This document shows positions 1 to 64,000 of a stretch of DNA of 64,000 nt, piece after piece. The stretch comes from Auanema rhodensis. Taxonomy: Eukaryota; Animalia; Nematoda. The notes below the pieces were generated by a model. The model saw nothing but the letters and a program-made list of their open reading frames with translations, was not told where the DNA came from and did no database searches. Position numbers and translations under genes: made by a program. The DNA lies in contig OZ059894.1 of assembly GCA_964057225.1 (NCBI GenBank), positions 10,292,001-10,356,000 on the forward strand, in the 5' to 3' direction. The stretch's first letter is position 1. Every line of letters starts with the position of its first letter.

Positions 1-1649
1 TTGAAGAGAGACAAACGAAATCAAAGGTGAATTGAAAAAAAAACGAAAGTAATTCATAGCGACGCGTTTATCCAGAACATGGAAGATGAGTTATGTTAGA
101 GGGGCTATAACAAGTAACAATAAACAGGATGGCGCAAGATGAGAAGCGCGACGAACACGTAGAAACAACCTAGACAGCGGAAAACTACGCCAACTCCGCT
201 CTATTGGAGAACACACTTTATTCAACGAGGGTAGTGAAAGTGAAAAATCATGGAAACAAGTCCCTCGCGGGAGAAAAGCAGAACAGATAATACACTGAAG
301 AAAATTACATGAAAGTGGCATCAGAACATTAGCGACATACTGTTGTTTCATGAATGAAATCAGATACGACAGCAGTGAAACTTTAATAAAACACTGCCAC
401 TAGAACAGACAAACCAACGTGAAGTGAGTGATTAGCAATCTGAGGCTGTAGGATGATAACATAGAAAACTGCTCCTTCCCACGGAGGCGTCCAAGACCGG
501 ACCTCTGAGGAACCAACCGGAACAGAACCGGACTTCACGGACACACGGATACCGGCATAAGTAAACATCCACACATGACGCAACGTTGATTGTCATAGGA
601 AAAAAATGATGAGGTATTTTTCTTCGTTTTGAAGTTGTCTTTCATCGTTGGCTCTTCCAATATCTATACGAAGAAATAGGATTCTGATTTTGTCCGGGTT
701 TGAAGCACAAAGAAATTGTAAAAACCATATCATATGGCATTTCTGCGGACATGCTGGAAAGACACATAGATGAGTTGATGAAAGCTAAGCACCGTCTAAT
801 ATGTCACATATTATCCATATGCTACGATCTCTTTCTTTATACTGGCAGAGAGACGTAAACAATTGTCGCATAGATCCTAAAATTTGAGAGAAAGGAGGAA
901 AGGCAATACATTCCATTTCTAACAGTTTATTTTGGAAACAGTTCTTACTGTCGAAAAGAAATGATATAAAGCATAGCTTGAGAATTTAGAATATTGCCGC
1001 TGATGCAATGAAAAGAAGAGAAAGTGCTTTGAGAAAGAATTATAGAAACAGGAAGACTTAGCCCATACATCTGTCTGCGCGAAAATTTTTCAAAAGAAAG
1101 CGAGGGAAGGTGTCAGACGACGGAAAGAGGAGAAGAACAAACCGAAAAATGGCAAACTTACAGAAACACGGCCGAGTCGTATAGATGTAGACGAAAAATG
1201 GAAATGTACTTAAATAACGCTGAGAAAGCTAATTAGCATTTCAGATATTCAAATCAATATAGATCAAAAAACGCTTCGCAACCGCACGCGAGATTTTTAA
1301 CAGAGCATGATTTTTCAATTAGTCCAAATTTATATTAGAATTTTAAGTGCTTTTACGGTATATGGAAATGATTAGTCATTTCTATATAGTAGCATCAAAT
1401 GTTACTTGTTGTGTGAAATCTAGTTACGTCTTGTCAGACCATGTTGTGTAGAAGCTGGGTGTCAGCAGACAGAGTAACATAGCTATGACCAGAAATGGCA
1501 TTTAAGTCAGACATAGTCTAGAGAAGCCAAAGAAAAAGACAAAATGAAAGTTATGTATATATTAAGATGTAATGAAATTGAGAAGCTTATAAGTAAAAAA
1601 AAAAGTGAATGATCATCCTGGTCTAAGTGGCAATTTGGTGCTTCTGTAC

Positions 1650-1714
1650 CTAATCGCCCCCGAAGCCGGTCCCGGCAACTTGGCTACTCCTCGGCCGGTT
1701 TCAAGAGAACACAT
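1650..1714 (-). CDS. Possible first coding exon of a gene running off the left end (MCSLETGRGVAKLPGPASGAIR)
   Basis: GC-rich island in AT-rich DNA; ATG at 1714, 21 open codons plus 2 nt, then donor AG|gtacag. No downstream exon identified in the window. Confidence 0.25.
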
Positions 1715-4700
1715 TTGAAAAAGCTGTTCGGAAGTGCGTAAAAACAAACAACCGAAAGAGGTAATGTTCTGAGTGAAAAATTGGAATTAAATAAAAGAAA
1801 CTTGGAAGATGCCATCACATACAAACAAAACAAGTGGAAATGTTTCCAATCAAGTTAGCAGAAGGCACAAAACACATGAGTCGGTTGGCCCCCTACCGTT
1901 TATTGCTGGTCCTTTGTATGGCAAATGCTAACTATATAAGGAAAATACAAATTTCCAGATGTGGGTGGTCCGGGACGACTGGTCCTATAGGTGAATGGTC
2001 AGCTAATGAGACAAATGTATAGTAGCAACTGACAATAAATTTAGTTATTTTTCAATATCATAATACGAATTCACTTTTCTTGTCAGCTGACCAGTTTCGA
2101 TAATAGATGAGAGAGAAGAGGGCAACAGTAAAATCTTAGATTGCATTATCAAGAGCACAAAAAAAGCGAATGCTAAAAAAGACGAGTTCAGAGGAAAGAA
2201 AAGATAAATAAAATAAGCCCATTTTTTGAAAACCTAGAGCCATGAACAATGCCATGTTATGTATGTATTATATAAGTGAACAAGAAACAGAAAATACGAG
2301 AGGAAAGAAAACAAAAACTAATAAAGAAAGTGAAAAGTAAGAGATACAGGCAAAAAAAGTGTCTGTTAGAGTTAATCGCATTTGTCATCTCTATTTTGTG
2401 CACGGGAAGAGGATACATTTGGAAACAAGAAATGGAAAATATCAACACAAAATCTATATACTCTGATTGAGGAATAGGAAAAATAGGTAAAGTGAAGGGA
2501 AAATAATGAAGGAACATAGAGACAAGATTAAAAACTCAGAAACAACGGTTATCAGCAAAATTTGGAATTGATGAATGAACAATTCGATGCAGACATAAAA
2601 CCCAGAAGCTTGTGCATATATGATTTGCGGTTAAACTGCACTTTCAAATATGAAATGTGTCTGAAAACGGAGACATTAAGATTTTATCAAAGTATGTGAA
2701 AATTCTTCATGCAGTTCAAGACAATTACATCTGACAGAGGAAGGAAGTTGATACCTTGAGAGAAGTAGAGAAGAAAACGATTGAAGAGAATAGAACTACA
2801 GATAATTTACGTTAGGTTTCGAATAAAAGAAACAATTGCCTTCAAAAAGTTCACTAGCCTAGCTTTCAATCATTGACTAAGGAATTGTTCAATAGATGTT
2901 TAGAGATACGAATTGATAATTGCTGTCTATTTATGCTTCTTCATATTAAGCTACTATTATTAAATAATTGAAAAAATAAAATAAATCAACGCCAGATTTC
3001 AGGACGTGCACAAACGCTCCCAGAGAAATAGAGAGAGAAAAAGAGAGGAAAAGGGGAATCCCATATAGTACAAATCGGACAAAAAGTACTTATGGTGACA
3101 AAGGAGAGAAAAAACTGTGTTTAAGATTGAAAAGTGCAAGGGTACGTTTAGATTCTTTCTTCAGGTCAGAGAATTTACGTGAAAGGGTAATGAATGAAAA
3201 GGAACATTTTTACTGATTAAATCAAAAATTTACTTTGTATGGTTACAATCAGAGACGAATCGTAGATATTAGATAAGATTGAGAATTTCTTCGACGAATC
3301 CATGTTAAGAAAGGGAAATGGAAGTTTCACTTGAATACGGCATATCTGGTTTTTTTCGACATTGCCCACAACATGCCAGGGAAAATAAAAAACGAAAATG
3401 AGCCAAAGATTATAGACAGATGATACATTGACCTGTTCTTAAACAGCTGAATCGTATAATATATTAGGCTCCTATCTCATATGGTTTTTGTATTTCGCGC
3501 TTTCGATTCTCATTTCTTCTTTTAACTTGTTGCCAGGCTTAACACTTCTATATGTCATAGCAAAAAATGGGGAGAAAAAGAGTGAGAATCCAGATTATAT
3601 TCGAGCCTGTATTAAATTTTCAAAAAGCAGCTAAGCTTCAGTGGAAACAAGCACGAATAACTATCACAACCTCCTTGACTGCTTTGGCATCTCGCTAACT
3701 CCTTGTTTCCTCTTTCCACAAATCTCTTTCTCTGCACCTTTTCGTTTTCATCTATTCCTCTCACTCCCTCTCTTTATACATTTGTCTCTCTTTATATTTT
3801 TGTCTCTCTATCTTTTTCTATTTCTCTACCTCTCTCTGACTGACGAACCGGTTAGCCGGCCTAGTAAGTCAACATGCTACTTGGCACTTGAATAGAAAAA
3901 TAGAAAAAGAAAAAGGGAAAAGAACGCAGGAATAGATGTAGAAAGTGAGAGATGTCAAGAGAAAAATATAAGAAAAAAGGATTACTAGGAACATATGAAA
4001 AGCAATGCCACTAAGATATGTAATTCATGCTATTTTCTATGATACATATATTTGGAAGAAAACTGGATATATACTATGAAAATGATGATTGTGATCGGTT
4101 AAAAACTAGGTGTCTACTATATGTTAACCAAAACTACAAGAACTACAAGAGGTCAAGTTATGGTTGAAAACGACAAAGAAATGCATAATATTGATCATAA
4201 AAATTTCATAAGTTAAAACAGGATAGACAGGTACCCAACTGAGACAGACAGTCTCGTCTTTTTCTGTATTTCGTAAAAGTAACACGTTTTACAACCTTTT
4301 ACGATACATATATGTATAAAATTCATGTTGTGTTACTATTGAAATATCCTATACTACCTCCTTCGAAGATAACTCGAGGGCATGTCTGTGTATGAAAAGA
4401 GTCAAGCTGGGGGTAGTCTAACTACAGAGAGGAAACGATGAAGAAAGTGAGAAAGAAGTTCGAAGTAGCATTGTTATAAATCAATCATATCTAATGATGG
4501 TTAAGAATTTTTGCTATTTGTTGTTTGATTGACTGATTATAAGGCAATTTTCGATACAAAAAACAAAAGTCAGCTGCTCAGAACATTTATGAAACATTCT
4601 CCTGCAATACGTTTGATAAGAAACAAATGTATAATTGGTCAGTGAATTCTATCTATTTATCTTTAAATACATATATTATCTGCTTCTAATATTTCTTTGT

Positions 4701-7700
4701 TTCATAGGCAATTTTCAGATATTGCTTATCGTCCAATCAAAACCACCCACCACCAAATTTAAAATTAATTCTCTCTAATTTGCTTTCATACAAAAGCGCT
4801 AATAGAAAAAAAAGTTGGGATGAATTACAACAATTTGTATGACATGGCGAAATGAGAAAATAGAATTGAAGATCATGAAGATGACGATTCAAGAGGTCCA
4901 AATATCGTAAAAATAGTTATAAAAAGCTGTACTAATTACTGTTATAGTTAATAGATAGAAAAAACTGGACTTTCTTCTTCATCATCCTTCTGTTTCTATT
5001 TCTCTTTTGAAATATCATCATAATATATAAATTGAAAGATGATATGATATGGTATAGTGAGAGCATCTGAAGTAATGAAGACTTCCTAGAGATCAAAGAG
5101 TACAAGACGCTTTTGAAATGTCAACGAAACAATAGTGTTTTTGTATCTCGTATTCCCACCTTCTTTCTAATTCCTATCATTCATTGCTCTAAAAAAAACA
5201 ACCAATTGTGATTAACTGGTCTATTTTTTCGTTTTACAGTATAAAAATAGATGAAATAATCCATCCAAAGCTAACTTTGCTCAAAGAAAAAAAATCGATT
5301 GATTAAGAAATCAATAAAAGGTCAGATGATCTTCATATTTTAGGAAGTCAATTGCTCATGTTTATTTTAATACTTAATACTATCCATATTCTGAAAAAGA
5401 AAAGGTATTTATGATTATAATAACAAGAAGGCAGACGATTTTGTGTATAACTAGCAATAATTATTCAATTTTCAAGATAAGAATGGAAAAGTACATTGAT
5501 TATCATAATGAAGTGTCTGCTTGATTATTTGATCTCTGAGAATTCGTAGTTATAGAGGTGTCCGATTTGCAAATAAAAGTATGAAATATCATTTTGAGAT
5601 ATTTTTGTTGCTGATTTGAGTGTAGAATCCTGATTACATTCATAGTTATTTACCAAAGAAAAAACAACTGAAAAAAGTTGTTGTTTTGTTATGAAGGATT
5701 TTCTTTGTCTACTTTTCTTTGAAATATTTTTCAGGAAAAGATTTCTAATCATCTGCTATGGTGAATACGGTAAAGTTCAACTATCGTAAACAGATTCGAA
5801 AGGAATGGATGAATGGGTGAATGATGGTGATGGAAGAGAACAAGATTTGTATCGGCACCTTTAAGGGTTTTCGTCAATTCTACTCAGAAAAAGTTTCCTG
5901 TTGATCCGATGCTTCTCATTTTTTATTGGGAGAAATTATATTGAATCTGATCGAATCATAGCGATAGATATGAACATGAAAGCGAAAAGCAGTTTGCCAT
6001 TTAGGATTATCTTGCAAGCTTTGAAGCTGTCATTATACCATGATATAATCTCACGCAACACCTGAAATCGATGAATAAATTGAAACTGGAAAGCAAAAAA
6101 ATCAAATATCATATCAAATAATGGTCATTAAAACGGTCGGCAAGATGAAGCATTTCTCTTACTTTCACTTCTTCGTTCCGTCATCATCTGTCTCTTTTCT
6201 CTAGTTTTTTCATTCTCGCAGCAGGTCTTACGAAGGTCAATTTGCGATGGCAGAGTGCCAATCTTATTTTCTAAGAAAAAAGGTGATCATATCGTAAATC
6301 GGGATCTAATAACTATGAATTTAATCGCGAAAATATAAATTAATTTAAAATATCAGAGATTGTGAAACAATTAAATTTGAAAAATATGAGGAGTAATTTT
6401 CAAGTGAAGAAAAGAAAATCAGATGAAACAATTTTTTTTTGCTGCAAAAAACAAATTCTAACAGAAACTTTTTCGTAGATGATGCCTAATTAGCATATCA
6501 CGCAACTTCAAATACAGTGACGTGACAAATCAAACATGACATTTCTATTTTTTGAATTTGGCATTCGCAGGATTGGTTGATTTCACAGGTAGGTAAGATT
6601 TTCTATTTTTCAAGTGTTTGCTCTGATAAATCATTGAGGGCAGTAGTCGTTTTTCCCATCTGATTTTCGGCGTGTATTTGCTCTAAAAAGTTCACGTGGT
6701 TCATATCTGAAATGTGCACTGAGCCCGTAAGATGAGACGTGTGGCACATGATGAAGCCATATACAAATGACAAAGAAGATTCTATTCATAAACCGAAACA
6801 ATTTGTTACTGTACGCTTTCGCATGTTCAGTTAAACAATTTATTTGAATAGAAATCTTGCTAACTTTTAAACAAAAGGCAGTCATAATGCATAGCATATG
6901 CGTCTGTTTTTAGAAAGCCACCAACCATTTTAAAATACAATTTCGATAAATATAGTCAAGATGGGGTTACTGTTTACCAATTAAAAATCGATAGGGAGCT
7001 GGTTTGTAATTTTGAATCTATTTCTGCCATACGCCAATGCGATTGTTTAGAAAACAACCTTTATTGTTGTTATTTTTTATGTTGCATTAGAAATATAATA
7101 TTGTGTCAAGTTAAATTGATTGAATGCCTGAAACTTGGGGTGAGGCAGTTTATACTTCTAGAACAGCTGTTTCAAGTTCCATCAAGTTGCGCACGCGCAC
7201 AATAAAGTTTCAGTCCAGATCAGTATTTCTCAACTAGACAAAATAAACCAGAGAAGCGTACGGAAGCTTTTTCCATATTATTGGCACTCATTTTTCCATT
7301 ATTAAACATCGATATAGTTTCCTCAATACTTCAAAGAATGCTTCATAAGCTATAGAATCGGCAAACATCCAAATAATGTTACATGAGCAAAAGAGGAAGG
7401 TCGTCTTTGTTAAAATTTGGCGCCCACATCTTCGCGCACTTGTGGTGTTGTCATTTTAAGAATTCTTCGTCATCTAATGACCGAATCGCAACATGAAAAC
7501 AGCCAAGGTCATACCGACCACCTTCACTATTTCATTCCTTATATGAAGTTTCACTTTCGCTTGAACTTTGTAACTATTTACCATTTATATAAGGTGTGAT
7601 GATCTAAAATATAAACATCGGTTATTATTGCTGTCGAAGAGTATATATATATATAATATATATATTTAGTGCGGCATATCGAAAGAACGATGAGATATTC

Positions 7701-8814
7701 TGAGAATTTTCAATTAATTGTGAAAGTTTGTGTATCTATAGATCACCATTTGCTTCAGCTTAACTATGGGCAAAGGACAGTTTTCGTACACAACGACTAT
7801 GATGATGATACCTGATCAGGGCAGTTGGCTTGATTAATGAGAATTAAGAACATCAAGTTCATTGAACAACTCTAGGGGATGAATTGGTGGTATTTTTTTA
7901 AAGTCAATCAACTATAAAGATATGAAGTTATGGGATTTTCGGGTAATGTCATGAGTTGTCATTCATTTTCGTCACATGCTATGGCAAATGCATATCTCTT
8001 GTTCACGTCCTTTTAAGCCATAAAAAATATTAGAAATTGAATAACATACATAGTGCCTCGTTTTCGAATACACGGGTTTTACCGATTTTTTTTTACATCT
8101 TGAAAAGATGTAACCGGCAACATTATCCAACTGTTCATCAGCCTTGAAGACATATTGTGGTTCTAAAACAATCACTCACGTGATGTTTTCTGGCACAGTC
8201 TTATCTAGTGGGACTCGAGCCAATCTTTGAATTCGACTATGGAGGTCAGCTGACTTGAGCCCAAACAAACCATGTGATATTATATTTAGTTACGTAAGGT
8301 TCAGAGTCAAAAAAGAAATAAATAAATTTTGGTGTTTCATAGCATGTGTTTGAACATTTTGAGATACTGAAGACGCAATGAAGACAAAAGATTCACTCTG
8401 AATGTAATCTTGTGAAAATGAGGGATTAGAGAGACTAGAAAAAACCCAATAAAGCACTCGTGTTGCCTCAAATTTTTGTGAGAAAGTGATACATATCTTT
8501 TGCATGCGGAGAAGTACAGTCCTACAACCTCTTTTCCCAAAATTTATTCTCAATTGAATTCAGAGAAAAAGTAATGAGTCATTTGAAACTCACCACCTTT
8601 AACTAAAAAAACCTTTTATCCTTCTAAATTTCACTTGGATTCCCTTTTTATATTTTTCGTTTGCTAATTCATTTAGGAGATCAAACGAAGTGATTAATCT
8701 CATTTTATCGTTTTAGCATAACGAAATACAAGAAGTTGTACGTGGATTTCACGAGAACACGCAATTGGAATTTTAAAGACATTATAACTCATTAATTGAT
8801 TATCCAATGATAAT

Positions 8815-9010
8815 ATGCCCATTACGAGTGCTTTACTAGCGACTGCAGTCATAGTACTTCTGATATATGGATTAGGATTGCTGCCGTATCTGATATCAAA
8901 ATACAGGTTTGTATCACAACCAATCGCGTACTTACTTTAAATACAGGAAACAGCTTATACCTTCTGATTCTGATGACTCAACATCAACACCAGATCATCA
9001 ACACCGATGA
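8815..9010 (+). CDS. Small single-pass membrane protein, 51 aa (MPITSALLATAVIVLLIYGLGLLPYLISKYRKQLIPSDSDDSTSTPDHQHR)
   Basis: Exons 8815-8906 and 8947-9010, joined in phase by a 40-nt gt..ag intron; ~22-aa hydrophobic stretch followed by KYRK; in-frame stop upstream of the ATG. Confidence 0.5.
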
Positions 9011-9124
9011 AAACAAAAAAGAAAGGCTACCCATTACTAATATTTATTATTTCTTGTGATATGCTGTGATGAAAGATCACATTATCATTCAAGCAGCATA
9101 CATTTTTCTCATATATTTCGAGAA

Positions 9125-12100
9125 TTAATAATGATTTCTATAATATAATTGTCTTCGACTCCTTTGATTTTCTTTTTCCGTAGACTCGGTAGAATCGTCC
9201 TCCTCATTACTATCCATTTCGTCACAAGTAATTCCTTTTCTACCTGCTGGACATCTTTTGCACTGAACTAAATCAGCTTCGTTTACAAAACATTCTCCCT
9301 GTTCTCTGAATAAAGTATTAAATTTATTAGAATCAAAAAACTATATATATACGGGCATGGACATGTTGTGCAATCTTCCGCAGTTCCCTCTAAAGATGAT
9401 CCATAAAATCCAACACTACAACGTTCACAACTATCTCCTTCGGTATTATGCTGGCAATTCTATAATGACAAATAATCGTTTTAGAACATTCAGTTTATCC
9501 ATGTATCACATGAGAATATTTTTGAAAATCATTTCTAGTTTTAAATTAAAGGTTGTGTTGAAATTGTAATATGAAAATGTTCTATGTAATATTCGCAACG
9601 CAATGAATCGAGTATGCAATTAAATTTTTGTTTTACTTAAAGAATCTAGTAGAAAAATGGAAAAAACAGTGATTAAATAAATTATTTTTACCAGACAAAT
9701 TCCACTGGAGTCGCATTCAGATGAATGACCGTTACATGCACATGAAGGAGTGTCTCTCTCCTCTTCTGTTTCAACAGTTGGAATTGGGTCACAATTTCCG
9801 ATCAGTGGATCTCCAGAAAATCCTTCATCACATCTAAAAGTTGTTTACAAGTATTTTCAATTTCTTATTGGTATATACTTATGGCACTGAACTCCATAGG
9901 TGTTGTCGGTACAATTTGTACACGTAAAAGTAATTGGATCACATGTATCTGAATGGTTGTAACATTCGCAAGAACCATCATAGTTCAAATATATTCGAAC
10001 ACAAATAGGAAGGGATTGTTCAGCGCGTACTCGTAATCTCTCACTACTAATTTCCTTAGCATGCTTTACTAAACGAGCAGCAAGAATCTGGGTTGAATGA
10101 TTTCCAGCAATACGTAAATCTTCAAATTCCTATAAAAAATGAAAATGAAATTGAATTTATTATGTATTATTCACTTCAGCTGTGTCATCACCAAACATAT
10201 GAGCAATGAAGTGACGACAACCAATATCGATAGTCTCTTGGGCGTCTTCTTTCTGTTCTCCCTCGGCACTCTGATAGAAATCATACACCTAAACACAACT
10301 CAAAATAAATAAAGAAAGTTGATAGTATTCAACCTTGTCGTACACCTGAGCATCACCAAAATTCTGATCTTGTATCATAACTCCAAGTGTCATTTTTTGA
10401 GAAGCTGTCAGCCAACTGGTTAGATCAGCTGGCTTAAATTGAACAAGACGGAAAATTTTTCGGCAAAATGCTCCATAACGATCTATTTAGAGAATATGAT
10501 ATATATTTAGTAAAACAAAGTTTACCAGCTACTTGTCTATCAGCTTCATTCAACAGATCACTAACAATTTCTTGATAACGGGTCTCTATTTGATCCACAG
10601 GAACATTATCCATGTACAAACCTTTTAGAATTTCCATATTTTCTTCTCCCAATAATCTCCACATATTATTAAGGCAATATTCCTTCAAATGCCTAAAATA
10701 TATTAACGTAAGAATAAAATTACAATGAAGTATTACGGTTCATATTGTTCTCTTAAATTTTTCCTCAAATGATAAAATTGGTTCCCAATTACGTTCATAA
10801 CCTCCCAAGCATCTCCTCCATTCCTTTTTAAACGAGAAATAATAATTTTCTTTAAAATTTTAAACATTAGAAATCAACATTGAGGAATTTGAATTACATT
10901 TCTTTCAGTTTGCCACTTGAGCCAATCTCTTTTCAAAGGTTCTGGTAAACTTTTATTATCAGTGTTTGTTGGGCCTGAAAAAAAATAAAATTATGTAATT
11001 GTATATTCAGATACCCACTCTCATCTCCAACTTGTCTAGGGCGTCTTCTTAAATCCGCTTTATAATTGAAGAATTCTCGAACAAGTTCAGTTTTTTTGCT
11101 TTCTGACATGCCATTGAAGAATCGGCGAAGCTAAAAACCTGTCAAAGTTAATTGTGTCCTTGGTGTTTAGAATTAAGAATTTCTAATGCTCCAAATTGAA
11201 CTTGAGACTTTATCAGAAACAATATCTTTGTTTCCATGTAAAAAATACTGGAGTATCATTAGAAAAACAAAGTGAACCTAGTATCTATCGCAATATCAAT
11301 AATTGAACAAGTTAATGTTTTGAACAAAAAATTTAAAACTTACAGCAATTTCAATATCTTGCTTTCTTCCAGTTACACGGTATAAATGATGGAGTTCATT
11401 CAATTGCCTTGGTGATAAAAGTTCCTCAATGTGAATAGCATCTTCACTTCCCAAATATCTAAAATTATTAAAATCATTACAGAAAAATATATTTATTTAC
11501 CTTTTTTTAAGGTCCAGTATTCTTTGATATTTTTTGATTAAAAATTGAGTATTTTTCAAGCAATCTTCATCGTCTGGCTTATTAATTTCTCTTGCTAATT
11601 TTATTGCGAAGTCTCTGTAAATGTTTAAAAACTTATCAATTTTTATCAATTTTTATTATCTTTTAGGCGAAAATTATTTTTTTAAGTTCAAAAAATCAAT
11701 AATAAATGACCACGCCGCGTGATTACTCACGTAATTTTAATGTCAATTTTAAAATTAACGTTAGGAAAACCAGCTGTACGTGGAGAACTACCATAGAAAA
11801 TTAAATCCTACAAGAAAATATTGAAAACGTGACTAATCATAATTTTTCTCAGCTTAGTGTCCCTCCCTCGCCAATTACGTTTGTTCAGTTACTTATAAAT
11901 TCCAAATAAAAGTTTTTGTTGGAATACAAAACGAGGAAGTCACACAGAACAATTGTCAATCGAAGCAAAGAATTTAAGATTGACAGCGACATATGAATAT
12001 ATGTATATATCTACTGATGAATGACACTATGATTTGATGGAGAGTTTAAAATAACTGAGTGATGTAATAAGATATTTGGTTTAAGGACACAAATTAAATA

Positions 12101-12516
12101 ATTTAGGTACTAAGATAAAAATTGCGAAATACTATTTGGTTGCTATTGATCAAATTTTGAGAGAAAACGATGTACCTGAAATGAAAGAAATGGCCCTTAA
12201 TCAGTAAATTCTGAAGGGCTGTTCTTTTATCCTCTTCTATATCTTCTATCCATGAGGTACAGTCATCGAGCCGTGTAATCAGAGCTCTCCTAGTGGCAAC
12301 CAGACGTTCCTCAATTGACTGTGCAGATTGTTCTTCTGATACTTCGTCCTAAATGGTGAAGTGTACTAAGCCACCATTACTGAAATAGCTCAGTTTTTGT
12401 TGAAATGCAAAAAACTAAATTCAGTAATAATAGATTATAAAAAATCATACGTGAGGATAACAATATGCATAGCCAATGACAACTACTACAACAATAGTCT
12501 TTAGAAGGCGTATCAT
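9125..12516 (-). CDS. Secreted protein (~625 aa): signal peptide + 2-3 divergent NPA/ABA-1-type lipid-binding units + ~2.7 laminin-type EGF (LE) domains + acidic tail
   Basis: 14 phase-consistent exons traced from ATG 12516 ([22 protein letters not shown]) to TAA 9125. NPA-like segments: [20 protein letters not shown]...LKEYC..LLGEEN...CRKIF and SWLTASQK...[35 protein letters not shown]...CVRIY. Then [45 protein letters not shown] and [47 protein letters not shown] (8-Cys LE pattern), and a 6-Cys partial LE. Confidence 0.88.
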
Positions 12517-13495
12517 TGTGGATTAGAAGTTGTCGGCAATTGTCCACGCTCCAAACGACCAATCCAACGGCTTTTCGCCCGGTTGTAGTCCAATTGTCCT
12601 CTTATCAATTCCGTTAGACAAAATTTCGACCGATATCAGCTGATATTCGGTTACTATTCTAGGATATTTTTGTAATTTATAAGTCTTTATTAATGGCGAT
12701 ATCACAAATTTTCGCAACATTTGCGGTCTGGAACTGGAAGAATGTTTCCAGATACCATATTTGCAACAAGGTAAATTTTTTATAGTTAGAAATTCAGAAG
12801 TTTTACAATGGAAAGAATCTGAGAATCCAAAAATAATAAAGAAATACCATTAATGAACTCAGAACAAAAAAAAGTATACAGAAAACAAAGGTTATATAAT
12901 TAGGTGAAACGGAGAAAAAATGACTGAAGATAATAGAAAATTGATTTATATTTTTACTCTCCGTGTCATCGAAACATCAACATTGAGACACAGATGAAGA
13001 GAAGACCGTTCAATCGATCGGACGTGCCGTCGTTGTATCTGATATTATCACAACAGCCACGAAACATCATCAAGGGGGGAAAGAAATAGGAGACATGTCG
13101 ACGACGTTATGCTGAAACTAACTCATCTCTCAAGCTATCATCAGTCTTGGAAGCCAAAATGCTTTCTGTTCTTTCCTGTTCAATCATCTCAGTCAGACAT
13201 TGACGTGAATGTATTCTTAAAAATGATTCACGGAACAGCACTTTCCTTGGTGAAGTAATACTTGACGTTCGAGGCCCTGACATCCATCACGTCTATCAAC
13301 TGTCATCATAGGCGACATGCCTTCCCCCAAAGTCGTACCCGACATATGTTGATAAAGAAACAAATTTTTGAGAAAACTCAGATAAACGATCAGTTTTTCC
13401 AACATCAGGGAATAATTTATTTCGTATTAATTTAATAATGTATATATATATTAATGAATTCATATTAAAAAACAATAAAAAAGACTAATGAGGAT

Positions 13496-16400
13496 CTACC
13501 AATAATTGTCTCGGCGCAAGCGAGCGGAGCTACCAAAAACTTTACTACACCCGGCCACCAGATGCTTGGCATCTTGCTTCTTGTCATCACTAGGTAGGTC
13601 GTCAATGAAACCAGTAATCTTCGCAACCATTTCTTCGTGAGTTGCTCCGCTTTCTTTATAAACCTTCATTTCTTGAGCCTTTTCAGATCCGAAAATATCC
13701 TCAGCGTAATGCTTGCATGCTGCTTTCAAATCCTCTCTAGCTTGTACTTTCACGTCTCCTTGAGCTGCAGAAAAGAATAACATAACTCTGTCATGAATAG
13801 CCTTTCTGTCTCCTTTCAGAGTTTTAAGTTCAGCTTTTTGCTCAGCAGTTGTCCAACTGAGGTATTTAGATAATTCTTCTTCAAATGAGTGTTCATGACG
13901 TTTTTTCCTTCCGATTACTTCATAAACTTTTTTGCATTTATCAGTGATTTTCTGGGCTTTCGCCTTCTTTTCTTCATCATCCATTGCATCGATGAGAGAT
14001 TGAACTTTGGCTAACATATCTTGTTGGCTTCCTCCAGATTCCTTAACGGCCTTAACCTGAGCATATCCGTCTTCTCCAAAAATGTCAAGTCCATAATGCT
14101 TGCAAGCACTCTTAAGCTCTTCAGTGGCAGTAGCCTTCACACTTCCTTCAGCTGATGAGAAGAATTCCATAACCTTCTTGTACACAGCATCCTTATCCTC
14201 AACATTTTCCAATTTTTTCAATTCTTCTTTTTGTTCATCAGTAATCCAAGTAAGGTACTTCTCAAAAGCTTCCTCGAGAGTGTGGTGGTGATCACGTCTC
14301 TTACGGCTGGCAACAGCTTGATAAACCTTTTGACACCCGGCTGTGAGCTTCTGGGCCTTGGTCTTCTTGGCCTCATCAGGTAAAGCAGCAATCAACTCTT
14401 GAATCTTAGCGAGCATAGCCTCTTGAGAGGCTCCAGATTCCTTAACAGCCTTGATTTGAGCTACACCATCGTCTCCGAAGAGATCGGCAGCGTAGTGCTT
14501 GCAAGCTCCCTTGAGTTCTTCAGCAGCCTTCTTCTTGGTTTCACCTTCAGCAGCCTCAAAGTACTCCATGACCTTTTTGTACATAGCTTCTCTATCTCCA
14601 GCCTCCTTGATCTTCTTCAGCTCATCTTTCTGATCATCAGTAGTCCAGGTGAGGTATTTCTCAAAGGCTTCTTCGAGAGTGTGGTGGTGATCACGTCTCT
14701 TACGGCTGGCAACAGCTTGATAAACCTTTTGGCATCCGGCTGTGAGCTTCTGGGCCTTGACCTTCTTGGTCTCATCAGGTAAAGCAGCGATCAGCTCTTG
14801 AATCTTAGCGAGCATAGCCTCTTGAGAGGCTCCAGATTCCTTAACAGCCTTGATTTGAGCTACACCCTCTTCTCCGAAGAGATCGGCAGCGTAGTGCTTG
14901 CAAGCTCCCTTGAGTTCTTCAGCAGCCTTCTTCTTGGTTTCACCTTCAGCAGCCTCAAAGTACTCCATGACCTTTTTGTACATAGCTTCTCTATCTCCAG
15001 CCTCCTTGATCTTCTTCAGCTCATCTTTCTGATCATCAGTAGTCCAGGTGAGGTATTTCTCAAAGGCTTCTTCGAGAGTGTGGTGGTGATCACGTCTCTT
15101 ACGGCTGGCAACAGCTTGATAAACCTTTTGGCATCCGGCTGTGAGCTTCTGGGCCTTGACCTTCTTGGCCTCATCAGGTAAAGCAGCGATCAGCTCTTGA
15201 ATCTTAACGAGCATAGCCTCTTGAGAAGCTCCAGATTCCTTAATAGCCTTGATTTGAGCTACACCATCGTCTCCGAAGAGATCGGCAGCGTAGTGCTTGC
15301 AAGCTCCCTTGAGTTCTTCAGCAGCCTTTTTCTTGGTTTCACCTTCAGCGGCTTCGAAGTATTCCATGATTTTTTTATAAATAGCTTCTTTGTCATCTGC
15401 CTTGGTTTTCAAATCTCTGAGTTCGCTTTTCTGTTCTTCAGTAGTCCAAGTTAAGTATTTTTCAAAAGCATCTTCTAAACTGTGGTGATGATGATCTCTG
15501 CGTTTACGACTAACTGCTCGGTAAATCTTGTTACAGACTGTGCTCAGTTTCTGTGCTTTTCCCTTTTTTTCTGCATCGGTAAGACCATTGATGAGCGTTT
15601 GAATCTTAGCTACAATATCATCATGGCTTCCTCCAGACTCCTTCAAAGCTTTGATTTGAGCTACACCATCTTCTCCGAAGAGATCGGCAGCGTAGTGCTT
15701 GCAAGCTCCCTTGAGTTCTTCCGCAGCCTTCTTCTTGGTTTCACCTTCAGCAGCCTCAAAGTATTCCATAACTTTAGCGTATAGAGCATCTTTGTCTCCA
15801 GATTCCTTCAACATTCTCAATTCTCCCTTTTGAGCTTCTGAGGTCCAGCTTAAAAACTTTTCGAAGGCCTCCTCGAGAGTGTGGTGGTGATCACGTCTTT
15901 TACGGCTTGTAACAGCTTGATAAACCTTTTGGCATCCAGCCGTGAGCTTCTGGGCCTTGGTCTTCTTGGCCTCATCAGGTAAAGCAGCAATCAGCTCTTG
16001 AATCTTAGCGAGCATAGCCTCTTGAGAAGCTCCAGATTCCTTAACAGCCTTGATTTGAGCTACACCCTCTTCTCCGAAGAGATCGGCAGCGTAGTGCTTG
16101 CAAGCTCCCTTGAGTTCTTCAGCAGCCTTCTTCTTGGTTTCACCTTCAGCAGCCTCAAAGTACTCCATGACCTTTTTGTACATAGCTTCTCTATCTCCAG
16201 CCTCCTTGATCTTCTTCAGCTCATCTTTCTGATCATCAGTAGTCCAGGTGAGGTATTTCTCAAAGGCTTCTTCGAGAGTGTGGTGGTGATCACGTCTCTT
16301 ACGGCTGGCAACAGCTTGATAAACCTTTTGGCAACCGGCTGTGAGCTTCTGGGCTTTGGTCTTCTTGGCCTCATCAGGTAAAGCAGCGATCAACTCTTGA

Positions 16401-17095
16401 ATCTTAGCGAGCATAGCCTCTTGAGAGGCTCCAGATTCCTTAACAGCCTTGATTTGAGCTACACCATCCTCTCCGAAGAGATCGGCAGCGTAGTGCTTGC
16501 AAGCTCCCTTGAGTTCTTCAGCAGCCTTCTTCTTGGTTTCACCTTCAGCAGCCTCGAAGTACTCCATGATTTTCTTATAAACAGCTTCTCTATCTCCAGC
16601 CTCCTTGATCTTCTTCAGCTCATCTTTCTGATCATCAGTAGTCCAGGTGAGGTATTTCTCAAAGGCTTCTTCGAGAGTGTGGTGGTGATCACGTCTCTTA
16701 CGGCTGGCAACAGCTTGATAAACCTTTTGGCAACCGGCTGTGAGCTTCTGGGCTTTGGTCTTCTTGGCCTCATCAGGTAAAGCAGCGATCAACTCTTGAA
16801 TCTTAGCGAGCATAGCCTCTTGAGAAGCTCCAGATTCCTTAACAGCCTTGATTTGAGCTACACCATCTTCTCCGAAGAGATCAGCAGCGTAGTGCTTGCA
16901 AGCTCCCTTGAGTTCTTCAGCAGCCTTCTTCTTGGTTTCACCTTCAGCAGCCTCAAAGTACTCCATGACCTTTTTGTACATAGCTTCTCTATCTCCAGTT
17001 TCCTTGATCTTCTTCAACTCATCTTTCTGATCATCAGTAGTCCAGGTGAGGTATTTCTCAAAGGCTTCTTCGAGAGTGTGGTGGTGATCACGTCT
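13496..17095 (-). repeat. Coding tandem repeat, ~399-bp unit x9 (NPA units)
   Basis: DHHHTLEEAFEKYLTW motif recurs about every 399 nt; five units are nearly identical at the DNA level. Confidence 0.95.
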
Positions 17096-19985
17096 AGTTC
17101 TTATTTCCTTAAACGCAAAACTACAGAATGCTTGACGTTATTGGTTCAAACCTTGACTTCCCATGCGAAATAACATAAATCACGGGTATGTTCAACTGTG
17201 TGCTTCTGGGCATCACTTAACCGGTCTTCTAATGATGAAATTTTTTCTTTCAGCTAAAAAGAAATGAACGTATTTATTTGAAAATAAGTATATACCTTTG
17301 TTACTTCACCATCGTTTCTCAAGTTTTTCAACTCAGTAAGTTCATCGGGAGTTGCTACCTCTTTAACCCATTTGGCACAAATTTCCTAGAGATCAAGCTT
17401 AGCCAATATAATGGTACAGTAGAATTTACCTTGAAGTCCTTCTTCAGTTCAGCTTGTCTACCTTCAGGCTGTGCCTTATAGATTTCTTTTATCTTAGCTA
17501 CGATAACATCAAATTCAGCTCCAGAATTTTCCAACTCCTACAGTCAAAATAAATATGAAGAAAGTAAAATAAGTATACAAACCTGAACAGAGGCTTTCTC
17601 TTCAGGCGAAAGCCACTTTATATACTCATCAACAGCTTGTAAATGTCTTCTTCTTCTTTGGCTATTTCTGGCGTGATGCTTATGATGGTCGTGATGATCG
17701 TGATTATCGTGATTATCATGATTATCGTGATTATGGTGATCGTGGCTGCCGTACCAAACTTTTTCACAGAAGGGAAGATCTTCATTTACTTTGGCCTTAA
17801 AATATATAGCATGTAAAGAGAGCTAGCATTACAACACGTACCTGTTTCTCAGCTGATAATCTCTTTATGAATTCGCGGACCTTTTCTTTACATGCACCAT
17901 GATTAGTCTCATGCAATTTATGTAAGCTCTCAATCTCTTCCTTAGTGGCTACTTCATCCATCCAAGCGTAGCATTTCTGAATAATTCAAAAATATATAGG
18001 ACAATATTTTCAGCATACCTTTCTCGTTTCTTCCTTAGCTGACGTTTTGGTATTGCTGTCAGTAGCTGACAAATATTTGAAAAGTTTTTCCTTGATTTCA
18101 TTTCTTGGTACACCTCTCTCAACCATACCTTTGATCTCCTGAATGAAAAAGTTAAAAAATAATTGATATTCAAACTTACATCTTGTTGTTCTTTGTTCAA
18201 CCAAGTCAAGTGTTTTTCAATTTTTTGCATAACGTCACGCTTCTTCTTGCCGCCTTGAAAAACCTCTTTGCAAATCTGTACATAGTCTATTTTCTATCAG
18301 TCTTATAGAAACAAAGCTAACCTCAGATATTTTAGCTGCTGATTCCTTAACTGAGCCATCTTGGCGCTCAATTAGAGCCTTGATGAGGCCTTCAACCTAT
18401 AACAACACACATGAAAAAATCACAAATATTCATATTAAACCTCAACAAAATTTTCTGCTTCATGTGCTTTCTTAATTGAGGCGATTTCTTCGGGAGTGCC
18501 AATCTTGGTGAAGTATGCCTGAAGAAATTATGTAAGAAATTTCATAGAAATAATAATAGTTTACCTTGCATTTAGCTTTGTATCCTTCTCTGAGCTCCTT
18601 CTGCTTATCTTCAGGAAGAGATTTGAAAAAATCCATAGCTTTCTCTCTTTGCTCTAACAAAGATTTACCAGCGGATTTCAGTTCACCTATAAGCATTGCT
18701 CGGCATAATGTATGTTTTTTTTGAATTAAGAGCTCCCAGGGGAGAACATTTCAAAAATTTTGAGACATCCACAATGTTCTGAATATGTTTACTAACCCAT
18801 TTGTTTTTTCTGATCATCAGTCATCCACTCAATGAAGTCCTCTGGAGAGGGATCTACACTGCGAACGCCCCGGGAATACGCTTCAAAAACCATTTGGACA
18901 CTTTCGTCATCAAATTCCTTCAAATTACAATTTAACATTGCTTTCAATAGTACGGACATAATTATTTCATAACAAATTTAGAACTCACCGAGTTGATAGA
19001 TCTTCTTGAGCGAGCAGCATCATTAAGAGCATCGCATTCGCTCTATAATTAACTTTAGTTTATTTTAAGAAAAATTTGCTTACTCTCCAAATAGCGATAG
19101 CCTTCTGTTCTCTCTCAGTGGTCCTGCTCTCATACGACTTCATCTTCTGTTTAGCAGCGGCCGCATCAGAGGCAAAGAGTTCCTTCAATTCTGATAATTC
19201 TTCAGATGAAAGAGCCTGATCATTGCCGAATTTTAGAGGGGATTCAATACAAAACATGCATACCTTTTCTAACCAAGAGTTGCAACGAGTACGATAGTTC
19301 TCATCCCAAACCTTACGAGTCTCGTCATCTACTCCCTTATAGAATTCCATTACTTTATTTTTGAATTCTTCCATGTTTCCACGAATCTTAATGAAGATAT
19401 TTTTATAAAAAAAATTGGTAATAGTCACTCACTGGTTCAAGAATTTCTTTTTGTTCATCATTCAACCAACTATCCAAAGGAGGCAAAAACTTAGCACTGA
19501 AAAGAATTCAATTTTGTTTTTTATCAAAGTTCTCTAGTTAAGGATTTGTGTCATTTTTGATTTCGAATAAAGATTAAAAACAAGAAAGATTTGAGAATTA
19601 ATGCTGGCATTTGAAATTTAAATGTGACCAATTGACATCAAAATAGGGCGATAACAAGATCTAACATGGTTTGATGAATTCTTATCATAAACACAATAAA
19701 CAAAGCTTTTTAATTAAACGTTAATACAAGCGAATTAGACGATAAAAAAGTTGACTGTCATAAATTCATATATGTATATTCGACTAACCTAGCATCTTCC
19801 GGTTTAGCATGTCTACTTGAACGTAACCTTATATTGGCCGAAACCTGAAAATAAGATGCTAATGAGGATTTATTTATTAGGAATGTACAAATATATTAGA
19901 ACATTTGTTTGGATGTTGTGAAATTCTTTAAAAAACTAAAACTTACCAATGCAATGCCCAAGAGGGCAATACAAAGGACTCGCAT
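13496..19985 (-). CDS. npa-1: Nematode polyprotein allergen/antigen (ABA-1/gp15-400 family fatty acid and retinoid-binding polyprotein), 13 units, roughly 1800 aa
   Basis: Signal peptide MRVLCIALLGIALVSA from ATG 19985; four divergent intron-split units; final exon ~17107-13496 with nine ~133-aa units separated by RKRR/RTRR/RKKR convertase sites; conserved W and two Cys per unit; AATAAA ~75 nt after the stop. Confidence 0.96.
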
Positions 19986-20039
19986 GTTAATACCGAATGA
20001 GCTCGTCGCACTGAGGCTGTACAAGGGACTCTACTCTTG

Positions 20040-20127
20040 AAATATATCGACTGACTTCGTTATCTTTCTATAATTATCAGTGCACAACATAGAGCTGGTT
20101 TAATATTCAAAGTCAAGACTGATAAGA
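20040..20127 (-). promoter_or_regulatory. npa-1 proximal promoter with two inverted ACTGATAA (GATA/ELT-2-type) sites and a TATA-like element
   Basis: TTATCAGT at 20074-20081 and ACTGATAAGA at 20118-20127; TATAT ~60 nt upstream of the ATG. TGATAA sites typify nematode intestinal genes, and NPAs are made in the gut. Confidence 0.55.
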
Positions 20128-20614
20128 CAAGTTGTTCATGAATTGTCAACAAGCACTTCACGATTTCGCAATTGGCTTTCCTCGTTTTTAAATACAAAAT
20201 ATGAATGCATCTTCGCCTAGTCTATAAAAAAAGAATCAACCGCATTCTTGTAATTATTCTTTCAAAATGCCGTATGTTTACGTGAAATATGCATAATTGT
20301 ACACCTCGGTCGCGTAGACTTACAGTACAAGTCAACAGACAATTACTGATTTCTAACGAAGATTCATATTCAATTATAATACCATATAATATACACGTAT
20401 AATGCACACATATATATATATATATAAACTTGTCAACTATGTGATTAGTGGCACATGTTGTATTTTGATTTTAAATGTGCTTTAGGCTGAACTTTGTGTG
20501 CCTTTCTGTTGACAGATAAGATAAATACTAGCAGACATTAAACGTAATTATTCTAGACCAACTATATCACACAGAGTAAAATATTGGAAAGATTTTATTC
20601 TTCAATAAAAGAGT

Positions 20615-21109
20615 TTATAATCTTTGCAGATATCGAGAAATCACATCTTCAGATCCAGGTCTGCAAATATGCATAGATTAGGAATAGAAAAACAAATTGG
20701 TTTTACTTGAATCGTGCAAACTGCTCCGTAGATGATTTTAAATGAATAGCCCCTGTTCGATTTGCGCTAAAACACAATAAAATATGGAAAGTTTCTCATG
20801 TTATCAAATATATCTATTAATTAATCGATAATCTATGATGAAATAATAATAATTTAAATCGGCTTGATAAGATAAATGTTAAAAACAATTTGTTCAAAAA
20901 TCGTAAAATAAAAAAATTCTAGCTGATAGCAAATTGATCCTAATTTCTTGAATTGAATCTTTTTTCTTATTATTGGGCAGTCGAATTAAATGGACAATGT
21001 TATGTTCATACCTGATAGTTTGAGTAGAATAGAAACGAGATATTGTACCGAAGATTGTTAAAAAGCCAAGACAGAGAAAGAGGGATATAACGAGAAATAA
21101 ACGAAACAT
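20615..21109 (-). CDS. Small secreted or signal-anchored protein, 67 aa (MFRLFLVISLFLCLGFLTIFGTISRFYSTQTISANRTGAIHLKSSTEQFARFKPGSEDVISRYLQRL)
   Basis: Exons 21109-21012, 20766-20707 and 20660-20615 are phase-consistent, with canonical gt..ag introns (second is 46 nt); TTTTAG just before the ATG; AATAAA ~16 nt after the stop; hydrophobic N-terminus. Confidence 0.62.
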
Positions 21110-23039
21110 TGTCTAAAATAAAGTTGTATTAAATTAATTTTCAGAACTCGTTGACATCTTGAAAGACAAATCAAATTAGATTAGTTTTCTTATTTCTGCA
21201 CCATAGCTTGAGTGGAAACGAAATTCATTAAATTCATCTAAATCACATGGCTACTTTATTCGATTTTTTTCAAGTCAGACTTGTGAATATGATTAATTCT
21301 CTAAAATGGGAACAATTTAAGAAAGAAAGAAGATGCATACGACCTTTAGAAATTTGAAACTAGGCTTTTTAAAAGCATGTAAGGATTACCACTGTGATTT
21401 ATAGTAGCAGAAATTTAATCACTCACCTGCAGTTTCTGACTTAGTAAATTGTATTTTTCCAGATTTCTACATTGAAACACTTCTAAACGGAATACATAGA
21501 AAAGAGTTCAACAGAAAAGCTAAAGAAATAGCTTCACAGTAACTAGCACAATTAATGAAGAAAAAAGAAAAGAGGATTCAAAATATATTTATTTACAAGG
21601 AAGTATTAATGATGGGTGTAACTGAAACTAACTCAACAGAGAATTACACATATGCATGATAAATTTAACAATGTCAAACTGGGATGAGGTTAAGCGCGGA
21701 AATTATTGAAAAACCAGAAGAAATACAGATTAAAGTTATTGGAAATCAATTCTTATACATATATATATATATATGTATAATTTTTTAAGCAACGTACTGC
21801 TTTATCTAGACAAGATATAAATGCAAAATCTACAACTCTCAAGAAAACAAGAGGAAAAATAAAGAAGACCACTATCCAAATCTGCCTGAGATAACAAAGA
21901 TGAAGAGAGACTTCTTTCTCTCTTAGATGAAATCACATGTCATTTTGCCCTTTCTTACGGATAATGAATTTAATTAGAATGAAGAGCTGTTAGATTAATG
22001 TGCTCACGCAGAAAACTAATCTTGTTATATGAAGCGTGAGACAAACGTGCCACATTCAGATCACAAAACTGGCGAAATATACATCAACTTAATGAGTTAG
22101 TTCGAGAATCGAATAAAAGATTACTGAAGGACCTTAAAAAGCTCAGTGATGCTTTATAAACGAATATGCTCAACTATCCAGTTAGTATAGTTGCGTTCTT
22201 TCCAATGTAAATCAACAATACACATCCTTTATTGAATCCATACATTTCCCAATGCCAAATTCCTATTATATTTCCCTTTGTGAATTCCTAACAGCAAGTA
22301 GAATCCTCACAACAAAAAATCTTCCTTGCTGTCATATTCTCCTAGTAACAGATTTCAAGGGAATAAACTTAACATTGAAAAACAATGCCCATAATATTTG
22401 CTAAAACTTCTATAGCCAAATATTGCTCACTATCTTTTAATGTCATAATGATTCATATCATCTGTTCTCATCTTGTAGCTCTTGCAATAAACTCAGTTTT
22501 TTCAATCCCTCACAACGTATGACTATTCAGATCCTTGGTAATAGAAAGAATTCAGAAGACAAATATAAAATTGTTTCTCCATTTCTAGAATGTGCTACTA
22601 CTCTTATCACGTGGTTATGTTTCGAATATTTATAAATAGAATATCATACAACCGTCAAGGATGAATTCATATGACAAATAAAAGTGCATTTCAATCTTTA
22701 AATATTGGAAAATTGCCAAGAATAAGAATTTGATATGGTTTAATATTAATTAATACTCAAGTCCCCATACAAAATTTTTAACTCTTTAGAAATAGACCAG
22801 TCCACCCACACTCGTGACGCCATCGATTGAAAGTAGAATGTTTACATTCTTCGAATGTCATATGACTATGAAACCCCTCCCATTATAATATCTATATGCT
22901 TGAAAAGTTTAAAAAACGCGAATATGAACAGAACCTTTCTATATCAGAAAGATCACATTGTACCTGTAGATATGTTCATTAACTAACATTTCCCGTAGGC
23001 ATAAATATTATGAACTTTCATATCAAAAACATGGTGTGT

Positions 23040-23095
23040 GCGCTCCCAATGGCGCGGCAGAATTCCCGCCCGCGCGCGGTTTCATATATAAATCA
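23040..23095 (+). promoter_or_regulatory. Compact promoter: CCAAT box, E2F/DP-type site TTCCCGCC, GC-rich tract, TATA box
   Basis: CCAAT 23046-23050, TTCCCGCC 23063-23070, TATATAAA 23085-23092, ~90 nt upstream of ATG 23184; local CpG-rich island. Confidence 0.6.
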
Positions 23096-23183
23096 CGCGC
23101 GACGCGTAGCGTTATTTAGTCACGTCTTTTCGTTGCTGTGTGTTCGGTCTGTTCTATTGATTTTTCGCAATCAGTATTTCAAG

Positions 23184-23681
23184 ATGCAGTATCATTCGAT
23201 TTCTCCCTGTTATTCAAATCCAAGTGACGACGAATTTGTTCCCGAGTCGTCACCAACTCAACTACTCTCTCTTGCCATCAAGAAGCGCCGTGCTCTGTTC
23301 GCTAGGAAGGATCGCAACTACCATCAAGAACTACTCCAAACTGGATTTATTCAATCACTCTGTAAGCATTTGGGTGAACGTAGGGCTCGCCGTAGAAAGC
23401 GCGGTTCTAGTAAAACTTCCAAAAATGTTTTGCCTAATGTAAATTCGGCTTGTTCCGAATCGCATAAGGTCCCTGTTGCTCTTGTTGAACCAGTCCTTCA
23501 GACTCCTGAACCTACGTCTAAACGAATACGATTGAGTTCCGATGATGATCCCTTTGGGTTGGACCACTTTTTTGCAGAATTGAACGAAAAGAGGAAGTTA
23601 GGACTTGGTAAGTTTGTCATTCTTTTTATTACATTATATTTTACTTTTATAGAATGTCATCGTGTAGCTGTGAAGTGCTGA
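23184..23681 (+). CDS. Small nuclear protein (~150 aa) with SERTA/IER-like N-terminal motif, basic NLS and acidic C-terminal motif
   Basis: ATG 23184 lies downstream of the TATA box (ORF-track start 23010 is upstream of it); 45-nt gtaagt..tag intron 23608-23652. QLLSLAIKKRRALFARKDRNYHQELLQTGFIQSL resembles SERTA/IER helices; RRARRRKR NLS; DDDPFGLDHFFAEL acidic motif. Family call is by eye. Confidence 0.7.
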   Translation: MQYHSISPCYSNPSDDEFVPESSPTQLLSLAIKKRRALFARKDRNYHQELLQTGFIQSLCKHLGERRARRRKRGSSKTSKNVLPNVNSACSESHKVPVALVEPVLQTPEPTSKRIRLSSDDDPFGLDHFFAELNEKRKLGLGKFVILFITLYFTFIECHRVAVKC

Positions 23682-24696
23682 TGTTCCAAAATGTTAAGTG
23701 GATCTACGTTATTTATTTCTATCTGGTGCAAGTTGTTTCAAATTGTTCTGCGGGTAGCGCTAGATGGTCTTGTACATAATTTGTTATATAGCTAAATAAA
23801 GTTCGTTTTTGTTTAACATAGATTTAGATTCGTGGATTTTCTCGGAGCACATTGTACGAAACGGGCTGAATCAGATAAGATTTTCTTAATCTAATATACA
23901 TTCTTAGGCGTCAGCGCGCACTATAAGACGATCATGTCTGGGACATAGTCACGGCGTGACAGGTTTTTTTTATTTTTGACGCTTAGGTTGTTATTTAGTA
24001 ATGTCTATTCGATGGAAATGAGCAACTTCCTCATGGACCGGTGTTAGAGCTAGTTTACAGTATTAAGATCATTGAATGTGAAACCAGTGCATTGTCATAA
24101 GCAGCACGTGATTCATTAAAGTGAGTATCTAAATAGTAATACTTGTTGATTAGATGCATCTGCCATGCACGTTTATTGCAACAGTCAAGAGTCTTCTCCT
24201 ATGATAGGAACTAGGACTTTATGTTAAGCACCACTGATCATGATTTCTTGAGAAATCATGGTTCGTTTGTGAAGGCAGGATACGTTTTTCATTGCCAGCT
24301 CAAGAGAGGTGGGAAAAAGTCTAGATAGTGTTTTAGCTATTGGTTTGCGCGAGGGGTTAAGAGTCGTTTGGCATGATTAGACGTGGTTGGCGTTGGTATT
24401 GGTATATATACAACTAACGATAAAAAGGATCTCATGATTCCCACAGAAGATTTATACAATAAGGTGATAACTAACAGTTTTGCAAAGCCGAACAGAGTGC
24501 AGCTATTGGGTTCCCAGTTCAAAATCTAGAGCATGAAGCTTTCAATAAGCCACAAATTCTAAAACTGCCGCATACATAATGAACGACTGCTCTTCTAATG
24601 GGAAATATGCCACAAAGAAGTGTACTGGAATAAATATCATTTGTACGAGCGGCTGCGAATCCGTGATAGTAAGCTTGAACAATTTAACTTGTTAGC

Positions 24697-27600
24697 TTGT
24701 TTATGTACCACCTTGTCTTCTGCTCTGGAACTTGTGTAACCCTGGATGCCAGAAATCCAAATGAACATACAAGAGTAAGCTGAACCTGAGTATAATTTTT
24801 TTCTTCATGGTAATGGAGCTGGGAAATAAAGAAGACAGGATCAGATCAGAACATCGAAATATAAATCTTGATACTCTTGCGAGTAAGCTAGTATTGCCTA
24901 ATCTTGTTTCATTGTTTATGTACCACCTTGTCTTCTACTTTGAAACATGTGTAGCCCCGGATGCCAGAGATCTAAATGAACATACAAGAGTAAGCTGAAC
25001 CTAAATATAATTTTTTAACTTCATGGTAATGGAGCTGGGAAATGAAGAAGACAGGATCAGATCAGAACATCGAAATATAAATCTTGATACTCTTGCGAGT
25101 AAGCTAGTATTGCCTAATCTTGTTCCATTGTTTATGTACCACCTTGTCTTCTACTTTGAAACATGTGTAGCCCCGGATGCCAGAGATCTAAATGAACATA
25201 CAAGAGTAAGCTGAACCTAAATATAATTTTTTCCTTCATGGTAATGGAGCTGGGAAATGAAGAAGACAGGATCAGATCAGAACATCGAAATATAAATCTT
25301 GATACTCTTGCGAGTAAGCTAGTATTGCCTAATCTTGTTCCATTGTTTATGTACCACCTTGTCTTCTACTTTGAAACATGTGTAGCCCCGGATGCCAGAG
25401 ATCTAAATGAACATACAAGAGTAAGCTGAACCTAAATATAATTTTTTCCTTCATGGTAATGGAGCTGGGAAATGAAGAAGACAGGATCAGATCAGAACAT
25501 CGAAATATAAATCTTGATACTCTTGCGAGTAAGCTAGTATTGCCTAATCTTGTTCCATTGTTTATGTACCACCTTGTCTTCTACTTTGAAACATGTGTAA
25601 CCCCGGATGCCAGAGATCTAAATGAACATACAAGAGTAAGCTGAACCTAAATATAATTTTTTAACTTCATGGTAATGGAGCTGGGAAATGAAGAAGACAG
25701 GATCAAATCAGAACATCGAAATATAAATCTTGATACTCTTGCGAGTAAGCTAGTATTGCCTAATCTTGTTCCATTGTTTATGTACCACCTTGTCTTCTAC
25801 TTTGAAACATGTGTAACCCCGGATGCCAGAGATCTAAATGAACATACAAGAGTAAGCTGAACCTGAGTATAATTTTTTTCTTCATGGTAATGGAGCTGGG
25901 AAATGAAGAAGACAGGATCAGATCAGAACATCGAAATATAAATCTTGATACTCTTGCGAGTAAGCTAGTATTGCCTAATCTTGTTCCATTGTTTATGTAC
26001 CACCTTGTCTTCTACTTTGAAACATGTGTAACCCCGGATGCCAGAGATCCAAATGAACATACAAGAGTAAGCTGAACCTGAGTATAATTTTTTTCTTCAT
26101 GGTAATGGAGCTGGGAAATGAAGAAGACAGGATCAAATCAGAACATCGAAATATAAATCTTGATACTCTTGCGAGTAAGCTAGTATTGCCTAATCTTGTT
26201 CCATTGTTTATGTACCACCTTGTCTTCTACTTTGAAACATGTGTAACCCCGGATGCCAGAGATCTAAATGAACATACAAGAGTAAGCTGAACCTGAGTAT
26301 AATTTTTTTCTTCATGGTAATGGAGCTGGGAAATGAAGAAGACAGGATCAGATCAGAACATCGAAATATAAATATTGATACTCTTGCGAGTAAGCTAGTA
26401 TTGCCTAATCTTGTTCCATTGTTTATGTACCACCTTGTCTTCTACTTTGAAACATGTGTAACCCTGGATGCCAGAGATCCAAATGAACATACAAGAGTAA
26501 GCTGAACCTGAGTATAATTTTTTTCTTCATGGTAATGGAGCTGGGAAATGAAGAAGACAGGATCAGATCAGAACATCGAAATATAAATCTTGATACTCTT
26601 GCGAGTAAGCTAGTATTGCCTAATCTTGTTCCATTGTTTATGTACCACCTTGTCTTCTACTTTGAAACATGTGTAACCCCGGATGCCAGAGATCCAAATG
26701 AACATACAAGAGTAAGCTGAACCTGAGTATAATTTTTTAACTTCATGGTAATGGAGCTGGGAAATGAAGAAGACAGGATCAGATCAGAACATCGAAATAT
26801 AAATCTTGATACTCTTGCGAGTAAGCTAGTATTGCCTAATCTTGTTCCATTGTTTATGTACCACCTTGTCTTCTACTTTGAAACATGTGTAACCCCGGAT
26901 GCCAGAGATCCAAATGAACATACAAGAGTAAGCTGAACCTGAGTATAATTTTTTAACTTCATGGTAATGGAGCTGGGAAATGAAGAAGACAGGATCAGAT
27001 CAGAACATCGAAATATAAATCTTGATACTCTTGCGAGTAAGCTAGTATTGCCTAATCTTGTTTCATTGTTTATGTACCACCTTGTCTTCTACTTTGAAAC
27101 ATGTGTAGCCCCGGATGCCAGAGATCTAAATGAACATACAAGAGTAAGCTGAACCTAAATATAATTTTTTCCTTCATGGTAATGGAGCTGGGAAATGAAG
27201 AAGACAGGATCAGATCAGAACATCGAAATATAAATCTTGATACTCTTGCGAGTAAGCTAGTATTGCCTAATCTTGTTCCATTGTTTATGTACCACCTTGT
27301 CTTCTACTTTGAAACATGTGTAACCCCGGATGCCAGAGATCTAAATGAACATACAAGAGTAAGCTGAACCTAAATATAATTTTTTAACTTCATGGTAATG
27401 GAGCTGGGAAATGAAGAAGACAGGATCAAATCAGAACATCGAAATATAAATCTTGATACTCTTGCGAGTAAGCTAGTATTGCCTAATCTTGTTCCATTGT
27501 TTATGTACCACCTTGTCTTCTACTTTGAAACATGTGTAACCCCGGATGCCAGAGATCTAAATGAACATACAAGAGTAAGCTGAACCTGAGTATAATTTTT

Positions 27601-30600
27601 TTCTTCATGGTAATGGAGCTGGGAAATGAAGAAGACAGGATCAGATCAGAACATCGAAATATAAATCTTGATACTCTTGCGAGTAAGCTAGTATTGCCTA
27701 ATCTTGTTCCATTGTTTATGTACCACCTTGTCTTCTACTTTGAAACATGTGTAACCCTGGATGCCAGAGATCCAAATGAACATACAAGAGTAAGCTGAAC
27801 CTGAGTATAATTTTTTTCTTCATGGTAATGGAGCTGGGAAATGAAGAAGACAGGATCAGATCAGAACATCGAAATATAAATCTTGATACTCTTGCGAGTA
27901 AGCTAGTATTGCCTAATCTTGTTCCATTGTTTATGTACCACCTTGTCTTCTACTTTGAAACATGTGTAACCCCGGATGCCAGAGATCCAAATGAACATAC
28001 AAGAGTAAGCTGAACCTGAGTATAATTTTTTTCTTCATGGTAATGGAGCTGGGAAATGAAGAAGACAGGATCAAATCAGAACATCGAAATATAAATCTTG
28101 ATACTCTTGCGAGTAAGCTAGTATTGCCTAATCTTGTTCCATTGTTTATGTACCACCTTGTCTTCTACTTTGAAACATGTGTAACCCCGGATGCCAGAGA
28201 TCTAAATGAACATACAAGAGTAAGCTGAACCTGAGTATAATTTTTTTCTTCATGGTAATGGAGCTGGGAAATGAAGAAGACAGGATCAGATCAGAACATC
28301 GAAATATAAATCTTGATACTCTTGCGAGTAAGCTAGTATTGCCTAATCTTGTTCCATTGTTTATGTACCACCTTGTCTTCTACTTTGAAACATGTGTAAC
28401 CCTGGATGCCAGAGATCCAAATGAACATACAAGAGTAAGCTGAACCTGAGTATAATTTTTTTCTTCATGGTAATGGAGCTGGGAAATGAAGAAGACAGGA
28501 TCAGATCAGAACATCGAAATATAAATCTTGATACTCTTGCGAGTAAGCTAGTATTGCCTAATCTTGTTCCATTGTTTATGTACCACCTTGTCTTCTACTT
28601 TGAAACATGTGTAACCCCGGATGCCAGAGATCCAAATGAACATACAAGAGTAAGCTGAACCTGAGTATAATTTTTTAACTTCATGGTAATGGAGCTGGGA
28701 AATGAAGAAGACAGGATCAGATCAGAACATCGAAATATAAATCTTGATACTCTTGCGAGTAAGCTAGTATTGCCTAATCTTGTTCCATTGTTTATGTACC
28801 ACCTTGTCTTCTACTTTGAAACATGTGTAGCCCCGGATGCCAGAGATCTAAATGAACATACAAGAGTAAGCTGAACCTAAATATAATTTTTTCCTTCATG
28901 GTAATGGAGCTGGGAAATGAAGAAGACAGGATCAGATCAGAACATCGAAATATAAATCTTGATACTCTTGCGAGTAAGCTAGTATTGCCTAATCTTGTTC
29001 CATTGTTTATGTACCACCTTGTCTTCTACTTTGAAACATGTGTAGCCCCGGATGCCAGAGATCTAAATGAACATACAAGAGTAAGCTGAACCTAAATATA
29101 ATTTTTTCCTTCATGGTAATGGAGCTGGGAAATGAAGAAGACAGGATCAGATCAGAACATCGAAATATAAATCTTGATACTCTTGCGAGTAAGCTAGTAT
29201 TGCCTAATCTTGTTCCATTGTTTATGTACCACCTTGTCTTCTACTTTGAAACATGTGTAACCCCGGATGCCAGAGATCTAAATGAACATACAAGAGTAAG
29301 CTGAACCTAAATATAATTTTTTAACTTCATGGTAATGGAGCTGGGAAATGAAGAAGACAGGATCAAATCAGAACATCGAAATATAAATCTTGATACTCTT
29401 GCGAGTAAGCTAGTATTGCCTAATCTTGTTCCATTGTTTATGTACCACCTTGTCTTCTACTTTGAAACATGTGTAACCCCGGATGCCAGAGATCTAAATG
29501 AACATACAAGAGTAAGCTGAACCTGAGTATAATTTTTTTCTTCATGGTAATGGAGCTGGGAAATGAAGAAGACAGGATCAGATCAGAACATCGAAATATA
29601 AATCTTGATACTCTTGCGAGTAAGCTAGTATTGCCTAATCTTGTTCCATTGTTTATGTACCACCTTGTCTTCTACTTTGAAACATGTGTAACCCCGGATG
29701 CCAGAGATCCAAATGAACATACAAGAGTAAGCTGAACCTGAGTATAATTTTTTTCTTCATGGTAATGGAGCTGGGAAATGAAGAAGACAGGATCAAATCA
29801 GAACATCGAAATATAAATCTTGATACTCTTGCGAGTAAGCTAGTATTGCCTAATCTTGTTCCATTGTTTATGTACCACCTTGTCTTCTACTTTGAAACAT
29901 GTGTAACCCCGGATGCCAGAGATCTAAATGAACATACAAGAGTAAGCTGAACCTGAGTATAATTTTTTTCTTCATGGTAATGGAGCTGGGAAATGAAGAA
30001 GACAGGATCAGATCAGAACATCGAAATATAAATATTGATACTCTTGCGAGTAAGCTAGTATTGCCTAATCTTGTTCCATTGTTTATGTACCACCTTGTCT
30101 TCTACTTTGAAACATGTGTAACCCTGGATGCCAGAGATCCAAATGAACATACAAGAGTAAGCTGAACCTGAGTATAATTTTTTTCTTCATGGTAATGGAG
30201 CTGGGAAATGAAGAAGACAGGATCAGATCAGAACATCGAAATATAAATCTTGATACTCTTGCGAGTAAGCTAGTATTGCCTAATCTTGTTCCATTGTTTA
30301 TGTACCACCTTGTCTTCTACTTTGAAACATGTGTAACCCCGGATGCCAGAGATCCAAATGAACATACAAGAGTAAGCTGAACCTGAGTATAATTTTTTTC
30401 TTCATGGTAATGGAGCTGGGAAATGAAGAAGACAGGATCAGATCAGAACATCGAAATATAAATCTTGATACTCTTGCGAGTAAGCTAGTATTGCCTAATC
30501 TTGTTCCATTGTTTATGTACCACCTTGTCTTCTACTTTGAAACATGTGTAACCCTGGATGCCAGAGATCCAAATGAACATACAAGAGTAAGCTGAACCTG

Positions 30601-33600
30601 AGTATAATTTTTTTCTTCATGGTAATGGAGCTGGGAAATGAAGAAGACAGGATCAGATCAGAACATCGAAATATAAATCTTGATACTCTTGCGAGTAAGC
30701 TAGTATTGCCTAATCTTGTTCCATTGTTTATGTACCACCTTGTCTTCTACTTTGAAACATGTGTAACCCTGGATGCCAGAGATCCAAATGAACATACAAG
30801 AGTAAGCTGAACCTGAGTATAATTTTTTTCTTCATGGTAATGGAGCTGGGAAATGAAGAAGACAGGATCAGATCAGAACATCGAAATATAAATCTTGATA
30901 CTCTTGCGAGTAAGCTAGTATTGCCTAATCTTGTTCCATTGTTTATGTACCACCTTGTCTTCTACTTTGAAACATGTGTAACCCTGGATGCCAGAGATCC
31001 AAATGAACATACAAGAGTAAGCTGAACCTGAGTATAATTTTTTTCTTCATGGTAATGGAGCTGGGAAATGAAGAAGACAGGATCAGATCAGAACATCGAA
31101 ATATAAATCTTGATACTCTTGCGAGTAAGCTAGTATTGCCTAATCTTGTTTCATTGTTTATGTACCACCTTGTCTTCTACTTTGAAACATGTGTAGCCCC
31201 GGATGCCAGAGATCTAAATGAACATACAAGAGTAAGCTGAACCTAAATATAATTTTTTCCTTCATGGTAATGGAGCTGGGAAATGAAGAAGACAGGATCA
31301 GATCAGAACATCGAAATATAAATCTTGATACTCTTGCGAGTAAGCTAGTATTGCCTAATCTTGTTCCATTGTTTATGTACCACCTTGTCTTCTACTTTGA
31401 AACATGTGTAACCCCGGATGCCAGAGATCTAAATGAACATACAAGAGTAAGCTGAACCTAAATATAATTTTTTAACTTCATGGTAATGGAGCTGGGAAAT
31501 GAAGAAGACAGGATCAAATCAGAACATCGAAATATAAATCTTGATACTCTTGCGAGTAAGCTAGTATTGCCTAATCTTGTTCCATTGTTTATGTACCACC
31601 TTGTCTTCTACTTTGAAACATGTGTAACCCTGGATGCCAGAGATCCAAATGAACATACAAGAGTAAGCTGAACCTGAGTATAATTTTTTTCTTCATGGTA
31701 ATGGAGCTGGGAAATGAAGAAGACAGGATCAGATCAGAACATCGAAATATAAATCTTGATACTCTTGCGAGTAAGCTAGTATTGCCTAATCTTGTTCCAT
31801 TGTTTATGTACCACCTTGTCTTCTACTTTGAAACATGTGTAACCCTGGATGCCAGAGATCCAAATGAACATACAAGAGTAAGCTGAACCTGAGTATAATT
31901 TTTTTCTTCATGGTAATGGAGCTGGGAAATGAAGAAGACAGGATCAGATCAGAACATCGAAATATAAATCTTGATACTCTTGCGAGTAAGCTAGTATTGC
32001 CTAATCTTGTTCCATTGTTTATGTACCACCTTGTCTTCTACTTTGAAACATGTGTAACCCTGGATGCCAGAGATCCAAATGAACATACAAGAGTAAGCTG
32101 AACCTGAGTATAGTTTTTTAACTTCATGGTAATGGAGCTGGGAAATGAAGAAGACAGGATCAGATCAGAACATCGAAATATAAATCTTGATACTCTTGCG
32201 AGTAAGCTAGTATTGCCTAATCTTGTTCCATTGTTTATGTACCACCTTGTCTTCTACTTTGAAACATGTGTAACCCTGGATGCCAGAGATCCAAATGAAC
32301 ATACAAGAGTAAGCTGAACCTGAGTATAGTTTTTTAACTTCATGGTAATGGAGCTGGGAAATGAAGAAGACAGGATCAGATCAGAACATCGAAATATAAA
32401 TCTTGATACTCTTGCGAGTAAGCTAGTATTGCCTAATCTTGTTCCATTGTTTATGTACCACCTTGTCTTCTACTTTGAAACATGTGTAACCCTGGATGCC
32501 AGAGATCCAAATGAACATACAAGAGTAAGCTGAACCTGAGTATAATTTTTTAACTTCATGGTAATGGAGCTGGGAAATGAAGAAGATAGGATCAGATCAG
32601 AACATCGAAATATAAATCTTGATACTCTTGCGAGTAAGCTAGTATTGCCTAATCTTGTTCCATTGTTTATGTACCACCTTGTCTTCTACTTTGAAACATG
32701 TGTAACCCCGGATGCCAGAGATCCAAATGAACATACAAGAGTAAGCTGAACCTGAGTATAATTTTTTAACTTCATGGTAATGGAGCTGGGAAATGAAGAA
32801 GACAGGATCAGATCAGAACATCGAAATATAAATCTTGATACTCTTGCGAGTAAGCTAGTATTGCCTAATCTTGTTCCATTGTTTATGTACCACCTTGTCT
32901 TCTACTTTGAAACATGTGTAACCCCGGATGCCAGAGATCCAAATGAACATACAAGAGTAAGCTGAACCTGAGTATAATTTTTTAACTTCATGGTAATGGA
33001 GCTGGGAAATGAAGAAGACAGGATCAGATCAGAACATCGAAATATAAATCTTGATACTCTTGCGAGTAAGCTAGTATTGCCTAATCTTGTTCCATTGTTT
33101 ATGTACCACCTTGTCTTCTACTTTGAAACATGTGTAACCCTGGATGCCAGAGATCCAAATGAACATACAAGAGTAAGCTGAACCTGAGTATAATTTTTTT
33201 CTTCATGGTAATGGAGCTGGGAAATGAAGAAGACAGGATCAGATCAGAACATCGAAATATAAATCTTGATACTCTTGCGAGTAAGCTAGTATTGCCTAAT
33301 CTTGTTCCATTGTTTATGTACCACCTTGTCTTCTACTTTGAAACATGTGTAACCCTGGATGCCAGAGATCCAAATGAACATACAAGAGTAAGCTGAACCT
33401 GAGTATAATTTTTTAACTTCATGGTAATGGAGCTGGGAAATGAAGAAGACAGGATCAGATCAGAACATCGAAATATAAATCTTGATACTCTTGCGAGTAA
33501 GCTAGTATTGCCTAATCTTGTTCCATTGTTTATGTACCACCTTGTCTTCTACTTTGAAACATGTGTAACCCTGGATGCCAGAGATCCAAATGAACATACA

Positions 33601-34346
33601 AGAGTAAGCTGAACCTGAGTATAATTTTTTTCTTCATGGTAATGGAGCTGGGAAATGAAGAAGACAGGATCAGATCAGAACATCGAAATATAAATCTTGA
33701 TACTCTTGCGAGTAAGCTAGTATTGCCTAATCTTGTTCCATTGTTTATGTACCACCTTGTCTTCTACTTTGAAACATGTGTAACCCCGGATGCCAGAGAT
33801 CCAAATGAACATACAAGAGTAAGCTGAACCTGAGTATAATTTTTTAACTTCATGGTAATGGAGCTGGGAAATGAAGAAGACAGGATCAGATCAGAACATC
33901 GAAATATAAATCTTGATACTCTTGCGAGTAAGCTAGTATTGCCTAATCTTGTTCCATTGTTTATGTACCACCTTGTCTTCTACTTTGAAACATGTGTAAC
34001 CCCGGATGCCAGAGATCCAAATGAACATACAAGAGTAAGCTGAACCTGAGTATAATTTTTTAACTTCATGGTAATGGAGCTGGGAAATGAAGAAGACAGG
34101 ATCAGATCAGAACATCGAAATATAAATCTTGATACTCTTGCGAGTAAGCTAGTATTGCCTAATCTTGTTCCATTGTTTATGTACCACCTTGTCTTCTACT
34201 TTGAAACATGTGTAACCCCGGATGCCAGAGATCCAAATGAACATACAAGAGTAAGCTGAACCTGAGTATAATTTTTTAACTTCATGGTAATGGAGCTGGG
34301 AAATGAAGAAGACCTGATCAGATCAGATCATCGAAATATAAATCTT
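24697..34346. repeat. Tandem satellite array, 215/216-bp monomer, ~45 copies (~9.6 kb), near-identical copies
   Basis: 44 complete copies are marked by the recurring 63-codon ORF (24807 to 34068), plus degenerate partial copies at both edges; variants are a few SNPs and a 1-nt indel next to the T-run. Confidence 0.98.
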
Positions 34347-34531
34347 TTTTGAGTATGAACCGGAACGCAGTTGATAGTGGTGTGGACTACTGTAGACGAT
34401 ATTTTACTTAACGTAGGTATTATAATTTATTTTATATTATATTGTTGCTATTTCAGTTGCATTCATGTTTATTGTGTACGACAGTTATAATAAAATCTTT
34501 ATTCAATTTATCTTTGTTCATGATAAATAAG

Positions 34532-36367
34532 CTAAACACGTTGTGTAGATAGTTGCTTCACAATTAAATCCTTGAATTTGAAAAAAAAAGTTTGTAAAAT
34601 TTAAGCAATATTACCTTAAGAGGTGTCAACCTATTGAAGCCTGCAAGACCCAACGACCTCAACATCACAAGTGGTGTAAAATCAGTTCTATTTCAATTGA
34701 ATGACTTTGTTAATTTTTAAAAAAAAACCTGTATAATCGATTAAGCCAGTCAATAGATACCATAACAGGTACATTATGCCTTTGCGCAATGGTATCGTAT
34801 TCGGACAAGTAGGTTTGTAATCCTAAATTGTTTTGAAAATTAGATGACGGAATTTCAATCAATAAACCCCAGTCTGCTCCTTCATTATTGGCTTTTTCCA
34901 TAACTTTCGCCAGTATTGTTACATCACTCCATCCCAGATTAACACCTTGTCCTGCAAGTGGATGAACTCTATGAGCAGCATCACCGACAAGAGCAGCCCT
35001 TGTAGTAATGTAACTTAAATGCATACATAAAATATCAAAAAACGATTAGAGCACCTCTTAGCGTGCCCAAAACCGAGTGGGAAAGCTGCTCTAGTGTCAG
35101 ACTGTAGTGATAGAATTTGGGGAGGTATTCCTCTATTTTGTTCCCAAGTAGTCGGACAAGCTCGAGAAAGTATAAAGAGGGTTTGGTTAACAAGGGGATT
35201 TTGATCTTCTTCCGTGAACTAAAGCGGAATAAGAATAAAATTAGAGAGATGTAAAACTACCAATGCACGGTTAAGCTCATCGATGAACTCATCGGGCGAA
35301 ATGGATGTGAGTCGCTTAGCTTCTTCCGAACTTGTTGTCCAAACCAAGGATGAAACAGTGTCAGACAGTGGTAAAAGAGCAATCGGACCTAATTTAGAAA
35401 ATCGTTGCCAAGCAATATCATTAGTGGTTCCCTGAAAATACTTCTAAACTAAAAGATTATGTAGTGAATCTACTTCAATATTCAATGTTGCTACAACTCC
35501 TGCTTGCTCGTAATTCCAACCAGTGTAGTCAACATCCATAGCTTCTCGGACTTTAGATTTGAATCCATCAGCACCAATCTATGGTAAGTATTACTCGTTG
35601 ATATACTGTAACGACGCTTGCTATACCACTAAAGAAGTTAGAACTTTTTCTCCATCAGCTAATTCTACACTAGAAATATCGTGACTGTTATGCTGAGATG
35701 GCAACCTGAATTTAGTTTATTTTTGTATATATCCGAAGTATAATTAGCAACCTGCATTGCTTGACAGAAGCTCCTGTCCTAACTTCAACTGAATTCAAGG
35801 TTTGCAGTCTATCGAATAACGCGCCAACTATAGCATCATTCTCAATAATATAAGCAATTTCTTAAGAAAACTTGATTATGAGCATTGAAATAAGAAAACT
35901 CTAAACAACCTTTATGTCTATCAGGCTGATCAAATGAAATTTCCGCAGTTGAACAACTATCCAAAACATGGAGTTCAGATACTTTTTTAACTCTATATTT
36001 CTCTAATTGTTTCCATATATCAAGACCTAAATTGTGAATTACTGGTAACGCTGTGTAGATGTATAACACAAACTTTTAAACAATTCTATAGAGGCAGGAC
36101 TAACTGCTGATACACGGTTACTATGATATTCTGGAGTTTTCTTTGGTAAGCCACGTGGATGGCCACCTTCTAACAGAAGAATTTTTTTTTTTGACAAATT
36201 AGGATTTGATCCTATACATATTAAATAACTTAAATACTACTTGTTGTATTAATACCTAATGCACAAGCAAGAGCATTTCCAACCATTCCACCCCCAACTA
36301 TAACAGCGTCATAATAGGAAGAACATCGAATTTGATTTTTACAAGGCAAACCTTTTGCCAAAAGCAT
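34532..36367 (-). CDS. coq-6: Ubiquinone biosynthesis FAD-dependent monooxygenase COQ6
   Basis: [19 protein letters not shown] (Rossmann), [40 protein letters not shown]; multi-exon; acceptor directly before ATG 36367; TAG at 34532. Confidence 0.95.
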
Positions 36368-37196
36368 CTACAAATTTTTGTCTTGGATTATGATTTCATA
36401 GTACAGGCAACGTTTTAAGGATTCAGCCCTAATAATAAATAAATATTAATAAGAGATAGTAAATTTTATTAAAACTATAATTCTGAAGTAAAATCATGAC
36501 AAGTTTTGAGCAACATCAATATGACAACCTAATATATATTTATATGTATTTATAAAAGAGACTAGTAATACTTATACTATATTTAAGAAGAAAAAAAACA
36601 TTTGGACCATCACTTTCACGAATTTTCATTTTCATGACCAGGACCTTGAAAGATTTCGGCAAATTTGAAGAGAAATCATATGATCTTTGATAACTTCACA
36701 TAATAATTCATTTGGAATAAACATTGATTGAAAGATGAAACTTCTCTTCATATCCGAAATTTCCGAGCAGGTCATAGGACATAGAAGATTAAAAATACTG
36801 TAAATGAATATTTGGACCAACTTACAACCCGTAAGCTATGCAAAAAAAGGTCTGAAACTACCTGAGAAAATCTAAAACGAAATAAAATTAAGGAAAAGTA
36901 TGATCTAAACAACTGAAATATGATTCGAAGACTAACTCCCAACTTATTCAGCTCGCTTACGTTATCTAGTTCCCCCTGCGAATACTTTCTCAAGGGCCAA
37001 AGATAAGAACATATTATTTAAGTTGTACTGTAAGCAAGCATAGGTAATCGAGAATACTGGAGAATGTTTCGAAAGACAACCCCCAAACAGTTTAAAGAGA
37101 TGTTCTCTCTATATAATAATATTAAATCAGCTCTTAAAATAGATTCCGTTCTAAAGGTACAAAATATCCTAGCATCTATACTAATAACCAGTAGTT

Positions 37197-38383
37197 CTAA
37201 AAGCTGGGAGCTCCAACTAAGGTTCTTATCTTCTCATAGGAAACCCAAAAAGTTAGAGACCATGGAGCCATGCGAATATAGGACGGAAGAAATCCCTTAT
37301 ACAAAGAGAAAAACCCTTCATACTTCACTATTTTAACAAAACAGTCTATGCACCCATTGTATAGATGGACGTGGGTATTTTTCTTATGATCCCTGGAAAA
37401 AACAACAATTATTTCATGCTTCAAATTTCTACCCAACATTTTAGCATCTAGCTCATGTCTAATTTGATCCATAAGCCTTGTTTTGACAACATCAGATGGT
37501 AAGGACACTATAGCAGCAGCTAATCCGGCACATGATGAAGCCAAAGCATGTGTTACCCAATTATCCTTAATTTATCTTTCCCATTCCCTCTCTTTCAAAA
37601 AAAAATGAAATACCTTCATTGACCATTTATCAACGAAATGGTGCTTAGCGAAATCATATGTTGCTATATCTGCCATATTTAGTAAAGCTGCTCTTTGACA
37701 ATTTGGAATCCAGCCTAACCAAAGCCCAAAGAATCCTTGTGTTCTGTATAAACTTGTGAAACATTGCCAAGCTCCAGTATAACGTAGCGGCTGATTTTGT
37801 AGCTTTCGCAAACCTTCCATTTGCATTTGAACCTGTAAAGCACAGTTCTATAAATTGATTGTTTCTTCTGCACATGCCTTGATTAAATCAGTAGGACTTG
37901 CAGCAAATTGAGCAATGAGACCTGATATAGCTCCACATATCATTGATTTCCACATAGGAAAAGATTTTTCGGTCTTAAAATTCACATATAATTCCAAATA
38001 AGAAATCACACATACAGCTCTATCGTAAACAGAATCTCTAAGCAATTCATAAGCACCCATTCGAATTCCAGTATAAATATAGTGTCTGGTTATGGCAGGG
38101 CCAACTCCTGTCCATAAATTCATAGCTCCTTCTTTTCGAATAATATCATAAGTTACTTGGACCATTCCTATATTTAAAACATTCGTCGACAAAACGGTTA
38201 AGATATTTTATCACCTCCTTTTGTGTGTTTATTTTTAGCTATTTGCAGCCTTGTTTTTGTAATATCTAGAGGGTACGTAACAGTTTCAGCGACTAGAGCT
38301 GCACTACATGATAAAAAATATTTTGTAGTGATTTGTTGAAATCCGAAAACAGAATCATTCGAAGTTCCTACCCCCGCAGGCAT
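37197..38383 (-). CDS. ucp-4: Mitochondrial uncoupling protein 4 (SLC25A27-like carrier)
   Basis: Three carrier signatures (YPLDITKTRLQ, PTDLIKVQMQ, PSDVVKTRLM); GWIPNCQRAALLN; RMAPWSLTFWVSYEKIR; tttcag directly before ATG 38383. Confidence 0.95.
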
Positions 38384-38809
38384 CTGAAACACTACATTTA
38401 TGATATGTACATGATCATTAATCTATCGAAAGTCCAAGAAATAAGCGAAAACATATATTACAGCTTAACACTTGACTGAAGCAGGCATAATACCGTTTAA
38501 TTAAAAATAGGTACGCCAAAATGAGCTTCATCGCAGTTTCAAATGCGACCATAATTTGTGTTCTCACGATAATTTCTTAGAACAAGCAAGTTTAACTGTT
38601 TAGGTAAAGCATGCTTCTGCCTAGTTAATGCCCACATAACTAGATTAATAAAAAAAATAATACGCACTTTGTTTTCCAATACGGTTTATCCCCATGTTGA
38701 TCCTGCTTTTGTTTGTATTCTGATGCATAGTGTATCTGGTTGCCCAATTTCCTTATGCAATCCATGATCAGACGTAGTTTTAAGAATTATTTTCTAGGTA
38801 GAAGCCAAG

Positions 38810-40569
38810 ATGCTTGTTAGACTAAGAGGGACCCTTGCTGGATATAGAATCGTTAGAACACTTTGTGATGGTAAAGGATTTAAAAGTATTTTATCTGATA
38901 GTAGAGTAGTGAGTCCATTTGCTGATCCTAGAAGAAATAGAAAGGTAGGTTGATCTTGTCAAAACTGAAAAAAAAATTTTTTTTAGGCTCAGCCAATTTC
39001 TGAGAGAGAAATTTCTTCTAGTGTACAAGTTGAAGCAAAATTTGAACCTCCAAAAAATGAATTTGTTCCTCCTGTGAAGACTAGTGTCGTTCAGGAATCT
39101 GTGGAGGCAAGATAAGATATAATTTCGAAAAAAATTTTCCCTTTTCAGCCAAAAGTGGCGGTAAAAAAAGAAACCGAAACAGAGTCCAGTGATATCGATG
39201 CTCTCAAAGCATCACTCGAGAAATTGGAACAATTATCAGCTGAGGCTAAGAACTCTGATAACAGTGGTAAAAGTAGCGGAGGCTCGGGCGAGGTACGGTT
39301 TTGTAGAATTTAATGTTAAATTCATGATTTTCATTCAGGAGTTCGATCATGAAGCTGAATCAGAGAAGAGAAGAAAGAGAATGGAACGGAATACAAAAAT
39401 CACTGGAGCTGTCTTCTTTGGTGGTTCAATTATTGGTTTCATATCGTTTTGCTTCTATTATGGTTAGAATTTCTTAATACATTTTATTATTGTCAATCTT
39501 TTCAGGAAGAGCTAAACGTGACGAGGAAGGTAATGTTATATCTGATGAGCATACAGGTAAACTGTTAGCTCCTCTTTACCGGATCTATGATGGCGTCTTC
39601 CAATGGAGAGATGTAAGTATTCGACTCTTTTTTCAGTATTTTCAAACAAATTGTTAAGTTTGTCGTTGAACCTGCTCGTGAAAAATTACTTCCCGACCCA
39701 CTTGCTCCACCATATGTGCAACCAAAGTATACATTAGTCATTGAATTAAAGAATATTCTCGTAGCACCTGAATGGACTTATAAAACAGGATATAGGTATA
39801 TCTGTGATTTTATTAAAATTCAATAATTTCTTGCTGATTCAAGATTCGCTAAGAGACCAGCATTAGATTACTTCTTAGATGTAATTGGTTATCCAAATTA
39901 TGAGGCAAGTTGTTTAATTTAATTTTAATTATGATCAAACTTAATTAAGGTTGTTATCTATACAAGTGAATCTGCTATGACTGCTATTCCTGTCATTGAG
40001 AGTATCGATCCCAAGCAAAGAATCATGTTCAAATTGTGCAGAGATTGCACGAAGTATGCTAATGGACATCATATCAAGGTTCGAAATTTATTTTATTTTC
40101 AAATTTTATTCAAATATTGTGTACATTTCAGGATTTGTCAAAATTGAATCGTGATCTATCTAAAGTTATTTTCCTCGAGTTTGACGGAAAATCTGGTCAA
40201 TTAAATCCTGAAAACATGCTTCTTGTTCCTGAATGGAAGGGAAATATGGACGATACTTCTCTTGTTGATTTAGCTGAACTTCTGAAAAGTTTTATAATCA
40301 TTCTTTACATTTTTTAAATTTGCTTCTTTTAGCAATTTACTTATCCGATGTGGACGATGTTCGTCCAACTATTCAGTACTATTCTCAATTCGACGATCCC
40401 GCTAAGGAATTCCGTAGAAGAGCAATGTATTTAGCTGAACAGGTGTGACATATCTTTTTTTCATAATAAATTCAACTTTAATTAGGAGGAGAAAAAGAAA
40501 TCCGAACCTGAAGAAGCTTCTGTCTTGAAAAAGTATTCCGGTGGATTGTTCGGTTTCCGAAGAAGGTGA
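38810..40569 (+). CDS. scpl-4: Mitochondrial import inner membrane translocase subunit TIM50 (SCP/FCP1-like domain)
   Basis: Arg-rich presequence, single TM ([22 protein letters not shown]), [54 protein letters not shown]-like LNPEN motif. Confidence 0.93.
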
Positions 40570-42950
40570 AGAATAAACTGAATTCCGAACTTAATAAATC
40601 TCCTGTTCTATTCTATCATGAAATTTAGATTTATTTCTTTATTTTACTTATGTTGGTGACATATTTGAAAACATATTGTATGGGTTATCCTTTGATCTAA
40701 AGTTGTAACCACAAATAGCATCTCGCTAGGGTTACCGTGACTCAAGCTGGGAACCGTCTCTATTGCTAGCTTAATTAGAGTATTCTAGATTTTTTGTTTT
40801 TTTTGACAGCTGTTTTAATACCCTTTAGTCATTTCTTAAAAATTATTATTCTTTGTTGTTGTTGTTTCTTCATCTTTTAGTTGTTCAATAAAAGAGTTTT
40901 AATATATACACATATATATTCTTCAATGAGTATACAAGGATACCTCAATCCTATTTATTTATTTTTCATGAGATATTCATTTTTTGTTGTTGTTTGTGCA
41001 TGTTTTTGTACCATCTACTTCCTTATAGCTTATCTTTTCATTCATGCTGGTTTCAATTTCCTTTACCGGAGCTTTGCATCCTTTGTCTTCGCACGGAAAC
41101 ATGAACTGTCGATTTTTAAAAAACACCAAAGCAATTGAATGTTCTCCGTATTTGTCATATCAAAAAACTTCTTTTCTTTTCCAGATTTTATAGGTTTTTT
41201 CTAATCCTCTCTATGTTTCGCTTTCAATCAGTCAATTAGTTTTTCTTCGTAGTTTTTCCTTGTGACTTGTAATGAAATTCATAATTAATACAGCATTCCT
41301 CTTCGTATTATTTACATTTCTCGTTTTCAAGATCTATTAGATTTATTTCAAAAAACTTTCGCTTTCTATATCCAATTCTCTTCTTTTTTTCACCACATAT
41401 ATGTGTACTCATATGTACCTAATTTAACTTTTTCATTAATACTAATCGACTTTTTTTTTCAGTTTCCTGTCATTAGCTACCTACATAGTTTTTTAATTCT
41501 GTTTATAACTATAAGTGTTATTAACCTTCTAGGTCAATTCAGCGTGGCATTGTATGATCGTCTGCTGACCAAATAGCATCCCTTAACCATGGTAAGCATT
41601 TTCATAATTTTATAAAAATAAATATTTTTTGAATTGTCTCTCTTCGAGTGTTTTCATCCGGTATTTTTCACTAATATTCAAAAAAGGAGGAATCAATAAT
41701 AGGAGCCTATTATAAATATGATTCTAATTGTTCTCAGTCACAACAATACCTTTGAAGTGACCTCCTGGTCGTATTTACTTCTTATGTAACTTCTTCATAT
41801 AGTTCGCCTGCTTGTCATCTATCTTCTTAAGCCTTGTATTTATCTTTCTTTCAATCGTCATAGCTAAGCCTCTCTTTATCTGACTGTATACAGGAGAAAC
41901 GGGAGGAGGAGTTCTAGGGTGACGGGGGCTGACGAATGAACGGAGTATAATCCTCATCATTCGTCCTCGTGTTTCTCCCCCTCCCTGTGTTTTTAAGAAA
42001 CAAGTACCGTCTCCACTCTGAATCTGTCACACTCCTAAGATGTCATCATCTTTCTAACATGATCCTGCTTTTGTCTTGGATGAATGATCCCGATCCGGTC
42101 ATATTTATCATTGACTTGAAGGAGATTCCTTTCATTACTCCTAGTATATCTTTCCACTTTTCTTTCTTCTTCATTTCATCATTCGTTTCCCCGTAGTTGC
42201 AAATTCAGCTCTAGGGAGTAGAATCATGGCCATTCGACCATCGTCCTTTTCTGTCTCCCAGTTTTCTTGCAATTCTTCTCTTACATATCATTCGCGATTT
42301 TAATTAATTTCCATTCACTGTTTTATTAATATCAAACCTTGCTGTTAGCCATTTGCAGTTTTCGATTTTTCTCTCCAAAACTATATTTATATACTGATGA
42401 GAACAACTTCTCAGCCGAAGTTTTCACTCTTGTGAAACAATTTAAGTAAACAACTTGTAGATCGGGCCTGAAAAGGTTCTTTTTCTCCTTATAAGTATTT
42501 ATTCACTTCTTTCCATCTTTTTGCATATTCAATAGAAAAACACAAGGAGAGTAAGAGTTGTAGTACTAGCGACAAGGTATAAGACGTAGTGAGTGATAGA
42601 GCATAGAGTTTCTCATTCAATATCGCACATCCGCATCTGAATTTTTAATTTCCACCATGCAAATCATCATTAAATCCATACTGACACTCTCGCCGCAGGC
42701 TTGTTTTGTAAATATTTGATTTTAGTTTGATAACATGAGGAAAACGCCAGTTTTGAAAATATGGTTTTGCGAATCCCATTTGCTCAAACAGTCTAGTTTT
42801 CCGATTTAAAGTATTGATCGTTTTTGTGTCTGTTGAAAACTGCGGAAAAAATATCAATTGTCTCATATTAAAAGTCGAAAAACCAAACTTTACACTTTTT
42901 ACGTGAAAAAGTTCTTGAAATAACCTTCAATGTTGCAGAAGTTTGTACTA

Positions 42951-44562
<1,612 letters not shown>

Positions 44563-47500
44563 TTTTGTATTTTGTTACTTTCTACAGGTTCAGATGTGTA
44601 TTTCACAATTTATGTTCTTCTAATTGCATCAAAGGTTCCATACACTGAAAGATACTTTTTGTATTTAATAATATATATTATATTCTCTTTTCATTTTTAT
44701 TATCGCCAATTAATACTTTTCTTAATATTCACTAATTATATTAATTAAATTTTCCTTTTTCGTTTTACTCTTTATATAATCCTTCTCTCCCTTTCTAGTT
44801 CTATTTTCTTCACTTCTCTTTGTTTATAAAACGAAAGGCGGGTTTGCCAGCTTGATTTTCCCTAAGAACTTTTATTATCTAGTTTCTTGGTATCTGCTTT
44901 ACATTAATTCCGAATTTTACCTGAGAATATTTCAAAATGTTAAAAATTTCTGTCATTGTTTCTCAAGGAATAAAGATTTACCTATAATTTCAATGCCTCT
45001 CTTCTTTGTTTAACATGTACTTTTCGGTTCCAGATCAGTGCATGATACTATGTAGTGAAGAAATCTTTTTTCTTTAATTAATATTATTATTATTGAAATA
45101 ATATCTTAGTAGTACCCGTGGGGCTTGGTTCATGCACCTAATGTATTGCCTGTCTTCAACATTCGATGCTCATATTTCCGCTTGCTGAAACATGCTAACC
45201 CTGGAAATCTGGGCAATCATCCCGGAAAAATCTCAGAGAACTTACTTCCTAGAATTATGACCTCGAAATCATTTACTTTGGCTATAAGTTTATTGGCCGG
45301 AAAGTCAAATGACATTTCCAAGGTAAATTTACGAAACATCAAGTTCTCAAAATGGGAAAAGAAGAAAAAAGCTCTGTTCCCTTATATGCTTTTTCAAGTT
45401 TTCTGAGGAAAACTTCAATGGATCAATGATGAAAAACGTTATCCTGGCTGAAATTTCCGAAAAGTTTTGGAACGTCAAGTGAGAATCGAATTCCGTTCAT
45501 TAACCGGAAAACGTTCTCTTCTTTCTTGTTGACTTTGCTGAATTCAACTTGTATGAATATAATCTGTTCATTGTCTAAATACATATGAGGATGATGATGA
45601 TGATGAATATTGAATATCTCATTGTATATTTAGAATTCAAAACATTTGTCAAATCAATAGGTTCTGTTGGCTCAAAGTTCACCCGTAAGATTGAGTGGAC
45701 AATGATAAATCTCTTTAGCAATAAACAAATGTATTAAAAGCTTAAAAGTTTGACCTTCGAGGGCGGGAAATCTTAGCACATTAGCAAAGAATCCTCTTCT
45801 TTATCCATACTTCAATGAATTTTCATTTTCTCTCTCTCTGTCTGTCTTTGAAGTTTCATGGAAACTATAAGTTTGTTTTTGACATTTTTGAAATTCACAT
45901 AAACATCTTCAGAAATCTTCACTTTGCTTCATTCCTTTCACCAAAAAATGTTGCCATGTTCATGTGAAAATGCATTGAATTTGAAATCTTGTCAAAATTA
46001 ATATTATTAATATGTGATGGCTTCGTGAAAGTGGAAAACTATGAAACTAAAGCTCATGCCTCCTGAGACTAAGGAAAGGAAGACGAGCTTGTGGGAGATC
46101 ACAAAAAGGGCAAATGAGAGAATGAGTGAAGGTTATTATTCTGCAGGCGGTGCCACGATGATGGGCTCATCTGGACCGGCCCTTTATTGCAAGTCAACTA
46201 CGAGCATGCTAAACTCTGGTTATACCTTTCTACCTCTCCATGTTCATTCCCTATCTCTTCTGGAACTTATATATATAGCCTACTCCAGCAGTTGTCCAGC
46301 ATTGTCTTTGCAGAGATCATTCGACAGAGATTATAGAGCATTGCCAATATTGGAATCCGTTTTCTTAGCGAAGTGTGCAAATAGTACGCCTGCGGCAGCC
46401 CCATGTTTCAATTTAATCCACATTTCTTGGAAGAAATCAAAAACTCTTATGAATATTCGTTTAAATTCTTTATTTTAAATTGTTCAAATAGAACTTAGTT
46501 AAGTTCTCTTGCAAAGAAAATAAGTTTTTAATAATAAAACTGATCGAATATGAGCTAGAAGGACATGTTTTAATGTCAATTTTTATGTTATTTCTATGTT
46601 TCCGTCTAATTATTCCGTCTGAACACTTTCGATTTGAGTTCAAATCTGAATTTCCTTTTCGCATTGCATAATGCTCACAGGGTTTGTTCATCAACATCAG
46701 AAAGCTGGATGTTGAAATATCTCTTCACTCCTTCCTGAGCTCAAACATTGTGTCATTTCCTTCGAAACTAAAAAAATGTTTTTTCTTGCGGAAGTGGTTG
46801 AATGCTTTTAAAGAAAGATAAAGAGAGAGACCCAGAAAGAGAGAGAGAGATAGATAGATAGAGAGAGAAGCTAGATAAGAAAACATGATAGCATCATCAC
46901 GATTTGGATGCTTGTAGCATATCTTCAGGTGTCCTTCTTCGTCACATCCATGCATATACGTAATGAAGCCGACTGCTTACTGGCTGCTGGCTCATCCCTC
47001 CCCTTTTTCACTATTTCGTTGTTTTTTCTTGTGATTTCGTTAAAGTTTTCTCATTATTACAGTTGTTTTTGTCGTTTTGCCTTTCTATTTTCTATAAAAA
47101 TTTGATAAAATATGTTAAAAAAACAAAGTCATCACGAAGGTTATATGGTTAAGTAATTTTGTATAAAAAATTAATTATTTATATAGTTGACGTCTTTGGA
47201 TGAAGTTATTCCATTCTAAATATGTTTAATAGTAAACCTTTGCTTGCAAAAATAATAATTATTCTTATAATTATTAATATTCTCATCTGTATGTAAATAA
47301 AATTCTCGAATTTTTTAATTTCCATCTTTATCGTTTTCCATTCCAAAAAAAAACTCTTTTATCCGGTTATATGTACGTTTTTAAGCCAATTTTCTGTTTT
47401 CACTCTTCATAACAATAAATTTTGACAAATCTCCTTTATAAGCCATTAAACTCGAATGATTTTGACTATAGATGAAGCACCTGAGGATGTGTAAAGGCGT

Positions 47501-49488
47501 GAGTGAATGTGGTGCTTGTATGTGCTTTCTCGGACGTATCCCAGTTTCAGCTTATAATCAACTGTCCAGAATCACATACATGAATCCTTTTATGGCTTTC
47601 ATTTGGTCTATGTATCTCGTGTTATGTCCTCAATTCATCATCTTATAGCTATTTCTATCATATTTTTTATTTCATAATCTAATTTAGTCGCTGATCATAA
47701 GCCTACACATACATGTACATGCATACATATACTACATGTATACATATGTATCTAACCAACTTATGTTGCAACTTGATCTTAAGAGTATTGACAAAGATCT
47801 ATACACGTACATCATGCTTATGTATTGTTCATCGAGTCATGTTCTCACCTACCAAATTAGTTTATCAGGATTGTTTGACTAGTATCCCAAGCTTATGTCA
47901 CTTCGTTCCGTAAAATATAATCTGTTTTTTCCAAATTGATATTGTCATCAGCATAAAACCTTTCACTATCATTCTCTACCTCATTGCTTAGGCTATTCCT
48001 CCTTGTTTTCTCTTAAAGCTCGTGTTCTAACTAAGAATCATGAATTAGTCGTCCTTCTTGCTCATCACAAGTATTCGTCATCGTCCCGACAACTAGAACT
48101 TCAGCAATCACTCACATATCCTACATGCTTCTTGCTATTTTTACTTTTTACAGAACTCTCTCGTTAACTTTAGCATCAAATTTCGGATCTTTTCAAGCCT
48201 GAAATGCTGGCAGTTCGAGTTTTGTGGTTGCACTGCTCATTTCGATCTTGTTCCTAGGTTCTACCCTTTTTCTAAATTGTAGTATTCGATGGTGTAATCT
48301 AAGTTTGTCTCTCTCCCTCTGTTATTCTTTTTGAATTTTCATTTTAATTTTCCTTCATTGCGAGCATTGAACAGCATTGATGTCACATTTAATCCAACTT
48401 TCTTACAAGCCTAGTCCTTTCGTACCTTCCTCAGAGCAATTCATTCTATTGTTCCTTTCTACATATTCATCTGTATTTCCATTTAACTATTTAACTCTCA
48501 GCTCCTTTTTTCAGTTTCCTCTTTCTTTCTGTCGAATAGTTTTATTTGAACTTCATCAAGCTTCAAATCTCTTGTTTTCAATATTTTTGAGCAAAAAACT
48601 AATAAAACACCAGAACATTGAGGTGTGAATATAGATCAAAAAGTTTTTATTTCGATTGTTTCAACTGGAAAATGTTTTCGCCAGAAGTTATTTGGACTCA
48701 ACCAAAAAGAGCACACAATGATGTAAGAGTATTCAGTAGAAACATGTGGTTTTCCAACTAATTTCAATTCGTTTGTATGCTTATCATGATTCAAACAACC
48801 TGCAATTCAATGATGGCTTTTCAAATGAAACATACATGCATATGTATTTCAATTTTAAGAGATGACACTTCAAATAAGGAAGACAGAGAGAGAGAGAGAG
48901 AGAGAAAGACATGGAAAATATTTATTTCCTTGATCTCTTTGATCACTCACTTTTACTGAAATCGTTAATCATTTCAATGTCTACATACATACATACATGA
49001 GTGTAGATGTCTTTTCTTAAATACTAAGCACTAACTACTGTAATCGAAGATGTCTAATTCTCATTAAAGTTTGTTTAAAAATTAACAAACGAAGTTATGA
49101 CTACGCCATTAACCACAGTCAGAAGTTTTTATATTTCCTCACAGTATTTTTCTTTTGTTTTACTTCATTTTGAGGAAATTTTTTTTCGTAAAAGTGAAGA
49201 AAGTCCACTTTTCTCAATATTTATGTACATAACATCTTATAAACTACGGCATTGCATTAGAATGAAACTGATATTTGACTCTGAGAATAGCGTGAAAGAG
49301 CAGATGTCATCGTTAACCAGTTGGATCTACTGTTCCCGTTTTCTTAATTCGCTACATGACTCCTTGGAAATTGGCCTTTCTATGCAAATTTAGTTCAATG
49401 TCCTCCATGCTTTAGCTCTTGTACTTTTGGTTGATACGAACCCGATCCGGAGTATTTCTGCAGCAACTTTTTCAATTTTCCAATTCAG

Positions 49489-49525
<37 letters not shown>

Positions 49526-49571
49526 TACTTTCTCTCTCTCTCTCTCTCTCTCTCTTACTTTCTCTCTCTCT
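49489..49571. repeat. Interrupted (TC)n microsatellite
   Basis: TC runs interrupted twice by TTACTT. Confidence 0.9.
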
Positions 49572-50835
49572 TTTTCATTTTTGGCATGAATGAGTAAGCT
49601 CTTCTTTCCATTAAACTTTTTCTTTTCTACACACCTTCGTTTTGCATTAAAATATGAAAAAATTATAAAATTGGCATTAGAATGTTGGAACAACTTATGT
49701 TACATCACATGCCACCTAAAAGCTTGTCAACTTAGCTCTTTCCAACAACCTAAAACGGAAATTATCAGCAACACTGTATATAAATGAATCTTCTTCTACA
49801 AACATCTAATTTGTTTAGAACTTTACTCTTCCATAACGTCTTGCTTATATTTTTATTTTTCAATATCTGGGTTCTCTTTATGCTGTCCCTGTTTCCCTCT
49901 CTCTCTCCCTCTCTTCCTCACTCTCTCTTATAGACTTGCAATCTCTCTTTTATTGTTTTCATAAATAAAAATCTTTTTATGGCTCTCTCATAAAGAGTTT
50001 TGATCGTGAATGCCTGTTGTTAGTTTACCATCTCCAAGAGCTTCCTACTCCCCCCCCCCCTTAATATGGATGGTTACTAACAATATTCCGTTCACAATTA
50101 TTATTCCTTTTTTTCTTTTTTCTTTTTTCTTTTTTCTTTTTTAAATTTTATATTTTATTTTGAAAAATTTATTGTTATTTCTACATTAAATCACAAATTT
50201 CGTTGACCACTTTGGTATGTAATCTAATAAACAATTAAATAAATTACCTAATTTACCTTATAAAAGATTCGAATAAAATATGTAGAGAGAACAAAAAAAT
50301 TTGAAAAATAAAATAAAATGAGAATTTTCATCTTTTTTTTCTTTCTTTTTCTTCAAAAACGATATTATTATTACTTACATTTATATAAATGAAGAAAGAC
50401 TAATTGTGTCAGACGATGAATAAGAGACGAAACTGAAACCCGAAAAGCGATGAAGTAATGAAAATGGAGGAAAATAGGGAGTTGAATGATGTACATACAG
50501 AGAAAGAGTAAAAGAGAAAAAGAGATAGAGAGAATTGCTCTTAAATAGTTTAAGTTTAAGAGATTTTCTATATGTACAAAGAGAGAGAGGGAGGATAAGA
50601 TAAGGAGAGAATAAGAAATATGCAACAATAGTACCAAGAGAGACTGCTTGAGCTGCACACAACCGATTAAACAACGTTTCAGCTGCTCCATCTCAATCCA
50701 TCTAATATTCTCATCTATTTTTACTATAATAATGTTTTAAAAAATTGGAAAATATAATAAATATAGGAAATGCATATGCTTCACTGATAGTATACTACAA
50801 GTTAATGAGCTTAGGATTCAGTATATAACTTGCGC

Positions 50836-50838
<3 letters not shown>

Positions 50839-50893
<55 letters not shown>
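50839..50893. repeat. (CT)n microsatellite, ~27 units
   Basis: Perfect CT run. Confidence 0.95.
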
Positions 50894-50896
<3 letters not shown>

Positions 50897-52218
50897 TCCT
50901 TCATTTCTTTCTTTTAGTTAAAAAAAAATAAAACTGTGACTAGTCGTCAGCTATTTAATTATTTCAAAATTTTTGAATAATTGTTTATAATTATCTCACA
51001 AAAATAGTTTCTTCCATTTATATTATTATTTCGTGCATGATCAAGTAAATTCTATTAATAAATTACATACTTGAAGGAAAAAAAGCCTCATTGCAACAAT
51101 AATTGGTCCAAAACGTCAGAATTAAGATAGATTTTTCATTTCTTCATTTATTTGATCTTAACAATCTTATATTTTATCTATCTTTGTTTTCTTTTTTTCT
51201 CTCTCTTTCTCTATATGTATAAAACACAAAAAAAAGAAACTTTAACAAGTTACTACGTAGGCTGCTTGGCTGGCGATGTCATGAAGGAATTAAAATCCTC
51301 AAAATCTATTTCGATAAAATGTGTGTTGAGAGGCTTCCTTATCAACGACTTAATCCATTTCGCTTATGCCACCACCTCGTTCAAATTCATATGTCAATCT
51401 TACTCTTGTCATTCTACTCACCCGTGTTACCACACATGAACATGCTGTTACTTATTCTTCCAACAAACATTATTTTCATTCAAAAACTTTCCGTAACCTT
51501 ATTCATCTTTGCTCTTCTTTATTCAAAGTGAAAGTTATCAAATCTACCAATTACCTATATCTTTCAAATATTGAGATTGTTCTTCAATAAAATTTTCAAT
51601 AATATTTTTGTTTTTAGAATTCTTTTACTTTTACTAGAACTCTATTCATATATTATGATCTTACTGATCTTTCTTTTACTGCTGCTTCTTCATCATCATC
51701 ATCATCATCCTCTACTTCTTTGACTTCTTCCCTCGCTTTTTCCCCTTCATTTGCATATACGGTGCATATGCCACGTGTGAATGCTGATTCACGTAATTCA
51801 CTCATCATCTTATTCGATTTTTCAATTGACTGATCAAATAAGCGATTAAAAAAATTGTGTATTTCTTAAAATTTCTATAATTGTTTCAATTAATTCAAGT
51901 TTTAATTGATTAGTATGTATATAACTTAACTATATAAATATATCAAAATACATACGTATAGATAACACTATATCTTTATATACATATGTATGTATCTTCA
52001 TATATCTATGAAACTATAGTATATATCTAGTTATAGTTAATATATTTTTATATGTATTATACTAGTATTATATACAGTATCTGAAAAAAAAATGAAGTCA
52101 GTGGTATGAATGGCAAATTCTATAGACATCAGTAGAAGATGACGCCATTAAAGCCAGTGTATACATATATGTGTGGCTGTATGGCTGTGTGGTTGTGTGG
52201 TTGTGTGGTATCTTTCTG

Positions 52219-52244
52219 TCTCTCTCTCTCTCTCTATCTCTCTA

Positions 52245-52275
<31 letters not shown>

Positions 52276-52316
52276 CCTTTATGATATCACATAATATATA
52301 TATATATATATATATA
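52219..52316. repeat. Compound (TC)n/(TA)n microsatellite
   Basis: Directly visible. Confidence 0.85.
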
Positions 52317-53648
52317 GTATAAGAAATCGTTCAGAACATATGGATGCGTTAAATACACGAGTTATTATTCTCATGATATGGATAAACATTAAGAAAATGC
52401 AACATAATGATCATTTCAGAAAGATAGAAAGAAATAGAGAGGGAGGAACAATATTAGATGATTTTGACTTTAACAGCCTTTGACTTTTTCCAGCTCAAAC
52501 CACTTATGACTAATAATACCCCGCTTATTTGATTCTAATAACATAGCATCAGCCACAAAAAAAGTGATAAAAGAGGATATATAGAAGATAAAGTAACTGA
52601 GATCCCTATAATATTACATTATTTCTAAAAGGATCAATATGGGTGATAGAAGGTGAGGATAATAGTGAAGCCAACTAATAAGAGGTTCGTAGATGAATTT
52701 TAATTCTTCTTTCTCAGACAATAATATCTGATAGTAGGCGCTTGTAACATCTTCTTTCAACATCATATCATCATGATATCTCAAAATCTTTTCTAAAAAT
52801 CATTGAAAATCTATAGTAAAAGCGAATATGTATGTGTATATACATATAGTATATGTATCTTTTATATATAAGCAGCTCCATATTCTATATAGATAGATAG
52901 ATATTGACTTGAAATCTTTATCTTTTCGTCTCATTCGTGTTATTTATTTTTCCTTTGCTCCTTGACACATCATTATTGTTCTTTATCTTCTCTTTAAAAA
53001 TAAATTTAGTAGATATTAAGCTTAAGCTTTCATATAATCATCTAATTAATATTCTAAACTATATGATATGGTTAACGTTTCTTCCAGATTTACTTTATTT
53101 CTATTTTGATTTTATCAAGTCATTATTCATTAAACAAAAATTATTTCTTTACCTCCTTGTGTGTCTCACTCACTCTCACTCACTCTAATGTTTTCAGTAC
53201 AGACACACAACATTCGTCTCATTTTTTTTTCAAAAATATTTAAGTTAAATGACCTTTTATACGAGCAAAAAATTGTCTCTTTTTATTATAATTCATTCAA
53301 AAGAATTTAGTTTGATTTATACAATATATTTCAAAAAAAAGCTTTTAATTTCTTTTCTTTTCAACATCTTCATTATGAACTTCCGCTTTTACGAACATTG
53401 GTAGACTTTACGAACATTTAGAGATGAATGTTGTGGACAAAAATTTATTATTTTGTTTTTCTTTCTACTTCTATGCGTGCTTGTTTCAACTTCTCTTTAA
53501 AGACATACGATATCATCTGCCGTAAAATTAACAAAATTATATTTAAATCTTCTATTTTAATATTTTTTTTATCCTTTTTCAACGAACTTCCTCTTGTTTT
53601 TTCTATTGTTTTTCATACATTTTTAACAACAAAATGAAAGGAAAAGAT

Positions 53649-53689
53649 TCTCTCTCTCTCTCTCTCTCTCGCTTCTAATGAGTTGTAAA

Positions 53690-53725
<36 letters not shown>
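53649..53725. repeat. (TC)n followed by (TA)n microsatellite just upstream of the GPCR start
   Basis: TC run 53649-53670 and TA run 53691-53725. Confidence 0.9.
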
Positions 53726-53727
<2 letters not shown>

Positions 53728-53769
53728 ATATACATATATAGTATAGATTCTCAAGTTAGATTATTACAG

Positions 53770-55959
53770 ATGAATGTAACATCTACATACATGAATGGGT
53801 TTCAGCCTACTGCAGCAGAAGAAGAAGAAGATGATTCCGTTAATGAATATAAATATATTCTGCCAATTATTGTATTTTTCGGTTTATCCGGAAATATTAT
53901 AAGTCTCGTCACTATTTTTCATTCTCGTTTACGTCGCGTGAGTCTTGCTTGCTTGTATGAATCATTCAAAATACATCATTTTGAACATTTTTTAAAAGAC
54001 ATGTGCTTTTTGAATAGTTTTGTTGTTTTTCTGTTTCTGAAAAATCAAAGCTTTTTCATCTTTTGAAGCTTAAAGTTGATCTCTTATTTATTTTCTCATT
54101 TAGGTTAATGCCAATGTATACTTAATAGTTCTAACAACAGCTGACAGTGTATTTCTTCTTGGCTTACTTTTGGTTTGTGTCAAGGTATTCAAATATTCTT
54201 TCCTTTTTTTCCATTTAAGACTAATTTTCATTTACAGGTAGATTGGATCAATTATTGGTATTGTGTAGGATTGGAATATGTTCTTATGACAGCTTCTTAT
54301 GTGTCCAGTTGGGCTACTGCTTTTCTGACCATTGAACGATATCTGGCCATAGCTCATCCGCTAAGGCACGTTCGGGTAGCATCAGATGTTCTCTAAATTT
54401 TTCAATTAAACTCATATTCAGTATGATCATGTTGATCGAGTTAAAATGGTTCTCTACTGGGTTCCTATTCCATTCATTCTCCAATTTTGGCAATTTGTCA
54501 GTCTAGTTCCTAGTACCGATGGAGATATGAGAGCATGCACTCTTACAGAAGCCAGTTATCAAGTTTGCCGACAAGATATAACTCAAGCTTTACTTATTAT
54601 TTTTAGATTATAGCTCAAGCTGTAGATACACTTTTGTGCTATGTAATTCCTTGTTCCGTTATTGTTGTCCTCAATGTTATGGTAGCTTTCAAATTAAGAA
54701 AATCGACTCATTTCGGTTGTGAGGAAATTGCTGCTAAAGAAAATTTGACAAGAAGACAAGGAGGTCATTCATACTCTCAAGTTTTAAAGTTTTAATTTCA
54801 AATTTTTAGGAAATCATTCCAACGGAACATGGGCCACAATTTTATGGGTTATGCCCCTGGTATTTGTTGTTTTAAATACTCCATTCTATGTCATTATGAT
54901 GGTTGAAGTAAGCTCAAATCCAAAAAAACAACCCATACGTTTTTTAATAATTTCCTCCATATTTCCAGGTTATTTTCCAAGTAATTTATGAAAAAGCTGC
55001 CAACCAACTGGACAGATCTCATCTCTTCGTGGTGAGTACACTCATCTCAAGCTTTCTTCATCAATTACTCTTATAATTACTTTTAGATTATATATAATTC
55101 TGCTCACTATATGTATTATTTAAATTCAGCCATTGATGTACTTGTTTATGCTTTCTCCAGGTACTTAATTCCAAGGTTATTCATGTTTGATCTCTGATAT
55201 TTAGTGCAAACTTCCGTAAAACAGCGGTAATTGCTTGGAGACGAATACTATGCCCTGGATATATGGAAAATACAAAAAGCAAAGTAAGTCACAATTTTGA
55301 TTAGAATACCTGGAAAGTTAAAATTATTCAAATATATATAATACATCGTTTCTTGGCTTTTGTTTTTTAGTTATATTAAACTAAAAGACTTTAGCTCTCT
55401 AGAAGTTAAGTTGAATTCATTTTAGCCAACATCGAAGGCTGTTAAACACACCATCTTGCCAACTTCTCGTACTGTTAGTTTATAAACGATATAATAGAGT
55501 TGTTTGTTTTGAATAGAAATTCAATTAGAATATGTTGAAACCTTTGTGATGTTTATCTTTCCTTTTTCCCTTATTTCATCATCTTTTCCAATACAACTTT
55601 TTAATCAACTAATAATCTTTTTAAACTAACCGAATGTTTGTTTACTCATACCTACTACCCCATAGTTTATTTAGTTGATAGATTGGTGAATCTCAATCCT
55701 AATGTTTCAACTCGATTTCATAAAAGAATAGCATCAAAATAAAAAACATTTTCAGGCAGGAATCACAGATCATTCAACCGTTTCGAGAAGCAGTTATCGT
55801 AACGGCCATAACATTGTTGTATCATCATCCAGAAAAGGAAGTCGAGATACAAGACTGGAGCCAGATAAGGAGGCAATTAGTCCATATAATTCCAAACGTT
55901 CATCTGTACTTGTTCCTTTAAATACTCAAGTCACTTATGTTGAAACGACTACTATCTAA
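53770..55959 (+). CDS. Rhodopsin-family (class A) GPCR, neuropeptide-receptor-like
   Basis: ttacag|ATG; N-glycosylation site NVT; TM1 FFGLSGNIISL, TM2 LTTADS, TM3 LTIERYLAIAHPL, TM5 YVIP, TM6 FVVLNTPFY, TM7 YYLNSAIDVLVYAFSSANFR; last exon ends ...ETTTI*. Confidence 0.92.
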
Positions 55960-56808
55960 ATTAGATTATTCTTATAAAAATAATTAATTTCTCATTCATA
56001 TGATTAAGCAATTAAATTAATTGAACACTTAAGCAGACGAAAACTCGAAATACAACCGTTTCGTGCTGTTTTTTTTATCGAATAAGAGCTTTTGCCACTA
56101 TTCCCACGTGCGGTATACGTGTCGCATTAGCATATCGCTTTGCTCTATTGCGTTACCTATTGGTGTGATCTTTCAATTTGAAATAAAATCAATAGAAAAT
56201 TTCTTTTTTATTTATTTCTAAAGATAGCAATGTCTAAGTACAATTATATATAAAACCTTCGATCGTACATATATATGAAACGTCAATCTTCGTTCTTTGT
56301 TAGTTACAACAGCAAAAAGCATTCTAATGACAAACCTATATTATATCTGACTACGTAGATGTTTGAATGATGTCTATTTACAAGTGATATTTCGTAATCA
56401 GCAAATGTAACACCTATATTTTCAAAGTAAAAAAAATATTTTCAACCGGAAAGGAAGTAAAAGCATGGTGATACTATAAATTAAGAAGGATCTAACATAA
56501 TATATCACTAATCGATGGCAACTTTCTTGAAAAAAAAGTAAATATCACTGTCATTTCAACAATTTATTTAAACGTAACAGTTAAACGATCACAAGTTCAC
56601 AATGAGCTATAATTTTCTTTTAGAGAACCCGAAGAAACGGATTATATAACGACATGCGGGACTAAACATAGGTATTACCTATTGAGCAAAATATTAAAAA
56701 GGGAACCGGAATATCTCTATACGCCTCCAAATAACCATTTTTTTGAGCTTATTACATTGATATCTCTTCTGATGACGACTTTATAACTCCATGAGCGTTT
56801 CTTCAGAT

Positions 56809-59800
56809 TTATTTGAATTTACGAGCGTAAATAAGTAACCCGATTCCAGCAACAGAAGCAACCGCTGCAATTGAAGCAGCAAGTCGAACCTATAAGTGTA
56901 AATGTTACAGATGGCAGATGATATGAAATAGAGAATCAAAAGAAAAAAAGGAAACAAGATCCTTACGGTGTCTGGATTATCATCGATCCATTTATTAAGA
57001 CCTCCATTATCTTCCAATTTACTTTTTTCTAAAATTACAGCCTTGGGCGATTCTTTGTTTTCAACATCTTTAGAAGATAATTTGATGTCTTCAGCAGGTT
57101 TAGCAGGCTCATCATGCTCAACCTTGAATAGAACATTAAATAACGGTAAGGTATGACAACAATTAAAACCTTTACATAATCTCCTGGATCGGAATCAGTG
57201 CTAGCTCTGACCTGAGTTGGAACAGATAAAGAGCTTTCGTCAGCAGCGGATGCTGAAGTATCGATAGCATCACTTACAACCTGAAAACAAAAGCAATTAA
57301 AGGAATAAATTATTAAACTACGACCTCTTCAGTGTGCTCTGTGTGATTGTGGACACTAGAATCAGTTGGAAATGAGACATCTGTTGCAGGTTCCTTAACA
57401 AAGAATAAAGTACAGTAATAAAAACAAAAATATACCACGTCATCGGAAGTAGGAATATCAATAAGTGAGGTATCAATAGGAATTCCAGAAGAGAGTGAGT
57501 CAACTAAAAACAAATAACTCTCGGATCAAATACATAAGAGAAAAGCTCACAGTTTTTTAAAGAATTATTCTGTTCTTCCATTTTTTTCTTTTCAGCGGAT
57601 TCGATTTCAGCGGACTAAAAAAATAACTTTAAAACATAGCAAAGATAGTAACAATGAAAAAAAGCGCATGCATAGTGTTGAAGAGAGAGATAATACCTCT
57701 GTTCGAATTTTTTCACAATAACGGGATGCCTTAGAGCGAACAAACATGGTTTGCTTAGGTATGATTTTGTTAGGGGAATTTCCATTTGGAGAACTCATAT
57801 CATTAGTCTAGTACAAACTCAACAACAGCAAGTTTATCTAGTAGTCAGAATGCAGTTCGTTGAGCCCACAGGTTTAAACTAGCAGTCAGAGGTCGAAACA
57901 GAAAGACATATGACACAGAGGGTTTAACATATATATATTCGAACGCATCGTGTACTCAGATGTATTATATATATAAAAAACCTGAGTTTTTCATTTTGAC
58001 AAGGGCAGTGGGTATATGAAATTAAGAGAGAAGAAAAATAAAACTAATACAACTGATTAGAAAGATCAGATGTCCGTCAATGAATATAGAAACAAAGTTT
58101 ATGAAATAAACAATAATTTCAAAATATGAAGAATACTATGATCTGTGAATGAAGAACTCAACGTATAAAAGCTATAAGCAAAGGTCGCCCTTGATTGAGG
58201 GTGATAAGGGGTTTCTCGACTACAGCCTGTGATGAAACACAAAAAACGAAAAGTAAATATAAGAAGAACTGTTGAAGAAAGACGGATAATAAGCAATACT
58301 TGCTGATTGCGGGAGTAATAGAGTTAGATCGATGGAGCACGAAGCATTACAAAACTTCTGCTATCAGTTGAAAGAATGGCTGCTTAGCCTCGCATGCTGA
58401 CGTTTTCAATTGGCTCATATAGCAAGAAAACAACTGACATGTTCAGGTAATCGAAAGCAATAACGTTTTCGCTCGTTTAAAGACTATCATACAACATAAA
58501 AAAACAAGCGAAGACAAGTTGTTATACAGAAATAGCCAAACCTGAACAATAGCCGGTTCTCCGTAAATAACTTCTATCTTTTGGGAATTTGCAAACTCTT
58601 GAATTTGGTCATCAGCTTCTACCAAAATCTAAACATATTAAATATTAGAATAATTATCATTCGAATCTTACATTATCAGGTAATGTTATAATAGAAATTA
58701 TGGGACGCTGAGTTGCTTTTTCAATTAATTTCTTCAGCTGTTCAACAGACGAACCACCAGGAAGTGTAATTCTCTTATAAGTTTCTTTTCCTTCACCAAC
58801 GCTGAACTAAAAGGTTAAACTTTCAAACAAAACATGAAGACTCACCTAGTACGTAATAACAAAAATCTAGTTCTGTTCAAAGAGTCTCTACGCCCATAGG
58901 AATAATAATTTTGCTTGTTGGCAGTTGGTGAACCTGCAAACCAAATCAGTTGTCAGTACAATGAGTTTCAAAGCAAGATTTACTTGGAGCAACAGTATCA
59001 AAAGATGTAGCCTTTCCTATATACGGGAAGATTGGATTTCGAATGTATGAAGGAATAAATCCATTATCACTCTCAGTTGATCCGGAACGAGATCCACTTG
59101 CTGAAAGAAAAATAAAATAAACAAACTTCAGAGAAAAGAAACTTTTATTACCTTCAGGCATTTCTGATACAATGTTATCAGGTCGTAAAATTTCTCTCAA
59201 ACTAGCATAAGACACTGGACATACCTGGTTAACAATTTTAATAATAAATTTAGTATAAAAGATATTTTACGTCATATGCAGTTCTTCCTTTATTATCTTT
59301 AGCGTCTCTATCAAATCCTGCTTCTATGAGAAGGAGGCAAACAGCTTCGTGACCTCTCTTGCTCGCCCAGTGCAGTCCAGTCCTGTAATGTGTGCAGTTT
59401 GTCAAACGGCAATGAAAAAAAGCGATATGTTGCAATCTTAGCAGGATATATAAAAGAAAACAAAACAAAGTAGAAAAAAAGCTCGATACATAAGCTCACA
59501 AAACATGGACACACTACGAAACAATGTCATTTTGCCAGATTATTCTTACGTTAATGAAGATTTCAGATACATTGTAAAGACGGACACAACAGGCGGTCAG
59601 TGGGAGATATCCATAGACACGTAGTAGAAATCATTAGTTACTACGCTAGTCCATAAAGACAAGAACTTAAAAAATGAAGGAAATTTGATCGAACAAGAGG
59701 GTTAATATTGAAACAAAAATTGTTCAAATAGTGTGAATTAGTAGACTACAAGAGGATAAGAGTTGTTAAATACGTTAAAAAGTACTTGAATTACTTTTGA

Positions 59801-59934
59801 ACTTACCATCCATTAATTTTATGTTGAAAGTAAGGATCTACGAATCCAGATCTTAACATACATTCAACTTTCAATTTATCGCCAATCATACATTGCTCTT
59901 GGAAGTCAAGTTGGATTCCATTCGAATTAAACAT
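56809..59934 (-). CDS. ANKRD40: ANKRD40-like protein: ankyrin repeats + ubiquitin-like domain + acidic disordered region + C-terminal tail anchor
   Basis: NGWTGLHWASKRGH ankyrin; FIPSYIRNPIFPYIG matches the ANKRD40 linker motif; ITLPDNILVEADDQIQEF..SQKIEVIY. Six further phase-consistent exons (57808 to 56809) end in VRLAASIAAVASVAGIGLLIYARKFK*. Joining the 3' exons to this gene is inferred from phase. Confidence 0.8.
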
Positions 59935-60263
59935 GCCTCTGAAAATTTAAATTTTAAAATTTTAAATAATATGACAATATTATGAAAATAAATTAAATTT
60001 GAATCATGAAAGCTTTCAAATTTTGCAACCGCTTTTGCCAAAAATGATACTGAAATGAAAAATCTACGTGAGATTACGTGAGTAACATTTTCCATTGCAT
60101 CAAAGAATAGATGCTTCATTGGTGGGTTTAGTCATAGTTGTACTTGTTTTATGCCATCAAAGCTTTTTCTACTATCCCTTTTCTCTGAAACTTCTTCATC
60201 TTATAGGCTGAACTATTCTTGTTAATTAAATTTTAAAATATATCTAAAAAAGTAGCGACAGCA
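59935..60263. promoter_or_regulatory. Short bidirectional promoter between the ANKRD40-like gene and mics-1, with tandem TACGTG elements
   Basis: Divergent ATGs 330 nt apart; TACGTGAG at 60065 and 60075. Confidence 0.5.
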
Positions 60264-62634
60264 ATGGATGTATATGAAGTGGATAAGCCTTCAAATGATG
60301 ACAACAACATTTATTTCAAAAACATTAAAGGTAATTAGATTAATTATTTATGTTGCACCAATGTTTTTTTTTGTTTTTCAATATTGTTTTCAAATTCTAG
60401 TCTACATTGTAATTTTTTTAATTTGTAGAACATCCGAACGATCAAGGGGACGCTCCCCTCGGTTCACTGATTTCTGTTACACTAGAAAAAAATGCCAATG
60501 AGGGTAAGCGTGAATTAATGCAACGATTTTTTATTGGATAGTTAAGGTTTTGGTTTAAATATTGTGGGCGGAACGGACAGTCCTCATATTCTCAGTGATA
60601 ATTCTATATTTATTTCAACTATAAAAAAAGACGGCGTAGCTTTTCAAAGTGGACGCATGAAAGAGGGCGATCGTGTTATATCGGTATATTGTTTATAATT
60701 TATACATTTATTTCACGCATATGTTTTGAAGATTAACGGTTGTTTGCTTCATAATTGCACACACGATGAGGCTGTGAATGCATTTAGAATAGCTGGCGAA
60801 AAAGCCGTTTTAGTTATTGAGTCTGGAGCTGAAGCTAGAATTGTTTCTGTGAGTCTATACACTTAAGTTTTATACGCTTTCTCAGTTTTACTGTTTTTTA
60901 TATTTCCATAAACTGAAACTATCCTGTTATATAAGCATGATTTTATCTGCATGACGTGCTTATGATTCATCTTTCATTATGTCGTTTTCCTCCAGGTTGC
61001 TTGCAAATTAGCTAGTTTTTATTTATCGTAGGGTATATGTGTTTCATGTTTTTGACATAGCCCTATTCACGTGATTAAATCATGCCCACTATTCTCTGTT
61101 CGTTCTTCTGTTTATTGGCCTTGTCTTAAACTCTAATCTGAGAGCTATATTCTAGTCAGTAGAATTTTCGCTGAATTATATAATATCATCAGAATTATTA
61201 AATTTTTTTGTAATATAAAACTAATTTTTATCTTTTTATTATAATGACCAGGTTATTTTATGTTTTTTAAATTCCCCTTTTTCTAAAAGAAGAGCCGAAG
61301 TATATTTCCTTTGTAATTGCATTTCTGGCTTTGTTGACTTTTTGAGATTTCTATTCCGTAAAGAGTTTTTTATCATTTATTTCTATTTTCCACCTTGAAA
61401 CCTGATTGACAATGGCCTCATAAACACATTTTTACTTGTTATCACTGGAAGTTTCTGTATTTTCACGTTGTGTGTTTGATGTCTCATACTGAGATTGTTA
61501 TCTTGAATGCGGGCCCTACACAGCTTTTTTTATACCAAAATATGAAATCATTATCAACATTTAAAATGAGATGATCATATGTTTCTCACTTAAATGTTTC
61601 TTATTCGATTAGCCTTTCACTGTAAGACTAACAAGCTTCTAGTTTTTCTTTTCTTCCACGCCCTCTACTCCATTTTCTTGGAGCCGGTCGCATGTAGTCT
61701 CGCCACATTTCCGCCTCAACGTTTTTTAGCAATGCTGTGTTTTTTGCTCTGATTTCACTCAATCCTGCTCTCTTTTGATATGAAACTTATTTTTTTCTCT
61801 TTCAGAGTATTGCTAAATTTGTGGAGATGCCTTCTGCTATTCTCATTGTATGTATAAAATCTGTTTTATCGGTTATTATAAGTTTGTGTTTAGGATTCCA
61901 ATTCTTTACCATCTTTCACAGCACAAAGTCCTGTTTTAAACTCAATTTTAAACTCATCTGAAAAACTTGTGATCCCTCAAGGTAAGCGGATTTTTTTTTT
62001 ATTTTTGATCATTTACTTGTAAAGAATGGCTGCACGTCATTTATCATATTATAATGGTAAACGTAAATCAACTAGTGTGTTTTTGATTTTTACAATTATT
62101 TCGAACTTTGTTCTTTCTGTCCGTTGAGTCCAACGCTTCCGTTAGATTCATACCGCATCAGAATTTATTTGTTTTACTCTCTTTTCCAAGTGTTCTCACG
62201 GAAGATCTGGTTTGAATTTGGTTTACAAAATGGTGTCTAAACAGAACTTTATCAAAAATATTAGCAGCATTTTAAAAAAATTGTCAAAAATTACGAAATA
62301 TTCTAGAGTGTCATAATGTATATGAGACGATTGTTTTCTTATTGCAGACACTGCTCTTCCCATCACACCTGACATTTCAAAAGACGATGATGCTGAATCT
62401 GTGACATCATATGCTCCATCTACTCATTCAATTATCGATGATGTACCAAGGACACCTAAAAGACCAACAAGCCTCCTTGACTCTAAGAGGTACACAATTC
62501 ATGTTATTGATCACAATTCTATCTTGTTTTCCAGTGTCAATGTTTTGACGGAGGTCCTATATGTATCCATTGGTCTTGGTGTTATTGCTGTCGGAGCTGC
62601 TGTTGTCTATAAGTTTCTTCGTGGGAAACGATAA
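60264..62634 (+). CDS. mics-1: PDZ-domain, tail-anchored mitochondrial outer membrane scaffold (OMP25/SYNJ2BP-like)
   Basis: EGFGLNIVGGTD...IFISTIKKDGVAFQSGRMKEGDRVISING...THDEAVNAFR PDZ domain; C-terminal TM VLYVSIGLGVIAVGAAVVY followed by KFLRGKR*. Confidence 0.88.
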
Positions 62635-63010
62635 AGTTCGGACATATATAGCTGTTACATCACGCTTATTTCCTAGCAAATTTAGTGTGTCATAGGCGTT
62701 AGGTGCATGATATCAGCTAATCCTCAATATTTTTAATTTTTATTTCTTCGTATTCGTTCACCACTACCATATACTCACGGGTAATTTTTCGATATAGCAT
62801 GTGTTTGTTATATGAAATTTAGTTTGTACGATAATAAATATTCTACCATTTCACAATTGTTTATCATATTATGGGGCTTTTTCGACATTTATATTCATCA
62901 TTATAGATAATCTGATATTTGAATACAGCCAGCTTAATAAAAATCAAGTGGAAAATGAAGCTTATCAGTACGTCATTATATTTATTCATTAATTTTACTG
63001 AACCGGTCGA

Positions 63011-64000
63011 ATGGCTGCAACTGATTTTTTTTCCAAAGATGCTGTGGTGAATCATAAATGATATTTGCTATTTATCAAATATATATTTTTATTTTGTTAA
63101 GCCGGGCAAAAACCTTCAATTGGGAGATTTTCAATTCAAAATTGAAAATGAAATCTACTCTGGACCCTTCTCTCAAGTTTATATGGTGTGTTTCAACCAC
63201 TATTGTTCATCTGTGATTCATATTTTGAAGATTTCTATTCCGAAGTCGAAAACTCCATTGGTTCTCAAAATATCAAAGGAAGAGAAGTAATCGCACTTAT
63301 CTAAGGATTACAGATATAATTCTGTTTTTTCCCCAGATTTATGAAAAGAGAAATATTTGTTTTGAAAAGCTTAAAACAAGTTCATGGATTTCCAAAACTT
63401 TATTTTGCGGGACAATTCGATGAATACTCTTTTTCTGTAATGAATTTATTTGGAAAATCATTACAACATTATCTCGATATGTCACCGAAACGAAGGTACA
63501 TATGCTTCCAGTATTAGACGAGCACGTAACATAAGTTGGTTCAAAGGTTTACCATCGGTACAAGCTTACGTATTGCTGTTCAAACTTTGGAGAGATTAAA
63601 GAAGCTTCACGAGTTCGGGGTATTACATAGGTTAGTAAAACAAAAATTCAACTATTGTTCAAGTGTTTCAGAGACATTAAGCCTGATAATTTTGTAGTTG
63701 GATTAACAAAATCCCATATAGTGTATGCTATTGATTTAGGATTTTGCAGACCATTTCGGTATTTTTTCATGCTAAACTTTGAAAAGTTCACTGACAGTTT
63801 CAATTCAGGAACAAAGATAATACCATAAAAGCCCCTAGAAAACGAGGACCTCTCGTTGGAACAGATTTCTATGGCTCACTAGCTGCCAACTTGGCAGATG
63901 ATCAGGCGCCTAAGGATGATTTAGAAAGCTGGTTCTACATGGTGTTGTACATTGCTTCCAGTTCGTAGAAACAATATTAATACCAGGAGTTTAACAACTT
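63011..64000 (+). CDS. CK1/TTBK-like protein kinase (nematode-expanded family), 5' part, runs off the window
   Basis: Exons give IYSGPFSQVY, VLKIS, HGFPKLYFAG, VMNLFGKSL, LHRDIKPDNF, IDLGFCR, VGTDFYGS, KDDLESWFY. Confidence 0.88.

What the first reader, a model, noticed from the sequence alone, without database searches (positions are those of the whole stretch)
9125..12516. Chimeric gene: NPA lipid-binding units fused to laminin-type EGF domains, in tandem with npa-1
Seen: ~1 kb downstream of npa-1, on the same strand, is a separate gene with its own signal peptide and 14 in-phase exons. The ORF track shows only one 84-aa fragment of it. It has two clear NPA units plus a degenerate first one, running directly into two complete LE domains and a partial third. 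The CTTCPCP...[17 protein letters not shown] segment resembles the LE pair following the L4 domain of laminin chains. Known: NPAs are normally cut at RX(K/R)R sites into soluble ~15-kDa fatty acid/retinoid carriers, and LE domains are rod or interaction modules of basement membrane proteins. Here no tetrabasic site separates units 2 and 3 or unit 3 from the LE block; only LRRRPR follows unit 1. Inference: an uncleaved lipid-binding module tethered to matrix or cell surface, possibly a dock or exchange partner for the soluble NPA units next door, forming a two-gene lipid transport system. I cannot tell whether an orthologue is already annotated beside npa-1 in other nematodes.
Basis: partly seen in the sequence, partly recalled or inferred. 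Interest (0 to 1): 0.82.

Follow-up and report, generated by a model that had tools for sequence, protein, structure and literature searches.

The report
VC5.2-type NPA–laminin-EGF fusion gene
A real, expressed nematode gene just downstream of npa-1 encodes a secreted protein that joins two uncut NPA-type (lipid-carrier fold) modules to laminin-type EGF domains. It is the orthologue of the annotated but unstudied C. elegans gene VC5.2, so the gene is not new, though its function is unknown.

Summary
A 14-exon minus-strand gene (12516..9125) with canonical GT-AG introns gives a 626-aa protein. One ~2.1-kb spliced contig in each of four public runs (one study) follows all 13 introns. This moves one donor by 12 nt (exon 9 ends at 10334, not 10346).

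The protein has these parts:
- a signal-like N-terminus
- a ~160-aa helical N-domain
- a basic RRRPR site
- two NPA units that keep the NPA Trp and both cysteines (the NPA Gln only in the second)
- two complete LE domains plus a six-cysteine third
- an acidic tail

The "degenerate first NPA unit" is not confirmed. The gene is not novel. The same architecture (Pfam NPA + laminin EGF) is annotated across Rhabditida, including C. elegans VC5.2 (Q9TYU4). It lies next to npa-1 in C. elegans, Auanema and Pristionchus. No paper characterises it.

New points from this work:
- An RxxR site after the N-domain is kept in all 14 clade V orthologues aligned across the site.
- No orthologue has a cleavage site between the NPA units or before the LE block.
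- ABA-1A cavity-lining positions in the second NPA unit stay apolar.

My best reading is a convertase-processed, matrix-held, uncleaved NPA-type lipid binder. That function is inferred, not shown.

The parts
9125..12516 (-). Coding part of the gene: 14 exons (12516-12451, 12348-12176, 11614-11501, 11458-11344, 11130-11019, 10974-10898, 10849-10737, 10692-10526, 10482-10334, 10288-10175, 10129-9879, 9833-9692, 9459-9353, 9305-9125), giving 626 aa
   Evidence: Model built. All 13 introns are spanned by one spliced contig in each of 4 runs.
9030..12660 (-). Transcript extent: 5' UTR of about 144 nt, 3' UTR of about 95 nt, AATAAA at 9048-9043
   Evidence: Contig ends (12660 in two runs; 9030-9094). 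AATAAA read.
12451..12516 (-). Exon 1: signal-peptide-like N-terminus (aa 1-22; the most hydrophobic 15-aa window of the protein)
   Evidence: Kyte-Doolittle maximum at aa 1-15. Most full-length orthologues also start with a hydrophobic stretch. No signal-peptide predictor was available, so this is inferred.
11050..12348 (-). N-domain (aa 23-183, exons 2-5): conserved all-helical domain with two invariant Cys and one invariant Trp; no recognisable relatives
   Evidence: Alignment A3. AF2 model of the Auanema orthologue has pLDDT 82. No specific match by Foldseek, VIA or Atlas. hhalign to NPA gives only 10-18% probability.
11035..11049 (-). RRRPR (aa 184-188): candidate proprotein-convertase site (RxxR) between the N-domain and the NPA units
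   Evidence: An RxxR motif sits at this position in all 14 clade V orthologues aligned across the site (one search counts 13/17 over all clades). Cleavage itself is inferred.
10427..10960 (-). NPA unit 'U2' (aa ~199-331, exons 6-9): keeps Trp15 and both Cys; Gln20 is replaced
   Evidence: Pfam NPA on exon 8, E 1.2e-3. Local HMM E 1.4e-9. hhalign to npa-1 units, probability 98.6%.
9977..10426 (-). NPA unit 'U3' (aa ~332-451, exons 9-11): keeps Trp15, Leu16, Gln20 and both Cys; runs directly into LE1
   Evidence: Pfam NPA on exon 10, E 2.2e-5. Local HMM E 1.9e-17. hhalign probability 99.0%. In the orthologue, ABA-1A (2xv9) matches at E 1.5e-8 by sequence and TM 0.63 by fold. Residue conservation.
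9791..9970 (-). LE1 (aa 454-498, 8 Cys), spanning the exon 11/12 junction
   Evidence: Pfam EGF_LMN_ATRN on the exon 11 C-terminus, E 1.5e-3. All Cys are invariant in A4.
9370..9742 (-). LE2 (aa 515-561, 8 Cys), preceded by a 16-aa acidic linker (aa 499-514) that is modelled with low confidence
   Evidence: Pfam on exon 13: EGF_LMN_ATRN 8.7e-8, EGF_laminin 6.4e-5, both above cut-off. Linker pLDDT is below 50 in the orthologue model.
9224..9363 (-). LE3, truncated (aa 564-594, 6 Cys; ends after the C5-C6 pair)
   Evidence: Cys pattern read and conserved. The LE block best matches perlecan region 3, laminin beta1/gamma1 and netrin.
9128..9223 (-). Acidic, Ser/Thr-rich tail (aa 595-626) with a non-conserved RSRR; no hydrophobic anchor
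13496..17979 (-). Neighbouring npa-1: 9 NPA units cut by RKRR-type sites, plus an upstream partial unit

Best explanation
This is the single-copy orthologue of C. elegans VC5.2. The family is nematode-specific and conserved, and it most likely arose from npa-1 by an old local duplication followed by fusion to laminin-type EGF modules. SHOWN: it is transcribed and spliced as one mRNA. It encodes a hydrophobic N-terminus, a helical N-domain, RRRPR, two NPA-fold units, two complete LE domains plus a truncated third, and an acidic tail. The units keep the NPA structural hallmarks. No convertase site lies between the two units or between unit 3 and the LE block in any orthologue. An RxxR after the N-domain is kept throughout clade V. 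INFERRED: the protein is secreted. A kex2/furin-type convertase cuts once, at RxxR, and frees the N-domain as a pro-piece. The remaining ~440 residues stay in one chain, in contrast to NPA-1, which is chopped into free ~15-kDa carriers. The LE stalk holds the two NPA-type pockets in an extracellular matrix or on a cell surface. There they bind or store fatty acids, retinoids or similar small apolar ligands locally instead of circulating.
For: Gene and transcript. NPA units. On the 74%-identical Auanema orthologue P0024: Pfam NPA 141.9 bits, ABA-1A E 1.5e-8, predicted fold against 2xv9 with TM 0.63 and rmsd 4.1 A over 131 columns. NPA hallmarks as defined in PMC3079579: Trp15, Leu16, Gln20 and both Cys are invariant in unit 3 across 18 orthologues. 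Of the 23 ABA-1A cavity-lining positions mapped onto unit 3, 13 of the 14 apolar non-Gly/Cys ones stay apolar in most orthologues. LE domains. RxxR conservation and absence of inter-unit sites. Orthology and synteny with npa-1. Single copy, and every Pfam NPA match found in the 181-Mb genome lies in the adjoining npa-1 gene. Epidermal expression of a C. elegans VC5.2 reporter in the male tail tip: PMC10802606.
Against: No ligand binding, secretion, cleavage or localisation has been measured for any family member. Two cavity I positions have changed: Tyr112 to Arg in most orthologues, and Phe116 to an invariant Ser. Two of the four basic residues at the cavity II mouth are acidic or neutral. 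Unit 2 lacks Gln20 and the Leu next to Trp15. Trp15 and the Cys pair are structural features and do not prove binding. RxxR is only a minimal convertase motif. The signal peptide was judged by eye and by hydropathy only. A VC5.2 mutant showed no D-type axon guidance defect (PMC3774775). The RNA evidence is assembled contigs from one study whose library type is only guessed to be RNA, although spliced contigs are hard to explain otherwise.
Confidence: 0.5

Rival explanations
1. It is a structural or adhesive matrix protein in which the NPA-derived helical units no longer carry lipids. They would act as spacers or protein-interaction modules, and the LE domains would do the functional work, as in perlecan, laminin or netrin.
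For: Family-wide changes at cavity positions (Tyr112 to Arg, Phe116 to Ser, acidic residues at the cavity II mouth). Unit 2 has lost Gln20. The best-conserved features are structural (Trp, Cys). The only published description calls VC5.2 'similar to Perlecan'.
Against: Of the 14 mapped apolar (non-Gly/Cys) cavity-lining positions in unit 3, 13 remain apolar across clades III-V. That is more than fold maintenance alone would obviously require. Two units have been kept for the whole history of Rhabditida.
Confidence: 0.27
2. One reading: the protein is a matrix or surface dock, or an exchange partner, for the soluble NPA-1 units encoded next door, so that the two genes form one lipid transport system.
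For: Same-strand adjacency to npa-1 is kept in the window, Auanema and Pristionchus. It is implied by merged gene models in Diploscapter and Nippostrongylus, and holds with one gene between in C. elegans. Both genes are transcribed in the same samples.
Against: Adjacency is what tandem duplication leaves behind and needs no functional link. In Strongyloides ratti no NPA gene lies within 10 kb. In C. elegans an opposite-strand gene (MYST-family, Pfam MOZ_SAS; mys-1 from memory) separates them, so there is no shared operon there. No interaction evidence exists, and I ran no complex prediction because neighbourhood alone does not justify it.
Confidence: 0.1
3. It is a gene-model artefact: two genes (an NPA-like one and an LE one), or a pseudogene, wrongly joined.
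For: Exon-level Pfam scores for NPA are below the 27-bit cut-off when exons are scanned separately.
Against: One contig per run spans all 13 introns, including exon 11, which encodes both the end of NPA unit 3 and the start of LE1. The frame is open throughout. Orthologues in at least 20 species are colinear.
Confidence: 0.02

Closest known systems
C. elegans VC5.2 (NP_504797.1, UniProt Q9TYU4, 'Laminin EGF-like domain-containing protein', uncharacterised) and its annotated orthologues (e.g. Auanema sp. JU1783, Haemonchus, Dictyocaulus 'laminin EGF-like protein', Strongyloides ratti, Thelazia, Parascaris)
   Same: Colinear over the full length (37% identity to VC5.2, E 3e-135; 74% to the Auanema protein). 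Same Pfam set of NPA x2 + EGF_LMN_ATRN + EGF_laminin. Same invariant Cys and Trp. Same RxxR after the N-domain. Same neighbourhood with npa-1.
   Different: This species and Auanema have a 16-aa acidic linker between LE1 and LE2 and a short basic C-terminus. Clade III/IV members show three Pfam NPA stretches. In C. elegans an opposite-strand MYST-family gene (mys-1 from memory) lies between npa-1 and VC5.2; here the two genes are directly adjacent.
Nematode polyprotein allergens/antigens (NPA-1, ABA-1, gp15/400; Pfam PF16469; structure 2XV9)
   Same: Same unit fold and hallmarks: buried Trp15, Gln20 (unit 3), the Cys64-Cys120 pair and mostly apolar cavity linings. Nematode-restricted. Encoded at the same locus.
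   Different: Only two units. They are about 20-27% identical to npa-1 units. There is no K/R-x-K/R-R site between them, so they cannot be released as ~15-kDa carriers. They are fused to a unique N-domain and to LE domains.
LE (laminin-type EGF) modules of perlecan domain III, laminin short arms and netrin/UNC-6
   Same: Eight-Cys LE pattern. Best fold matches are perlecan region 3 (E 4e-7), laminin beta1 LN-LE1-4, UNC-6 and laminin gamma1 LE. Sequence matches to netrin-1, perlecan and laminin are at E 1e-5 to 1e-7.
   Different: No LN, L4/laminin IV, Ig or coiled-coil domains. There are only two complete LE modules and a truncated third, so this is a borrowed module and not a laminin or perlecan family member.

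Membership tests
NPA (Pfam PF16469, nematode polyprotein allergen unit) | Profile match above the curated 27-bit cut-off | tested here: met
   Exons scanned singly give 25.6 and 19.9 bits, because each unit is split over 3-4 exons. The 74%-identical orthologue P0024 gives 141.9 bits with 2 stretches. The joined model scores 78 bits against an HMM of the window's own npa-1 units (local script only).
NPA (Pfam PF16469, nematode polyprotein allergen unit) | Absolutely conserved Trp15 with adjacent Leu/Met (PMC3079579) | tested here: met
   Trp is present in both units. Leu follows it in unit 3; Gln follows it in unit 2.
NPA (Pfam PF16469, nematode polyprotein allergen unit) | Conserved Gln20 | tested here: inconclusive
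   Invariant Gln in unit 3 across 18 orthologues. Replaced by Asn or His in unit 2.
NPA (Pfam PF16469, nematode polyprotein allergen unit) | Two absolutely conserved Cys forming the helix D to helix G' disulphide | tested here: met
   Both Cys are present in both units and invariant in A4. The bond itself is not testable here.
NPA (Pfam PF16469, nematode polyprotein allergen unit) | ABA-1A fold (seven helices, two bundles) | tested here: met
   AF2 model of orthologue units 2-3 (pLDDT 86) against 2xv9: TM 0.63 by target, rmsd 4.1 A, probability 1.00. Tested on the orthologue, not on the window protein.
NPA polyprotein (the npa-1 / ABA-1 type of gene) | Tandem units separated by K/R-x-K/R-R cleavage sites and released as ~15-kDa proteins | tested here: not met
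   There is no basic site at the unit 2/3 boundary or the unit 3/LE boundary in the model or in any of 17 orthologues. It is therefore an NPA-domain protein but not a polyprotein.
NPA (functional) | Binds fatty acids and retinol | not testable with these tools
   The only evidence is conservation of apolar cavity-lining positions.
Laminin-type EGF domain (PF00053 / PF24973) | Profile match above cut-off and the 8-Cys pattern | tested here: met
   Exon 13 gives 32.6 bits (cut-off 27) and 23.5 bits (cut-off 21). LE1 and LE2 have 8 Cys each and LE3 has 6. Orthologues score 60-75 bits.
Laminin / perlecan / netrin families proper | LN, laminin IV (L4), Ig or coiled-coil domains next to the LE repeats | tested here: not met
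   No such Pfam hit on any exon or on 7 orthologues.
VC5.2 orthologue group | Full-length colinear similarity, shared domain order, single copy, shared neighbourhood | tested here: met

The most novel reading that the evidence does not exclude
The VC5.2 family is a nematode-specific way of immobilising a lipid or retinoid carrier in extracellular matrix. A convertase-released prodomain would keep the two NPA pockets closed or chaperoned until secretion. The LE stalk would then fix them in cuticle-forming or basement matrix, creating a local depot or gradient of fatty-acid, retinoid or other apolar signals. This depot could be loaded from, or unloaded to, the circulating NPA-1 units encoded next door.
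Probability: 0.2. Interest if true: 0.65.

Novelty: new member of a known kind. Interest (0 to 1): 0.4.

Why it matters
NPAs are textbook nematode-only lipid carriers and major allergens and antigens, and they are always described as polyproteins cut into free units. A second, equally old NPA-domain gene seems to have escaped the literature. Its units are never cut apart and are welded to matrix-type LE modules. It is present from ascarids and spirurids to Caenorhabditis. The two papers that name VC5.2 call it perlecan-like or list it in an expression table. Because C. elegans has the gene, the question is cheap to test with knock-in tags, knock-outs and recombinant binding assays. If the units do bind lipid, this would be a matrix-tethered lipid-binding protein found only in nematodes, conserved in parasites, and therefore of interest for parasite biology. 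For this window, though, the result is mainly a correct annotation of an orthologue.

Tried and rejected
(1) Is the N-domain a degenerate NPA unit? Single-sequence and profile hhalign give only short matches (probability 0.5-18%, best E 1.4e-3). An AF2 model of the domain (pLDDT 82) finds no ABA-1A match by Foldseek against PDB, VIA-wide or the ESM Atlas; the hits are generic four-helix bundles. The second half (aa ~125-180) lines up weakly with the first half of an NPA unit, and S. ratti has a Pfam-detectable truncated unit there. Parascaris, however, has the N-domain plus three full units, so I leave this open.

(2) The word search could not be used with exon-sized queries because of its length window. 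I therefore ran the exhaustive representative search once, with exon 11.

(3) The look-up of encoding contigs had no record for the Haemonchus and Nippostrongylus proteins. The Thelazia contig is too short upstream to judge synteny.

(4) Literature searches for PF16469, and for NPA together with laminin EGF, found nothing on the fusion.

(5) I did not run complex prediction. I do not claim binding to NPA-1, and adjacency alone is not a sufficient reason.

(6) Joined-model step. Those searches used exon references or the orthologue P0024. The exons were joined only inside local scripts, for translation, an HMM built from the window's own npa-1 units, blastp against already fetched proteins, and MAFFT.

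Full report
THE GENE. On the minus strand between 12516 and 9125 I rebuilt a 14-exon model by reading the three frames and pairing AG acceptors with GT donors. Every boundary is canonical and the frame is open. A stop lies three codons upstream of the ATG.

I looked for public runs holding the stretch. Four runs of one study turned up, each holding 41% of the sampled words; the exons make up about 55% of the stretch. When laid on 8800-13500, each run gave one contig of 2030-2113 nt. Each contig skips exactly the 13 predicted introns (all CT..AC on the + strand), has no mismatches, starts at 12600-12660 and ends at 9030-9094. An AATAAA sits at 9048-9043.

The only difference from my first model is the donor of exon 9. 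The transcript uses AAG|GTTGAA (exon end 10334), not CAG|GTGTAC (10346). This adds four residues and gives 626 aa.

The run type is only guessed to be RNA and the data are assemblies from a single study. Still, a contig without introns is hard to explain as anything but cDNA. Exon 10129-9879 encodes both the last helices of an NPA unit and the first six cysteines of an LE domain, and it lies in the middle of that contig. The NPA and LE parts therefore belong to one mRNA.

DOMAINS.
- Pfam NPA (PF16469) hits exon 8 (E 1.2e-3, profile positions 59-111) and exon 10 (E 2.2e-5, positions 42-77).
- EGF_LMN_ATRN hits the end of exon 11 and the end of exon 12.
- Exon 13 scores above both curated cut-offs: EGF_LMN_ATRN at 8.7e-8 and EGF_laminin at 6.4e-5.

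Inside a local script, an HMM built from the nine units of the window's own npa-1 ORF finds two complete units in the joined model: aa 210-327 (E 1.4e-9) and aa 334-447 (E 1.9e-17). Profile-profile comparison of each unit (18 orthologues) with the npa-1 units gives probabilities of 98.6% and 99.0%.

The LE block holds 22 cysteines as 8 + 8 + 6. That is two full LE modules separated by a 16-residue acidic linker, then a third module that stops after the C5-C6 pair. The tail is acidic and has no hydrophobic anchor. The N-terminus is the most hydrophobic 15-residue window of the protein.

RELATIVES. An exon-sized query cannot find full-length proteins in the word search, and the novelty claim rests on relatives. 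I therefore ran the exhaustive search once, with exon 11. It returned about ten proteins of 480-720 aa that match across the whole NPA-to-LE junction. They come from Trichostrongylus, Thelazia, Parascaris, Strongyloides ratti, Mesorhabditis, Pristionchus, Strongylus and three Caenorhabditis species. Most are named 'Laminin EGF-like domain-containing protein'.

Two word searches with alignments of these proteins added Haemonchus, Nippostrongylus, Angiostrongylus, Dictyocaulus, Necator, Teladorsagia, Auanema, Diploscapter and the Elegans-group Caenorhabditis. Nearly all carry precomputed PF16469 + PF24973 + PF00053; four partial or short entries lack one or both LE families. The C. elegans member is VC5.2 (NP_504797.1, Q9TYU4, 588 aa, 'uncharacterized protein').

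The closest relative of the window protein is the Auanema sp. JU1783 protein P0024, with 74% identity over 600 aa. VC5.2 is 37% identical over 613 aa. The window therefore belongs to an Auanema-like clade V rhabditid. This is an inference; the organism is coded.

In the window's own 181-Mb assembly the gene is single-copy. Every Pfam NPA match reported there lies in the neighbouring npa-1 gene. This gene's own split units were not picked up by that six-frame scan.

SYNTENY. The order npa-1 then this gene, on the same strand, appears widely.
- In C. elegans chromosome V the order is npa-1 (+), an opposite-strand MYST-family gene (Pfam Tudor-knot/zf-MYST/MOZ_SAS; mys-1 from memory), then VC5.2 (+).
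- In Auanema and in Pristionchus entomophagus a multi-unit NPA gene lies directly upstream on the same strand.
- The Diploscapter and Nippostrongylus gene models wrongly merge the last npa-1 units with this gene, which implies the same order.
- In S. ratti no NPA gene lies within 10 kb.
- The Thelazia contig is too short to tell.

Tandem duplication is the simplest reason for it.

LITERATURE. 'VC5.2' occurs in two papers of the library. One tested a mutant for D-type motor axon guidance, found no defect, and called the gene 'similar to Perlecan' (PMC3774775). The other lists a reporter as expressed in the male tail tip and absent from the hermaphrodite tail tip (PMC10802606). Searches for the Pfam accession, and for NPA together with laminin EGF, found nothing on the fusion. 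A recent C. elegans apical-matrix tagging toolkit included NPA-1 but not VC5.2. The family is annotated but functionally untouched, and its NPA content is not mentioned in any paper I could search.

WHAT THE COMPARISON ADDS.

(a) Cleavage logic. NPA polyproteins are cut at K/R-x-K/R-R between units (PMC3079579), and the window's npa-1 has RKRR-type sites after each unit. In this family, no orthologue has a basic site between units 2 and 3 or between unit 3 and LE1. An RxxR motif does follow the N-domain in all 14 clade V orthologues aligned across the site: RRPR, RVAR, RSPR, RSVR, RHRR, RKPR, RSKR, RVRR, RIRR, RVQR, RKSR, RNPR. I read this as a single conserved convertase site that releases the N-domain. 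That is inferred. The window protein also has RLKR inside unit 2 and RSRR in the tail, but neither is conserved.

(b) NPA hallmarks. The structure paper defines Trp15 (with Leu or Met after it), Gln20 and the two cysteines as the invariant NPA positions.
- Unit 3 keeps all of them in 18 of 18 orthologues.
- Unit 2 keeps Trp and both Cys but not Gln20.
- I mapped the ABA-1A cavity residues through the HMMER alignment. Of the 14 mapped apolar non-Gly/Cys positions, 13 remain apolar across the family.
- The exceptions are Tyr112 to Arg, Phe116 to an invariant Ser, and two of the four basic mouth residues.

(c) Fold. An AF2 model of the Auanema protein's units 2-3 plus LE (18-sequence alignment, pLDDT 86) shows seven helices per unit. 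It matches ABA-1A (2xv9) with TM 0.63 by target and rmsd 4.1 A. The LE part matches perlecan region 3 best (E 4e-7), then laminin beta1, UNC-6/netrin and laminin gamma1.

(d) N-domain. It is conserved (two invariant Cys, one Trp) and confidently helical (pLDDT 82), but it has no detectable relative. Foldseek, VIA-wide and the Atlas return only generic helical bundles. hhalign to NPA reaches at most 18% probability. 'Degenerate first NPA unit' is therefore possible for its second half but not shown.

READING. The identity, as the VC5.2 orthologue and an NPA-domain plus LE-domain secreted protein, is close to certain. For function I commit to a secreted protein that is processed once at RxxR and whose two uncleavable NPA-type modules are held in matrix or at a surface by the LE stalk, where they bind small apolar ligands. 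I put about 50% on that.
- About 27% goes to a purely structural role with lipid binding lost.
- About 2% goes to a gene-model artefact; the rest is unassigned.

NOVELTY AND SCORE. This is a new member of a known, annotated family, not a chimera peculiar to this genome. Interest is moderate. The family-level observation is a good, cheap lead in C. elegans: an overlooked, never-cleaved NPA paralogue fused to LE modules, with a conserved prodomain site. But nothing in this window goes beyond orthology.

LIMITS. The joined protein was analysed only in local scripts. Family, PDB, fold and structure tools saw exons or the Auanema orthologue. RNA evidence is contigs from one study. No signal-peptide predictor was available. 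Clade I/II nematodes were not examined.

Noticed in passing
window 13496-17979 (-): npa-1: one long exon with 9 NPA units (about 133 aa each, ending in RKRR, RKKR or RLRR) and a further partial unit upstream at 17809-17979. Every Pfam NPA match reported in the 181-Mb, 112-contig assembly lies in this gene. The 125-127-aa plus-strand ORFs at 14399-17173 are antisense echoes of the repeats.
   Followed up: partly
window 10334-10345 and 10277-10288 (-): Exon 9 ends with codons for VYDK and exon 10 starts with VYD(F), a short duplication across intron 9. A second in-frame GT donor lies 12 nt upstream (10345). All four contigs use the distal donor; use of the proximal one would delete VYDK.
   Followed up: partly
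window 12658-12660, 12891-13061, 13236-13396 (-): Contigs from two runs start at exactly 12660, right after a 'tcctag' acceptor-like motif. Unitig assemblies break where a spliced leader joins, so this could be a trans-splice site and not a promoter start. Low-depth fragments (depth about 3) lie between the npa-1 stop and this point, possibly the npa-1 3' UTR or read-through. Whether the two genes share a primary transcript is open.
   Followed up: no
window 10823-10834 (-), aa 225-228: A full RxKR motif (RLKR) lies inside NPA unit 2 of this species. It is absent from most orthologues (3 of 17), so it is probably not a used site.
   Followed up: partly
P0010 (C. auriculariae), P0039 (Diploscapter), P0022 (Nippostrongylus): The C. 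auriculariae model carries a C-terminal hydrophobic segment and a basic tail that no other orthologue has (a real membrane-anchored variant, or a merged gene). The Diploscapter and Nippostrongylus models have npa-1 units fused to their N-termini, probably mis-merged neighbours.
   Followed up: no
window 170-7530 against L004 14550-21450: Translated matches show that the region downstream of the gene is also collinear with the Auanema sp. JU1783 contig, so microsynteny extends beyond the npa-1 / VC5.2-like pair.
   Followed up: no
P0001 (3995 aa) and P0002 (2532 aa): The top two hits of the exon 11 search are giant proteins made of 33-64 LE-like stretches. They match only the LE half of the query and are unrelated to the NPA part.
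   Followed up: no
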